A DNA stretch of 64,000 nt, taken from the NCBI GenBank assembly GCA_050950765.1, contig JBMNIF010000005.1, positions 32,001-96,000 of the forward strand, written 5' to 3'. How positions within the stretch are numbered: position 1 is the stretch's first letter; each line of letters opens with the position of its first letter. Source of the stretch: Bdellovibrionota bacterium (GTDB taxonomy: Bacteria > Bdellovibrionota_C > UBA2361 > JAAYZI01). The position numbers and the translations under genes are program-made. This document shows, in pieces, positions 1 through 64,000 of this stretch. Under the pieces are notes generated by a model, which worked only from the letters and a program-made list of their open reading frames with translations, did not search any database and had not been told where the DNA came from.

Positions 1-23
1 TGACGGGTCTATTCCGTTATATT

Positions 24-635
24 ATGCATTGGATCTATGAAAAATACCATGAAAAACGTTTAGGGATTAGAACAGCTGGGTTTATGCATACCGATGATCT
101 TAACATCACAGACAAAGATTGTAATCACTATGAGCCTTGTAGTTATGCCAGTATCTTTAATGTTCTAAAAAAACTCAAAATAGATCCGCAACGTGATGTT
201 TTTATAGATTACGGCTCTGGTAAGGGACGTGCTGTAATCGCTGCTGCTACATTTCCGTTTAAGCGTGTAATTGGAGTGGAGATTGCGCCTCAATTAACAG
301 CGGCTGCTGAAGAAAACTTCAAGATCGCACAAAGTAGGAATGTGTTAAAGTGCTTGCAAGGTGAATTTATCACTGCTGACGCTTTCGACTATCAACCACC
401 TGATGACGTTACCGTTATCTTTTTAAACAATCCGTTTTCTGAAAAATTAATGCAGGATACAGTTGATAAAGTGCTCCAATCTGTGGAACGGGTTCCTCGT
501 GAAGTGTATTTCATTTTACGCTACCCAAATTGGTCAAAAGATTTTTTTAAAGATGATAATCGCTTCACATTGATTTATCACTTTGCTGGTTATTCGGATG
601 CAGGAGAGATTAGCAAAGTTTATAAAAAGAATTAG
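24..635 (+). CDS. Class I SAM-dependent methyltransferase
   Basis: Motif I FIDYGSGKGR, then GVEI and DAFDY/FLNNPF motifs. Confidence 0.8.
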   Translation: MHWIYEKYHEKRLGIRTAGFMHTDDLNITDKDCNHYEPCSYASIFNVLKKLKIDPQRDVFIDYGSGKGRAVIAAATFPFKRVIGVEIAPQLTAAAEENFKIAQSRNVLKCLQGEFITADAFDYQPPDDVTVIFLNNPFSEKLMQDTVDKVLQSVERVPREVYFILRYPNWSKDFFKDDNRFTLIYHFAGYSDAGEISKVYKKN

Positions 636-701
636 CAAAACACCTCGTCTTATATCTTATAATGTTGGACATTTTTTATCGACTCGGATATCGTTCGATG
701 T

Positions 702-998
702 ATGAAGAGAATTATATTTAACTTGATCTCTATTTTGTTTATCGCATCCCTTTCGGGTTGTGCTTACAGTAAAGTAACTTTGCCCCTTGATACTGATGTA
801 AATGAAACCGATCTCGGGGATAAAGAAGGTCGCGCCAGTGTTTATAGTTTACTCTGGTTAGTAGCATGGGGAGATGCAGGTGTTAATGCAGCTGCGAAGA
901 ACGGCAATATAACTACTGTTAAGCACCTTGATGTTGAACAGCACGCTGTATTTTTCGGAATATATACAAAAGTTACAACCATAGCTTATGGGGAGTAA
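702..998 (+). CDS. TRL-like family small lipoprotein
   Basis: Lipobox LSGC; GDAGVNAAAKNGNITTVKHLD and C-terminal TTIAYGE typical of TRL-like proteins. Confidence 0.7.
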   Translation: MKRIIFNLISILFIASLSGCAYSKVTLPLDTDVNETDLGDKEGRASVYSLLWLVAWGDAGVNAAAKNGNITTVKHLDVEQHAVFFGIYTKVTTIAYGE

Positions 999-1338
999 AG
1001 CCAGATCTGTTAAATGCCATCACAAAATTTTACTAGCACTCCTTTTGTTGTTATTTCAATCAGGTTGTGTAAACGGTTTAATCTACACGGACATCACAAC
1101 ACCACTCACCACAAACATGCACAACACCTCAGTAATAGACCAAACAGCAAGCGATTACCGCCTTGTCTTAAAAGAGCCTTTCACTAACGTTGGAATACGT
1201 GGTGAGTGGTCAAACTACGCCATCGCAAAGACAGCAAAAAAACACGGTATGAAAAATATCCATTATGCTGACCTTCGAGAAGAGAGCATTTTAACAGGGC
1301 TTTGGAAGAAAACGACGATTATCGTTTACGGTCGCTGA
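988..1338 (+). CDS. TRL-like family small lipoprotein (tandem paralog)
   Basis: Lipobox QSGC; GLIYTDITTPL, AKKHGMKNIHYAD, C-terminal TTIIVYG; overlaps the upstream paralog. Confidence 0.65.
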   Translation: MGSKARSVKCHHKILLALLLLLFQSGCVNGLIYTDITTPLTTNMHNTSVIDQTASDYRLVLKEPFTNVGIRGEWSNYAIAKTAKKHGMKNIHYADLREESILTGLWKKTTIIVYGR

Positions 1339-1350
1339 CGGTGGTTTTTA

Positions 1351-2662
1351 CTGGTGCCACCCTCTTTTTACCTCCGTTAAGATCTAGCTAACTCGTTTTG
1401 CAGTATCAGCCCGTTCAGTTGTCTTTGGTCGGTGGCACCAGATTTTTAACCACCGTCTAGATCTAGCTAACTCGTTTTGTAGTATCAGCCCGTTCAATCG
1501 TCCCTGAAGAGTGGCACCAAATTCACCTAACCTTAAGCTTTTACTAACACCTTGATATTATTAGATATTGTGATTTTTGAGTTTAAAGACTTTGCACCCT
1601 CTTACTGCCAAATTTCAAATTTTTACCCGCTCTTACTGGTGGGTGGCACCAAATTTCAAATTCGTTCTGCAGTTGCAGCCCGCTCAACCGTCTTTGAAGG
1701 GTGGCACCAAATTTTTGACCTTCGTCGAGATCTAGCTGATTCGTTTTTTTGTTGCAGCCCGTTCTGCTGTCCCTGAAGGGTGGCACCAAATTTTTGACCT
1801 TCGTCAAAATCTAGCTACTTCGTTTTTCAGTATCAGCCCGTTCTGCTGTCCCTGAAGGGTGGCACCAAATTCGCCAAACCTTAAGCTTTTACTAACATCT
1901 TGATATTATTACTAGCACTAAAGGGTGGCACCAAATTTTTGACCTTCGTCAAAATCTAGCTAACTCGTTTTGTAGTATCAGCCCGTCCGATCGTCCTTGA
2001 AGGGTGGCACCAAATTTTTAACCTCCGTCGAGATCTAGCTGATTCGTTTTTCAGTTGCAGCCCGTTCTGCTGTCCCTGAAGGGTGGCACCAAATTCGCCA
2101 AATTCTAAACTTTGCTAACATCTTGATATTATTACTAGCACTAAAGGGTGGCACCAAATTTTTGACCTTCGTCAAAATCTAGCTGATCCGTTTTTCTGTT
2201 GCAGCCCGTTCAATCGTCCCTAAAGGGTGGCACCAAATTTTTGACCGATCCCCGTGCTACTGGTGGGTGGCACCAAAACTGCCGAATTCTGAACTTTTGC
2301 TAACATACTAATATTACTAGCTATTATAATTTTAGAGTCTTTTAGCACTAGTGGGTGGCACCAAATTTTTAACCTTCGTCAAAATCTAGCTAACTCGTTT
2401 TGTAGTATCAGCCCGTTCGATCGTCCCTGAAGGGTGGCACTAGTGATAAGCCGCCAAGATCTGCCAGATCCCGTCCTTACTGAAGGGTGGCACTAGATCC
2501 AGGCTCCCAAGCCGTCAAAGCGGCAAAAAAGAAGGGTGGCACCAAAACTGTCAGATTTTAATTTTTCTAACTTTTACTAACATCTTGATATTATTAACTA
2601 TCATAATTTTAACGTTTTTAGCATTGGCTTTTAGCACTGGTGGGTGGCACTAAATTTTTAAC
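1351..2662 (+). repeat. Mosaic repeat array 1 (GGGTGGCACC-core family, about 17 cores)
   Basis: Cores at e.g. 1699, 1778, 1857, 1923, 2002, 2081, 2146, 2225, 2265, 2353, 2432, 2485, 2534, 2642, separated by recurring module types. Confidence 0.95.
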
Positions 2663-2719
2663 TTATCTAAAAAAAAGAAATTGTCGATATAGAAGGGGGA
2701 ACGGGGGAGCTATATTCTT

Positions 2720-4774
2720 ATGCTGACGATTAGAGAATATTTCATGAAAATAAAAACTCGCAGGGCTTTTCTTATATTCCTGCTAATTGCCTGTTGTTAT
2801 TACAGTTATACTGTAATACACGCTAGCAAAACAAACTCTTATCAACCTCAAAGCTTTTTATCAAATGCGACGACGGGCTTTTTCTTGGATTCTCTTTTTA
2901 CTCTAAGGAAAACACTTGCTTCAAAGAGGGTGGTGCCAGCGTCTGAGGTAGTTATGGTCGGGATTGATGAGAACTTTTTTAAGACTCTCGGTATTCGTAG
3001 CAAGCTTGATTTAATCCCGAGGCGCCACTTCGCTGAACTTATAGAAAAAATTAATAAAGCATCGCCAAAAGCTATCGGTATCGATTTTTTTATTTCAGGA
3101 AAAAGCACACCGGCAGAGGACTACCGCTTAGCTTCTGCTTTAGAAAAATCTCCCTCAATTCTACCATGTGAATACACCATCATCACCGATGGGGGTGATA
3201 TTATAACTCTTGATTCCGATCCTATGTTTAAATCAAAAGCTAAGGGGTGCGGAACCATCTCCTTTAGAACAGATATCTCTGGGAAGAGAACGATTCGTTC
3301 CTTTCTAAGGATGGCTACTTTCCCCAACAAGGAAGAAAAAACAATTCAAGAACTCCCCACTTTTGCAGAAGCACTAGTGAATCTTGCCCATGATAAAAAT
3401 ATAAAATTACCCAATTCAAGTCTTATTAATTATTACGATGAAAATCAAAGTATCTCCTTAGTTTTAGCAAACGATCTTTTGAATAAAGAATTTGAACAAG
3501 ATCTATTTGCACGGTTACATAATAAAATCGTCCTAATCGGAGAGTATATGCCAGTTACCGGAAAAGATCTGCACAACACTCCCCTTTTAGGCGAAAAACC
3601 AGGTATTGAAATCCATGCCATCCTAGTAAGCAATATCTTACAAAATGAGTGGTTAAGAACTTTTCCTAAATTAGACCACGTTCTCACACCCGTTCTATTT
3701 TTATGTGCTTTCTTTGTTTTATTATTAAAGCCACGCGTTGCTGCAATTTTAACTTCGGGGATTACGTTAACTTGGTTAAGCGCTTGTTACATATTCTTCA
3801 TTAATAATTACGTGCTCTTTGGGATGGGACCAATAATTGCACTGTGTATAAGCGGAATTATAAATAACGTTTTTGCTTATTATAAGGTGAGACAACAATA
3901 TAATCAGGTAAGGCAGAAGCGGGATCTGATCTTAAAAGCTTTTTCTAGTTATACAGGGCAAGAAGTTGCGAACCAATTAGCAAAAGATCCTGAAAAAATA
4001 GAGTTGGACGGGAAACAAGTTGAAATTGTCTCTCTCTCAACAGATTTAGCAGGTTTTACAAAGATTGCCGATCAGATGCAGCCTAAAGAGGTCTTTAGTA
4101 TCCTAAATAAATATTACAAAGTTCTTTCGTCTATCGCCTTTGATAATAGAGGTACTGTTATGGGATATGGCGGTGACGCTATGTATGTTATTTGGGGAGC
4201 ACCGGTAGAGATAGAAGAGCCTGTAGATCGCGCCATAAAAGCTGCGTTAGCTATTCAGGAAGGGCTAAAAAAACTGCAAGAATCAGATCCATCACTTCCG
4301 GCATTGCTAACCAGAATTGGAATAGATGCTGGAAAAGCTATTGTTGGAACTATGGGAGGTGAAGGGCTACTTACCTATACATCTATTGGTATGCCTATGA
4401 ATTTAACCGCTCGCTTGCAAAAACTTAATGAAGAGCTGGGAACGTGGATCCTTGTCAGCAAAGCCGGTATTGTTCAAATTAATGAACAATTTAATATCTT
4501 GCCGATGGGGCGTTTTGTTATTCGTGGGATTACCACTCCGACTGATGTTTTTGCCGTATTTCCAGATTATATAGATCGAGACATTGAATTAATTTGGTTA
4601 AAAGCTCTTACTGCGTTCACTTCAAGAAAATGGGAAGAGGCGGCAGATCTTTTCTCTACAATAACGGATCCTGCTCTAATAAAAGCAGCAAGATATTACG
4701 TTCAACATTGTAAAGAATTAAGAGAGTCCCCCCCCCCCACTTCTTGGAATGGCGAAATTACCAGTAAAGGATAA
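2720..4774 (+). CDS. CHASE2-domain class III adenylate/guanylate cyclase
   Basis: N-terminal TM, CHASE2 motifs (VGIDE, KIVLIG, PGIEIHA), 3 TMs, cyclase motifs TDLAGFT, GDA, RIGID, NLTARL. Confidence 0.9.
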   Translation: MLTIREYFMKIKTRRAFLIFLLIACCYYSYTVIHASKTNSYQPQSFLSNATTGFFLDSLFTLRKTLASKRVVPASEVVMVGIDENFFKTLGIRSKLDLIPRRHFAELIEKINKASPKAIGIDFFISGKSTPAEDYRLASALEKSPSILPCEYTIITDGGDIITLDSDPMFKSKAKGCGTISFRTDISGKRTIRSFLRMATFPNKEEKTIQELPTFAEALVNLAHDKNIKLPNSSLINYYDENQSISLVLANDLLNKEFEQDLFARLHNKIVLIGEYMPVTGKDLHNTPLLGEKPGIEIHAILVSNILQNEWLRTFPKLDHVLTPVLFLCAFFVLLLKPRVAAILTSGITLTWLSACYIFFINNYVLFGMGPIIALCISGIINNVFAYYKVRQQYNQVRQKRDLILKAFSSYTGQEVANQLAKDPEKIELDGKQVEIVSLSTDLAGFTKIADQMQPKEVFSILNKYYKVLSSIAFDNRGTVMGYGGDAMYVIWGAPVEIEEPVDRAIKAALAIQEGLKKLQESDPSLPALLTRIGIDAGKAIVGTMGGEGLLTYTSIGMPMNLTARLQKLNEELGTWILVSKAGIVQINEQFNILPMGRFVIRGITTPTDVFAVFPDYIDRDIELIWLKALTAFTSRKWEEAADLFSTITDPALIKAARYYVQHCKELRESPPPTSWNGEITSKG

Positions 4775-4794
4775 ATGGCATTAGGCACCCAAAG

Positions 4795-5144
4795 CTAAAG
4801 GGTGGCACCAAAATTTAACCCTCGTGAAAACCTAACCAACTTGCTTTTTAATATCAGCCCGCTCAAGCGTCCCTAGCGGGTGGTGGTAAATTCACCCCGT
4901 CCAGATCTAGCTACTTCGTCTTGCAGTTGTAGCCAGTTCAACTGTCCTTGGTGGGTGGCACCAAAACTGCCGAATCCTGAACTTTTGCTAATACTTTGAT
5001 ATTATTAACTATTGTAATTTTAGAGTTTGGATGTCCAATTAGGACACCCGCCTTTAGCTGAAGGGTGGCACCAGTTTTTTAACCCCCGTCAAAATCTAGC
5101 TACTTCGTCTTGCAGTTGCAGCCCCCTCAAGCGTCCTAAAGGGT
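4795..5144 (+). repeat. Mosaic repeat array 2 (GGGTGGCACC-core family)
   Basis: Same core and modules as array 1, between convergent cyclase and TPR genes. Confidence 0.9.
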
Positions 5145-5152
5145 AGCGGAGC

Positions 5153-6145
5153 TTATAAAGAGACCTGCTCTTCCTTTAAGGCTGCCTCGACACCTTCTCT
5201 ATTTAATGACCTTGCTTTCTTTAAAAGCTCCTTAGCTGAGGCTTTGTCTTCTTCAGCCACAGCAATTAACGCCATCTGAAAATACGGCTCCCAATCTTCA
5301 GGGTGTGAACTCAACATCCTCTCTGCGTAAGAACGCGCTTTCTCAAAATCGCTTACTTGCCTAGCATGTGCACACAACTTAACTAAAGCCGTAAGACATT
5401 CAGGATCTAATTTCACAGCTTCTTGATAAGAAATTATCGCACCAGCAACATCACCATCTTTCTCCGCCACCCGCGCGGCAGAGCAACGATATCCCGCATT
5501 TTGAGGATCTAAAAAACTTGCTCTGGTATAAAGTGTTAACGCTTCCTTATAATCACCAAGCTTTTCCGTAACTCGCGCTAATTTAGCAAAAGCCAATCCG
5601 TTTTTGGGGTTCGCTTTTACAGACTCTTTAAAAGCATCTTGCGCCTCTTCCAAACGTCCTTGCTCACTTAAACAATCTCCCAAACGCGCCTGTGCTGCTG
5701 CATTTTTAGGATCAAATTGAACAGCCTTACGCAGAACCTGTTCCGCTTCCTCTAGGTTTTGAGCTTTTGTATAAACAGTTCCTAATGCTAAATAATTTTG
5801 CAAGTCCTCTTTTAGACTTAAAGCTTTTTTAGAATCTTCAATAGCTCCGTCAATATCGCCGAGATCCAACTTAACTAAAGCTCTTTCCTGCCAAGCAGAG
5901 TCAAGCTTAGGCTTCAGATCAATCGCTGCTGACAACTCTTCTAGCGCTTCGGCATTTTTACCTTCCTTCCGTAAAACCAGACCGAGATAATATCTCGCCC
6001 TATAAAGATCGGGGGCAATTCTCAAAGCACGTTGAAATTCAGAACGTGCATACCCGATCTCCTCTTTATCCAAGTACGTTAGTCCTTGACTGACAAAGAT
6101 ACCAGCGAACCAATGTTTAAATATTCTTGTTATAAAATTAGACAT
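5153..6145 (-). CDS. Tetratricopeptide repeat protein
   Basis: Multiple roughly 34-aa TPR-like units (e.g. EEAEQVLRKAVQFDPKNAAAQARLG). Confidence 0.85.
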   Translation of the reverse strand: MSNFITRIFKHWFAGIFVSQGLTYLDKEEIGYARSEFQRALRIAPDLYRARYYLGLVLRKEGKNAEALEELSAAIDLKPKLDSAWQERALVKLDLGDIDGAIEDSKKALSLKEDLQNYLALGTVYTKAQNLEEAEQVLRKAVQFDPKNAAAQARLGDCLSEQGRLEEAQDAFKESVKANPKNGLAFAKLARVTEKLGDYKEALTLYTRASFLDPQNAGYRCSAARVAEKDGDVAGAIISYQEAVKLDPECLTALVKLCAHARQVSDFEKARSYAERMLSSHPEDWEPYFQMALIAVAEEDKASAKELLKKARSLNREGVEAALKEEQVSL

Positions 6146-6284
6146 CTTCCCTCTCTTTTCAACGCCGTATTAACTAACATAAAGGGATAAAACATGGAAC
6201 CATCCTTTCTTTCTTTCTCTAGACACACTAAGAATCATTTAGTATTACTATCAGTTGGTTACGCATTATTTTAAGTGAGCTTTC

Positions 6285-7157
6285 ATGAGTTTTCAGCAGG
6301 TATTTTCAACAGGTAAAAAAGTTCTTTCATTTGAATTTTTCCCTCCAAAAGAGGAGGCAAACTTAGAGCAGACTCTCACAAAAATTCAAGAATTAAGTGT
6401 TCTACAACCAGATTTCATGACAGTTACCTATGGAGCGGGTGGCGGTACTAGGGCTTTAACAGCTAGGATGGTCGAGTTCATCACTCAATCTTTGAAGTGT
6501 AATGCTGTGGCACACCTGACTTGTGTAGATCATTCGATAGATGAGATTGATACTCTACTTAATACGTTTAAGAGCGTAGGTGTCAAACATATTTTAGCTT
6601 TGCGTGGAGATCCACAAGGTGGGAAAACTAAATTCGCCCCCCACCCCAACGGTTTTGCAAGTGCACGAGATCTTGTTCAATATATTAAGGCACGGGGAGA
6701 TTTTTCAATTGCAGTAGCAGGCTATCCTGAGACTCACCCAGAAGCACTTTCCGCAGAGGCTGATATTAGATATTTAAAAGAAAAAGTTGATGCCGGTGCC
6801 GAGTTGATTATAACGCAACTCTTTTTCGAAGCAGAGACATATTTCAAGTTTTTAGAAGACACTCGCAAGATCGGTATTGCTACTCCTATTACTCCTGGTA
6901 TTATACCGATTAATAACCTCGATCAGATTGAACGGTTTACTCAACGTTGTGCGGCTTCAATTCCCCCTACTCTATTAAGCTCTTTACGTGCATTGCAAAA
7001 CGATCCGGAAGGAACAGCAGAGTTCTGCAAAAATTATGCTATTGAATTATGCCGTATGCTTTTAAAGGGAGGGGCTCCTGGTATTCATCTCTATACCTTA
7101 AACAATTCTACTTTAGCGGTGCCAATCATTCAGGCGCTTAAGCCGGATTTTTTCTAG
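6285..7157 (+). CDS. metF: 5,10-methylenetetrahydrofolate reductase
   Basis: SFEFFPPK, VTYGAGG, AHLTC, ILALRGD, AGYPE, ITQLFF, GIHLYTLN motifs. Confidence 0.96.
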   Translation: MSFQQVFSTGKKVLSFEFFPPKEEANLEQTLTKIQELSVLQPDFMTVTYGAGGGTRALTARMVEFITQSLKCNAVAHLTCVDHSIDEIDTLLNTFKSVGVKHILALRGDPQGGKTKFAPHPNGFASARDLVQYIKARGDFSIAVAGYPETHPEALSAEADIRYLKEKVDAGAELIITQLFFEAETYFKFLEDTRKIGIATPITPGIIPINNLDQIERFTQRCAASIPPTLLSSLRALQNDPEGTAEFCKNYAIELCRMLLKGGAPGIHLYTLNNSTLAVPIIQALKPDFF

Positions 7158-7166
7158 ACACTAAAC

Positions 7167-8252
7167 TTGATAACTATGGAAATTACAGTCCTTGAAAACA
7201 TTGAAGATTTAACGGCGCTTACTCCTGATTGGAAGATACTGTTATCAAGAGATCCAAATCATACCGTCTTCCAAACTCCCGAATGGATCATCAGTTGTTA
7301 TGAGTGTTTGGAAAATAAAGATCCCCTTTTCGTTATTACAGTCAGAAAGGAGGGGCGGTTAGTTGGACTGGCACCTCTTATAATTAAAAAGAAAAAGATT
7401 AACGGTTTTTCTCGTAAAGTTTTAACTCTTATCGCTTCCGATAACTATGCTTCAGATTATTGTAATTTCATTATTGATTCTAATAATAATAGTGAGATAC
7501 TTACAGCCATCTTTGATACTATTAACACTTCAAAAATGTGGGATCTTTGCGATATCTTCAATATCCCATTTTATGCTGAAGCGCTTCCCCTATTTGGCAA
7601 CTTATGTAAAGAGCGAGGGTTACTACATATTAGATATCCTCTGATAAAAGCAGTGGCTTGTATCTTAGATACTCAGCAAGCGAAAACAGAGCTTTCAAAC
7701 CACTCCAGTTTAAAACGACACATTAAAACACTTAAAAAAAAGGGTAACCTACAAGTTATACACCTTACCGATTTTGCAGAGATACAGAACTATCTTGAGG
7801 CTTTTTTTGAACAACATATAAACCGTTGGAGAGATAAAGCTCCCAGCCTTTTTTTACATAAGTCACAAAAGGATTTTTATAAATTGGCGGCTGAACGGTT
7901 GGCGAAGATTCATGCTCTAATTTTCACTGTTATACTTTTTGATGCTCAACCGATCGCATTTCACTTTGGGTTTGAGTATCGTAATGTCTTTTATTGGTAT
8001 AAGCCTTCTTTTGATATCGATCTTGCAGCAATATCTCCAGGGAAAGTTTTACAACAATCTGTGTTCGAATATGCTGTCACAAATGATATTTCAAAATTTG
8101 ATTTTACAATTGGTGATGAGCCCTATAAACAGAAGTTTGTTAATAATGATTCAATCAATTATCGTTTAACTATTTATAGAAGCTACTTTGATTATTTAAT
8201 AGCGAAAACTCGTCGCTTAGTAAGCACTTTATTGCACGGTGAGTTAAAATAG
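7167..8252 (+). CDS. GNAT-family acetyltransferase (CelD/BcsL-like)
   Basis: FQTPEW, LVGLAPL, SDY, SPGKVL, FDFTIGDEPYK motifs. Confidence 0.8.
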   Translation: MITMEITVLENIEDLTALTPDWKILLSRDPNHTVFQTPEWIISCYECLENKDPLFVITVRKEGRLVGLAPLIIKKKKINGFSRKVLTLIASDNYASDYCNFIIDSNNNSEILTAIFDTINTSKMWDLCDIFNIPFYAEALPLFGNLCKERGLLHIRYPLIKAVACILDTQQAKTELSNHSSLKRHIKTLKKKGNLQVIHLTDFAEIQNYLEAFFEQHINRWRDKAPSLFLHKSQKDFYKLAAERLAKIHALIFTVILFDAQPIAFHFGFEYRNVFYWYKPSFDIDLAAISPGKVLQQSVFEYAVTNDISKFDFTIGDEPYKQKFVNNDSINYRLTIYRSYFDYLIAKTRRLVSTLLHGELK

Positions 8253-8277
8253 ATCTTAAATATAGGATATTCTGTAT

Positions 8278-9405
8278 ATGTCAGTTATAGTCATCACATC
8301 GCTTCAAGAGTTGGAGCCGTATATAAAGGCTTGGGATGATCTTGCTCTAAATGCCATTGAGAGTAATCCTTGTTACGAGAGTTGGATGTTAATACCGGCC
8401 ATGCGTTATCTGGCAAAAGGGAAAAAACTACAGATTGTTTTGGTTATAAAAGAGACTCCCGAAAATCCCCCCCAATTAATTGGTCTTTTCCCTTTTGTTA
8501 AAGAATTAGTTTTTCATAATTTTTTCTTTCCACATTACACTTTATGGCATTATCCGCAATGTCTTTTATGCACGCCCCTTGTTGATAAAGATAATATCTC
8601 TGAGTGTCTAACACAGCTACTTACTTTTGTTGATGGATTAAAGTTTCCGATATGCTTGGTTCGTTTAAAGCTTATTCGTGGAGATGGTCCGTTTTATCAA
8701 AATCTTTTAGAAGCTCTTGCAAAACACGGGAATCGTTCTGATGAAGCTTTTTTTGATAGAGCCTTACTAGAAGCGCAGCCAAGCCTTTCAACTGAAGAGT
8801 TTATGAAAGCCGCCATGTCTCCTAATGCCAGACATGAAATGCGGCGTAAAAGAAATAATCTTGCTAAGTTAGGCAATGTAGAGATTTTGAATTTAACCTC
8901 TGCCGACGATGTTGAGTACTGGCTCAATACTCTTCTTAATTTAGAGGATGGTGGTTGGAAAGGTAAAAAAGGGACATCGTTAATAGCGATACCTGAGGAG
9001 AAGAAGTTTTATGAAGCAGCCTTTAGATCTGCTTTTAAGAGGGGTCAGCTTTTGGCTCAAATGATGACGTTAGATGGGAAGCCTATTGCGATATTAGCTG
9101 AATTTTTAGCAGCGGATAAAGGAGCTCTCTATGCCAGTAAAACTGCTTTTGATGAAGATTTTTCAAAGTATTCTCCAGGTGCGTTGCTTTTACAAAGTGT
9201 CACAGAACAATTTTTAAAGCATCAAGGTTTTGAGTATTTAGATTCATGTGCAGAACCGAATCAAGTTATGTTCAATAGAGCTTGGAAAGAGAGACGTCTG
9301 ATAAAACATATTAATCTCAGCACAAAAAATACTTTAAGCCGTTTAATTGTCAACTTATTTTCAAAGCTTCGAAAAAGGAGATCTGCTGCCACCCTTCAGT
9401 GCTAA
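8278..9405 (+). CDS. GNAT-family acetyltransferase (CelD/BcsL-like)
   Basis: LEDGGWKGKKGT, KTAFDEDFSKYSPG, DSCA motifs. Confidence 0.8.
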   Translation: MSVIVITSLQELEPYIKAWDDLALNAIESNPCYESWMLIPAMRYLAKGKKLQIVLVIKETPENPPQLIGLFPFVKELVFHNFFFPHYTLWHYPQCLLCTPLVDKDNISECLTQLLTFVDGLKFPICLVRLKLIRGDGPFYQNLLEALAKHGNRSDEAFFDRALLEAQPSLSTEEFMKAAMSPNARHEMRRKRNNLAKLGNVEILNLTSADDVEYWLNTLLNLEDGGWKGKKGTSLIAIPEEKKFYEAAFRSAFKRGQLLAQMMTLDGKPIAILAEFLAADKGALYASKTAFDEDFSKYSPGALLLQSVTEQFLKHQGFEYLDSCAEPNQVMFNRAWKERRLIKHINLSTKNTLSRLIVNLFSKLRKRRSAATLQC

Positions 9406-9738
9406 AAACTTTAAAATTACGATAGTTAATAATATCAAGATGTTAGTAAAAGCTTAAGGTTTGGCGGTTTTGGTGCCACCCACCAGTGCCGGTCGGACGG
9501 GCTGTAACTAAAAAGCGAGTCAACTAGATCTCTACGGAGGTTAAAAATTTGGTGCCACCCTTCAGGGCAGGGCTGGTTTCTGGTGCCACCCACCACTGCT
9601 AAAAACTTTAAAATTACGATAGTTAATAATATCAAGATGTTAGTAAAAGCTTAGACGTGGCGAATTTGGTGCCACCCTTCAGTGCCGATCGAACGGGCTG
9701 CAATGACAAAACAGATCGGCTAGACGGGGGTTAAAAAT
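9387..9738 (-). repeat. Mosaic repeat array 3 (GGGTGGCACC-core family, minus orientation)
   Basis: GGTGCCACCC copies on + strand with the same modules reversed; overlaps the last codons of the 8278..9405 gene. Confidence 0.9.
9433..9445 (+). promoter_or_regulatory. IHF-consensus site within repeat module B (representative copy)
   Basis: TATCAAGATGTTA matches WATCAANNNNTTR; further copies at 9630, 54044 and in arrays 1, 2 and 5. Confidence 0.55.
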
Positions 9739-9782
9739 GCGCCATAAAATAAATTTTTAAAGAATTTGTGAGAAGCTTATGG

Positions 9783-11018
9783 TCAAATCACAAATTTTCC
9801 TTTCTTAATAATATCTATCTTCTCTCCATTCCTAGTTTCGGCTATTACATCAACCTCAGGAGATGAAATCATGATATCTTTATGAAAATTACTAAAATTA
9901 AATCCTTCGTTTTCGAGTTCTTCCCTAGTCATCTTATCGCTTCCTTTAATAATATGTTCAAACCCACGACCTAAAGCGATATGACAGGCCGCATTTTCAT
10001 CAAAAAGAATCTCTTCAAAAATATGTCCACTTTGAAAAATAGGGGAGTCGGTGCCAACTAAAGCGACTTCACCAAGTCTTGAAGCCCCATCGTCGGCTTC
10101 AATAAAACTAGCAAAATTTTCTTTTCCTTCAGTAGCATCAAAATCCGTAACTACGCCATTAGTAAAAGTCATCCTTAGATCTCTTACTTGCTTTTCACTA
10201 ATAAGAATTGGGCGAGTAGCTTTCACTGTTCCCCTTACCGTTCTCCAATCTGGAGTGGTATAAATTTCCTCAGAAGGAATATTTGCCTCAAATGATATTC
10301 CATCATCTGTCATCGTGGAACCACCAGAAAACGTGGCTTTAGGAGAGAGACCAATGTATAAATCTGTATCTGGTCCTGAAAAATGAAATTCTTTTATATT
10401 AAAAGAAGATAATCTTTCTATGCGTGATTTTATTTCTTTATCTCTTTTTAGCCAAAGTTCTAAGCAATCCTCTTTATCAACTAGACATATCTTAAAAATT
10501 TGCTCCCATAAAGCACTTTCAGCTTCTTTTTCTGTCAAAGAGGGGAAAACTTTCTTCCCCCATTTAGGAGTTGCCATAGCGGCAATGCACCAAGTAAATT
10601 TTTTCTGCCCGATGCCCTCTTCATAAAATTTTTTAGCAGCTCGTTTTACGGCAAGTTCCCGAGCAGTAATTTTTTTAGGGTCTTCATTGCTTAAAATATC
10701 TGGGTCTTCGTGACAACGAAGTCTTAAGGTTGAAATCCTTTTTTCTACAAATTCATCAAATTTTTTAACCTGATAATCGAGCATTAAACTTATATCTTCA
10801 ATATCTGTTTTGCTTATGCGAAGCTTTTCCATTCTACTGTCGATTAAATCTAAATATACCGCCTTTGCTCCCATATCATAGGCTTTCTCTGCTATAAGCA
10901 CGGCAAAATCTCTGCCATAACATTCAACTTGAATATTTAAAATCCCGCCTTTTTGTATATTAACGCCATGAGTTAAAATTAAATCTGCATATCTGTTAAG
11001 TAAAATATCCATATCCAT
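9783..11018 (-). CDS. Aminopeptidase, peptidase M29 (AmpS/PepS/AmpT) family
   Basis: ANIPSEEIYTTP, LGEVALV, LFDENAACHIALG, SNFHKDIM motifs. Confidence 0.92.
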   Translation of the reverse strand: MDMDILLNRYADLILTHGVNIQKGGILNIQVECYGRDFAVLIAEKAYDMGAKAVYLDLIDSRMEKLRISKTDIEDISLMLDYQVKKFDEFVEKRISTLRLRCHEDPDILSNEDPKKITARELAVKRAAKKFYEEGIGQKKFTWCIAAMATPKWGKKVFPSLTEKEAESALWEQIFKICLVDKEDCLELWLKRDKEIKSRIERLSSFNIKEFHFSGPDTDLYIGLSPKATFSGGSTMTDDGISFEANIPSEEIYTTPDWRTVRGTVKATRPILISEKQVRDLRMTFTNGVVTDFDATEGKENFASFIEADDGASRLGEVALVGTDSPIFQSGHIFEEILFDENAACHIALGRGFEHIIKGSDKMTREELENEGFNFSNFHKDIMISSPEVDVIAETRNGEKIDIIKKGKFVI

Positions 11019-11260
11019 AAAGTAAATTTCCTAAAAAACTATACTAGTACCATACTAATTTGATTAGAGTTCTTTTCCAATCTAAGCGATGCTAATATTA
11101 TTGGAGTATTTTATTAAAACCTAAATACCACAATTTTTATCTTTGCCCCATTCCAAAAATAAACCAGCGTATTTTTGTTCTGTCTCTGATGGAAATGGAT
11201 TTTGTCATTCCACAAAGATGTAGCTACCATGCCTGAGCTTGTTGTTCAATGTTGTGCTTA

Positions 11261-11575
11261 GCACTCCCTTTAGGGACAACTGTACGGGCTGCAACTGCAG
11301 AGCGAAGCAGCTAGATCTCTACGGAGGTTAAAAATTTGGTACCACCCACCACTGCCGATCGAACGGGCTGCAATGACAAAACAGATCGGCTAGATCTCTA
11401 CGGAAGTTAAAAATTTAGTGCCACCCTTTGGGGACAACTGTACGGGCTGCAACTGCAGAGCGAAGCAACTAGATCTCTACGGAGGTTAAAAAGGTGCCAC
11501 CCACCACTGCCGATCGAACGGGCTGCAACAGAAAAACGAATCAGCCAGATCTCGACGGAGGTTAAAAATTTGGTG
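11261..11575 (-). repeat. Mosaic repeat array 4 (GGGTGGCACC-core family, minus orientation)
   Basis: About four module-A units immediately after the stop of the 11586..12554 gene. Confidence 0.9.
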
Positions 11576-11585
11576 AGGTCGAGCG

Positions 11586-12554
11586 TTATAGGAGTGTAAG
11601 AAGTTTGTTAAAAACAACCTCTTCCTCAATATCAGAGACACGACCTGTTTCGGCTTGAATAACAAACTCTTCGCAGCGGTATGGTGCTACTCGACGCACT
11701 TCTGTCGGGCCGAAAAAAGCGATATACGGTGTGCCGACAGCAGCAGCGATATGTCCTGGTCCCGAATCAGGCCCTAGTGCAACGTGTGCATTTGCTAAGA
11801 GATCTACCAACTGCGGTAAAGTTGTTTGCCCTACCTTATTATCAATCAGAACACTTTGACACTTTGTGACGATCTCCTCCGCTGCAGCTTTCTGTGATGA
11901 GTCTCCTAATAAAACGACCTTCCTTTGTAATTTATCGACAATCTGTTTTATTAAGACGGTGTACCGTTCCTTCGGCCAATCTTTTTCGACCTTAGATGAG
12001 CCAAGCACAATAGCTATTGAGTCGTCTTTTTTAACTGTACTTAAGTTAAAACCGAAATCCAACGGCTCTTCCCAAGTAAGTCCTAACTGCTCAACAAACT
12101 TCATGTAATGATAAATTTTAGGAAAGTCATTTTCGCAACGTGGAATATATTCCGTATTAAAAAGATAATTAAACTCTTTAGCATTTTTCGGGTGAAAACC
12201 GACACGACGCTTTGAACCTGAGAGATATGAAAAAAAACCGCTTTTAAGATGCCTCTGCATATCCAAAGTAACATCAAATTTTGAAGCTTTTAATTCTTTA
12301 ATGATCTGCTTTACTCCAGCTAGACCACGTTTTCTTTCAAAAACCATTAGTTTATCTATTCCGGAAATTCGTTGTGCGATACTTTTCCATTTATCTTCAA
12401 CTAGCCAAGTAACTTTTGCTTGAGGCAGTTGTTCTTTTAGTGGCTTTAATATAGCAAAGCCTCTAACTAGATCGCCCAAAGAGCCTGTCAAAACAACTAA
12501 GATGGAAGAGATCGCACCTTGAACGTGCGAAAGATTATTGCTGTGGTCTGTCAT
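11586..12554 (-). CDS. Glycosyltransferase family 9 (LPS heptosyltransferase)
   Basis: GSLGDLV, KDWP, GPDSGPGHIAAAVGTP motifs. Confidence 0.88.
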   Translation of the reverse strand: MTDHSNNLSHVQGAISSILVVLTGSLGDLVRGFAILKPLKEQLPQAKVTWLVEDKWKSIAQRISGIDKLMVFERKRGLAGVKQIIKELKASKFDVTLDMQRHLKSGFFSYLSGSKRRVGFHPKNAKEFNYLFNTEYIPRCENDFPKIYHYMKFVEQLGLTWEEPLDFGFNLSTVKKDDSIAIVLGSSKVEKDWPKERYTVLIKQIVDKLQRKVVLLGDSSQKAAAEEIVTKCQSVLIDNKVGQTTLPQLVDLLANAHVALGPDSGPGHIAAAVGTPYIAFFGPTEVRRVAPYRCEEFVIQAETGRVSDIEEEVVFNKLLTLL

Positions 12555-13248
12555 AATTCTTTAATAATTCAACACAAAATAATTCTGAAAGATACTCAGG
12601 GAGGTGGTGTTTAATTACAGCACGCCTCCAGCGACATAAGTAGTAATCTCTCAACGAGTTAAGGGAACGCTTATAAAGATAAGCTTTATCAAAATCTATA
12701 ATATATGCTTTCTCATAAGGATCAACTAAAACATTTCCTGGATGTAAATCTATGTGACAGATACGATTTTCTATCAGTATATCAATCTGTTTGGTAACCT
12801 CTGGCATAACCTTTCTGGCACGGTCTTCATCTGTAAGAGAGAGTTCTGCTAAAGTCTTGTTGTTAACGATCTCTTGCGTAATGAGCCACGCCTTATAAAC
12901 AAAATGTCCTTGAACAATAAAAGCTATCGGCTTAGGAGTGTGGATCCCGAGAGCTTTTATCTTTCTTAAAATTTCAAACTCCGGTTGTGGACGAAATTTA
13001 CCAAATTTAAAATAATAACTTTTATTAACGTAATTTACTAATCCGCCATGAGTATAACGCTTAACAACAACCTTGCCGATTTTTGGCAAATCAGTGTGGC
13101 TGATAAAGCCTCTGCCTGAGAGGGGACCTTTTCTTTCCTCCGGAGGAAGTTTTGTTGTTTCAATGATGCAATCTAGATCTGATTCCTTTAATTCCTCAAA
13201 AGAACCGATGAGAAACCCATTGTGTTGTTTGATTTTAATATCAGTCAT
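12535..13248 (-). CDS. Kdo/lipopolysaccharide kinase (KdkA-like)
   Basis: VVKRYTHGGL, HIDLHPGNVLV, IIDFDK kinase motifs; lies between two GT9 genes. Confidence 0.75.
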   Translation of the reverse strand: MTDIKIKQHNGFLIGSFEELKESDLDCIIETTKLPPEERKGPLSGRGFISHTDLPKIGKVVVKRYTHGGLVNYVNKSYYFKFGKFRPQPEFEILRKIKALGIHTPKPIAFIVQGHFVYKAWLITQEIVNNKTLAELSLTDEDRARKVMPEVTKQIDILIENRICHIDLHPGNVLVDPYEKAYIIDFDKAYLYKRSLNSLRDYYLCRWRRAVIKHHLPEYLSELFCVELLKNYDRPQQ

Positions 13249-14278
13249 TTTCTTCTTTTAGAAGCGACTCGATTGCTTCCATAACGGTAGTAGCAGAGAT
13301 TCCATCTATACAAGCATTCGTTCCATTTGGACACTTCATAGAGCCGTGTCTAGCGCACGGCTTACAACTTAACCCTTCTTTTTCAACGATAATAGCTCGA
13401 TTCTTCCATGGACCGAAACCAAAACTTGGCGAAGTAGCACAAAATATAGCAACAGTTGGTATTTTGAAGGCCGATCCCAAGTGCATCGGCATTGAATCAT
13501 TACACACCAACACTGCTGCTTTACTAATCAGATACATAGTATCAGATAAGGAGAGCTTACCCGCTAAATTTACATCTTCATTATTTATACATATCTCTTC
13601 AGCTAACTCTTTATCTTCTGCTCCACCGACAACAAAAACATCAATCCCCTTCTTTCTCAGTTGTTGTAAAACATCTTTAAAGCCATCAGCACTCCAACGT
13701 TTAGTTTTCCAAACGCTACCTGGCGCCAGTACAACCCAACGTTCTTTCCCAAGAATGGCATTTTTTAAGATTTCACTAATATCGTTATCTTTAGGGGGGA
13801 AAAGACGCATTTCAGCAGGCGCCGTCTCCAATTCATCAGGATCAAGTATTATTGATAAATTACGCAAGACATCGTGTTTGTCCATAGGACGTACGCGAGT
13901 TTTGTCATAAAAAATCGGTGAAAACTTTGCATTTGAAAAGCCGATAATTTCAGGGATCTTCGCAAATTTTAACAATAACGCCGTACGGATTGATCGTTGT
14001 AGAGCAAACGCCATATCAAAGTGCTTAGCTCGCAATTCCTTAGCTTTTCTTAATAATCCGAAGAGTCCAGAAGATGAATGACGTTTATCAAAAACGAGTG
14101 CCTCTGATATTAACGGATCTCGAGAAAGAATACTTTTTGCAGCAGGGGTAGTTAAGACGCTTATTTCGGCTTGCGGAAATTTTGATTTTACCGCTGCAAT
14201 AACCGGACTGGATAGGATCACATCCCCTAAAAAACTTGTTTGTACAATTAAGATTTTCATAAGGGCGTAGTATGCCAC
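13241..14278 (-). CDS. waaF: LPS heptosyltransferase II (GT9)
   Basis: MKILIVQTSFLGDVIL, APGSVWKTKRW, CNDSMPMH, CKPC motifs; true start probably the internal Met of MKILIV. Confidence 0.8.
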   Translation of the reverse strand: MAYYALMKILIVQTSFLGDVILSSPVIAAVKSKFPQAEISVLTTPAAKSILSRDPLISEALVFDKRHSSSGLFGLLRKAKELRAKHFDMAFALQRSIRTALLLKFAKIPEIIGFSNAKFSPIFYDKTRVRPMDKHDVLRNLSIILDPDELETAPAEMRLFPPKDNDISEILKNAILGKERWVVLAPGSVWKTKRWSADGFKDVLQQLRKKGIDVFVVGGAEDKELAEEICINNEDVNLAGKLSLSDTMYLISKAAVLVCNDSMPMHLGSAFKIPTVAIFCATSPSFGFGPWKNRAIIVEKEGLSCKPCARHGSMKCPNGTNACIDGISATTVMEAIESLLKEEND

Positions 14279-14410
14279 TATGCTAAAATAAGATGCAAAT
14301 ATAAAGAAAAGAAGAACGGTGTTTTATTGATGCCTGTTATACTTCACCCTCTTTTCCTTTAGATAAATGAACTTTTCGTCGATAAAAGACGGAGGATTTA
14401 GGTTATTGAA

Positions 14411-15382
14411 GTGTCACTATCATGCCAATGGCACTTTATAATCGGTGACAAAAATAATACGTTGCGTTTTACACTTAATATGACAACTGTCAATAAAAAC
14501 ATCGGATATCAAAAAGCGGCTGGTCAAAAAAAACCTTTAGCGCAAAACGCCTATCTTAGGCTAGCGCTTCCTCCTGAAAAAAACATTCACGCAACTACCT
14601 CTAGGATGATAAGAGATCACGGACTGCATATATCTAATTTTGCAGCTTGGGCGATTCAAGATCCGATTTTAGTTATCGAATTACTTCGTCGTGCTAATGC
14701 AATCCGTTTTTCCAGAGATGCAGAGATCTCATCAGTACATACTGCTGTTATTCGTTTAGGTGAGGATAGCGTTAGCGGAATTCTAACTTCTTTAAAAACG
14801 CGTAGACCTTTTAAAGATCAAGAGATGCAAGGCTTGTTTGAAATGTATCGAGATAAGGCGCGTAGGACTTCTATTATCGCAAAATATATGGCGAATTGGT
14901 TGCTAAGTTCTTTTAGCGAAAAGTGCCAAACCGCCGCTGTCCTAAGTACTATGGGAGACATGTTGGCGATTGCTTCTTTAGGGGATGAATATTTAATGTT
15001 GGCAAGGAGTCAAGTTCGAGCACAGATTAATTACCTTTTGAAACGAGACTACTCTTTTGATATTGAAAAAGCAGCACTTAAATATTTGCGGTTAAATGGT
15101 GTGCCGGACATCCTTGTTGATACCTTGAGTCACGATGCGAAACTATCTTCAAAGGAACAAAACACCATGCGCACGATCTGCTTTGCAGCAGAAGAATTAG
15201 TAAATGCTTTTGATGCTCATAAATGGGAAAAGATGGCACCAGGTGAACCCCTCCCATCAAAGAGCTATATTCGTTTGTTGTGTATGGATGCTCGTCAATA
15301 CGCCAAAATATTTTCAGTAGCGACAAAATACCTTTATTCAGTCAGACAAAAAAACGAGCGCTCCGACACCACAAATTCTTAA
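14411..15382 (+). CDS. Stand-alone HDOD-domain protein
   Basis: QDPILVIELLRRAN and ISSVHTAVIRLG HDOD signature; start uncertain. Confidence 0.75.
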   Translation: MSLSCQWHFIIGDKNNTLRFTLNMTTVNKNIGYQKAAGQKKPLAQNAYLRLALPPEKNIHATTSRMIRDHGLHISNFAAWAIQDPILVIELLRRANAIRFSRDAEISSVHTAVIRLGEDSVSGILTSLKTRRPFKDQEMQGLFEMYRDKARRTSIIAKYMANWLLSSFSEKCQTAAVLSTMGDMLAIASLGDEYLMLARSQVRAQINYLLKRDYSFDIEKAALKYLRLNGVPDILVDTLSHDAKLSSKEQNTMRTICFAAEELVNAFDAHKWEKMAPGEPLPSKSYIRLLCMDARQYAKIFSVATKYLYSVRQKNERSDTTNS

Positions 15383-16387
15383 CCTCCGTAGAGATCTAGC
15401 TGACTCGCTTTTTAATTACAGCCCGTACAGTTTTTTAACCCCCGTCAAGATCTAGCTAACTCGTTTTGTAGTTCCAGCCCGCTCGATTGTCCTTAGAGGG
15501 TGCTTTACTGGTGGGTGGCACCAGAAACCACCACTCTCTGCAGTTGCAGCCCGTTCAGCTGTCCCTGAAGGGTGGCACCAAATTTTTAACCTCCGTAGAA
15601 AACTAACCGATTCGCTCTGCAGTTGCAGCCCGTTCTATTGTCTCTGAAGGGTGGCACCAAATTCGCCAAGCCTAAGCTTATGCTAACATCTTGATATTAT
15701 TAGCAGCCCACCTTAACTAAAAGAAGGGTGGCACCAGAAACGACCACTCTCTGCAGTTGCAGCCCGTTCTATTGTCTCTGAAGGGTGGCACCAAATTTTT
15801 AACCTCCGTAAAGATCTAACCGATTCACTCTGCAGTTGCAGCCCGTTCTATTGTCCCTGAAGGGTGGCACTAAATTCGCCAAGCCTAAGTTTTTGTTAAC
15901 ATCTTGATATTATTAGTTATTGTAATTTTAGCGTCTTTTTTACTGGTGGGTGGCACCAGTGCTGCAGCCCGCCGTTCTGCCAAAAATGAAGGGTGGCACC
16001 AAATTTTTAACCCCCGTCCAGATCTAGCTAGTTTTGTCTTCAGTTGCAGCCCGTTCTGCGATCCCTAAAGGGTGGCACCAAATTTTTAACCCCATCAAGA
16101 TCTAGCCGATCTGTTTTGTCATTGCAGCCCGTCCAATCGGCACTGAAGGGTGGCACCAAAACCACCAAACCTTAAGCTTTTACTAACATCTTGATATTAT
16201 TAACTATCGTAATTTTAAAGTTTTTAGCACTGGTGGGTGGCACCAGATCCAAGCCCAGCCAAGTCAGAAGATCCCGTCTTACTGAAGGGTGGCACCAAAT
16301 TTTTGACCTCCGTAGAAAACTAACCGATTCGCTCTGCAGTTGCAGCCCGTTCAGCTGTCCCTAAAGGGTGGCACCAAATTTTTAACC
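15373..16387 (+). repeat. Mosaic repeat array 5 (GGGTGGCACC-core family, 13 cores)
   Basis: Cores at 15513, 15570, 15649, 15726, 15783, 15862, 15948, 15991, 16070, 16148, 16235, 16287, 16366. Confidence 0.95.
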
Positions 16388-16392
16388 TTAGA

Positions 16393-17373
16393 TTAGTTGA
16401 TTAAGACCCAGACCACTATGAATCCTAGTAAAACCAACAACAAGCCGAATCCGATAGAAAGGATAAGTTTATCTTCCAAAGATGCAAAAGAGTTATTCAG
16501 ATTTTGATGATTAGCGCCTTTCCTTACTCTGGGATAATCAAGTGCAAATGTCTCGTCTCCAAACTCATCTTCCGATGAGAGAACTCCAAAAGTTCCTGAG
16601 CGTTGTAGCTGCGCTGCCGCACGGACTCTCCTTTCACTCTCTTCCTCCTGCTCGGAAGGAACCCACTCTTTTAAATTAGAAGTAACCTCAGTAACAGTAG
16701 AGTGTGGTGTTTGCACCTGATTTATTGTCGGTTCATTAAAGAAGATCGTATAATTCAATAACCTAATACTATCGCAATCTTTCAAAACGGTCAGTTCCGT
16801 TATCTCAGTATCGTTTACCGTTACAGGAAATTCTTTAGCGACACTATACACAACAACATCTTCCCCACGACGCTCAATTACAAGTGACGGCTGTTCAAAG
16901 AGATCCCCCGGTAATTCCATATCTGATGTTGAGCCTCCCAAAACAAGAGCCCTACCATATTCAGGAACTGGAAGCTCTGAAACAAATTGTTCATTTCTCA
17001 AGACAATCAATGTGCGGTGGTTGATGGTAGAAATATCCGTAGCCGTTAGATCATCCCCATCGGGATGCCCCTCCGTTATCCTAAAATCCAGATTTGCCAA
17101 CTGCAAATCATCTCCAGATCGTAAAAGATGCCACTGATTAACAGGAAGCTTGACACCATTGATCCAAGAGCCGTTAGTACTTCCCACGTCCTGACATAAC
17201 CAAACTGAACCACAACTTAAGAGGATGGCGTGCTGCCTTGAAATAGCAGAGTTCGGGATTACGATATCAGCATCTTCAGCCTCTCTACCAATCGTATAAT
17301 AAGCGCCTGCAAGTTGCGCGATAGGGGTGCTCACCCCTTCCTCAATCTGTTCTAATATAAACGTACTATTCAT
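16393..17373 (-). CDS. FHA-domain protein with C-terminal membrane anchor
   Basis: IGR...ISRQHA...DVGSTNGSWING canonical FHA; a second degenerate FHA-like region; hydrophobic C-terminus. Confidence 0.85.
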   Translation of the reverse strand: MNSTFILEQIEEGVSTPIAQLAGAYYTIGREAEDADIVIPNSAISRQHAILLSCGSVWLCQDVGSTNGSWINGVKLPVNQWHLLRSGDDLQLANLDFRITEGHPDGDDLTATDISTINHRTLIVLRNEQFVSELPVPEYGRALVLGGSTSDMELPGDLFEQPSLVIERRGEDVVVYSVAKEFPVTVNDTEITELTVLKDCDSIRLLNYTIFFNEPTINQVQTPHSTVTEVTSNLKEWVPSEQEEESERRVRAAAQLQRSGTFGVLSSEDEFGDETFALDYPRVRKGANHQNLNNSFASLEDKLILSIGFGLLLVLLGFIVVWVLIN

Positions 17374-17431
17374 AGTCTATCAATTATAAATACAAATAGG
17401 CGAACTTGTACATCACCGATTTTTAAAGTGA

Positions 17432-17710
17432 GATATCCCTAAAAATTATGCCGAAGAAGGACGCTAAGCGGTTTAGGTTAGGCATCTTCCCTTAAGTAGT
17501 ACACCCCTTCCCTGACTGCGCACTTGAGATGCTCCAAAAATTCCGTCTAAATAACGATTTATAAAAATGAATTATTCAAATAATTTAAGCAATACCCTCC
17601 TGCTCGTTGGTTAATTTATTCTATTGTGTTTCTCTTTTTACGGGATATCCTTAAAAATTATGCTGAAGAAGGACGCTAGGCGGTTTAGGTTAGGCATCTT
17701 CCCTTAAGTA
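17432..17710. repeat. Two 67-bp direct repeats (17432-17498, 17644-17710)
   Basis: GATATCCYTAAAAATTATGCYGAAGAAGGACGCTARGCGGTTTAGGTTAGGCATCTTCCCTTAAGTA twice, 3 mismatches. Confidence 0.9.
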
Positions 17711-17843
17711 ATGCCGTAAGCCTTTGTTGTGTAATTATAAGTAATAAGGAGGGATCATAAGGATAAAAAGTAAAGTAATGTATTTAAATTAGGCAGTCTA
17801 CATCAAACAACCGATCCTATTCTTTGAAATTGTGAGAGATATT

Positions 17844-18128
17844 TTAAACTTTTTTTGTGTGTTTTTTTTGCAGATTTTTTTCAATATTATCCAGTAGCAC
17901 AGCTACGGCGTGGAATAGCTCTTCAGGTATTTCAGAATCAACCTCTAATTCACTCATAGTTCTTGACAGATCTGGATCGTGCACTACAGGGATATCATAG
18001 CGCATAGCTATTTTTACAATATCGTCCGCCTGAAAAGTCTCTCCTTTAACAGTAACTGCGGGCGCAAAAGCCCCCTCTTCATAACTTAAACCCACCGCAC
18101 GGCTATATCTGAACTTATTGTTAGCCAT
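17844..18128 (-). CDS. FlhB/SctU C-terminal (CC) fragment as a separate gene (FlhX-like)
   Basis: RAVGLSY..APAVTVKG..ADDIVKIA..DIPV..LSR..EIPEELFHAVAVLL matches the post-NPTH part of FlhB/SctU. Confidence 0.88.
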   Translation of the reverse strand: MANNKFRYSRAVGLSYEEGAFAPAVTVKGETFQADDIVKIAMRYDIPVVHDPDLSRTMSELEVDSEIPEELFHAVAVLLDNIEKNLQKKHTKKV

Positions 18129-21100
18129 TACATTTTATCCTTTCAGAGAGAGGACGACGAGCTTTCAACCTCCTTCTAGCATCACCTATCTTTTTTACTG
18201 TTTTCCCATGTGCGATAAGAACGTTTTCAGGTTTATCACTTTTCCCCTGAACATCATTTAACTCAAAGATATGATTTTTAAGTGCATCAATAGCCCAATC
18301 ATCAAGGGGAACTCTAAAAACTCGCATATCAGCTACATAACGTAAAAGCCCACTCCACTTTTCTGGCTCTTTAGAAACCCCAAATAACAAAATATCTGGA
18401 TAGCTAGATCGTAGCTGTTTTACAAAACTAACAATACGCTCCCCAACATCTTCAATATTTATGAGTAGTATCTTAGGCACAGCAACACTACTCATCTGAT
18501 TAAGGAGATCTTCTATCTGGGTAAAATGAACTATCTCTAGATCATTGCCTTCCAGTAATGATGAGATCCTCCTCTTAATATTACCCTTTTGATCCAAGAC
18601 AAAGATCTGCTGAGCGTGTGTCGCCTCATCTAGAGCAGCCATTGTCATTTTTTTCACAGGAAGAAAGATGCTTAAAACAGTTCCGAGACCTTTTGTGCTT
18701 TTTACCGTTAAAACACCTTGATGTTGCCTTACGATAGAATACGCCAATGCTAAACCTAATCCTGTCGGGCGTACTCCAAGACCGGTATTCAGATCGATAT
18801 CTTTTGTCGTGAAGAAAGGCTCAAAGCAACGCGAGAGCGTCTCCTGATCCATACCCTTACCATTATCAATCACACTGATGCAGATATACTTCCCTACCTT
18901 TATAGCAGGATCAACCTCTCCGTCTTTCAGATCTAATACGCGTAATTTTATTTTAACTAACGGATTCTGTTTCCCTCTAACAGCCTCATAAGCATTAGTG
19001 ATTAAACTTAAGATAACTTGTTGCATCTGTCCGTAATCTGCTTCGATCTGAAGATAATCTAGCGCCTGTTGACTCTCTACTTTTATATTAAGGTTATGAA
19101 TCGAGGTAAAAAACTTAAGCGAATCATTAATCAGCGCTAAAACAGAGAGGTTCTTAACATCTATGGAGACCTGCTGAGTTAAGATCATCATCTGTCGAAT
19201 TAAACCTGCTGCTCTTTCAGTAGCTTTTGAGATATCTTTAGCGGCTTTTCCGACAGGCGAATCTTCACTACTTTGCATCTCGATTAAGGCAGCTTGCCCC
19301 ATCACAGCTTGTAGTAAATTATTAAAGTTGTGTGCCACGCCCGATGCTAACAACCCTATGCTGCGCATTTTTTTAGATTCAGCTCTCCTATTTTTAAGTT
19401 GGCTTGCTAAAATAGCGTTCGCTACTTCGGCAACTATGCTTTGCAACAGAGCCATATTTAAACGTGTGAAGGTGTTGATGGGTAGATCAGGTTCGATAGC
19501 AAAAATCCCGATGACCTTCCCACCAAAAATAAGAGGAACTAACAACAAGGAATCTATCTGAAGTCGTTTAAAAATACGTAACAATCCGAGGTGCTTTATA
19601 TCTGCAGCACTATTTAAGATCGTACTACTTTTATTGTTGATAATCTGATTTAAAATAGAGTTGTTGGAATGTTCTAAATTGATACTTAAATTAAGGAGTT
19701 TTTCTTTTAATCCTTCTCCAATTCCTCCTTGCCCTGTTAAGGTAGTTCCAGATTCATCCAAAATTCCGAGCCAAACTCTTTTGCAATTCAACTCTTCCTT
19801 CAGAAGAGAGAAGGAATATTTAGCGATCTGCCGAATCGTTGTTAGTTCCGAAAGGGCGCGCGCTACACGGTATAAAGTAGCTATCATTTTAATCTGTCGC
19901 TTCTCTGCTAAAACGCTCTCGGCTTTATGTATAGCAATAGCGGTTTGACTTGCCGCAGCAGAGATAAACTTCAAATTAAAGTTTGAAAAAGCATCTTCCT
20001 TTTTATGAAAGATAATAAGTGCTCCTAATACAAAAGGAGCTTTGTTTTTCTTATTTACAAAAGATAGCGGGATTACAACAGCAGACCTTAACCCGTCCAT
20101 AGCAGCTAAGCTAATATCACGGTGTGTAGTGTTGTTAATATCTTTAATATATAGCCCTCGATTTTCTGTTACCGTCTTTTTAACTAAACTGTCACTATTT
20201 AAGTATCTTGAGCTCTCTGATAAATATTTTTGAGACAAGCCGTGCGTTGTTAAAAGTTCCACAGAATTTAAATTATTATTATGCAATGCAATATATCCAG
20301 CAGCTGCGCCAAGTGTAGAGATAATAGTTTTTAAGCTGCTATTTGCAATCTGTTCAGGATCACTTTGCGCTTGCACAGATAAGGAGATATTATAAAGAGC
20401 TTCGACATTTTTCCTTTGGAGATATGATTTTTTTTCAGCGTTGTATCTCTCTGTAATATCAAATCCGAGGATCTCCCACCCTACAAGTTCTTTTTCATTA
20501 TTGTATAAAGGGATAATAGTAACGGCTGCACAACTGATATTATTCGTTTGTTGATTAAGTATTTTAATTTCGCAGTTTAGTTTTTGAGGTGTTTTCATTC
20601 TACCAAAAGCGCGTTTGATAGTACGTAGATCTGACGGATCTATAAAACTATCCCAAACTTCAGAATTATTAAGTAAAAATAGTGATGAAACTCCGAAGGT
20701 AGCTTCTGCGTCACCATAAACATTGGTTATATTCCAATTTTGATCCGTGCGAATCATAAGGAGGTCGCCTGTATTACGCACAGCATCCAATACCTTCCAA
20801 GAAGAGGTAGAAGCGTCTTGCGAAATCTCTTCAGTAGTGCGATACCCTTCGAGATTCTTATACTTTTCCTCACAGAATAAAGCACAGAACTCACTCATCT
20901 GTTCCAAGAAAAGTCTTTCATTCTTTGACCAAGTACAATGTTTTTTAAAAAATCGGCACTCTATCCAACCTGCCAATCGATTTTTATGATAGATCGGAAC
21001 TATCCCTAAAGAACGTGTGCCATACTGCATCTCTAAAGCAACGAATTCGACGGGGAGATTTGAACCTTGTAAGACCTTACAAAAACTCGGCACTTCAACG

Positions 21101-21345
21101 TGCATATTGTGAAAAAGGAATTCATTATTAACTATATTTAATAACGTTTTCTGTTGATTCGGTCTTGAAGAATAAGCAAGGACATCTCCGTTAGCTGCTG
21201 CATAATTGATATAAATCAGATCTGCTTGAAGAACTCTCATGATCTCTTTTGCGATATGTTGCAGCACAAGATCAGGGCTATCTAAATCTGTCAAAGAAAC
21301 CCTAATTTGATGTAGTAGTTGCGTTGTAGCATTTTCGAAGCTCAT
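18121..21345 (-). CDS. Multi-sensor (GAF/PAS/GAF/GAF) histidine kinase with degenerate receiver-like C-terminus
   Basis: H-box GVAHNFNNLL, N-box LITNAYEA, DNGKGM, FEPFFTTK, GLGLA; PAC-like GFDITER. Confidence 0.9.
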   Translation of the reverse strand: MSFENATTQLLHQIRVSLTDLDSPDLVLQHIAKEIMRVLQADLIYINYAAANGDVLAYSSRPNQQKTLLNIVNNEFLFHNMHVEVPSFCKVLQGSNLPVEFVALEMQYGTRSLGIVPIYHKNRLAGWIECRFFKKHCTWSKNERLFLEQMSEFCALFCEEKYKNLEGYRTTEEISQDASTSSWKVLDAVRNTGDLLMIRTDQNWNITNVYGDAEATFGVSSLFLLNNSEVWDSFIDPSDLRTIKRAFGRMKTPQKLNCEIKILNQQTNNISCAAVTIIPLYNNEKELVGWEILGFDITERYNAEKKSYLQRKNVEALYNISLSVQAQSDPEQIANSSLKTIISTLGAAAGYIALHNNNLNSVELLTTHGLSQKYLSESSRYLNSDSLVKKTVTENRGLYIKDINNTTHRDISLAAMDGLRSAVVIPLSFVNKKNKAPFVLGALIIFHKKEDAFSNFNLKFISAAASQTAIAIHKAESVLAEKRQIKMIATLYRVARALSELTTIRQIAKYSFSLLKEELNCKRVWLGILDESGTTLTGQGGIGEGLKEKLLNLSINLEHSNNSILNQIINNKSSTILNSAADIKHLGLLRIFKRLQIDSLLLVPLIFGGKVIGIFAIEPDLPINTFTRLNMALLQSIVAEVANAILASQLKNRRAESKKMRSIGLLASGVAHNFNNLLQAVMGQAALIEMQSSEDSPVGKAAKDISKATERAAGLIRQMMILTQQVSIDVKNLSVLALINDSLKFFTSIHNLNIKVESQQALDYLQIEADYGQMQQVILSLITNAYEAVRGKQNPLVKIKLRVLDLKDGEVDPAIKVGKYICISVIDNGKGMDQETLSRCFEPFFTTKDIDLNTGLGVRPTGLGLALAYSIVRQHQGVLTVKSTKGLGTVLSIFLPVKKMTMAALDEATHAQQIFVLDQKGNIKRRISSLLEGNDLEIVHFTQIEDLLNQMSSVAVPKILLINIEDVGERIVSFVKQLRSSYPDILLFGVSKEPEKWSGLLRYVADMRVFRVPLDDWAIDALKNHIFELNDVQGKSDKPENVLIAHGKTVKKIGDARRRLKARRPLSERIKCNG

Positions 21346-22139
21346 ATTTTTTCCCTTTTGCTACAATCTTCAACTACAATAACTTTAGATCTCCGCACTC
21401 TGGCTATAATCTCTTCTCTTAGTAACGCTTGATGTGCTGCCATACGTGCAGATTTCATCTGAGGATCACCTTCAGATTCTTTATTTTCATCTTTAAGCTC
21501 TTCAAGTGACATCATCGTTTCTTTCTTGAATTTCTTACGATTCAAAAAAACTTCTAACCCTGCACAGACAAGAAGGATTGATGCACTTAAAAGAAAGAGC
21601 TTTCTTATGACCGCATCAAAAAAAAGAAGCTTATCTTGTTGCGAAAGTGTTAGTATCAGAGGGATACGCAAAATAAGTTCACGAATGCCGAAAAAAAGAA
21701 AGGCTAAAACACAGAAAACAATAAACAACTTTATTAAATTTTGTTTGATGCCTCCAAAGATCTTTTTAGATCCGTTTGCAAGAGAAACTCGTGAGAGCTG
21801 CGCTGCAAGTGGTTTTGACTCAAAACTGATGCCACCAATTTGCACACCATCACTGATTGTAGCCAAAACAGCAGCTAACACTAAACAACTCCCTACACCT
21901 TTAACACCAACAGAAAACGCAAAACCTAGCGCCTCCTTAATATGAGAATATCCTCCGAGTAAAGCGTATTCTAACACCATTTTAAAATCTATCCAAATCT
22001 CTCCCAGTCCGTAATATATTGAAATTAAAAGGGATATTACAACGATACTTTGCGTAAAAAGAGGAGATTTCGGATTTTGACCATCTTCACGAGCTTTTTT
22101 TAGTTTTTTACGGCTAGCAGCAAAACGTTTTTCCGACAT
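21342..22139 (-). CDS. flhB: FlhB/SctU export-gate switch protein, N-terminal part only (no NPTH, no CC domain)
   Basis: EKRFAASRKKLKKAREDGQNPKS, four TMs, MMSLEELKDENKESEGDPQMK; ends VIVVEDCSKREKI; ATG at 22139 has an AAGGAG RBS. Confidence 0.88.
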   Translation of the reverse strand: MSEKRFAASRKKLKKAREDGQNPKSPLFTQSIVVISLLISIYYGLGEIWIDFKMVLEYALLGGYSHIKEALGFAFSVGVKGVGSCLVLAAVLATISDGVQIGGISFESKPLAAQLSRVSLANGSKKIFGGIKQNLIKLFIVFCVLAFLFFGIRELILRIPLILTLSQQDKLLFFDAVIRKLFLLSASILLVCAGLEVFLNRKKFKKETMMSLEELKDENKESEGDPQMKSARMAAHQALLREEIIARVRRSKVIVVEDCSKREKI

Positions 22140-22143
22140 TTTT

Positions 22144-22884
22144 TTACTCCTTGATAAGTATAGAAAACGGTTGAGCCGCTGCCTGAATACCTTCTTGGAG
22201 GTTCCAATTTTCAAAAAGTAAAATTAGTAGAGTAAATAGAGCAATTGATTTTATTAAGAATCCTTCCTGAGAGAGATTAAAGGTAGGTAGGATTTTACCA
22301 ATGATAGCGAATCCCCAATCACAAACGAGAAAGAGCACTCCAAAGGGAAGATAGATCAGAAAGCAATTATTAAGGTAGACTATAATATCATGCAGCAGTT
22401 GGGGTGAATATTGTAAAAAATCGGCAAATCCAATTTTTCCTGGAGCATATATCGATACAGTGCTGATAAAGAAGATTAAGAGATTATCACCTACACCACC
22501 TATTAAAAAAAGTGTTATCAAGAGATTCCGCGCATAGACACTTAGGATCGATCTTTGCGTATTGGATAGAGGATCGTAGATCGCTGCCATCTGTTGTCCA
22601 CGTCCTGTATCCAGTAGTTCAGTTAAAAATGTAGCTACCTCGATGGAAAGCATTACAGGTAACGCCATTATCGAACCGAGTACAACTTCCAAGAAAACAT
22701 TTAAGGCAGAGAGGTCTCCTATCACCTCATTACTATTAAAAACAGGTATTGAAAGAAGTGTTAAAAACAACGCCAAAGTGCTTTTTTTAACGATACCACC
22801 TACGCCGCTTCCCAACGGCAAAAATGCAGCTAGAGCAGAGGCTCGCATGAATAGTAACGCTAAAAAATGAAAAGACGGGATCAC
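22144..22884 (-). CDS. fliR: Type III export gate FliR/SctT
   Basis: Hydrophobic; LLDTGRGQQMAAIYDP motif; position in a P-Q-R-B cluster. Confidence 0.85.
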   Translation of the reverse strand: MIPSFHFLALLFMRASALAAFLPLGSGVGGIVKKSTLALFLTLLSIPVFNSNEVIGDLSALNVFLEVVLGSIMALPVMLSIEVATFLTELLDTGRGQQMAAIYDPLSNTQRSILSVYARNLLITLFLIGGVGDNLLIFFISTVSIYAPGKIGFADFLQYSPQLLHDIIVYLNNCFLIYLPFGVLFLVCDWGFAIIGKILPTFNLSQEGFLIKSIALFTLLILLFENWNLQEGIQAAAQPFSILIKE

Positions 22885-23147
22885 GACATCTTCCCTAAAA
22901 AAGCTAGCCCCTGCAAACTCTCTTCAATAAAACGCAAAAGTATACCGGAAAATATTTCAGATCCGAGCCAAAGGATCAGAGAGAGTGTCAGAAATTTAAC
23001 AACATAACTGATCGATTGCTCCTGAATCTGAGTTAATGCCTGTAAAATGGCAACCAACAAACCTGAAATGCAGCAGATTAGTAGTGGAACTAAGGAGCAG
23101 ATAATAATTATTAGGAAACTCTCTTTTATAAATCCATCTAAAAACAT
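22881..23147 (-). CDS. fliQ: Type III export gate FliQ/SctS
   Basis: GLLVAILQALTQIQEQSISYVVK signature. Confidence 0.93.
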   Translation of the reverse strand: MFLDGFIKESFLIIIICSLVPLLICCISGLLVAILQALTQIQEQSISYVVKFLTLSLILWLGSEIFSGILLRFIEESLQGLAFLGKMS

Positions 23148-23160
23148 TTTTACGCACTCC

Positions 23161-23811
23161 TTAAAGATTATAAGAGACGATCAAGCTGCGACTTAACAAC
23201 AACCAGCCATCAGAAATTACAAAGAAAAGAAGTTTCAGCGGAAGTGAGATCATGGCGGGACTAAGCATATACATCCCCATCCCCGCCAAGATATTTGACA
23301 CAATTAAGTCAATCACCAAGAAGGGTAATAACAGTATAAATCCCATCGCAAACGCCTCTTTCAATTCAGTCAAGAGGAAGGCAGGGATTAAGACCCAAGC
23401 AGTGATCTGATCTTCAGAGCCTTCTTTAAGTGTGGCGGCTTGTAGTGTTGCAAGCTCATGTTCCCCCGCATGTTGCTGCATAAACTCACGCCACGGTTCA
23501 AAAAGTGGTTGAAGTTTTTTTAAGGTGCTCAAATTTGGTGCAAGTTCTGTTTTTGATTGAGAGATGAGGTCTACTCCTTGTAAGCTTTTATCAATGGTCG
23601 AACCCATAATAAGGAGCGTTAACGCCAGAGAAAGTGCCATCACAACCAAATTACTCGGTGCATGTTGAGTACCGAGTCCATTCCGCAACATCCCTAAGAC
23701 AATGCTGATCTTCAGATAAGATGTGCAGATACCGATCGCTATCGGAATTAAAGCAAACGCCAGTGCAGTAATAACTAACCAATACGGATGAAGAGATGTT
23801 ATTTGATTCAT
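23161..23811 (-). CDS. fliP: Type III export gate FliP/SctR
   Basis: TSYLKISIVL, LIPAFLLTELKEAF, LLPFLVIDL, GMYMLSP, PLKLLFFVISDGW; no obvious cleavable signal peptide (SctR-like). Confidence 0.95.
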   Translation of the reverse strand: MNQITSLHPYWLVITALAFALIPIAIGICTSYLKISIVLGMLRNGLGTQHAPSNLVVMALSLALTLLIMGSTIDKSLQGVDLISQSKTELAPNLSTLKKLQPLFEPWREFMQQHAGEHELATLQAATLKEGSEDQITAWVLIPAFLLTELKEAFAMGFILLLPFLVIDLIVSNILAGMGMYMLSPAMISLPLKLLFFVISDGWLLLSRSLIVSYNL

Positions 23812-23823
23812 TATTACTCCCGA

Positions 23824-24072
23824 TTATTTATCCTTTAAAAGTTGCGTTTGATTGTTGTTAATACTTAAGAGGAGTTTTTCTCCCTCGTATTCAACAACAA
23901 GTAATTTAGTTGAAGAGCTACATTGCAGAGCATCTAAGATTTTTAGTAGCCGTTTACCATCACCTCCCTTAATTCCGTTTTTATAATATTTAACTATAAA
24001 AAGGAGAGCGCCTAAGAAGAGACAAAAAAAAGATAGCTGCACAGCTAAGTTAATCACCTTACTTCCTCCCAT
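23824..24072 (-). CDS. FliO-like small membrane protein
   Basis: One TM then LKILDALQC..KLLVVEYEGEKLLLSI; directly upstream of fliP. Confidence 0.65.
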   Translation of the reverse strand: MGGSKVINLAVQLSFFCLFLGALLFIVKYYKNGIKGGDGKRLLKILDALQCSSSTKLLVVEYEGEKLLLSINNNQTQLLKDK

Positions 24073-24961
24073 AAACTTTTAAACTGTTTAAATTTATTCC
24101 GGCATCCCGCAGAGCTTGAGAGATCTCTCTGGTGTTATTCCACAACGACAAGCGATGTTTTAGGAGTTGAGGAATTATCTCTATCTGAAGTGCTTGTTTA
24201 TTGCCGCTTTTAATATGTACGGCTATCTGTGAGTTATCTGTCGTTAGGTAGGTAATATCTATGTTTTCAACTCCGTTAATCTTCTGCTTCGAAATATAAT
24301 CTATATTTGCTTTTAAGAGTTGTTGATTAGTAAATGTACTTTGTGCTGAAGCTGCGTGGTTATCATTACTTGAAGTTGTAAATGATCCCTGCCCTGTATT
24401 AGAAGAAGGTGTTTCTGAATTAAACGAGACCTGATTTTGATTAAAAACAGAATTACCTAAATCTTCTATGATCTTGTCACAATCTTGAATAACATCAGAA
24501 CCTAGTTCAGATTCTGATAACACTTTACCAAGATCGGCAGAGACACTTTCTTCGCAGGCTGCCTCATCTAAAGACTCTGCCTTTTTGTTTTCTAAGGCAG
24601 TAACTTTTGAAAGTATTTTTTCTTCTCGATCTATAATTTTATTAAGCTTATTAGCGAGTGTTTTATATTCAACTCTCTGCGTGTTAATTGAAAGTTTTAA
24701 TTTATTAAGTATTGTTTCTGTTTTTGAAAGCTTAGTGGTGTAATTCTTGTTTAGAGCGATAATTAAACGTGGATCTTTTTCGGTAGAGTTGATTTTCTTT
24801 AGCGATTCTCTGATCTTATTAAATCCAAGACGAGTACTTTGATACTTCTTTTCAACAGCGACTAGATTTCTCCCACTAATGGCGAGTTTATTTTCATAAA
24901 TGCGGCGCTCAAAGTGTAGTTGTCGCTCCCGTAATTCAAGCCTTTTTGCTTCTAAATCCAT
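24059..24961 (-). CDS. Coiled-coil protein with FliK/SctP-like C-terminal domain
   Basis: Long K/E-rich heptad N-terminus, S/T/N/Q-rich linker, C-terminus ISQALRDAGINLNSLKV resembling hook/needle length-control domains. Confidence 0.45.
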   Translation of the reverse strand: MDLEAKRLELRERQLHFERRIYENKLAISGRNLVAVEKKYQSTRLGFNKIRESLKKINSTEKDPRLIIALNKNYTTKLSKTETILNKLKLSINTQRVEYKTLANKLNKIIDREEKILSKVTALENKKAESLDEAACEESVSADLGKVLSESELGSDVIQDCDKIIEDLGNSVFNQNQVSFNSETPSSNTGQGSFTTSSNDNHAASAQSTFTNQQLLKANIDYISKQKINGVENIDITYLTTDNSQIAVHIKSGNKQALQIEIIPQLLKHRLSLWNNTREISQALRDAGINLNSLKVYGRK

Positions 24962-24984
24962 AACGCCTCCCCTCGCCTAACTTT

Positions 24985-25281
24985 TTATTGTCCGTTTTGA
25001 AGTTTGCGAAAAGTTCCTGAAGCACTTTCAGCAGCTTTTGAGATCAACTCGACTTTTAAGAAATAATTACCTGCTTTAACCTGATACATAAAAAGATCTT
25101 TCGGTGTAAGAGAGCTACCTTTCTCCAACTCCTGATAAACACCTTGTATCTCTTGATAGAAATCTTTTTGAGCGCTCTGCTGCACCTGATTTAAGACTTC
25201 GCCGAACCCTCTCGAACTACCTTTTTGAGAAACAATAATTTCTTTGCTAGGCGATATGTTTTTTATACCCTCTATCTTCAT
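24985..25281 (-). CDS. SctI (YscI/HrpB/EscI)-like inner-rod protein
   Basis: C-terminal LTPKDLFMYQVKAGNYFLKVELISKAAESASGTFRKLQNGQ fits the SctI C-terminal pattern; first gene of the export operon. Confidence 0.6.
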   Translation of the reverse strand: MKIEGIKNISPSKEIIVSQKGSSRGFGEVLNQVQQSAQKDFYQEIQGVYQELEKGSSLTPKDLFMYQVKAGNYFLKVELISKAAESASGTFRKLQNGQ

Positions 25282-25467
25282 AGGAAACTCCGTAATTTAT
25301 ACGTCGTATCCTTTAAATTGAATTGAAACTCACCGCCTAAAGGACACAACATTTAGTGATGTGGTGTCTTTATCGCAAAGAAAGAAGATTTCTTTCCTCT
25401 GAGAGAGGGGATTTTTGCAATCTCTTTAAAAAAGAGGTTTTTTAGAGGAGTGATAAACCAGAATATA

Positions 25468-25878
25468 TTAGTTCTGTTTTTTATTTGCAGCATCAGCGAT
25501 AGCATCTACGGCAGCCGCATTAAAGGCACGTTGCTGACGAATAAAGTCTTTTAGAAGAACTTGTAAAATAGGGAAAAGCATCTTTTTAACACCTACAATT
25601 ACGGGTCCAATCACCTTTCTGTGTGAGGTTATCTCTCTATTTTTTAATGAGACATCCCATAATTGACATAAGCGACGAAGCTTCTCCAGAGTCTTATCAG
25701 ATACATCTAGAGATCCAGAGGTAAGGTGCAAATTCATCTTAGAGATATAACTAACATCTGCTGCGCTATAATCACCGGCTGCGATACGGTTTTGAACTTT
25801 TTCATCAAGAGCGGTAGAAAAAACGGAATCCGACTCACCAGTAATTGTAAACCAATCTGCACCTTGTTGCGTTTTCAT
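25468..25878 (-). CDS. Hypothetical protein
   Basis: Clean ORF with RBS; SHRKVIGPVIVGVKK..FIRQQRAFN segment resembles helical modules of polysaccharide-modifying enzymes. Confidence 0.6.
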   Translation of the reverse strand: MKTQQGADWFTITGESDSVFSTALDEKVQNRIAAGDYSAADVSYISKMNLHLTSGSLDVSDKTLEKLRRLCQLWDVSLKNREITSHRKVIGPVIVGVKKMLFPILQVLLKDFIRQQRAFNAAAVDAIADAANKKQN

Positions 25879-25953
25879 AGATATCCCCTTCTCACTTTAA
25901 AAGGCTCATGCCGTGACAATTTAACCCGATTCTTTAGAAGTGTACAGCTAAAG

Positions 25954-26883
25954 CTAGAACTTATGGCGTTGTAATTCAAGCCAACGCAACTTATAAAAGT
26001 CGTTTCTGGAGGTGATATAACCACTTTCCAAGCCCGCTATGGCCGAAATAATAATTCCAGCTGCATTTAAAATTCGATAACTCGGAGTATAAAACGTTGT
26101 GCCATTGGTAAAGTAAACCTCTCCACGCTTAACGGCGGGAATATCTTCCCAATACGGGAACTCTTCCAATACTTTAAATGATCGGGCTGAATCTTCGACA
26201 TTCATTCCTTCAGGGGCTATTATTATAACATCAGGACGAAATGATAAGATATCAGACCACTCAACCTCATAGTTTCCTCGTCCTGTTGTTTCTGCCTGAC
26301 TAATTGCTGAAGTTAGTCGAATTATATCAGGTATCCATAACGCTGCTAATTTAAGTGGTGCGATACTTGAAAGGATTGTAACCCTTTTATTATGAACTCT
26401 TTCATAAAAGCTACTGGTCCAACACTGGATTTGTGCCTTCACTAAGTTATAAATTTTTATCCCCATTGCAGGTACTGCTAGGTCTTTAGCCAGTTGCTGG
26501 TACATCTGATAGACGCCTTCTAAAGTGCGTGGGTTGTAAACTTTTAATTTAATCCCGTAATTAAAGTCCTCCTGTAAGACCTCTTCCATCTCTCGTCTTT
26601 TTTGTTCTTGGAGATCGTACTTTTTTTCATCAAAGAGCTCTCCACCAACCTTGTCAGGAAATCTGGTTAAAATAATATCAGGCGTAACAGTTTTTATCTC
26701 TGTAAGAAGAACTTCATCATGCGAAAGTGTTACGGGAGTACCCTTTGGATCGCGAGTCACCACACGACACTCTTTCAACTTTTCAGGGTATGTTGAACGG
26801 TGTGAAACTCCTACAATGTCAGCAGTTAAGTCAAAAGAAACCGCCAATTCTGCTAAAAATGGCTCAAGTGCGACAATTTTCAT
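25954..26883 (-). CDS. BtuF-like (cobalamin/Fe-siderophore) substrate-binding protein
   Basis: MKIVALEP, IVGVSH, PDVIIIAP, WEDIPAVKRGEVY helical-backbone receptor motifs; no signal peptide. Confidence 0.75.
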   Translation of the reverse strand: MKIVALEPFLAELAVSFDLTADIVGVSHRSTYPEKLKECRVVTRDPKGTPVTLSHDEVLLTEIKTVTPDIILTRFPDKVGGELFDEKKYDLQEQKRREMEEVLQEDFNYGIKLKVYNPRTLEGVYQMYQQLAKDLAVPAMGIKIYNLVKAQIQCWTSSFYERVHNKRVTILSSIAPLKLAALWIPDIIRLTSAISQAETTGRGNYEVEWSDILSFRPDVIIIAPEGMNVEDSARSFKVLEEFPYWEDIPAVKRGEVYFTNGTTFYTPSYRILNAAGIIISAIAGLESGYITSRNDFYKLRWLELQRHKF

Positions 26884-27109
26884 ATTTAAACCCTTCGATA
26901 CAAGGTCTACTTCTACAAAAGTTTAGATGTAAGATATTATAGAATTGTTTCTCAAAACGAGAAAATATCAATAAAATAAAGATATTATAAATTAGTCAAA
27001 AATACCGCCGCTCCCTTCCTGAATAGGTTAAAACCATTACTAAAAAGTTTTTGTATCTGATTATTCTAACTAAACATCTAACGGGAGTATCTTCTAAAAA
27101 GGCAAGACT

Positions 27110-28012
27110 ATGAGAAAAACACATCTTTATACCATTTGTGTGGCGTTAATACTAAGCGGTGTTATTGCGTGTTCAAGTAATCAAGTTGGATATCTCGGGT
27201 TGATGGACAAAGGTGTTTTACCACTTAGTGCAGAGAACGCCTTCCTTGGTGCAAATATATTTTTAGCTCGAGAGATGGAAAAAGATGATACCTTAATGGC
27301 TTTTTTCCGTTCGCACGGTGCTCCCAGTGCGATTGAGTTAAAAAGCAACACCTTTAAGAGTGACCAGCTAATCCTTTACTATGCGCACGAAGGTTCGTTT
27401 TATAATGGGAACCCTGTTATTGATGAATATAACTCTAGACACTGGATCTTCAGAGGTCCCTATAAGATGCCTTGGTATAAAGCTAAAAAGATGCAGCCTT
27501 TAGTTAGAAATAAATCTCCTGAAGCTGTTTTTTATATTCGTGGAGAATACCAAAGATTTAATAAAGATGGGGTTGAAGATCGCCACATTGTGCAAGTTAT
27601 CTTACCGACACCTGTAAAAACACCGACTCCAAAACCAGTCATAAGAAAGAGACCTAAATGGAGACCACAACGGGCGAGCACTACGGTTGTTAAAGCGACC
27701 AGCACCCCTACCCCTGCGCCTGAATTGAATCCATTAGATTTTCAAAAACTTAACGCAGATCAACGTGCTTTATTGATGGCAAAAGGGTTTGCACCTCGTG
27801 CAGAAAATGGTGATGTTATCCATATAGTCAAACGTGAAGATGAAACTTTGGCAGCTATTGGAAGTTGGTATACAGGTTCATCAGAGAACGCCTCAACTAT
27901 TGCAACTCAGAACGGGCTTTCTCCTGATGCTATCCTTTCGCCTGGAAATCAGATCCGAGTGCCGTTACACCTCCTAAAAAATAATAAGTTTATGCCGCAC
28001 GATTATAAGTAA
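27110..28012 (+). CDS. LysM-domain lipoprotein
   Basis: Lipobox VIAC, P/T-rich linker, C-terminal HIVKREDETLAAIGSWYTG..NGL..LSPGNQIRVP. Confidence 0.8.
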   Translation: MRKTHLYTICVALILSGVIACSSNQVGYLGLMDKGVLPLSAENAFLGANIFLAREMEKDDTLMAFFRSHGAPSAIELKSNTFKSDQLILYYAHEGSFYNGNPVIDEYNSRHWIFRGPYKMPWYKAKKMQPLVRNKSPEAVFYIRGEYQRFNKDGVEDRHIVQVILPTPVKTPTPKPVIRKRPKWRPQRASTTVVKATSTPTPAPELNPLDFQKLNADQRALLMAKGFAPRAENGDVIHIVKREDETLAAIGSWYTGSSENASTIATQNGLSPDAILSPGNQIRVPLHLLKNNKFMPHDYK

Positions 28013-28035
28013 TATCTATTAAGATTAGGTGAATT

Positions 28036-28599
28036 ATGTCGTTCCTCTTTGAAGACAAACCCTTTGAAGAAATCACTTGGCTAAAAGAACTTCTACCACA
28101 AGAAACGGAACTTGATAAAACAAGATTAATGAAGCTCGCCATTGATATTTCAATTTATAGTGCAAAACATGGCGGCGGTCCTTTCGGAGCTGTGATCGCT
28201 AATGAGTTGGGACATATTTTAGAGTGTGGCTGTAATGAAGTTATTCATAAACATGATTCAACCGCACATGCTGAAATTGTAACGATTAAACGGGCACAAA
28301 AACGGTTTAAAACCCACGATCTAAGCACTCTCTGCAACACCCCTATTTTTTTATACTCAAGTTGCACCCCCTGCATTCAATGTTTCGGTGCCATCTATTG
28401 GTCAGGGATAAGTCGTGTCTTTGCGGCAGCACTTAACGAAGATGCTATAAACTTGGGCTTTAACGAAGGTCATGTTTCCAAAGAGAATTACGAGATGGCA
28501 AAACGGTGCAAAGGGATCGAATACCACCTCGGTTTTTTACGAGACGAAGCCATCAGAGCTTTCGTTGAATATAAAGAGAACTCAGGTCCTATCTACTAG
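28036..28599 (+). CDS. Zn-dependent nucleoside/nucleobase deaminase (guanine deaminase-like)
   Basis: GGGPFGAVI, TAHAE, PCIQCFGAIYW, C-terminal Tyr. Confidence 0.85.
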   Translation: MSFLFEDKPFEEITWLKELLPQETELDKTRLMKLAIDISIYSAKHGGGPFGAVIANELGHILECGCNEVIHKHDSTAHAEIVTIKRAQKRFKTHDLSTLCNTPIFLYSSCTPCIQCFGAIYWSGISRVFAAALNEDAINLGFNEGHVSKENYEMAKRCKGIEYHLGFLRDEAIRAFVEYKENSGPIY

Positions 28600-28606
28600 T
28601 AAAAAC

Positions 28607-29134
28607 TCGGAAGCTAGGGAGAAAAAATGCCCAGGAAAGGGGTCGAACCTTCACCTTTCCTGATCATAGACAGTTTTTTAAACGCTTTCAGCCTTTAAAA
28701 AACTTCTAAAAAAGAGAAGTCCTTCGCCTATTCGGAAGCTAGGGAGAAAAAATGCCCAGGAAAGGGGTCGAACCTTCACCTTTCCTGATCATAGACAGTT
28801 TTTTAAACGCTTTCAGCTGGATGGTGGCAGCATAGACACTCTTAAGACGCTTTTAAAAAACTTCTCTGCCATACGGTAAATGAGATCAACATCCCAAGCT
28901 GAGCATAGACAGTTTTTTAAACGCTTTCAGCCTTTAAAAAACTTCTCCGCCATACGGTAAATGAGATCAACATCCTAAGTCAGGAAAGTAAAGAAAAGAA
29001 TGCCCAGGAAAGGGGTCGAACCTTCACCTTTCCTGATCATAGACAGTTTTTTAAACGCTTTCAGCCTTTAAAAAACTTCTCCGCCATACGGTAAATGAGA
29101 TCAACATCCTAAGTCAGGAAAGTAAAGAAAAGAA
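28607..29134 (-). repeat. Array of tRNA-Leu 3'-end copies interleaved with a hairpin element
   Basis: 27-nt tRNA 3' copies at 28628, 28753, 29001; AGACAGTTTTTTAAA..TTTAAAAAACTTCT hairpins at 28668, 28793, 28907, 29041. Confidence 0.92.
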
Positions 29135-29219
29135 TGCCCAGGAAAGGGGTCGAACCTTCACAGCCTATACGGCTACTAGACCCTTAATCTAGCGTGTCTA
29201 CCAATTCCACCACCTGGGC
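29135..29219 (-). tRNA. tRNA-Leu (anticodon AAG)
   Basis: GCCCAGG acceptor stem, D-arm GGTGGAATTGGTAGACAC, anticodon arm CTAGA-TTAAGGG-TCTAG, long variable arm, GGTTCGA T-loop, discriminator A; downstream of secG. Confidence 0.93.
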
Positions 29220-29276
29220 GTAACTCGGGGCTACTTGATAACACCCCTTATAAAATACTGCAATACCACCGAAATA

Positions 29277-29744
29277 TTATTTTGCAACTTCAGATGTTTC
29301 CTTTACACCTTCTTTTACACCTTGATCTGTATTCGGTGTTTCAGAAGATGGTGTTGGTGCAACGGTTGCATCAGGAGTAGCGCTCTCTTTTTCAGTTGTA
29401 TCCGTCACAGCCTGAGGCGCAAGATCAAGAGGTGCAGGCGCTTCTATATTATCCAAAGCAGATCCCTTAAGAACATCTACCTGAGTCCCTCTACCCTTTA
29501 TTACTGCAGTTTGTGCTAAATCCTTACTATAATGAACGAGGATGATTGAGGTAAGCATAAAAGCAATTGCAATCCCCGTTGTTAATTTAGAGATAACGGA
29601 TCCGGCAGATCCAGCCCCTAAAATAGACTCAGCTCCTGATCCCATCAAAGCACCGGCATCAGCACCCTTTCCGTGCTGCAACAAAACCAACAAAATCAGA
29701 AAAATGCAGAGAAGAATATGCACTATAAAGATCAGAGTCGACAT
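29277..29744 (-). CDS. secG: Preprotein translocase subunit SecG
   Basis: LILLVLLQHGKGADAGA..G..GAGS..SKLT; long acidic tail. Confidence 0.95.
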   Translation of the reverse strand: MSTLIFIVHILLCIFLILLVLLQHGKGADAGALMGSGAESILGAGSAGSVISKLTTGIAIAFMLTSIILVHYSKDLAQTAVIKGRGTQVDVLKGSALDNIEAPAPLDLAPQAVTDTTEKESATPDATVAPTPSSETPNTDQGVKEGVKETSEVAK

Positions 29745-29960
29745 TTAAAATCCCATTAAAAATTTCGGTAGCCCTACACGTAACATTATATTAGACACTT
29801 TTTAGCTCGAACTTTAAAGAGAAATCCGAACAGGAGCCCTTTCTATCAAGAAATATTACGATTTTCAATACTTCAGCACCGTAAAAGGGAGTCTCCTCAA
29901 TACACAAAAAGTAACGATATCAAGAAGAAACACCAGCAATAGCCGAATAAAAAACAAGAT

Positions 29961-30569
29961 TTACTGAATTTGACTCTCTAGCTCTTCCAGCTCTTTTTTC
30001 TTTTGTTCAATCTCTTGCTGAAGCTCTTCCGCACTCTTCTGTCTCGGAAATTTCTTCCAATTATTCAACTCTAATGAGCAACGTGTAGTTATAGCACTAA
30101 CTCTAAAAACACGTTGTACAGATTGAGCAGGGTTTAAAGTGTATGGATAAGCATCGGATTTAACTTTTCTATTATTAGCATCGTACTGAACAACGGATAC
30201 AGAAACTTGATAACGATCTTCTGAAGTATTAAAAAGTTTCAGCTGCCATTCATCGCCGTTTTTCTTAGAGACAGAACCACTGATAGGAGTTTTAGCAAGA
30301 GCATCACCTCCCCATGTTCCGCCTAATGTGGTTCCGGAATAACCACTCCCCGAATCAGAAAGAGAGCCAGACTTCGGCAACTTCTTCTCCCCTTCCTGAT
30401 CAGTAGCAGCTTTTTTCTCGGCAGCCTCTATCTTTTTAAGATTTTGCTCCCGTAATTTTAAAATATCCGGAGCGATATTAAGCTCTTGAGCTGCTGCAAC
30501 ACTAACAACACAAGAGAGGAAAAGAGGGATAAGAATAATATTAGTGCGATATTGAAAATTGATACTCAT
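29961..30569 (-). CDS. Hypothetical exported protein
   Basis: Signal-peptide-like N-terminus, beta-rich core, coiled-coil tail. Confidence 0.6.
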   Translation of the reverse strand: MSINFQYRTNIILIPLFLSCVVSVAAAQELNIAPDILKLREQNLKKIEAAEKKAATDQEGEKKLPKSGSLSDSGSGYSGTTLGGTWGGDALAKTPISGSVSKKNGDEWQLKLFNTSEDRYQVSVSVVQYDANNRKVKSDAYPYTLNPAQSVQRVFRVSAITTRCSLELNNWKKFPRQKSAEELQQEIEQKKKELEELESQIQ

Positions 30570-30833
30570 TAACTTTTACTCCGTTAATTACAATTTTACC
30601 AAGTCTGATACTAAAAAGCTTTTGCAGATTTTCCAAGCTTTAAACAAACATTACTACTAAAAAATCACCTTATTTTTGTTGCAACTTCTTTGAAGATCGT
30701 AATAGATACAAAGCAAACGAATGAAACAAGATTGCAACACGAGTTTAATTCATACCACTTTTAAGAACTCTTAACTATACATCTTTTTTCTAATAGTTGC
30801 TTGCACCTCCCTCTTATAATATTCTGGGCAGCC

Positions 30834-31484
30834 ATGAGTGATTTTAAGATATTAGTGCTAATTTCAGGGAAAGGCTCAAATTTAATCAGCCTGCACGAAC
30901 ACGCCGATCGTTATAACATCTCTGCGGTAATCTCTAATAATCCCACTGCTGAAGGGCTTTTATACGCAAAAAAACATAAGATCCCTGTATACCCTTTTTC
31001 TAGATCTGATTTCTCTTCAATGAGCACCTTTAAAGATGCTATTTATCGAGAAGCACTTCAATTAGAACCCGATTTAGTAGTGCTGGCAGGTTTTATGCAG
31101 ATTATTCAACCTCAATTTGTTGAAGCTTTTTATGGAAGGATGATTAATATACACCCTGCACTACTCCCAAAATTCCCTGGACTCGATACCCACACCCGAG
31201 CCGTCGCTGCCAAAGAGCCTACTCACGGTTGTACGGTACACTTTGTAAACACAGGGATAGATAGTGGTCCCATTATAGCGCAAGCAGAGTGTGCCTTAAG
31301 TGTTGAAGATACCCCTGAAAGTGCCGCTGCTAAAGTTCTTAAGGAGGAGCATAGAGTATATCCGTGGGTCGTTAAAAATATCGCTTCAGGGGATATCTCT
31401 CTTGTGGAAGATAAAGTTTTATATTCACCTAATCTTCGACGTGATGCAGCCCTTAAGGGATTTAAAATAGGACAAAGCTTATGA
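30834..31484 (+). CDS. purN: Phosphoribosylglycinamide formyltransferase
   Basis: ISGKGSNL, LAGFMQI, NIHPALLPKFPG, HGCTVHFV, DSGPIIAQ; start at internal ATG 30834. Confidence 0.96.
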   Translation: MSDFKILVLISGKGSNLISLHEHADRYNISAVISNNPTAEGLLYAKKHKIPVYPFSRSDFSSMSTFKDAIYREALQLEPDLVVLAGFMQIIQPQFVEAFYGRMINIHPALLPKFPGLDTHTRAVAAKEPTHGCTVHFVNTGIDSGPIIAQAECALSVEDTPESAAAKVLKEEHRVYPWVVKNIASGDISLVEDKVLYSPNLRRDAALKGFKIGQSL

Positions 31485-31846
31485 AACCTTTAATGATAAT
31501 TTTTACATCTCTTCTTTTACTTGTACCATTTGCAACATTAAAAGCAGAATCAAAAACTCCTCCAGAACCTCAAAAAAACACCTCATCAACCTCATCCAAA
31601 ACCCCGCTACAAGAAGAGATGATCCCCATCCTGCCTGGAGAAAATGTAAAAATTACAGACTCGGAAGGTAAAGAGAGATCTATGCGCGTTTGGACAACGG
31701 TTAGACCAGCAGACAAGAACACCACTGCAGAACCGCCAAGAGATACCTATTCACAACGACACAAGGATATTAACGTTATTGTTGACAGAACAGAGAGACG
31801 ACACAGACACAACCATACAGACGATCGCACCTTACCTAAAAGGTAA
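31481..31846 (+). CDS. Hypothetical exported protein
   Basis: Signal peptide; ATGA overlap with purN. Confidence 0.6.
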   Translation: MKPLMIIFTSLLLLVPFATLKAESKTPPEPQKNTSSTSSKTPLQEEMIPILPGENVKITDSEGKERSMRVWTTVRPADKNTTAEPPRDTYSQRHKDINVIVDRTERRHRHNHTDDRTLPKR

Positions 31847-32373
31847 CTAACTAAAAGACGCCACCGCCTCCTCTAAATTAGCAGACGCAGCTTCTAATTC
31901 GTGAAAGAGAAGACCCATCTTTTTCCCCCCACCAAGACAGTTTTTTAAAAGCTTCTAGCTAGAGGGAGATATTATAGAGATTCTGTTCTTCGCTTTTAAA
32001 AAACTTCTAACTAAAAGACGCCACCGCCTCCTCTAAATTAGCAGACGCAGCTTCTAATTCGTGAAAGAGAAGACCCATCTTCTCTCCCCCACCAAGACAG
32101 TTTTTTAAAAGCTTCGCTTTTGAAAAGAGTTCTCCCTCTCCACAGTAAATAGAGATCATCATAACCACCTAATGTAGACAATTTTTTTTAACGCTTCGCT
32201 TTTAAAAAACTTCTAACTAAAAGACGCCACTGCCTCCTCTAAATTAGCAGACGCAGCTTCTAATTCGTGAAAGAGAAGACCCATCTTTTCCCCCCACCAA
32301 GACAGTTTTTTAAAAGCTTCTAGCTAGAGGGAGATATTATAGAGACTTTATTTTTCGCTTTTAAAAAACTTCT
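31847..32373 (-). repeat. Three copies of the ABC-F gene 3' end interleaved with the hairpin element
   Basis: 66-bp copies at 31847, 32007, 32213 of 32372-32437; hairpins at 31935, 32095, 32176, 32300. Confidence 0.95.
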
Positions 32374-34192
32374 AACTAAAAGACGCCACCGCCTCCTCTA
32401 AATTAGCAGACGCAGCTTCTAATTCGTGAAAGAGAAGGTCTATCTTCTCCTTTGTACTTTGAATAAGTAAATTTAGTTCCTTTACCTCGTCTGTAAATTC
32501 ACCTTGATAGATCAAGACTAATTTTTCCTCACTATTTTTTAAAACCTCTTCCGCCTCGATAATCTCATTTTCCAAATCAGTCACGACCTTTTGTAACGGC
32601 TTGATGACCTTATTTCTCTGCTCAAGTTGTTCAGCACGCTTTCTTCTCTGTTCACGTTTACTATTTTCAGAAGCTTCAAGTTTTTTAGGAGAAGTTGAAG
32701 CCTCCTCTTCCCATCCGATCCTCTCCAAAAAGTCGTCGTAATTACCTTCAAAAAGGAAGCATTTTCCACCATCGAAGACGATTAAACGGTGCACCAACTT
32801 ACGTAAGATCATCTCGCTATGCGTAACAACTAAAACTGCCCCTTGAAAATCTTTCGCAGCATCGATTAGAGCCTCCGTTGAAGAGATATCTAGATGGTTC
32901 GTTGGCTCATCAAGTAATAAAACATTAGATGGTCGCATTAACAATTTCCCTAAAAGCACCCTACTACGCTCACCACCGGAGAGAACCTTTACCTTCTTTA
33001 AAGCATCATCATTAGGGAACATCATCAAGCCGCAGATGCTACGAATCCGTGTTCTGCTACTTGAAGGATCTGCCGCGGCAATCTCCTCCTCCACCGTTAA
33101 TTCAGGATTTAAACGTTCAATATTAGTTTGCCCAAAGTAGCCGACCTTTGCTTTAGGGGCGAAGGAGACACCTCCATGTGTTGGCGTAAGTTCTCCCCCT
33201 AAAAGACGGAGCAAAGTAGTTTTCCCCTTCCCATTTTTCCCGATGATACCGATCCTGTCTCTAGGCGTAATAGTTAAGCTCAGGTCTTTAAAAAGGAGAT
33301 TTTGCGGAGTATAACCGAAGGAGATCTCAGAAACGGTGGCAGCTATCTTCCCCTCAAGAGGCTCTGCCTGAAATGCGAAATCCAACTCGGCGATAGCTTC
33401 AAGGTGTTTTAATCGATTAACCTTTTCCAGCCCTTTAATTTTTGACTGCACCGCTTTCGCTTTAGTGGATTTATATCTGAAGCGTTCAATAAAACGCTCT
33501 GTTTGAGCTAATTTTCGCTCCTGATTAAGACGAGTTTGTTCATGGATAGCTTCAGATTCTGCTATCTGACGCTCAAAGTCTGTGGTTTTACCACGCATCT
33601 TACGCACCTGCTGGCGATGAATGCCTAAAGTATGCGTAATTACACTATCCATAAACTCTCGATCGTGACTAATTAATAATAATTCATTACGCCAATCTTT
33701 TAAAAAAGTTATTAGCCACCGCAAAGAAACGATATCAAGATAATTACTAGGCTCATCAAGGAGTAAGAGGTTTGGAGTTGTTAATAATAACTTCGCCAAT
33801 TGCAAACGAATCTGCATCCCACCTGATAAAATTGTCGGAGATTTAGAAAAATCGTCTTGCATAAAACCCAATCCCTGCAACATCGCTTTAGCAAGATGGA
33901 GTTCTTTTATTCCGCCCTCTACAACAGGCATATCAAGCGCTGCTTCATCAAGAATTGTATCGGTCTTAAAATGGATGTGTTGAGTCAAATAACCGATCCT
34001 ATAATCGGTCGGAACATGGATAGAACCGTGCTCTATCTCTTCAAGACCGGCAATGATTTTAAAGATAGTCGACTTCCCCGAGCCGTTAAGCCCCAACACC
34101 CCTATCTTTTCACCAGATCCTATGGTGAAGTTCACATCTGAAAAAAGGGTTCTATCTCCGTAACTTTTTGAAACATTAATAAACTCTATCAT
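32372..34192 (-). CDS. ABC-F family ATPase (YheS/Uup-like)
   Basis: Two NBDs (GLNGSGKST, LSGG, LDEPSN; GKNGKGKTT, LSGGE, LDEPTNHLD), no TMs, C-terminal coiled coil. Confidence 0.95.
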   Translation of the reverse strand: MIEFINVSKSYGDRTLFSDVNFTIGSGEKIGVLGLNGSGKSTIFKIIAGLEEIEHGSIHVPTDYRIGYLTQHIHFKTDTILDEAALDMPVVEGGIKELHLAKAMLQGLGFMQDDFSKSPTILSGGMQIRLQLAKLLLTTPNLLLLDEPSNYLDIVSLRWLITFLKDWRNELLLISHDREFMDSVITHTLGIHRQQVRKMRGKTTDFERQIAESEAIHEQTRLNQERKLAQTERFIERFRYKSTKAKAVQSKIKGLEKVNRLKHLEAIAELDFAFQAEPLEGKIAATVSEISFGYTPQNLLFKDLSLTITPRDRIGIIGKNGKGKTTLLRLLGGELTPTHGGVSFAPKAKVGYFGQTNIERLNPELTVEEEIAAADPSSSRTRIRSICGLMMFPNDDALKKVKVLSGGERSRVLLGKLLMRPSNVLLLDEPTNHLDISSTEALIDAAKDFQGAVLVVTHSEMILRKLVHRLIVFDGGKCFLFEGNYDDFLERIGWEEEASTSPKKLEASENSKREQRRKRAEQLEQRNKVIKPLQKVVTDLENEIIEAEEVLKNSEEKLVLIYQGEFTDEVKELNLLIQSTKEKIDLLFHELEAASANLEEAVASFS

Positions 34193-34406
34193 ACTGATGA
34201 ATTAACTACTTAAAAACATTGACCTTATTAAGGTGTTTGATGTCGTTAGTCTTACATATCCCTGTAAGGATCACAAAACCTTATATTTGAATATAATTAC
34301 TTTATAAATTATATTTATTTCTCTACCCCAAAAGCATTGAAAACGGTAGAATCAGCGACGGAGTTTTGTGTCATATTTTTACTAAGGGATATTTTCTTTT
34401 TATTTA

Positions 34407-35054
34407 TTGGTTCTTGTGTCAATCGAACAATTTTACCTCTTATTAAATATCTTTTCGGCAGAAAATTTTTATAAGTTTTTCTGTTTGGGGATGGTGTGTT
34501 TTTTTATTCCGTTATTTGCCTTAGCACAACCTCCTCAAGCAAACGGTAAAGTTTTAAATCTCAATTCTGAAGATCGTGGTATGTATAATTTTAGATTAAC
34601 GGCTTCAATTGATGATCTTCTAGTCGACTCCGATGATAAGTATGACCCGATTACTATTAACCAACTTAGGATGTTAAAAGAAGAGGCTCAACCTAGTTGG
34701 CATCCTGACGATGTTGATCCCTACCAGTTAAGACGTGTTGCTCAAAAAGCTTTAACGATTGAAGTCGGTCGAGCTTTTTCTAAACGCATCAATGGTTCTG
34801 AATTACGTCCGACATACCGTGCAGCTTTGCGCACCTATCACTCCATACAGGAGCGTTTTAGATACAGCATTCAAGATAATGGTGATGCCATAACCTTTTC
34901 AAGAAAAAATAAAGGGAAGAAGTTATTAGAATTAAATTTGGATTTAAACTTAAAACGGGGCTTAGATCCTCAGATATTAATCGGCGATTTTATGCGATTT
35001 AGGTACGATTATGTCTATAAAAGAGCTATGTTAGAGTACGGTTTCGATTTTTAG
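34407..35054 (+). CDS. Hypothetical protein (possibly exported)
   Basis: Clean ORF; ends in alternating aromatic strand LEYGFDF; start uncertain. Confidence 0.55.
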   Translation: MVLVSIEQFYLLLNIFSAENFYKFFCLGMVCFFIPLFALAQPPQANGKVLNLNSEDRGMYNFRLTASIDDLLVDSDDKYDPITINQLRMLKEEAQPSWHPDDVDPYQLRRVAQKALTIEVGRAFSKRINGSELRPTYRAALRTYHSIQERFRYSIQDNGDAITFSRKNKGKKLLELNLDLNLKRGLDPQILIGDFMRFRYDYVYKRAMLEYGFDF

Positions 35055-35208
35055 CTTATATTGATTATCTTATTTTTAACTCATCCGTAATTTTCACTAT
35101 TCCAAAAAAAGATGGTCTTGTGCTAGAACACTTTTAGAAGGGCGTGTGAAAATCAGTCTACAGTAGTACCGATTTGAGCCTATGTAATATTTATTAAAGG
35201 AATATTTA

Positions 35209-36951
35209 ATGAAAAAGAAACTTCTGATATTTACATCGATATTACTGATTACCGTTGTTGCTTGTACAAAAAAACCAACTGATAGTGGTGGTGCGAATGC
35301 CACCGATCCCGCTCTTAATAAGCTTCCATCCGAAACTGTGGCGTTTTATACATGGAACACGGATTCTGAAGCGGCACACCGCCACAAAAAAGGTCCTTGG
35401 GGAGATGCCTTTAGACTGAAATGGAAAGATCGTGTTGAAAAGAATCTATCAAAAACTCTTAGCGCTCCTGTAACAGAACAGGAGGTCAATGATTTTTTAG
35501 AGAAACTCGGGCTTTTAGGGGTTGAAGGGAGAGATCCTGAGATACAAAAGAGCACGGTATTTGTAACATTAAAAGATGATAGTATCGTCGGTGGTGCCTA
35601 CGCTTTATCGGAAAAGGTAAACCTCTCTTCAAAACTAGATCTCATTCGTAAAACCCTACCTAAAACCTTCAAGACCAAAGACGGCAAGTTTGGATCTGTT
35701 TCAGGCTTTTTTATTGAATCTGAAGATCTAATCCCTTTTCCTCTTTCAACAGCTGCTTCCAAAGAGATGTTAGCTCTCACATCAGATCAGCAGGTAACCG
35801 AGCAACTTTTTACTGAAAGTGATGCTTCAAAAGGAGTTTCTACACGACCTTCTTACACAAAACTAATGTCTGCCTTAGATACGACTGACGCTCTCTCCCT
35901 CGCTTTTGTCGATATTGAGCAACTTCTCGATGTGGCGTTTAAGATGGCTGCCAGATCTAATTCAGCCAAAAGAGGTCTGGATCTTGCGACCTTAGCTAAT
36001 TCTATCGCCAATACTCCAAGAACGGCGCAAAGAGTGGCTGATATGCAGGAAGAATTTTCTGCCATTACTGCTGAATTAGAAGAAGCTAGGGCAAAATACT
36101 TAGAAAATAACCCTTTAGAAGCAGCGGCTATTGTTACTCGTATGAGTACGGATGATATCTTCGAAATGACAACCCTTGTCTCTGTTAAACCTCCCAAAAC
36201 AGATCTACAAAAGGTTCTTTTAAAGCCATTTGCCGCTAAGAGTGCCGCTTTTGCATTAAATAACTTTCCACAAGATGTCGCCCTTATGATAAATGTAGAT
36301 GGCAACGTTTTTAATAAAGCTCTTCAAGCTTTTGACCTTATCGCAAAAAAAGCCAATTCTAAGTCACAAGATGTAATTCCTGAAGAGCATCGCCCCCTTG
36401 TGGAGAGTGTTAATTCATTTTCTTTGGTTCTGCGTACTGCAACAAAATCCTCACCGTTTCCAGAGTTGATGGTGGTTGGAGAGATGCCGCGTGGGAAAGA
36501 GGTGAAAGATCTTATTAAGACTGAATCCCGCATGGCTTGGCAACAGAAAGAAGTTGAGGGAGCGCAAGTTGATTATCTTATGACGCCGTTCGGTATGACC
36601 GTTTATTTAGCAACAACTAAAGATGGGATATATATCACAAACTCAGAAGCTATTTTGAGCGATACCTTAAGTAAAAAGGCTCCGTTAATAAAAGTGATAC
36701 CGGCTGAATTTAAGAGAAAAATAACAACAAATGATAATGTTATTTTAACCACATACGCTGCTTATGATAAAATAATATCTGTTGTAGAATCGTTGCAGTC
36801 AACTTTTGCTGCCTTAGCTGGTCCTCAAGATAATATATTCGCAGATACTGGTATGTTGGATGTGCTTAAAGAGATGGGTAGTACCACTGCTACTGTCTGC
36901 TTTGATGGCAAGCATTTAAGGGCAAATTCAAACTCTTTTATTCTTAAGTAG
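35209..36951 (+). CDS. Hypothetical lipoprotein
   Basis: Lipobox VVAC, 580-aa ORF with RBS and downstream terminator. Confidence 0.7.
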   Translation: MKKKLLIFTSILLITVVACTKKPTDSGGANATDPALNKLPSETVAFYTWNTDSEAAHRHKKGPWGDAFRLKWKDRVEKNLSKTLSAPVTEQEVNDFLEKLGLLGVEGRDPEIQKSTVFVTLKDDSIVGGAYALSEKVNLSSKLDLIRKTLPKTFKTKDGKFGSVSGFFIESEDLIPFPLSTAASKEMLALTSDQQVTEQLFTESDASKGVSTRPSYTKLMSALDTTDALSLAFVDIEQLLDVAFKMAARSNSAKRGLDLATLANSIANTPRTAQRVADMQEEFSAITAELEEARAKYLENNPLEAAAIVTRMSTDDIFEMTTLVSVKPPKTDLQKVLLKPFAAKSAAFALNNFPQDVALMINVDGNVFNKALQAFDLIAKKANSKSQDVIPEEHRPLVESVNSFSLVLRTATKSSPFPELMVVGEMPRGKEVKDLIKTESRMAWQQKEVEGAQVDYLMTPFGMTVYLATTKDGIYITNSEAILSDTLSKKAPLIKVIPAEFKRKITTNDNVILTTYAAYDKIISVVESLQSTFAALAGPQDNIFADTGMLDVLKEMGSTTATVCFDGKHLRANSNSFILK

Positions 36952-36976
36952 TTAAGTAGATTTGCTGATAAAAAGT

Positions 36977-37007
36977 AAAAAGGGAGTCATGCTTGACTCC
37001 CTTTTTT
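36977..37007 (+). terminator. Rho-independent terminator
   Basis: AAAAAGGGAGTCA-TGCT-TGACTCCCTTTTTT hairpin with U-tract after the 35209..36951 gene. Confidence 0.85.
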
Positions 37008-37168
37008 ACCCTCTCCAACAAGCTCATAGTCAAAATAACTTCAATCAATCCGAACTGTTATAAGAACAGTTTACAATCTCTCGTGAAGCGTACCTCACTA
37101 GAATCCTATCTCTCAATTTCATCATCAAATGATATTGAAAGTTTCCTGTTTTGTTGGAGGTTTTTTTG

Positions 37169-37405
37169 ATGGATACAGTTACAGAATTATTACAAATTTC
37201 AAGTAGATTAGAGCATCTTGAAAATGCAGCAGAATGGATAACTCGTGAAACGGTTCACTCTGATGCTGCCGTCTCACAAACAGGCACTCTCATTACAGTT
37301 CTAGCAGATGAATTAAGAGAGAAGATCTACAACCTTGTTCATGACCTTGAATTAAACCAGAAAGATCCGGATGAAGAAGAGATCTGGGAAGGGAAAATTC
37401 AGTAA
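37169..37405 (+). CDS. Small helical hypothetical protein
   Basis: GGAGG RBS before ATG 37169. Confidence 0.6.
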   Translation: MDTVTELLQISSRLEHLENAAEWITRETVHSDAAVSQTGTLITVLADELREKIYNLVHDLELNQKDPDEEEIWEGKIQ

Positions 37406-37534
37406 AAAAACTTTCTCAAAAATATTCTAAGCTTCATAAAATGAATTGAAAATTATAAGAGAAAGGAAGTCACTTTTTACACCACAGTGACCTGTATTTT
37501 ATTTGCACTTTTTAAAGGTATCGCCACTCTGCTA

Positions 37535-37993
37535 CTAGAAGGTAATGGTGTTATTCAAGATTAAAAGCCAAGGCAAGATAGCTGCGACTGTATAGATGCA
37601 GATGATACACCGTAAAGCGTGTTTAACCCAAGCGATGGAAGAAGCTACTGCACATAATCCGCAGATAACTAAAATAGCAAATGATTTAACACCGACTAAA
37701 ACCGAGACATATCCGAATTGTTCCATGAGGAGACGTAAGATAGCGTTGCCTTCCGCCTCTGTTCCAAGAATTGATATTCCTAAAGCTGTTAAGATGCCAT
37801 CTAAGATCTGTAATGAAATTAAGATGGCACCTAAAACAACTATTGATTGAGATGGAGCACTAACTAAAGCTTGTTTTTTACTGCTATCATAAACCAAACG
37901 AGGAGCAACAGCAGAATCTGCAACATTTAAGTTTGTAATATCTAATGCAAGCTGTGTCATTTTAACTAACCTCGTTTTTTCCAGACCACACAA
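37535..37993 (-). CDS. Membrane protein (DUF5658-like)
   Basis: LQILDGILTALGI...EAEGNAILR pattern, three TMs. Confidence 0.6.
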   Translation of the reverse strand: MCGLEKTRLVKMTQLALDITNLNVADSAVAPRLVYDSSKKQALVSAPSQSIVVLGAILISLQILDGILTALGISILGTEAEGNAILRLLMEQFGYVSVLVGVKSFAILVICGLCAVASSIAWVKHALRCIICIYTVAAILPWLLILNNTITF

Positions 37994-38194
37994 ACGAATC
38001 AGTTAGTAATAAAAAAGTGCTTCATTAAAATTAAAAAAGAGTTCTATTTAGTTCCAAGAGCTTGATCTTAGACACTTTTATAAATTAAGCGCCTTACTCG
38101 AGTTTGCTTAAAAAAATAGTAATTTTTCTTATTTTTCTACTCTTTTTAAGAAAATAATGGAGAGGAAAGGTATTATTCTGATAAAAACCCTTCT

Positions 38195-39232
38195 TTACAT
38201 ATCTACTTTTTTTTCCATCTCTACGGTTTTTATATTCAAAAACTCTAAAAACCTTAGCGGCCAATATAAAGCATACGGAGTGCTTAAGGCAGTACCATCA
38301 TAAAACTCTTCAAAAGGTGTTTTTTCAGTAGTATCAGACTCCTCTTCTTGCGAAGAGGTGCTAATTTTTTTAGCAGAATCTGGGTACTTTAGTGCTCTTT
38401 CTTGGGAAGACAACTCCTTTGCACCGTAATGAATTAACTTCAAAATAGATAGCGCCACAGGTTCTATCTTTCTTAAGTTCATCCCTATCTCGGAAAATTT
38501 AATGGAGTCATCGTAATTTCCATCTGCCAAAGAAGCTAATGCCAGATTTTGAATTAAACACGGATCTTTTTTTAGATCTTTTTCTGCCATAAATGTTAAT
38601 ATCATGGAATAAGCTTCATCTGCTCTACCTTTAGCAATTAACAATTTGCTATGCCGACACATTTCATCTGAAGAGTGTGAAAGATGAAAGGCGCTATCTG
38701 AATAACATAAAGCGAGATCTTCTTCTCCGAGCATAAAATGCAGGACTGCAAGGCTTCTGGCGAAGTCAGTAGCCTTTTCAAATTCACGCCACCTTAAAGC
38801 TGTTTGATAAGCTCTTTTAAGATACGTCTGAGCAAAAGGATAATTATGTTCTGCCATATACAGCTGCGCCAAAGCAGCCATAACTTTTGTTGATTGAGGA
38901 TTTTTTTTCAGTAACCTTAATAAGATCTCCTCAGCATCAGGGAAGCTATTTTCCTGAATTAACGTCATAGCTAGATTAAATAAGATATTTTCTGCATTAG
39001 GAGCAACATCTAAGGCTTTTCTGAACTTAAATTCGGCATCAACAAAACGGCTACGAGAATAATAATTCAAGCCCTCTCTCGTTAGAGAGACTACTACTAA
39101 ATCATCTTTCGGCACGAAGCTCTGTTCTTGCACCTCTTTTCGAGGCAAAGCGCACCCTGAAAAGATAAATACTCCTATCAAAATCGATCTTATACCTCTC
39201 TTTGATAAGATCTTAGAAAAGTTTTTTTTCAT
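38195..39232 (-). CDS. TPR-repeat lipoprotein
   Basis: Lipobox FSGC; TPR-like helices. Confidence 0.7.
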   Translation of the reverse strand: MKKNFSKILSKRGIRSILIGVFIFSGCALPRKEVQEQSFVPKDDLVVVSLTREGLNYYSRSRFVDAEFKFRKALDVAPNAENILFNLAMTLIQENSFPDAEEILLRLLKKNPQSTKVMAALAQLYMAEHNYPFAQTYLKRAYQTALRWREFEKATDFARSLAVLHFMLGEEDLALCYSDSAFHLSHSSDEMCRHSKLLIAKGRADEAYSMILTFMAEKDLKKDPCLIQNLALASLADGNYDDSIKFSEIGMNLRKIEPVALSILKLIHYGAKELSSQERALKYPDSAKKISTSSQEEESDTTEKTPFEEFYDGTALSTPYALYWPLRFLEFLNIKTVEMEKKVDM

Positions 39233-39244
39233 ACTTCCTACCTG

Positions 39245-39985
39245 TCAGATGGACTTTTGACGTTTGAAGAAGAACTCGGGGATGCTCTTAATTACAAGCA
39301 TTATCCCCCACCAGAAACACGGCAAATAAACAACATCTCTCTTTTTATTGATAGCTTTAAAGATACCCTTTGCAACCACATCAGGAGTTACAAATAGGGC
39401 GTTTTTCTTAATCCCTGCCGTCATTGGAGTATCTACAAAACCAGGCTTTATTGTAATTACACTTACACCTCTAGAGAAAAGTCTATTTCTCAAACCTTGT
39501 AAAAAGAGAGAGAGTCCCCCTTTTGCTGCGCCATAGATATAATTACTCTGTCGTCCGCGATCTCCTGCTACCGATGAGATCACCGCAATGGTTCCTGAAT
39601 TATTTTCCGCAAAATGATTGGCGATAGGAGTAAGAAGTGAAACTACACTGATAAAGTTTGTATTTAACTCCCGCTCTGTCGTCTCAAAACTTTGCTCGCA
39701 CTCCTCTTGATTAGGGAGAGAGCCGTAAGCCACTAAGACAGTATTATAATCCGGCATAATTTGAGAGATCTTTTCTAGTAGCGCTTGATGTGCCTTGCAA
39801 TCAGCCAAATCAGAAACAATATGATTTACAGAAACAGCACCACGAGTAGTAAGATCAGCCTTTAATGCATCTAAATGAGTTTCATTACGTGCTACTAACA
39901 ATAAATTATCCCCATTAGCGGCAAAAAGCTTAGCCGTTTCCATTGCGATCGCCGAAGTTGCCCCAAAAATAACACAATTACGCAT
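39245..39985 (-). CDS. SDR oxidoreductase, DprE2-like
   Basis: FGATSAIA, ISSVAGDRGRQSNYIYGAAK, KPGFVDTPMT; adjacent to a DprE1-like gene. Confidence 0.85.
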   Translation of the reverse strand: MRNCVIFGATSAIAMETAKLFAANGDNLLLVARNETHLDALKADLTTRGAVSVNHIVSDLADCKAHQALLEKISQIMPDYNTVLVAYGSLPNQEECEQSFETTERELNTNFISVVSLLTPIANHFAENNSGTIAVISSVAGDRGRQSNYIYGAAKGGLSLFLQGLRNRLFSRGVSVITIKPGFVDTPMTAGIKKNALFVTPDVVAKGIFKAINKKRDVVYLPCFWWGIMLVIKSIPEFFFKRQKSI

Positions 39986-41294
39986 GATTTTCTCCTATGA
40001 CACGCCGCCAAAAACTTGATGAAAAACGGGGATCAATAAACTTAGAAAATTCTTTCCAACGTGGATAGAACTTCTTAAAGCTCTCTCCAGCCATACACGC
40101 ATCTTTAGCAGGATATAAAGCACCCCCCGCTTCTACGGTCATATCCTCTAAAGTTTTAAAAAGCTTAAAAGAAGAGTCACCTCTAAAAGGAAAATCCATG
40201 CATAAAGTCGTCCCCTTTCTCGGAAAAGAGAGCATCCCTGGAGATTTCATATCGCCGAAATCTTTAATCACACTTAAAAAAGAAGCGGAGCCGTTATCTA
40301 CAATTTTGTATAACATCTCTTTAAGCACCCCTTCTGCAGCATCGCTCGGTATTACACATTGGAATTGCAACAGACCCCGTTTGCCATATCCGCGATTCCA
40401 ATTGTTCACCATGTCTAAGGGGTAGAAAAACGGCTCATAGTGTTGAATGGCTTTTACCTTTTTATGGATCTGCTTATGATAATACAAGGTATTGATTAAC
40501 TTCATCGAATAACGGTTGACACACCATTCCGGAAAGATAAAAGGAACGTTTAAGAACGGATCACGGTGCGTTTTCTTGCCATACTTCGGATCAGAGCAGT
40601 GATTGCCACGCATGTAAACACCACGCGCAAACTTGTCACCGGAGGTGATACAATCTATCCAAGCAACGGTATAATCATAATCTTTATCGGACTCATTTGA
40701 TAAAGCGTGATATTCCTCCAGACCCGAGAACTGAATCCCTTCCATATCGATATAACTTGATTCAATCTTTTTTAATTGAATATCAGCATCAAGGATTAGA
40801 CCGGTCAGTCCGATCCCTCCAATCGTTGCAGCGTAAAGGTCACTATTTTCCGTTTCTGAACACTCTTTCTTCCCGTCAGATCGTAGCAACGAAAAACGGG
40901 GTACATAATTACCAAAACACCCCGCTTTATGGTGATTCTTTCCATGCACATCATTAGCAATAGCACCGCCAACGGAAACAAACTTAGTACCAGGTGTAAC
41001 AGGCAAGAACCAACCCCGCGGAACTGCAAATCTTAAGATATCTGCTAAAGTTACCCCTGCCTCACAACGCAATAAACCTGTTTCATTATTGAAAGAGATA
41101 AAACGATTTAAAGACGTTGTAACGATAATTGAATTATCACCATTTAAAGCAACATCACCGTAACTTCGCCCCTGCCCATACGCCAGTAGTAGATCAGATC
41201 CGTATGTTGCTAAATCAGACGGCAACCAGATCGGTTTATAAAAATTTTGAGAAACCTGCGGATAACGCCCCCAAGATTGAAAATTTTGCACCAT
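39978..41294 (-). CDS. FAD-binding oxidoreductase, DprE1-like
   Basis: GQGRSYGD, PVTPGTKFVSVGGAIANDVHGKNHH, FFYPLD, LSFPRKGTTLCMDF, YPAKD; start at internal ATG 41294. Confidence 0.88.
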   Translation of the reverse strand: MVQNFQSWGRYPQVSQNFYKPIWLPSDLATYGSDLLLAYGQGRSYGDVALNGDNSIIVTTSLNRFISFNNETGLLRCEAGVTLADILRFAVPRGWFLPVTPGTKFVSVGGAIANDVHGKNHHKAGCFGNYVPRFSLLRSDGKKECSETENSDLYAATIGGIGLTGLILDADIQLKKIESSYIDMEGIQFSGLEEYHALSNESDKDYDYTVAWIDCITSGDKFARGVYMRGNHCSDPKYGKKTHRDPFLNVPFIFPEWCVNRYSMKLINTLYYHKQIHKKVKAIQHYEPFFYPLDMVNNWNRGYGKRGLLQFQCVIPSDAAEGVLKEMLYKIVDNGSASFLSVIKDFGDMKSPGMLSFPRKGTTLCMDFPFRGDSSFKLFKTLEDMTVEAGGALYPAKDACMAGESFKKFYPRWKEFSKFIDPRFSSSFWRRVIGENHA

Positions 41295-41329
41295 TTTCAC
41301 CGTTCTCCAAGATAAAATTTTCCGTCTAA

Positions 41330-42769
41330 TTAACCTCCGGTCCAACCGGCTAAAAACAGAATCACAACACTAAATATTGCAATGAAATAACTAATTTTAT
41401 CGTACATAGCAAAGATAATCGGATCTTGGTTCATCTCACCTCTGTGTGTCAATATCCAGACACGTGCAATCCAATATAAAATAGCAGGACAAAGTAACCA
41501 AATAAGCCACGGTCGTTCATATAACTGCTGTTGATTGTTGGCGTTGATATAGAGCGCTAAGACCAATACAGAGATGAATCCACTAGCGATACCAAACTGA
41601 GAAACAGCTTCAATATCAGATGATCTATAACCACGCCCTGCTATAAGTTCTGTCTTGTCCATATTATACAATTCAGAAAAACGTTTTGTACATGCTAAGC
41701 TTAAAAACATAAACATAGCAAAAGCCATTAGCCACGGAGAAACAAAAACACCCCCAGCGCAACCTCCAGCAAATATTCTAAGCGCATACAAACTAGCAAG
41801 CACAATAATATCAATAACGACCTCTTGCTTTAAACGTACAGAGTAAAGGAAAGTTGTAATAAGGTACAACACTAAGACAGCAATAAACGGTGTAGATAAC
41901 GGGAGAGCTAACAACAACGAAGAGATCAACAAAAGTGGACCTAGAAACATACCGTAGGCGACAGGAACTTCACCTGAAGCAAAAGGACGGTTGCACTTCT
42001 CTTTATGTTTTCTATCACTATTAAGATCTAAGATATCGTTGATTATATAAACGCCGGAACAACAGATACAGAACACAAAAAAGGCATAAGAAGTTTTTAG
42101 TAATACTGAGATATCAAAGACCAGATGGGCAGCCAACATCGGGATAAAGAGTAGTAAATTTTTTAGCCACTGATGAAGGCGTATCATCTTCAGGAATGTT
42201 TTGAATGTAATCTTCTTTGCCGCTAAAACCTGCGTTACATTAACTTGCGCTTTAACCTCATCAATAAAACCCTTTGAACTACTCACCACCAAAGCAGACC
42301 TTGCTATTTTCCAAATTGGCACATCACAGCAGGCATCTCCAATATAATCGAAGCCCCCTACCCCGAATTTATCTCCCAGAATTTTCGCCTTACTTTCACC
42401 TTTTAAATTAAGATTCCCCGTGCTAGCGATGACTTCGGAAAAGATATTGAGATGATCTGCAATTTTTTTAGCTACGGAGATATTTGTAGCCGTACTTAAT
42501 ACGAGCTTTCGACCTTTAGCACGCTCTGCGCTTAAAAAATCTAACACCTCTTGATTGTAAGGTAACGTCACGGGATCAATATCAACTCGTTGCGCCAACT
42601 CCTCCTTTAAGCGCGCCTTTCCCTTAAAGTACCAGACTAAAAGAAGTGGAGCCTTGCACGGATCTGCCTTTATAAATGAACAGACCGCCTCCATTAGTGT
42701 GTCCGTAACAACGAGCGTACCATCCAGATCAACACATAATGGGATATCTAGATCTCCGTTTTGCATCAA
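41330..42769 (-). CDS. HAD-UbiA fusion, polyprenyl-phosphate phosphoribosyltransferase-like
   Basis: N-terminal VDLDGTL HAD motif; RLHQWLKN, YIINDILD..DRKH..KCNRPFASG, KRFSE. Confidence 0.88.
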   Translation of the reverse strand: MMQNGDLDIPLCVDLDGTLVVTDTLMEAVCSFIKADPCKAPLLLVWYFKGKARLKEELAQRVDIDPVTLPYNQEVLDFLSAERAKGRKLVLSTATNISVAKKIADHLNIFSEVIASTGNLNLKGESKAKILGDKFGVGGFDYIGDACCDVPIWKIARSALVVSSSKGFIDEVKAQVNVTQVLAAKKITFKTFLKMIRLHQWLKNLLLFIPMLAAHLVFDISVLLKTSYAFFVFCICCSGVYIINDILDLNSDRKHKEKCNRPFASGEVPVAYGMFLGPLLLISSLLLALPLSTPFIAVLVLYLITTFLYSVRLKQEVVIDIIVLASLYALRIFAGGCAGGVFVSPWLMAFAMFMFLSLACTKRFSELYNMDKTELIAGRGYRSSDIEAVSQFGIASGFISVLVLALYINANNQQQLYERPWLIWLLCPAILYWIARVWILTHRGEMNQDPIIFAMYDKISYFIAIFSVVILFLAGWTGG

Positions 42770-42785
42770 TTCAACCGAGTTATAG

Positions 42786-43481
42786 CTATTTTCTAGCCCA
42801 TAAATTGTACTTACAGATAGCGTAGATCGCCCTGAAGCCGTCTCTAGCCCCTATCTTTTTCCCTTCTTTATAAGTTCTGCCGTAATAGGAGATCCCGACT
42901 TCATAAATGCGACAATCTAAACGTGAAATCTTAGCAGTTATCTCCGGTTCAAAGCCGAAACGATCCTCCTCTATCGTGATCTGTTTTAAAATATCTCTTC
43001 TAAACATCTTAAAACACGTTTCCATATCTGTCAGGTTTATGTTTGTGAACATATTTGAAAGGAGTGTTAAAAACCTATTGCCCACCATATGCCAAAAATA
43101 AACCACTCTATGAGGCCCACCACCCATAAAGCGCGAGCCGTAAACCACATCAGCTTTATTTCTTAAGATCGGCTCCAACAATAACGGATATTCTTGAGGA
43201 TCATATTCCAGATCGGCATCTTGAACGATTACAACATCTCCCGTAGCAGCAGCAAAGCCCGTTCGTAACGCTGCTCCCTTCCCTTGATTGTGTTCGTGAT
43301 AAAGCACCTTATCTACCTTAGCTTCCAATTTCTCCTTTAGTAGATCCCTTGTTCCATCAGTAGAGCAATCATCAACAACTATTATCTCTTTTTTCTCGAC
43401 CGGTGAGTGTTTTACAGCCTCTATAATGTGTGCAATGGTCTCTTTTTCATTGTAACACGGAATAACAATTGAAAGTTTCAT
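42786..43481 (-). CDS. Glycosyltransferase family 2 (DPM1-like polyprenol-phosphate glycosyltransferase)
   Basis: [35 protein letters not shown] motifs. Confidence 0.9.
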
Positions 43482-43821
43482 AAGTTCTCCAATAACTAGG
43501 TGCTAACGTTCCCCTTATATAAACAATATCCCGCAGGCGGTCAATAAGATGAAAGAAGCTAGAGGGCTCTCTTTTTACTACTAACTATTGAGCCAAAGGC
43601 TCCATCCATGTCCTTAAAAAGGTATTTTTTCTCTTTATTTTTCAATTCCCTATCTAGTTTTAATACTTCTCTTGTGTTATATTCATCAACGTAAGTTGCT
43701 GTTTTGTTGTTTGTTAGTTTTCGATGACTAACGTTTAAGTGCGTCGTTCACACTACCATGTTTGTTCTGCTGTATAACTGGGACTGTGAAAGGTTATTTC
43801 CAGTATCTTTTTGGAGTCTTC

Positions 43822-46293
43822 ATGAATCTCTTAGAGTCCACTGAGGAGAGTATCAAGGCTGATAAAAGTTGTCCTATTATTCTGCCTGCCATTTCTGAAG
43901 CTTTAACTTTTGACGGAACAGCTTGGTCTGAGATAGTTGAGCATCAAGTTACTATCAAAATCAATTTTTATATCGCTGCAAAGTTATTGCCATCGGTGAA
44001 GATGTTTGTTCATTGGGGAAGTTATGACGAGCTACCCGAAAGGTGGGCTACCGTTCCCGTTAAAAGTGAAGATATTAAGCAGATCGGCGAAAATCACTAC
44101 TGTATGCAGACCCGCATCAGAGTAGTTCGCAAAGGAAACTACGGCGCTACTGTTTATGCACAATTCGATGGTTGTGATGACACTCATTGGCAAGGTCGCC
44201 CCAGTGTGGATGATGTTAGGTTTCATATGGCGACGGACTCTTCAAACCTTTTAAATAAACTTGAAACTGTTAGGAAGAGTTGCTCAACTTTTTTACGAAA
44301 ATCCGTCTCTGAACGCCTTAATAATGGCATGACGATTGAGCAGACCCTAAAAGATATAAAAGCCGTTCCTACAGAAACAGAGATATCACAAGTAGTGTAT
44401 GAGTGCACAAAAGATGACGAGGCGATGCGTCGTAAACTCTCTAAGTTGTATTCGCAAGCTCGTAGAAAATTACGTGAAGTTGAAGATCCTAAAAAAGCCT
44501 CACGTGCAGCGTATGTTGTAAACGTTTTAGAGAATCTCGGTTTAGGTGAAGTAGTTTTGGTAGCCCCTGAAGGTCCTCATGCCATCGCCGGTGGTTTAGC
44601 ACATGTCATGATAGGTCTCCTCAAAACATTGTCACAACAGGGCGTAAAGGTGACCTTAATTTCTCCATTATACGAATATGCTCAAGGGAATAAACACCGT
44701 TCAGCTGAAGAGCTTTTGAAGGATGGTGTTAGGATTGGTGAAGAGACGTTACAACTACGGTGGGTGGGAGAGGTAGAGATCCCCTTTGGTCCAACGTATA
44801 GACCGAACTCAACAAACTGGAAGGATCCACCGAGTCGCGAGAGGTGTGTTGTTTACTCTGCAGAGTCAGGAAACCTCCGTCTTTTACTATTACGTCATGC
44901 GCGTTATGCAGCTACCCTTTATCCTGCTAATCTCGGAGCTGATGAACAGTTACGGCGAGCTATATTTTTATCTCGTGGGGCTCTTGAGGTTATGAAGGAT
45001 CCGTTGTTCGGAGTCCATCCTCAAAACATTCTTTCAAATGATTGGCTTGCAGCTTTAGTTCCGGCGTTCTTTAAACTCGATTTAAGATATAGTTGTGTTG
45101 AAGGTTTGAAGGATGCAAAAACAGTACACCTGATTCACAATTGTGGGCGTGACTATCACGGCAGAATTCCGGCGCAATATAACAATGCTGATCTATGGCC
45201 ATTACTTGAATTAGCCCCTGAGCACTATCAAGGTTTAGCAGATCCTCAAGATAATAGGATGTTAAACCTCACTTCTGGTGCGATTTTGCACTTAAACGGA
45301 GCGTTATTAGCAGTTAGTAAGCCGTATGCTAAACAGTTAATGACTTCAGACGGTGCAGATGGTTTACACAATGTTGTACTTGGACAGCGTGGAAAGATCT
45401 TTGGAATTAGTAATGCCATCGATCAATCAAAGTTACGCATGGCGATTCACAAGATAGGAAACTGTCGCATGGCGGAATTATCGCAAGATGGCGATGATAC
45501 GTCTGCCATAGAGGATAGGTATCTGGGAGAGGCTGATTTCTTAGAAAAATTGCCGCAATATAAGAAAGCGATTAAGCACCATATGCAACGTACGCTCGGT
45601 TTGGAAGAGAATGAAGAGCGGATATTTATAACTTTTATGGGGCGTATCGCTGAGCAGAAGGGGCTCTCTTTGTTTAACGGTTGTGCAGCGGGAGAGTGTA
45701 TTACAGTCTTAGAATCGCTCCTGTTAAAGTATCCGAATGTTCAATTTGTAGCAGCGGGACCACCTGTCGAAGGGGATGTTGCTGCCAATCATTTTCGTAG
45801 CTTGGTAGAGTATCTGAGTTGGAAGTATCAAGGTAGAGTTAGAGGGGTTTTTGAGTTCATACCGCATGAATATGCGATAGAGCTCCTCTCTGCCACTGAT
45901 TTTTATTTAATGCCTTCGCGCTTTGAACCTGGTGGAATAACTCAACTTGAAGCTTTGGCGTGTGGTGCTGTTGTTATTGCGCGTAATGTGGGAGGGTTGT
46001 CAGCAACGTTACACGGCTATGGGGATTTTTCAGATAAGAGTAATAGCTTTTTATTTAATGACTACTCGCCGACTGCTTTTCGTGATGTGATCTTTTACGC
46101 CCTCAATGAGTTGCGTGATAAAGAGAAGCTTCAAAAGATGATGATGCAGGCAGCGCAGGCGCAGCACGACTGGGGGCATCGTATGCCGCAATACCTAGCT
46201 TTATTGCAACACCTTGCTGGTGTTTTAGATAACGACGGGATGTATGATTATCTAGATAAGCGGCTACCAGTTCTGAAGAGTATGCAGGTCTGA
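43822..46293 (+). CDS. Glycogen/starch synthase-like GT5 protein with long N-terminal extension
   Basis: AGGL, NDW, HLIHN, GRIAEQKG, MPSRFEPGGITQLEA, VGGL; GGAG RBS before ATG 43822. Confidence 0.78.
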   Translation: MNLLESTEESIKADKSCPIILPAISEALTFDGTAWSEIVEHQVTIKINFYIAAKLLPSVKMFVHWGSYDELPERWATVPVKSEDIKQIGENHYCMQTRIRVVRKGNYGATVYAQFDGCDDTHWQGRPSVDDVRFHMATDSSNLLNKLETVRKSCSTFLRKSVSERLNNGMTIEQTLKDIKAVPTETEISQVVYECTKDDEAMRRKLSKLYSQARRKLREVEDPKKASRAAYVVNVLENLGLGEVVLVAPEGPHAIAGGLAHVMIGLLKTLSQQGVKVTLISPLYEYAQGNKHRSAEELLKDGVRIGEETLQLRWVGEVEIPFGPTYRPNSTNWKDPPSRERCVVYSAESGNLRLLLLRHARYAATLYPANLGADEQLRRAIFLSRGALEVMKDPLFGVHPQNILSNDWLAALVPAFFKLDLRYSCVEGLKDAKTVHLIHNCGRDYHGRIPAQYNNADLWPLLELAPEHYQGLADPQDNRMLNLTSGAILHLNGALLAVSKPYAKQLMTSDGADGLHNVVLGQRGKIFGISNAIDQSKLRMAIHKIGNCRMAELSQDGDDTSAIEDRYLGEADFLEKLPQYKKAIKHHMQRTLGLEENEERIFITFMGRIAEQKGLSLFNGCAAGECITVLESLLLKYPNVQFVAAGPPVEGDVAANHFRSLVEYLSWKYQGRVRGVFEFIPHEYAIELLSATDFYLMPSRFEPGGITQLEALACGAVVIARNVGGLSATLHGYGDFSDKSNSFLFNDYSPTAFRDVIFYALNELRDKEKLQKMMMQAAQAQHDWGHRMPQYLALLQHLAGVLDNDGMYDYLDKRLPVLKSMQV

Positions 46294-46371
46294 TCCCTTA
46301 CATCGGCATAGAGATAATACCTCCCTTCCTAACAGGGCGAATAAAGCTTTTTAATAAGTAGTGAGATCTTG

Positions 46372-47499
46372 TTAAAGAATAACAGCTGGTGCGCGTTTGG
46401 CGCAGGTCGTGATAAAAACATCTAGGATTTCATTCAATAAAAAGCTTAAGGTTGGACACTTAATTGTTTGAATATACGCTGGGCTATTGAGCAACTCCGT
46501 TTTTTCTATAACAGAGAGTAAGGCTTGGTCTAACTCAAGGTGGTGGTTATCTTGAATCTCAAATTGTATAAGATTTACACCTTTGCACAGATCTTCCAAT
46601 GTTTTGCTGTTAAAATCAAAGTCTGTATGTTCAGTTTTTTGCATAATAACTTCTAAAGATTCTGCAGCCTGCCAAACATTTTTAAAGGGAGGGAGTATGT
46701 TTTCTGTTACCACTGATTCAGAACTCTCTTCATTAGGCTTAATAATCCTAAGTTTTTGAGATCTATAATATAAAGGAGCTTCATGTAGAATTGTTTTGGC
46801 AACTTTTAAAAGTTCCATCAAGCTTCCTGAATTAGACTTCTGTGAATACTTGGCGATATTTATTATACTCTCTTGAAAGTCAGCGGCTTCGCCTATTTCT
46901 AAATACGCCTCTAAAGAGCGTAACCAACCCTTAACATCTGCTATGGAAACAAAGAGATTGGCACCTGATAGTAGATCAAAATTCTCAATTAGAGAGATCT
47001 GAAACTTACTCTCTCTTTTTATCACATCACAAAGTCTTTTTAGATACTCTCGATAGCGGTGCAGAGATCTCAACGTAGACACATCCTGCTTACAATCAAC
47101 AGTGGCTGCATAACGGAGGGCTCTGCAATACCGTTCAATGTTATATTCTGAAACATTTTCCCACGGAATTGTAATATTCAGATTCTGTTCTAACATCTCA
47201 GAAACTTTATGACGGGCGGCATCTAAACTAATTTGTAGAGGTTGCGTATTAAGAAAGCCGTGCCTGTTTCGGGACGACTTTTTACTATCAGCAGCAAATG
47301 ACCGATAACTTCTTTTGACTATATTAAACTTTTTAGGTTTTGCCCGATTTTCATCTCTTCTAGCAATACTCCGTGCGGTTCCGTTCTGTTGTCGTTTTTT
47401 ACCGTCTATAAGAGAGAGGTGTACTTCATTCGATTTTTCATCGACCGAACTCTTAGTAAATTTTTTAAAGTACATTTTTTGAAATCGTTGTGCCATCAC
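46372..47499 (-). CDS. Hypothetical protein
   Basis: 375-aa ORF, no recognisable motif. Confidence 0.55.
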   Translation of the reverse strand: MMAQRFQKMYFKKFTKSSVDEKSNEVHLSLIDGKKRQQNGTARSIARRDENRAKPKKFNIVKRSYRSFAADSKKSSRNRHGFLNTQPLQISLDAARHKVSEMLEQNLNITIPWENVSEYNIERYCRALRYAATVDCKQDVSTLRSLHRYREYLKRLCDVIKRESKFQISLIENFDLLSGANLFVSIADVKGWLRSLEAYLEIGEAADFQESIINIAKYSQKSNSGSLMELLKVAKTILHEAPLYYRSQKLRIIKPNEESSESVVTENILPPFKNVWQAAESLEVIMQKTEHTDFDFNSKTLEDLCKGVNLIQFEIQDNHHLELDQALLSVIEKTELLNSPAYIQTIKCPTLSFLLNEILDVFITTCAKRAPAVIL

Positions 47500-47662
47500 T
47501 AATCTATCTGCTCAATCTTTTAGCGTGATCCTATTGTGATATGTGTTAAAGTTAAAAATGTACAAAAAATCTTGAATTATAAGGGATTGATCACACTTGT
47601 TTTTCTGTGAGATTGTGTACAACAAAGGTATTTTTACACTACAAACACTTTTATGGGGGAAA

Positions 47663-48364
47663 ATGATAACTAAGATAACATACGCTGGTCATGCCGCAGT
47701 CTTTTTGGAATCAGAAGATGCGGTTATCGCCATAGATCCTTGGCTGGAAGGTAACCCAATCTGTCCGAAAGATCTGCACAATCCAAAAAAATTAGATCTG
47801 ATACTTCTAACACACGGGCATAGCGACCATGCTGGAGATACTCTCAGACTTGTTAAACAATATAAGTGTCAAGTTGTGGCTGTTTTTGAATTGAGCTGCC
47901 TCTTAGCAAAAGCCGGTCTGCCTCAAGATAGGATCATAGGGATGGGAAAAGGTGGAAGCATCACATGGCGTAATTTTAAAATTAATCTAACTAACGCCAT
48001 CCATTCCAGCTCTTATACCATCTCCGGACATACCGAGTATGCGGGAGAAGCTTGCGGAGTAATTATCAACGATGGCTCAAGAACATTTTATCATGCGGGA
48101 GATACGGCACTTTTTTCGGATATGAAACTTATTCGTGAAGAGTACTCGCCTGATATAGCGTTTCTTCCGATAGGAGACCACTTTACAATGGGTCCAGACT
48201 CTGCTGCAAAAGCAGCACAATTTTGTGGTGCTAAAACTGTTATACCGATCCATTACGGGACATTCCCTGCGCTAAGCGGCAGAGTAGAAGATTTTAAGGC
48301 TGCCTGTAAAAAGTTAGAGCTAACGGTTGTTGTGCCAGAGATCGGTAAAACCTTTACAATTTAA
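47663..48364 (+). CDS. Metallo-beta-lactamase-fold metal-dependent hydrolase (UPF0173-like)
   Basis: IDPW, THGHSDH, YHAGDT, PIGDHFTMGP, PIHYGTFP. Confidence 0.9.
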   Translation: MITKITYAGHAAVFLESEDAVIAIDPWLEGNPICPKDLHNPKKLDLILLTHGHSDHAGDTLRLVKQYKCQVVAVFELSCLLAKAGLPQDRIIGMGKGGSITWRNFKINLTNAIHSSSYTISGHTEYAGEACGVIINDGSRTFYHAGDTALFSDMKLIREEYSPDIAFLPIGDHFTMGPDSAAKAAQFCGAKTVIPIHYGTFPALSGRVEDFKAACKKLELTVVVPEIGKTFTI

Positions 48365-48403
48365 TTGCAAGAATTAACGGAGGAGGTATTTTTTTTCTCC
48401 ATC

Positions 48404-48563
48404 AGAAACTTATAACGTTATCGCCTAAGATGTGAACAGATAGCGAAAGGAGATTTGTAAGGGGGGAAAAAGACTCCTCCTCGTATTAGAAAGTTATAAC
48501 GTTATCGCCTATAAGATGTGACAGATAACGGAAGAAGATTTGTAAGGGGGGAAAACTCCCCTT
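48404..48563. repeat. Degenerate tandem duplication (about 84-bp period) between convergent genes
   Basis: TTATAACGTTATCGCCTA..AGATGTGA..CAGATA..AGATTTGTAAGGGGGGAAAA in copies starting at 48404 and 48488. Confidence 0.8.
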
Positions 48564-48574
48564 CCTTAAAAAAC

Positions 48575-51500
48575 TTATTGCGCTACTTTATTGTGTTGTT
48601 TTGCTACATATGAATAGATAGCTGGCACAACAAAGAGGGTAAAGACTGTTCCGATAACCATACCGCTAACAAGTGTAATACCGATACTGTTTCTAGCACC
48701 AGCGCCAGCACCACTAGCGATACACAATGGAAAGTGTCCAACAACTGTTGCAACAGAGGTCATTAATACAGGACGTAGCCTTACTATTCCGGCACGAATA
48801 CCGGCTTCAAGACGGTCATACCCCTCTTCCTGTAACCTATTTGCGAATTCAGTGATGAGAATACCGTTCTTCGCTATCAAGCCGACTAAGGTTACCAAGC
48901 CTACTTGGGAATAGATATTAATAGAGGTGCTACCGAAGAAGACAAAGACCATAGAGCCTGCTAAAGCTAACGGAACAGATCCGGCAAGAACGATAAAAGG
49001 ATCTCTAAAACTTTCAAATTGAGCCGCTAATACTAAGTAGATCAAGATTAAGGCGACAAAGAGAGTTCCTATTAACTTACTTCCCTCTGTTCTCAACTGT
49101 CTAGATTCTCCAGCATAATCGATAGTATACTCATTTGAGATCAATTCCTTAGTTTTATTTTCAAGATCCGTTAAAGCAGAATCTATTGAGACTGAACTAT
49201 TAACAACTCCTTGGATCTTAACGGAGTTTAATTGCTGAAAACGGTTTAATTGACGTGGTTCAACGGTAGACTTAATAGTTGCAAAAGTGCTAACAGGTAT
49301 AAGCTTTCCTTCAGGAGTGTTGACATAAGTATTAAGGAGCTGCTCTGGTGTTAAACGTTGAGCCCTCTTTACTTGTGGGATAACTTTATAACTTCTGCCA
49401 TCGACACTATATCTATTAACGTAATTTCCACCAGTTAAAGAAGCCAGCTCCCCTCCGACCTGACGTAAATCCATCCCTAATGAAGCGATCATATCTCTAT
49501 CTAAAACGAATTCAACTTGAGGTAGATCGTATTTTAGATCTAAGTCTACAAAGGTAAATTTCTTTGTAGTATAGGCGTACTGCACTACTTGAGAAGCTAT
49601 CTGATACAAATCTTTTGGATCATGTGTAGATGAAATAACCATTTCAACGGGATATTGACTTCCACCAGGTAATGGCGGTGGTGTGATAACAATAGATCTA
49701 ATCCCTGCAAGTTGTGCCAATCCAGCTCCCATCTGAACTTTTAGCTCTTCTGCACTTTCTTTCCGTACTCCCCACGGCTTTAACACAACTCCGGCAAAAC
49801 CGAAGTTCGGAAGTGTTACCTGAAAAACGGTATCCGTTGCAGGAATTTTCTTAACTACCTCCGCAATCTGACTCGTATAAAGGCTAGTTTGATCAATTGT
49901 AGAGTCAGGAGCTGCCTGTAAAAAAGCCGCAACGATACCTTGATCTTCTTGTGGTGCCAATTCCTTTTCAGAGAAGATATACATCACTGGGATACAAGCA
50001 ATAAGTAGCGCTGCACTACATAAGATGGCAACACGCCACTGCATAGCTGCTCTAAGGGCTTTTTCATAACGAGCTTGTAAGCGGGCGAAAGTTGAGTCTA
50101 CAAAAGTTTTAAAACGTGTCTCTTTTCCATCACTACGAATTAAGCGTGATGACATCATAGGAGATAAGGTTAAAGCAACCATTCCTGATACAACAACTGC
50201 TCCCGCTAATGTAAAAGCGAACTCTCTAAAAAGCGCCCCCGTTAATCCGCCTTGGAAGCCGATCGGTGCATAAACAGTAGCAAGAGTTAATGACATTGCG
50301 ATTGTTGGTAGCACCAATTCTCTCGCACCCTTGATAGCTGCATCAAAAGGTTTCATCCCCTCTTGAACGTGACGCTCTATATTTTCAAGCATGACAATAG
50401 CATCATCTACAACCAAGCCGACGGCTAAAACGATAGCAAGTAGTGTTAAGAGGTTAATGGTGAAGCCAAAGAGAGCCATAAAAACCACACCGCCTAAGAG
50501 TGATAGTGGTATGGCAACGGTTGGAACTAAGACAGACCTGATAGAACCGATAAAAATAAAGATAACTAAAACAACGATACAGACCGTTTCAATAAGAGTG
50601 TTACGAACTTCATCAATGGCATCTTGAATATATTCAGTACTATCATGTGCTATACGAAATTTTATACTATTAGGTAGGTTTTTTTCAATATCAGGTAGGA
50701 TCTTTCTAGTATTTTTAATAACTTCAAGGGTATTAGCATTAGGTAAAACCCAAACTCCTATAAAAACATTAGTGTCGCCATCAACGCGAACATCGACATT
50801 ATAATCAACGGCACCTTGCTCAACGTCTGCGATATCTTTTACTCGAACTAAACTTGAACCTTCACGTTTAATAACTAAATTTTCAAAATCTTCAACAGTC
50901 ACTAAATCGGTATTCGCCGTTAAATTAACAGAAACCATTGAGCCTTTAGTGCTGCCGATAGCAGCTAAATAGTTATTCTGTTTTAAAGCTTGCGTGACCA
51001 TAACGGGGCTAAGCTTCATAGCTGCCATCCGATCAGGCTTCAACCATAAACGCATAGCAAAAGTTCTTTCACCTAAGATCTCAGCTCGTTGTACACCAGG
51101 GACAGCAGATAACTTCGGTTGTACAACTCTAATTAAATAGTCAGTGATCTGATTTGATTTCATCGTATCAGATGAGAAACTGAGGAATAGTGAAGCGAAC
51201 CTATCATCTGTTGATTCAACATTAATGATAGGGACTTCAGCTTCTGGAGGTAGGTCATTTCTAACTTGATTCACCTTTGACTGAATCTGAGTTAAAGCAG
51301 AGTTCGTATCATAATTAAGACGTAAATGCGCCGTAATTTTGCTGATATTCTGAGAACTTTCTGATTCTAAATAATCGATACCATCAGCACTAGCGATCGC
51401 CTGTTCTAAAGGAGTTGTCACAAAACCTCTGATTAAATCTGCGCTAGCACCGATATAAGATGTTTGAACAGTAACAACAGAAAGGTCACTTTTAGGGTAT

Positions 51501-51607
51501 TGTCTAGTCGGAAGAGTTCGTATCGCCTGGATACCAGCTACTAGAATAATTAAATTTGTACAGATAGCTAAAACAGGACGACGTATAAAAAGGTCTGTAA
51601 GTTGCAT
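48575..51607 (-). CDS. RND efflux transporter permease (AcrB/MexW-like)
   Basis: FIRRPVLA, GLVVDDAIVMLEN, LAAQFES, GLIAKNGILI, RLRPVLMT. Confidence 0.95.
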   Translation of the reverse strand: MQLTDLFIRRPVLAICTNLIILVAGIQAIRTLPTRQYPKSDLSVVTVQTSYIGASADLIRGFVTTPLEQAIASADGIDYLESESSQNISKITAHLRLNYDTNSALTQIQSKVNQVRNDLPPEAEVPIINVESTDDRFASLFLSFSSDTMKSNQITDYLIRVVQPKLSAVPGVQRAEILGERTFAMRLWLKPDRMAAMKLSPVMVTQALKQNNYLAAIGSTKGSMVSVNLTANTDLVTVEDFENLVIKREGSSLVRVKDIADVEQGAVDYNVDVRVDGDTNVFIGVWVLPNANTLEVIKNTRKILPDIEKNLPNSIKFRIAHDSTEYIQDAIDEVRNTLIETVCIVVLVIFIFIGSIRSVLVPTVAIPLSLLGGVVFMALFGFTINLLTLLAIVLAVGLVVDDAIVMLENIERHVQEGMKPFDAAIKGARELVLPTIAMSLTLATVYAPIGFQGGLTGALFREFAFTLAGAVVVSGMVALTLSPMMSSRLIRSDGKETRFKTFVDSTFARLQARYEKALRAAMQWRVAILCSAALLIACIPVMYIFSEKELAPQEDQGIVAAFLQAAPDSTIDQTSLYTSQIAEVVKKIPATDTVFQVTLPNFGFAGVVLKPWGVRKESAEELKVQMGAGLAQLAGIRSIVITPPPLPGGSQYPVEMVISSTHDPKDLYQIASQVVQYAYTTKKFTFVDLDLKYDLPQVEFVLDRDMIASLGMDLRQVGGELASLTGGNYVNRYSVDGRSYKVIPQVKRAQRLTPEQLLNTYVNTPEGKLIPVSTFATIKSTVEPRQLNRFQQLNSVKIQGVVNSSVSIDSALTDLENKTKELISNEYTIDYAGESRQLRTEGSKLIGTLFVALILIYLVLAAQFESFRDPFIVLAGSVPLALAGSMVFVFFGSTSINIYSQVGLVTLVGLIAKNGILITEFANRLQEEGYDRLEAGIRAGIVRLRPVLMTSVATVVGHFPLCIASGAGAGARNSIGITLVSGMVIGTVFTLFVVPAIYSYVAKQHNKVAQ

Positions 51608-51720
51608 AAGAAAACTCAGGATTTCATCGGTTAATAAAGAAACTTCTCTCTACATTATTTGTAAGTAAGATTTCACCTCTCATTTTTAAAAAATTAAAAT
51701 GAGAGGTCGCTATAATTAAG

Positions 51721-52860
51721 TTATGTATCTGACGGATTAGGAGAGATACTAGAACCAGGCACAACTGCGTTATTGATTAAAATAGGTGCGCCATCTCTAA
51801 GTTGAAAAGCAGCAGAGCTTACGACCTCTTCTCCGCCTTTTAAGCCACTTGTAACAGCGATAAGCTCACCCCGTCTTTCACCTAAAACAACAGGGGTGCG
51901 TTTTACAACACCTGTGGTATCATCCTCACTTTTCTTCGTTATAACAAAAACTGCATTTTCATAAGAAGAGAAGCTAACTCCGGAGGTGGGGATTGATACA
52001 ACGTTCATAGATTCGTTTAAAAGCAATTCAACCCGTGCAAACATTCCAGGTAGCAAAGCACCATCTTTGTTATTAACGACTGCTTGCAATTCGATATTTC
52101 TTGAAGCCTCATCAACAGCAGGCTCAATCGTTGTTAGTGTTCCTTGAAAAGTACGATCCCCGAAAGCATCTACTGTAAAATTTACAGTCAAGCCGATAGC
52201 GAGTTTGCTAATATATTTTTGTGGCAACGTAAAATTAAGGTAAAGCTTTTCTAAATCTTGTAACGAAACGACATTAGTTCCAGGGGCAAGTACCTGACCT
52301 AAATTAACGTGACGCAGACCTGTTTTTCCACGAAATGGTGCAATAACCTTCTTTTTTGTTATCTTAGCCTCTAAACTAGCAACGGCTGCTTCTGCAGCTC
52401 TATACTCCGCCCTAGCTCTATCAAGGTCTGAAACAGCATTAGCGCTATTTTTTCTTAACGTTTCATGTCTACTTAGTTCCAGTTTGGCAAGTTGATAAGT
52501 TGCTCTAGCACCTTTCAGCTCAGCTTCTTCAACTGAGGTATCGAGCTCAAGTAAAACCGTATCACCTTCCACCACAGTGCCAGGCTTAAAGTTGATTGCC
52601 GTAACACGTCCCGACTCTTCAGCCGCAAGCATAGTACCTTGTATCGGAGCGAGCTCTCCAACTGCATTAAGGCTTATAGACCAAGCTACATCTTGTGCAA
52701 TAGCAGAAGTTACCGCTGTTGGAGGAAGTTGTCGTTTAGCAGCCTCTTCCGCAGCTTCATCGATCTGCATCTTCTTAAAACCGGCGAAAATCAAGATTAG
52801 CACTAAGGTAGCACCAACTCCGATCGCCATCTGTTTAAACATTTTTATCTTCATATTCAC
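51721..52860 (-). CDS. RND efflux periplasmic adaptor (membrane fusion protein)
   Basis: N-terminal TM, APFRG, LLPGMFA, SGLKGGEEVV; upstream of the RND permease. Confidence 0.93.
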   Translation of the reverse strand: MNMKIKMFKQMAIGVGATLVLILIFAGFKKMQIDEAAEEAAKRQLPPTAVTSAIAQDVAWSISLNAVGELAPIQGTMLAAEESGRVTAINFKPGTVVEGDTVLLELDTSVEEAELKGARATYQLAKLELSRHETLRKNSANAVSDLDRARAEYRAAEAAVASLEAKITKKKVIAPFRGKTGLRHVNLGQVLAPGTNVVSLQDLEKLYLNFTLPQKYISKLAIGLTVNFTVDAFGDRTFQGTLTTIEPAVDEASRNIELQAVVNNKDGALLPGMFARVELLLNESMNVVSIPTSGVSFSSYENAVFVITKKSEDDTTGVVKRTPVVLGERRGELIAVTSGLKGGEEVVSSAAFQLRDGAPILINNAVVPGSSISPNPSDT

Positions 52861-52862
52861 TC

Positions 52863-53585
52863 TTAATTTAATGTATTTTTATCAAAAACTTGCAGTAATA
52901 CCTGCTCAATAAAATCGTTTTCACAATTTAAAACGCGCAATGTAAAATCTGTTATCTGCTTAGCTGCAACGTTACACAACTCCGGCTTACTATAATCACA
53001 GTTATCCAAACGTTCAACAAAGGCGCGGTGTGTAAAAAAATATGACGTTTGAGCAGCCACCAAATGAACCGCTGCGATCTTTGTCACTTCCGGCATCTCG
53101 GGAGCTATGATCTGCATAATTTTTAGTAGCCCCAATCTGATCGGTTTCATAAAATCATTAACGGTGCTATCAACGATAGCTTCACGAATTTCAGGGTTAA
53201 AAGATGTCGAACTTAAGATCTCTCGTAGTACAATCCTACGGACGTTAGAGCCTTTTTTGTGAAAGATATGCGTCATCAACGCCACGATAAATTTCGCTAA
53301 TTGTTCGGCAGCATCTTCTGCAGAAAGAGAAACTTCATCTAAGATCATCATCGGATTATCATCTTCACGGCGTGCCATTACTTCTCGCACAACCTCTATA
53401 AAAAGTTGTGCTTTTGAACCGAAATGATACTTGATAGATCCTAAGTTAACAAAAGCAGCTTCGGCGATATTACGTGTGCTAACAGCGGAATATTCGCTTT
53501 GACTAAAAAGCACTTCAGCAGCCTCGAGCAAAGCTTGTCGTGTTGTCTTTTTTTCAAAATTAACTTTCTTTTCCAAAATACCCAC
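52863..53585 (-). CDS. TetR/AcrR (CecR-like) transcriptional regulator
   Basis: TRQALLEAAEVLF..STRNIAEAA..SIKYHFGSKAQL HTH. Confidence 0.9.
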   Translation of the reverse strand: MGILEKKVNFEKKTTRQALLEAAEVLFSQSEYSAVSTRNIAEAAFVNLGSIKYHFGSKAQLFIEVVREVMARREDDNPMMILDEVSLSAEDAAEQLAKFIVALMTHIFHKKGSNVRRIVLREILSSTSFNPEIREAIVDSTVNDFMKPIRLGLLKIMQIIAPEMPEVTKIAAVHLVAAQTSYFFTHRAFVERLDNCDYSKPELCNVAAKQITDFTLRVLNCENDFIEQVLLQVFDKNTLN

Positions 53586-53820
53586 TAATTCAATCGACTG
53601 ACTTATTTTAAAAAGGCTTAAAAAAAATGGCTGATTAACTAAACAGACAATTCTCTATTCAGTCACAGCCTGTGATCTTTATATTATGTCACGTTATTTT
53701 TAATTATACCATAGATAGTAGAAAAAATAATTATCCGCAACTATATAATATAATCAATATGTTATATTATAATATCTTAGAAAAAATAAGTTATTTATTG
53801 GTCTTTCAGAACGGAGATCT

Positions 53821-54330
53821 AGTATCACCCTTCAATGACGATAGAACGGGTGTGATTGCAGGACAAATCAGCTAGATCTCTACGGCGTAAAAAGTATCAC
53901 CCTTCAATGACGATAGAACGGGTGGGGTATTGAAAATTGAATTAGCTAGATCTTGACGGAGGTTAAAAATTTGGAAATTTGGTGCCACCCTTCAGTTAAA
54001 AGCCCTTCAGTTAAAAGTGGGTGTCCTAATTGACGGCTAATAATATCAATATGTTAGCAAAAACTTAGAATTTCAGTTTTGGTGCCACCCACCAGTAAAA
54101 GTGGGTGTCCTAATTGGCAGCATTGGGGCAGCATTGGTGCCACCCTTCATTTTTGGCAGAACGGCTGGCTGCTGCACTGGTGCCACCCTTCAGTAACGAT
54201 CGGACGGGCTAGACTGAAAAACGGATCAGCTAGATCTGGACGGAGGTCAAAAAACTGGTGCCACCCTTCAGTAACGATCGGACGGGCTAGACTGAAAAAC
54301 GGATCAGCTTAGATCTGGACGGGGTAAAAA
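53821..54330 (-). repeat. Mosaic repeat array 6 (GGGTGGCACC-core family, minus orientation)
   Basis: Same core and modules, starting directly at the rnpB 3' end. Confidence 0.9.
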
Positions 54331-54730
54331 GAGAATGGAGCGCAGCGATAAGCGGAATTCTGTAAGCTCTTAAAAAAGAGCCCGATGGTCATTCATCTAG
54401 ACCTGCCGTTACCGACAGGCTCAAGCGAAACTACCCGGAAGCGTTCCACTACGAGCAGTAGTGGCTAAAAGTTTCCTTCTAAAAGCTTCTCTATTTGTTC
54501 TTGCTTCAGTCAGGGTTTACCAAGCTAACGAGTTACCCCGTTACTGGTGAGCTCTTACCTCACCTTTTCACCCTTTCCACACCACCTCCGAAGAAGCGAC
54601 GTGGCGGTTTCCTTTTCTGTGGCACTTTCCCTTAGTCACCTAAGGCCGCTGTTAGCGGCTAACTTGCTCTATGAAGTCCCGACTTTCCTCCCCTCTTACG
54701 AGCGGCGACCATCTGCCAAACTCCACTCTC
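54331..54730 (-). ncRNA. rnpB: RNase P RNA (type A)
   Basis: Minus strand: GAGGAAAGTC, AAGTGCCACAGAAA, GGGTGAAAAGGTGAGGTAAGAGCTCACC, GGTAAACCC, AGATGAATGA, ACAGAA..GCTTA; ends pair as P1. Confidence 0.95.
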
Positions 54731-54957
54731 TATTAAGAAAAATAACATATTTTAAGAGTTTTAAGAAATATAAATGGATAGCGCTAATAAAATAGTGCCG
54801 TGATTTTAAAGATTTCAGAAAAATTCCGCTTTTAAGAAATATAAAGATTTTTACCGCAAAATTAACGGCAATAAAGGTTGGAAGTGGGCGAAGTGGTACA
54901 AGGCGCTGACGTGGATCCTTTTAAAGGCGTGTTTAAATATTATTTAGAGAAAGCTTT

Positions 54958-55704
54958 GTGAAACACTTACAACCTAATGAAATTTTAACCTCAACAATAG
55001 AGATTTTATTACCAGCACGGTGTCATATCTGCGGTCGTAGAGTTTGGCAAACCCCGATCTGCCAAAGTTGCACCCCAACCCTACCCGATAAAATAGATCG
55101 TTGCCCAATCTGCTACACGCCGTGGAGTAATAACAACACCTGTCTCTATTGTAGGCTACACCCCCTACCGTGCATAAAAATGCGCTTCCTCTGGGGATAT
55201 AGCGGCGCTGCACGGAGATTAGTAAACGTTATGAAATATCACCCTAGCCCAGCACTGTGTAAAGTTGCAGGAGAACTTCTAGCAAACGCCCTCCCCTCTC
55301 TTGAGCTCGGATCTGATTTCGATCTGGTAGTGCCGATCCCCTCCTCAAGAAGTAACCTTATTTTACGCGGCTTTAATCAATGCGATATCCTTGCTGAATA
55401 CGTTGCCGCTGCTTTAGAGATCGACCTTGACTATTTAGCACTACGCCACACAAAAAAAATCACACCACAAGCTTCCCTATCCCATAACGAAAGGTTGCGA
55501 AATATGAAGGACACCTTCGCAGTCTCATCAAAAAAAATCATCGGGAAACGTATCTTAATAGTTGATGACGTTATTACAACAGGAGCAACTACAAATAGTG
55601 CCGCCCAAACACTCCTGCGGGGCGGAGCTGCCGCCGTCGGAATCCTCGCTTTAATTCGTTCAGATAATTGGCTTAATTTTAGAGATAAACTCCTTTCTAA
55701 ATAG
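54958..55704 (+). CDS. comF: ComF family protein (zinc ribbon plus PRTase)
   Basis: CxxC motifs, RGFNQ, ILIVDDVITTGAT. Confidence 0.9.
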   Translation: MKHLQPNEILTSTIEILLPARCHICGRRVWQTPICQSCTPTLPDKIDRCPICYTPWSNNNTCLYCRLHPLPCIKMRFLWGYSGAARRLVNVMKYHPSPALCKVAGELLANALPSLELGSDFDLVVPIPSSRSNLILRGFNQCDILAEYVAAALEIDLDYLALRHTKKITPQASLSHNERLRNMKDTFAVSSKKIIGKRILIVDDVITTGATTNSAAQTLLRGGAAAVGILALIRSDNWLNFRDKLLSK

Positions 55705-55717
55705 TAACCTTTAAAAG

Positions 55718-55870
55718 GTTTTACAACCTCATTTGTCCTTATAACTCGCCACCATCGAGCTGTCGGTAAGGATAGAGAAGTTTTACAACCTCACTTGTCC
55801 TTATAACCCTTTGTCTGTTGTGTAGCAGAGAAGAGCTAACAACCTTTACAACTTTATTTCTCCTTATAAC
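55718..55870. repeat. CRISPR-like mini-array: three 28-bp repeats, 34- and 35-bp spacers
   Basis: GTTTTACAACCTCAYTTGTCCTTATAAC at 55718 and 55780, degenerate copy at 55843; no cas genes in the window. Confidence 0.5.
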
Positions 55871-55967
55871 TCCCCACCACCTTAGCCATATTAACTGTAT
55901 TAGACCTGTTACGCTTTTCACCACTCGACATCTCACATCCGCAAGCATAATATCGGGGGGTATTTAA

Positions 55968-57365
<1,398 letters not shown>

Positions 57366-57610
57366 GCACCTTCTCTCGGCTTGTAAGTTTTGTAAGTTGA
57401 ATAATAAAAAAACTATCACAGTCGTTCTTGGCTATTTTCCACTTTCGTCGATTTAGGGTATTAGATAGCTATAAACGATTACGCCTAGGAAAAAGTAGCG
57501 GCTAGACTTGCTTTTCTCAGGTATTAGTCAGCTATAAGCGATTAGACCTTGAAAAAAGCGCTCTCTCTTTTTAGTGATGCCTTTTTATTGATGATAGGAA
57601 TCTTTGTAAT

Positions 57611-58675
57611 ATGAATAGGTTTTTTTTATCTTCTTGCGCAGCACTGACCCTGATTGCGTCTGCTTGCTCTTCATCAAATAAAGATGAGCCGAAAGAGCTC
57701 GTAAAAAAAGAGCTGGCTGATATAGATGCTTCACAAGAAGACCTACTCGCTACCGGCAAAAATTTTTATGCTAAAAGACTTTATTCGATCTCCACAGAAT
57801 CTTTTTCCTCATTAAAAAATGTATATCCGATCGGACCTTATCGTGAGTTTGCAGAGATAAAAACAGCAGATAGCCATTTTCAAAGTCGTGAATATACCTT
57901 AGCTGCCCCACTTTATGAAAACTTTGTAAGGGATCATCCAGCCTCACCGATCTGCCCATACGCCACACTGATGGCAGGGCGCTCTTATCAACTCTCTTAC
58001 GGCGGACTAGGACGGGATACAGCACCACTTGAGAAAGCCTTACAGATGTATAAAAGGCTTGACAGACTCTACCCCACCTCTCCATACGCCGTAGATGCTA
58101 AAACTTTACAACGAAAGATCATCCAAGAGCTTATTGCAAAACAGGAGAAGATTATCGATTTCTATCAACGACAGGAATTTGATAATGCAGCACAATCACG
58201 AGCAGAGATCTTAAAAAAAGATTGGGAGCCTCGTTTAGAAAAGATTAAAAGATCTGAACGTTCCGCTAAACAGAAACGCGCTGCTCAAAAACCTCACATC
58301 GCCTTAAACCAACTCCCCCCTCTTAAGGTGGCAACCCTCAATAAACCGCAATCAGTAAAGGAAAAAGAGAGTGATACATCTTCACAGAACGGCATTAACC
58401 TACTAAGTTGCGCACAAGGCATGGCAACTTTTGCTCTAAATGACCGCGCCCTACTCCCTGAATTCAATAAGGTGAAGGTAGCAACACCCGTAGATGGAAA
58501 AGTCTCTATCTCTATCTCCGCCACCACTCCTTTAAGTGTCACCGACACCACCCTTGATTGTTTTGCAGATAAAGATCTAACCATCACAAAAAACGCCATT
58601 TTATTAACCACAACACGCCGCCTCCTACTTTTTACACTTACCCATCCGATGCGACTGGTGATAATGCCTGAATAG
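57611..58675 (+). CDS. bamD: Outer membrane assembly factor BamD-like lipoprotein with C-terminal extension
   Basis: Lipobox ASAC, YPIGPY..AEIKTAD, FVRDHPASP, RDTAP..A, YPTSPYA. Confidence 0.78.
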   Translation: MNRFFLSSCAALTLIASACSSSNKDEPKELVKKELADIDASQEDLLATGKNFYAKRLYSISTESFSSLKNVYPIGPYREFAEIKTADSHFQSREYTLAAPLYENFVRDHPASPICPYATLMAGRSYQLSYGGLGRDTAPLEKALQMYKRLDRLYPTSPYAVDAKTLQRKIIQELIAKQEKIIDFYQRQEFDNAAQSRAEILKKDWEPRLEKIKRSERSAKQKRAAQKPHIALNQLPPLKVATLNKPQSVKEKESDTSSQNGINLLSCAQGMATFALNDRALLPEFNKVKVATPVDGKVSISISATTPLSVTDTTLDCFADKDLTITKNAILLTTTRRLLLFTLTHPMRLVIMPE

Positions 58676-58909
58676 CCTTCTTCAAAATAAGTGCTAGCAC
58701 GGTTGTGCGTTCTCTTAAGTTGTGAAAGTATTAACATTTTCAGTAAAATACCCTCTGGTCAGATTGCCTGATTAGGAATTACACTCATTAAGTCTCAACT
58801 ACTCTTGCACTCTTTAACGGGCTGTTATGTTTGGAGTTTTCACTTCAACAAAGGCTTACTGTTTAGTGTCACTACGTAGGGGGGAGAGAGTTTCGTATTT
58901 TTTGTCAGT

Positions 58910-59869
58910 ATGAAGATACCTTCGTTACATAATGGACTTAATAAAACGACGCTGGATCGGATTTTGCGTAAAGATGCCGTCGATCGAGCGGTGCGTTGGA
59001 TCAGGTATTTTATTATCGCAATCTGCATAATCGCCACAAGTTGGGGTCTTAAAGAGATCTTGGAAAACATACTGCTCGGAGAAACAGCCATTACAGAGAT
59101 GAACAACTTTGTTGAAGCCAAGATATCAGGAATCAATAACAGTGTAGCGAAAAAAAAAGAGCCTGTCAGTTATAAAAAGATCGTAAAACAACAGATCTTT
59201 GGAAGGATCGGAGCACAAAAAGCCGAGACCAAGCCAGTTCCTAATCTTGGTGGTAATTACCCCACCACTACTATCCCCTTAAAGTTGGTAGGTGTTTACT
59301 TGTGGGATGATGGTGATCACGCAGCAACTATTCAAAAAGCAGAAGACAAAAATGTAGAAGACACTTTCAGTCTAAATGAGAAGATCGTTTTTTCTCCAAA
59401 TTATGTGGCAGAGCTATCAGAGTTGGCAGATGCCCCTACTCTGGCAGCCGTCTATCATGATCGTGTTGAAATAGTTGATCCCAGCGGCAGACGCGAGGTT
59501 TTATTTTTGGAAGATGATGTTACGAGCTCGAGCACAACAGACCCAGCTTCTGAAGCGATCATAGTAAAAGAGAGTGACCTAGATGCAGCCCTTTCTAATT
59601 TACCGCAGCTTTTGCAACAGGCCCGTGCTGTGCCATACTTTAAAGATGGAAAATCGATTGGATTGCGTCTTTTTGCTATTAGACCCGGAAGCTTATATGA
59701 AAAGGTCGGACTGCAAAACGGAGATATCTTAAAAGAGATTAATGGCAACAGTATGAGCGATATTACTCAAGCCATTAAATTATTTGAAACGCTCAAGCAA
59801 GAGAAAAATATTATTGTAAAACTTGAGCGTCAACGAGTAGATAAAACTTTAAGGTATTCAATTCGGTAG
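58910..59869 (+). CDS. gspC: Type II secretion protein GspC (PDZ type)
   Basis: TM, LKLVGV HR domain, PDZ GLRLFAIRPGSLYEKVGLQNGDI; upstream of gspD. Confidence 0.88.
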   Translation: MKIPSLHNGLNKTTLDRILRKDAVDRAVRWIRYFIIAICIIATSWGLKEILENILLGETAITEMNNFVEAKISGINNSVAKKKEPVSYKKIVKQQIFGRIGAQKAETKPVPNLGGNYPTTTIPLKLVGVYLWDDGDHAATIQKAEDKNVEDTFSLNEKIVFSPNYVAELSELADAPTLAAVYHDRVEIVDPSGRREVLFLEDDVTSSSTTDPASEAIIVKESDLDAALSNLPQLLQQARAVPYFKDGKSIGLRLFAIRPGSLYEKVGLQNGDILKEINGNSMSDITQAIKLFETLKQEKNIIVKLERQRVDKTLRYSIR

Positions 59870-59877
59870 AAACAGAT

Positions 59878-62646
59878 ATGAGAAGAGAAAGAATTACATT
59901 AAAATCTATTTTGTCACCAATCTGGATGTGCTTTGTTTTAGGTTTAATTTTTTTAATTATTCCGTCTGTCGAAGCACAACAAAAAACACCACCGCAAGGG
60001 GGGGCTGCCACTAATGACATAAAAAACACCGAAAGAGGGATCATTGCAAAAGATGTAAGACTTGATTCTATTATTAAAATTTTCAGTAGAAAGACCAACA
60101 GAAACTATATTTTTGATGAACGCGTGCAGGGTGCAGTTTCTATTTCACTTCCGGCAGATAAGGCTTCCGTCAAACAAGCTGCTCAAATTTTGGATTCTAT
60201 TTTACAGTTTAAAGGCTATACATCCGTACCGATCGGAGAAAATCTTTGGAAGATCGTTCCTGCAAAGGATGCAAAACAAACAACTATTCCAACAATAAAT
60301 GAGATTGAAGGTCGCGGCTCTCCGATTATGGTGACTCGCCTGATAAATCTTAAGTTTGTAGCAGCAGATGATGTAAAGCAGCTCTTAGGTCCCTTAATCT
60401 CCCCCTCTGGACTTATGAACGCTTACACAGCGACCAATTCATTAATTATTATCGATGCTGAAGAAAACATAAAACGGTTAATGAATCTGATCGATGAAAT
60501 GGATGTTCCGTTCTCAAACCGAGAGATGATAATCATCCCAGTAAAACATGCAGTAGCTGCTGATCTCGCTAACACCATCAAAGAATTACTTGGAGAAGGT
60601 TCCGAACAACAAAAAAGCGCTAATGAACAGAACCTCGATTTCATTAGAGCTAGAATGCAAAATAACATGATGATGGGAAGACGTAGACAGGAGAGAATGC
60701 TCCAAGCAAATGAAGAAAGCGCAGCAGAAACTGTTGGTGCTGCCAGATCAAGAGCACCTAAAATTTTGGCAGATGAACGCACTAATTCTATAATAGTTGT
60801 GGCAGATGAGGATACGGCAGCTAGAGTTAGAGCTTTAGTCTCGGAGTTGGATAGCTCGGTTGATATGGCGGGGATGCACTTCTATGTTTATAAGTGTATT
60901 CATGCCGATGCTGATGAACTAGCAAACGTCTTATCAACAGTTGCTAGCGGTGGTGGAGCCAGTAACACTAACTCAAACGTTTCAAGAGGATCTTCTTTCT
61001 CACAAAATCAGAGCTCCAATGCTAGGAATCGTAATACCTCTAACTACCGTTTAGGAGGTAGTAATAATTCCTCTTCTACTAGAACAGATTCCGCTACCAG
61101 CAGCGGCTCGCAATCGTCTACTAGTGTTACTTTTGGCGAAAACCTTTCAATCACCTCCGATCCAGCTACGAACTCTTTAGTTATTTACGGCACAAAAGCC
61201 GATTACGACAGAGTTTTAGCATTGATTAAAGAATTGGACGTAAAACGGAGACAGGTCTTAGTAGAAGCTTTATTGTTAGAAGTTAAAATTTCAGATTCGA
61301 TGGCGTTAAGTTCCGAATTCATAACTTCAGGGGGTGGCTCTGATGGCGGAGTGGTTGGTATGAACAACTTGGGAAGTATCTCAACGCTATTAACCAATCC
61401 GACCCAGTTATCACAATTTACAATGGCGGTAGCAAGCGCAGGTACTTTAACCCTCCCTGGAGATATCACTATTCCAACACAATCCATGATGCTCTCTGCC
61501 GCTAGTCAAAATAACCGCGTCAATGTCCTTAGCGCTCCTACTATACTGGCTACTGATAATGAAGAAGCAGAGATTATCGTTGGTGAAAATGTACCCTTTC
61601 TTGCTAGCACCTCCAGCAGTACTGAAAATTTAAATAATACCTTTAATCAGATCGATAGACAGGATGTTGGTATTACTTTGCGTTTAACTCCGCAAATTAG
61701 TTCGCGAGATTATGTAAAACTTAATATTTTTACGGAAGTTTCTAACGTCATCTCAGATACCTCGACCTCTGAATTAGGACCGACCACAACTATCAGAACC
61801 AGCCAAACAACCGTTATTGCAAAAGATTCACAGATGATAGTAATCGGCGGTTTAATGGGAGAAAATATCGAGGAAACAGAAACGGGTGTTCCCTATTTAA
61901 GAAATATTCCGATTCTTGGTCACCTCTTTAAAGGATATTCGACCTCTGATGACAGAAACAATCTCTTAATTTTTATTACGCCCCGAATTATTAAAGATCA
62001 ATTTGATATTCGAGATAACTCCGTTGAGATGCGAGATTCTTTCGATCGTTTCATGCAAAACAAAGAAGTACACCCCAGAAGAGATGATGTCCTCTACAAT
62101 GAAAATATCGATAAGGTAGTTGAATCTGAAATTTATAGTGGTAAGAAACCAAGCACCATCCTTCCTCCTCTTAAGGATGACGGTGCATTATCTGAGGAGG
62201 ATACAGAGCGCCTTAAAGAGAACGTTTCAGAACCGATCTCCTTAAGGATCACCCCACATATAAAAACAACTGATAAGAAAGAAACGGTCGTTTCTCAAAA
62301 CTCTGTAAAAGATCCGAGATCTTTAAAGAAAAGTTCAGATCTTTTTATAGTCCTTCAAGCTATGCGCGGAGAACGTCCAAGCGACATTCCGTTCTCAATA
62401 ACTACAGCTGGAGTTACCGGTATTGTAATACCTGCTGAAAGTAATCAACTTGCAAAATCATTTTTCCAAGAAGGTGGAGTTTATCAATACAAAATGAAAG
62501 AGAACAATATCCCTCTACAAGTAGTTGCCATCTTTCCATCTAAAGAAGCTGCTACAAAAAATTACGGCACATTAAAAAATTCTTGGTACACCCTTTCACC
62601 TTTTGAATTAATTAGATTAGGTCAATCGCCTTGGAGCAAACGTTAA
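59878..62646 (+). CDS. gspD: Type II secretion secretin GspD
   Basis: N domains, S/N-rich loop, RRQVLVEALLLEV, DNEEAEIIVGENVP, DVGITLRLTPQI, VPYLRNIPILGHLF, LLIFITPRII. Confidence 0.95.
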   Translation: MRRERITLKSILSPIWMCFVLGLIFLIIPSVEAQQKTPPQGGAATNDIKNTERGIIAKDVRLDSIIKIFSRKTNRNYIFDERVQGAVSISLPADKASVKQAAQILDSILQFKGYTSVPIGENLWKIVPAKDAKQTTIPTINEIEGRGSPIMVTRLINLKFVAADDVKQLLGPLISPSGLMNAYTATNSLIIIDAEENIKRLMNLIDEMDVPFSNREMIIIPVKHAVAADLANTIKELLGEGSEQQKSANEQNLDFIRARMQNNMMMGRRRQERMLQANEESAAETVGAARSRAPKILADERTNSIIVVADEDTAARVRALVSELDSSVDMAGMHFYVYKCIHADADELANVLSTVASGGGASNTNSNVSRGSSFSQNQSSNARNRNTSNYRLGGSNNSSSTRTDSATSSGSQSSTSVTFGENLSITSDPATNSLVIYGTKADYDRVLALIKELDVKRRQVLVEALLLEVKISDSMALSSEFITSGGGSDGGVVGMNNLGSISTLLTNPTQLSQFTMAVASAGTLTLPGDITIPTQSMMLSAASQNNRVNVLSAPTILATDNEEAEIIVGENVPFLASTSSSTENLNNTFNQIDRQDVGITLRLTPQISSRDYVKLNIFTEVSNVISDTSTSELGPTTTIRTSQTTVIAKDSQMIVIGGLMGENIEETETGVPYLRNIPILGHLFKGYSTSDDRNNLLIFITPRIIKDQFDIRDNSVEMRDSFDRFMQNKEVHPRRDDVLYNENIDKVVESEIYSGKKPSTILPPLKDDGALSEEDTERLKENVSEPISLRITPHIKTTDKKETVVSQNSVKDPRSLKKSSDLFIVLQAMRGERPSDIPFSITTAGVTGIVIPAESNQLAKSFFQEGGVYQYKMKENNIPLQVVAIFPSKEAATKNYGTLKNSWYTLSPFELIRLGQSPWSKR

Positions 62647-62663
62647 AGTAAGGAGCATATCTT

Positions 62664-64000
62664 TTGGTAGAAGAACTAATTACAGAACATGAAGAAGTTA
62701 CAGCATCTGTAGATCGATCAGCGCTACAACCGCTGGCGCGCTCTTTAGGGCTCTCTTTTTATGAGACGCTTCAAGATCCTACACCGCCACGAAATTTATT
62801 GCGTGGTGATTTTGATAGAATAGCCGGATCTTGGGGACGACAGTATGCAACTGTACCGATCGCAGAAGATGATAATAATGTAATTGTTGCAACAGCAGAT
62901 CCTTTAAACACAACGGCTATCGATGAGCTGCGACTTTGTTATCAAAAACCGTTAAAAGTTATTGTAGCACCCCAAGATGAGATCATTAAAGCGATAAACG
63001 CCATTAGAACTACCTTAATGAGCGATAGATCAAGCGAGTTATCATCTTCACAAAAAAGAGAGGATGATAGAGAGTTTGAACAACAGTTGAAGATCGATGT
63101 AACAGACGCTGAAGATGACGATGCTCCTATCATCAGATACGTTAACGCCATTATCTTTAAAGCGAGTTCAGAGCGCGCTTCTGATGTGCACGTTGAACCT
63201 TATGAAGATATTTTGAAGGTTCGTTTCAGAATCGATGGTGTTTTATATGAAGTTGCCAAAGAGGATAAAGCTTTTCAAGCCGCCATTATCTCTCGTATTA
63301 AAGTTATGGCAGGATTGAACATCGCAGAAAAAAGATTGCCGCAAGATGGTCGTATCGGTTTGAAGATCGCTGGTAAGGATGTCGATATCCGTGTTTCAAC
63401 AGTACCGACTCAATTCGGAGAACGCGTAGTGATGCGTTTACTTGATAAAACCACAACAGTTTTAGATCTGGAACAGATCGGATTACAAGGTCATAACCTT
63501 GAGATGGTTGAAAAACTAATCCAAAAACCTAACGGAATTATCCTAGTCACAGGGCCGACAGGTAGTGGAAAAACGACTACCCTTTATTCTTGTTTAACAC
63601 GCATTAACACTCCAGATCTAAACATCCTGACAGTTGAAGATCCTATCGAGTATCAATTAAACGGCATCGGTCAGATGCAGGTTAATCCGAAGATTAATTT
63701 TACATTTGCTAACGGCTTGCGCGCTATCTTACGTCAAGATCCTGATGTGGTTATGGTCGGAGAGATTCGTGATAACGAAACGGCTAATATCGCTATTCAA
63801 GCATCTTTAACAGGTCACTTAGTACTCTCCACCTTACATACAAATGATGCAGCAGGTGCTATTGCACGTCTCTTTGATATGGATATTGAACCGTTCTTAG
63901 TCGCCTCTAGCCTATTAGCTGTTATGGCACAGAGGTTAGTACGCAAATTGTGCCCACATTGCAGAATCCCTTATGAGATGTCAGATACCGAACTTTTAGA
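62664..64000 (+). CDS. gspE: Type II secretion ATPase GspE (runs off the window end)
   Basis: Read by hand: TTG start after [69 protein letters not shown] in one frame. Confidence 0.95.

Follow-up and report, generated by a model that had tools for sequence, protein, structure and literature searches.

The switch protein of a canonical type III secretion system normally cuts itself in two, and the purpose of this autocleavage in SctU/FlhB has been debated for two decades. In the 64,000-nucleotide stretch of Bdellovibrionota DNA analysed here (the window), SctU is encoded by two separate genes, sctU-N and sctU-C, with the gene for a histidine kinase lying between them. The locus raises the question of whether a single sctU gene has been broken, or whether the switch is produced in two pieces from the start, and of what the kinase is doing in the gap. 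We found no description in print of an architecture that combines a split SctU with a kinase.

The minus-strand gene order in the window is sctR, sctS, sctT, sctU-N, kinase, sctU-C and then a gene for an FHA protein (Table 1). The sctR, sctS and sctT genes (PF00813, PF01313 and PF01311, respectively) lie directly upstream of sctU-N and their order is kept in the relatives. The TGA of sctU-N and the start of the kinase gene share an ATGA at 21342-21345, and at 18121-18128 ATGGCTAA contains both the stop of the kinase gene and the start of sctU-C. The longest ORF for sctU-N begins at a TTG at 22214 (290 aa), and the Atlas record of the protein begins at residue 26; the true start is probably the ATG at 22139 (265 aa), as an earlier note on this DNA had implied. 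The FHA protein matched both PF00498 (E 3e-19) and PF16697 (Yop-YscD_cpl; E 2.9e-13, 50.3 bits against a cut-off of 33.2), and a blastp match to it was seen downstream of sctU-C in 16 of the 26 order-level and 12 of the 15 class-level loci with a kinase. The 300-aa coiled-coil protein had no match in Pfam; its closest named Atlas clusters were of the Flg_hook, needle-length-determinant, HpaP and SpaN types, with scores of ∼0.81, which fall below the level of 0.9 that counts. The only secretin seen in the window was of the GspD type, next to GspC.

Table 1. Features of the split sctU cluster, with positions numbered from the first letter of the window
Feature	Position	Strand	Description
FHA protein	16393..17373	-	SctD-type cytoplasmic domain and C-terminal membrane anchor; last gene of the cluster
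sctU-C	17844..18128	-	Own 94-aa gene; globular CC part that follows NPTH in the canonical switch
Histidine kinase	18121..21345	-	1074 aa, cytoplasmic, multi-sensor; overlaps both sctU halves
sctU-N	21342..22139	-	FlhB/SctU switch: four-TM domain, linker and strand beta1
sctT	22144..22884	-	fliR-family export gate subunit; PF01311, E 1.7e-19
sctS	22881..23147	-	fliQ-family export gate subunit; PF01313, E 2.4e-16
sctR	23161..23811	-	fliP-family export gate subunit; PF00813, E 7.7e-55
Small FliO-like membrane protein	23824..24072	-	PF04347, E 2e-4, 21.8 bits against a cut-off of 22; weak
300-aa coiled-coil protein	24059..24961	-	Candidate SctP/FliK-type length-control protein (T3S4); lead only
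SctI-like (inner rod) candidate	24985..25281	-	98 aa; PF17001, E 4.3e-5, 24.3 bits, below the cut-off of 32.4; weak

The two sctU products divide a single protein family between them. The sctU-N product matched PF01312 over positions 2-256 of the 335-position profile (E 5.8e-41; 141.2 bits, cut-off 24.4) and the sctU-C product matched the same profile over positions 262-333 (56.4 bits, E 3.7e-15). In the PDB, sctU-N matched residues 8-268 of the FlhB chain 36hu_K1 (E 1.3e-12), with matches to full-length FlhB and SpaS chains ranging from E 1e-12 to 6.5e-9, and its tail aligned to chain A (CN) of the cleaved FlhB, YscU, SpaS and EscU structures. Residues 11-81 of sctU-C aligned to residues 5-77 of chain B (CC) of the cleaved FlhB structure 3b1s (E 8.5e-8), and the protein also aligned to the CC chains of EscU and YscU.

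The position of the break is shown by alignment to the intact flagellar FlhB that the genome also holds, which retains NPTH. The sctU-N product ends with KVIVV and nine further residues (...KVIVVEDCSKREKI, followed by the stop), where this FlhB reads VVVT-NPTH, and so stops just past the strand preceding the cleavage motif; sctU-C begins a few residues ahead of the strand that follows it. All 30 of the aligned N pieces end 1-17 residues past the V(I/V)(I/V)V strand, and the C pieces (n = 30) begin a few residues before xA(V/I)GLxY. The best-conserved part of the N alignment comprises the linker and beta1, beta1 being the partner strand of the C half. The earlier note had claimed a split at the autocleavage site with a kinase wedged between the halves and overlapping both; the division of PF01312 between the two genes and the ORF boundaries confirmed this, and the second, full-length flhB that it had considered is the intact flagellar gene.

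Neither the end of the N piece nor the beginning of the C piece contains NPTH, whether in the window or in any of the aligned relatives. There was no NPTH-like motif in an FlhB context in any of the six frames of 17700-22300 and therefore a frameshift, such as the one near 21360 that the earlier note had named as a possible refutation, cannot restore NPTH. The two ORFs are 3.2 kb apart in the window, and we found no fused SctU of at least 465 aa, although this is weak evidence. As controls, NP[TES]H was present in frame in 60 of 68 unrelated FlhB loci, and 7 of 8 loci from other phyla that were examined in detail had both halves in one ORF with NPxH.

Every one of the 30 same-order relatives fetched carries a split SctU at this cluster. 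The order N-kinase-C, which the earlier note had proposed to look for in related genomes, was found in 26 of these loci; in three the halves are adjacent without the kinase, and one locus is cut by a contig end. In the other orders of the class, N-kinase-C was found in 15 of 19 loci, the remaining four consisting of three on contigs that end and one with N and kinase only. Relatives with an intact sctU had been raised as a sign of rearrangement or decay, but no unsplit SctU was found at this cluster among the fetched order- and class-level loci, though three keep the split without the kinase. Wherever both halves were found, sctU-C was linked to sctU-N. The split is far beyond chance, with the same register in every relative examined, and since the layout is conserved throughout the lineage it represents a working design and not a broken gene. 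Its class-wide occurrence marks the arrangement as ancient, and it is under purifying selection. The dN/dS values were 0.22-0.28 for sctU-N and 0.19-0.20 for sctU-C in the two pairs with calculable dS; 7 of the 11 computed pairs gave no value and dS was near saturation, so these values are rough.

We favour an explanation, with a probability of roughly 0.8, in which SctU is made pre-cleaved and reassembles non-covalently, the intervening kinase being a co-expressed regulator and the whole arrangement ancient and class-wide. A non-flagellar type III export gate is represented in the window by its SctR-S-T-U part, and the two sctU genes correspond to the two products of normal NPTH autocleavage, with sctU-N giving the membrane domain, linker and strand beta1, and sctU-C the rest of the cytoplasmic fold. 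From their homology to the cleaved halves of FlhB, YscU, EscU and SpaS, the two polypeptides are predicted to reassemble non-covalently by strand complementation. The self-cleaving motif would no longer be needed and would have been lost. A covalent SctU precursor cannot exist at this cluster. The kinase would act as a dedicated regulator, sensing a cytoplasmic cue and controlling the secretion system via a receiver protein, and would not be structurally required for the split.

The kinase, which is soluble and catalytically intact, has the domain order GAF-PAS-GAF-GAF-HisKA-HATPase_c in Pfam (HATPase_c E 3.7e-17; HisKA E 6e-4, below the cut-off), followed by a receiver-like domain identified by profile: the C-terminal 178 aa matched receiver-domain structures with a best E of 3.8e-10. 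In the window's kinase this domain has Asn in the column of the phospho-acceptor Asp and Val in that of the conserved Lys, and it is missing from 5 of the 26 order-level kinases and, by blastp end points, from most of the class-level kinases. Comparison of 42 kinase copies showed conservation of the phospho-accepting His and of the N, G1 and G2 boxes for ATP binding; H672, N675, N676, D827, G829 and G831 are invariant in these orthologues, and N784, G860, G862 and G864 are present in at least 90% of them. Among the order-level intervening proteins, HATPase_c was found in 26 of 26 and GAF in 24 of 26. At most 35 nt separate N from the kinase in 26 of 34 loci, and the kinase from C in 31 of 34. 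Given their co-orientation and the overlaps or short spacing in most loci, sctU-N, the kinase and sctU-C are probably made together. Promoter-like and terminator-like sites were no commoner than in shuffled sequences, so the case for co-transcription is one of spacing.

The kinase might instead be a passenger that landed early in a permissive fission gap and stays by inertia, its signalling unrelated to the gate. Three of the 29 order-level loci with both halves lack the kinase and retain the split, so the split does not need the kinase. No orthologous kinase was found anywhere in these three genomes (G003, G023 and G014, from two families), where the best genome-wide matches covered the kinase core only, at E 1e-23 to 1e-29; 23 of the 26 order-level orthologues matched at E 1e-100 or better. 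In one lineage (G006) a glutamate dehydrogenase gene lies between the kinase and the C half, and thus the gap may just be tolerant of insertions. The cluster contains neither a response regulator nor an Hpt gene, which leaves the kinase there with no receiver partner. However, the kinase has been retained in exactly this place in 26 of 30 order-level and 15 of 19 class-level loci despite a sequence identity of 20-35%, at its ends it mostly overlaps or adjoins the sctU halves, and its catalytic residues are invariant. An unrelated gene would not usually be retained for so long at a single site, and we regard inertia as a possible but rather unlikely explanation.

A different reading makes the kinase part of the switch itself, governing the docking of SctU-C on SctU-N or its release, by direct binding or by phosphorelay. 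The reduced system may be needle-less, with no length to measure, and the gate would then be opened or re-programmed by a cytoplasmic signal in place of a ruler protein; through fission at the cleavage loop, SctU-C would have become an independently regulated, exchangeable subunit. YscU-CC has been reported to dissociate from YscU in Yersinia (PMC3504009). We consider this reading improbable. The earlier note had described a permanently pre-cleaved switch whose assembly or activity may be tied to kinase signalling. The first half of this interpretation is supported by the break lying exactly at the autocleavage loop, the conservation of both halves, dN/dS values of ∼0.2-0.3 where dS could be estimated, the strong conservation of beta1 and the coexistence of an intact flagellar FlhB. 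For the second half the evidence is mixed: the kinase is intact and closely linked to the sctU halves in most genomes, but there are also the three kinase-less genomes, the G006 insertion and the lack of a response regulator in the cluster.

Free C-domain genes of the FlhX type, such as HP1575 of H. pylori and PP_4329 of P. putida, often occur as a fliK2-flhX pair. The genome has an FlhX-type gene on another contig, after a 163-aa ORF, and C-only free genes are also found in relatives. It could therefore be supposed that an ancestral SctU lost its C domain and that a free FlhX-type FlhB-C paralogue was later recruited beside sctU-N, the more so as a second gate of the genome has an SctU of only 208 aa without any C domain. 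Moreover, a partial replacement of FlhB-CC by FlhX in Helicobacter pylori is cited in bioRxiv 10.1101/2021.08.29.457346. The 31 cluster-linked C pieces nevertheless form one group (SH-aLRT 99) in a tree of 59 C domains, based on a quick search over only 90 columns, and the 11 FlhX-type copies form a separate clade on the flagellar FlhB side (SH-aLRT 100). In addition, sctU-N has retained both the linker and beta1, neither of which would be of use without a C partner. Recruitment of this kind is highly doubtful, although with so few columns in the tree an ancient capture keeps a small probability. Like FlhX as reported in the same preprint, sctU-C is ∼90-100 aa long, comprises the CC part only and is found alongside an intact flagellar FlhB; unlike FlhX, it is syntenic with a C-less sctU-N and falls in a distinct clade, in a genome that has a separate FlhX-type gene.

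A pseudogene or assembly artefact, in which a frameshift or insertion broke sctU in this assembly, is rejected by the conservation data: the window does come from a draft genome (5 contigs), and one unrelated Pirellulaceae locus shows an apparent frameshift of such a kind, but the same split in the same register occurs in 30 of 30 order-level relatives and 15 class-level loci from independent assemblies, no frame holds an NPTH-like motif, dN/dS is <0.3 where calculable, and the 3.2-kb ORF in between is unbroken and encodes invariant catalytic residues.

The pre-cleaved SctU that we favour can be set against several known systems. As in canonical FlhB, YscU, EscU and SpaS (PF01312), the four-TM domain, linker, beta1 and CC fold are recognisable and the genes follow sctR-S-T. 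The mature canonical protein is likewise reported to be two chains held non-covalently (PMC4620466; PDB entries with chains A and B). In contrast to the canonical protein, there are two genes here, both without NPTH, and a 3.2-kb kinase gene separates the halves. The closest experimental parallel is with SpaS, for which the precleaved or externally cleaved protein was reported to work like wild type (Monjaras Feria et al. 2015, PMC4620466). According to that report, it is the cleaved state and not the act of autocleavage that makes the switch competent, and here that state would be produced genetically. Engineered SpaS is a laboratory construct in Salmonella, whereas here the arrangement is an ancient one that occurs in nature and includes an inserted kinase gene. 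The lineage may be viewed as a natural version of the SpaS experiment, a very old, class-wide two-gene switch that has discarded NPTH. It offers a clean system for the study of two-part assembly, in which it can be tested whether the C part is exchangeable, releasable or separately regulated. That a sensor kinase has been retained within the split gene may point to signalling into a type III gate, a sort of input that we have not found described.

The host systems are also of interest, as two reduced non-flagellar gates, without an ATPase of their own, occur beside a normal flagellum; we found no description of these gates in the literature searched. The window supplies a non-flagellar core of R, S, T and U with the PF16697-containing FHA protein, and elsewhere the genome has two extra SctV, two SctJ and two SctQ-like genes. 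No dedicated SctN ATPase was found, the sole PF18269 match in the genome lying within the flagellar fliE-fliF-fliH-fliI-fliJ operon. The ‘Myxo’ NF-T3SS, or T3SS*, of Myxococcus xanthus is described as secretin-less and needle-less, and as working with a Tad-like Kil system (PMC3459982, PMC12428579); sctN has been reported to be needed for predation in this species (PMC10469934). The single Myxococcota locus examined differs in having an unsplit SctU with NPxH. As in M. xanthus, a scattered, reduced non-flagellar T3SS is found in a bacterium reported as predatory. In the genome analysed here, Tad-like genes immediately precede one of the two extra SctV genes. In these features, the reduced gates of this genome resemble the contact-dependent killing apparatus of Myxococcus.

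The two genes that represent the SctU/FlhB switch in the window, sctU-N and sctU-C, are broken apart at the site of autocleavage. The Pfam FlhB/SctU model has 335 positions, and the five that are missing between the two matches correspond to the loop with the canonical NPTH motif. The same genome carries a normal flagellar FlhB of 366 aa, adjoining FlhA, which reads ...ADVVVTNPTHYAVALKY... at this point; aligned to it, sctU-N terminates ...SKVIVVEDCSKREKI and sctU-C starts MANNKFRYSRAVGLSY.... Cleaved switch domains have been solved and deposited as two chains. For the tail of sctU-N (residues 231-282), the matching chains are the CN chains of YscU, SpaS and FlhB. Residues 11-81 of sctU-C align to residues 5-77 of the FlhB 3b1s CC chain (E 8.5e-8), and sctU-C also aligns to the CC chains of EscU and YscU. 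Therefore, each gene encodes one of the products of natural cleavage, with ends that agree to about six residues. The Pfam positions and these alignments bear out the earlier note, which had placed the split at the cleavage site, and the flagellar gene is a full-length flhB elsewhere in the genome. A sequencing frameshift, considered in the same note, cannot restore a normal gene, because the six reading frames of 17700-22300 contain no NPTH-like motif in an FlhB context. A split intein with trans-splicing was rejected, as neither the N tails (1-17 aa) nor the C heads have the length for intein halves, and both vary too much.

Features of the cluster in the window, in gene order, and of related loci elsewhere (L numbers denote loci; G000 is the genome of the window, G006 a relative)
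Feature	Location	Strand	Remarks
Protein of no assigned function, 136 aa		-	first gene of cluster
SctI-like protein, 98 aa		-	second gene; weak match
Coiled-coil protein, 300 aa	24059-24961	-	no Pfam match; upstream of FliO-like gene
FliO-like protein, 82 aa	between 300-aa protein and SctR	-	weak match
SctR, SctS, SctT	before sctU-N	-	PF00813, PF01313, PF01311
sctU-N, FlhB/SctU family, 290-aa ORF	21342-22214	-	Pfam FlhB/SctU positions 2-256
Kinase, 1074 aa	18121-21345	-	GAF, PAS, HisKA, HATPase_c domains
Receiver-like domain of kinase	18124-18657	-
sctU-C, FlhB/SctU family, 94-aa ORF	17844-18128	-	Pfam FlhB/SctU positions 262-333
FHA protein, 326 aa	after sctU-C	-	N-terminus also matches SctD cytoplasmic-domain family PF16697
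Repeat array	15376-16380		non-coding; between FHA and HDOD genes
SctV 1			flagellar
SctV 2			in sigma factor-SctJ-SctQ-SctV-TPR cluster
SctV 3, 700 aa, with its neighbours	L108:9813-17493 (G000 contig C3, ~604 kb)		directly downstream of Tad-like genes
SctU of second non-flagellar gate cluster, 208 aa	L110:10147-10773 (G000 contig C2, ~261 kb)		preceded by FHA, SctD-like, SctJ, SctQ-like, SctR, SctS, SctT
FlhX-type free C domain, 94 aa, with 163-aa ORF	L111:8786-9551 (G000 contig C3, ~237 kb)		overlaps end of 163-aa ORF
FliI ATPase	L152:6682-8025 (G000 contig C2, ~281 kb)		flagellar, fliE-F-H-I-J operon
Glutamate dehydrogenase, 448 aa	L031:1830-3176 (G006)		between kinase and sctU-C

sctU-N stops and the kinase starts within one ATGA, and ATGGCTAA is common to the kinase stop and the sctU-C start. 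sctU-N probably starts at 22139, an internal ATG that makes it 265 aa long, because a database record begins there and the overlap with sctT then vanishes. In a scan of 15500-27200 for promoters and terminators, sites were not commoner than in shuffles, and an Rfam search of 14000-27500 returned no match. The repeat array, likewise without an Rfam match, consists of 6-7 diverged direct repeats with units of ~70-100 nt and a common core GGGTGGCACCA. For the 300-aa coiled-coil protein, the nearest named Atlas clusters are the FliK, SctP, HpaP and SpaN length-control families (scores ~0.81), and a tblastn search for orthologues gave two weak matches among 49 loci, too few for a profile. The protein is a candidate length-control (ruler) protein as a lead only; if it is a ruler, a ruler-type partner for SctU-C would still be present.

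The split is conserved and is not the product of decay. A Pfam scan of 30 relatives from 21 families of the same order found an N-only and a C-only match on one contig in nearly all of them, and no full-length match besides flagellar FlhB in any. The relatives with an intact sctU envisaged by the earlier note were thus absent from this set. When the ORFs of the 30 loci were compared with the proteins of the window, the order SctR-S-T, N, kinase, C was found in 26. Three more have directly overlapping N and C genes with no kinase (G003 and G023 from one family and G014 from another), and the last is cut off by a contig end behind the N gene. Each of the 30 aligned N pieces ends 1-17 residues past a V(I/V)(I/V)V strand, and the C pieces start a few residues ahead of xA(V/I)GLxY; a conserved Tyr typically stands there in place of the Thr of canonical NPTH. 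In the other orders of the class, the arrangement N-kinase-C occurs in 15 of 19 loci, the 124 genomes of the phylum in our comparison set all being of this class. Of the other four loci, three are on contigs that stop too soon and one has N and the kinase with no C piece within 2.7 kb. At E 1e-10 or better, a search of homologous proteins found no longer, fused form, although this is weak evidence; of 22 near matches, most are full-length FlhB of ~350-385 aa and five are of N-only size (265-276 aa).

The search of genome contigs with sctU-N found FlhB loci of other phyla only, all of them distant, and these served as controls. NP[TES]H lies in the same open frame in 60 of these 68 loci. Eight were examined in detail (two from Planctomycetota, two from 'Deltaproteobacteria' and one each from Pirellulaceae, Myxococcota, Geobacteraceae and Solibacteraceae); in seven, a single ORF spans both halves and the intervening motif, and the remaining one looks like a frameshift.

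Both pieces appear to be under selection, with dN/dS values, where dS could be estimated, of 0.22-0.28 for N and 0.19-0.20 for C; these are rough, as dS was saturated in 7 of 11 pairs and above 1 in the others. The linker and beta1 are the most conserved part of the N alignment (consensus MS..ELRRE.KE.EGDP..K..R..LH..LL......RVR.SKVIVV), and this would make sense only if N still pairs with a C domain.

The genome also has an FlhX-type free C domain on another contig. The 163-aa ORF that it overlaps has no Pfam match, and the two may be a fliK2-flhX pair as described in Pseudomonas. A tree of 59 C domains, built quickly from 90 columns, has a branch (SH-aLRT 99) that sets the 31 cluster-linked C pieces apart from the rest. 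On its other side, with flagellar FlhB and the proteins of other phyla, lie the 11 FlhX-type copies, which are a clade by themselves (SH-aLRT 100). The tree argues against a recent recruitment of FlhX as the source of sctU-C; 90 columns are too few for it to bear on an ancient one.

The kinases between the halves look active, judged by their conserved residues. HATPase_c was found in all 26 intervening order-level proteins, GAF in 24, and PAS and HisKA in most; in two short kinases of one family (579 and 551 aa) HATPase_c alone was seen. Across an alignment of 42 orthologues, the phospho-accepting H672 (in GVAHNFNNLLQ), N675, N676 and the G1 box residues D827, G829 and G831 are invariant, and N784 and the G2 glycines are conserved in at least 90%. 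Most order-level kinases are probably hybrid kinases, since 21 of the 26 have 133-204 extra residues after the ATPase domain and this part matches solved receiver domains in a profile search of PDB sequences (best E 3.8e-10). Most class-level kinases outside the order end shortly past the ATPase domain, as judged from blastp end points. The receiver-like domain of the window kinase has Asn in the acceptor Asp column and its conserved Lys is replaced, as in its family-mate G001; most other order-level kinases retain both residues. Spacing is tight, with an overlap or a gap of at most 35 nt between N and kinase in 26 of 34 loci, and a gap of at most 35 nt between kinase and C in 31 of 34.

The earlier note had also suggested that the switch might be tied to kinase signalling. 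The three kinase-less genomes keep the split with no re-fusion and have no orthologue of the kinase anywhere: their best genome-wide matches (E 1e-23 to 1e-29) cover the kinase core only, compared with E 1e-100 or better for 23 of the 26 order-level orthologues. As the kinase is present in the outgroup orders, its loss is the simpler reading. One family, that of G006, has a glutamate dehydrogenase gene in the gap as well, with the order N-kinase-GDH-C-FHA. No response regulator or Hpt gene was found in the cluster. The kinase-less genomes, the G006 insertion and the absence of a regulator argue against a necessary role for the kinase. A complex prediction of sctU-N residues 226-290 and sctU-C, with kinase residues 640-1074 as the scored partner, gave a score of 0.00, which counts neither way.

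The halves of cleaved SctU remain associated. Beyond what is established here (two genes, a break at the cleavage loop, class-wide conservation, an intact kinase and tight spacing), the separately encoded halves would reassemble by strand complementation, and the fission would be tolerated, since the mature switch consists of two chains in any case. The kinase would be made together with the halves and may regulate the system via a partner protein. According to the available part of PMC4620466, SpaS that is precleaved or cleaved by a protease functions like the wild type; that of PMC3504009 states that YscU-CC can leave YscU and is then secreted. FlhX, split secretins and engineered cleavage have already been described. 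No description of a natural split SctU, or of a kinase within it, was found in the literature searched: the accessible text of PMC3574062 concerns a split secretin, not a split SctU, and that of PMC11656739 contains none of the terms type III, T3SS, FlhB, secretion system and histidine kinase. T3SS specialists may value the split SctU as a naturally occurring test of what autocleavage is for. It also marks a group of reduced type III systems that is undescribed in the literature searched.

Three FlhA/SctV genes are present in the genome, an assembly of 2.64 Mb in 5 contigs. SctV 3 is preceded by two RcpC/CpaB genes, a T2SSE ATPase and two T2SSF genes, and followed by an 814-aa Ser/Thr kinase, an arrangement seen in this genome only. 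The 208-aa SctU of the second non-flagellar gate cluster ends at profile position 219, without linker or C domain, and similar N-only matches ending at positions 194-235 occur in many relatives. Flagellar FliI is the sole T3SS-type ATPase of the genome, and neither non-flagellar gate has an SctN of its own recognisable by PF18269. Given the gene layout and the sole ATPase being flagellar, the lineage has a flagellum and two reduced non-flagellar gates. Among described systems, those that appear most closely related to them are the secretin-less 'Myxo' non-flagellar systems (PMC3459982, the available part of which does not mention Bdellovibrio) and the T3SS* of Myxococcus, which, according to the available part of PMC12428579, works with the Tad-like Kil system in predation. 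The position of SctV 3 beside Tad-like pilus genes recalls this pairing of Kil and T3SS*.
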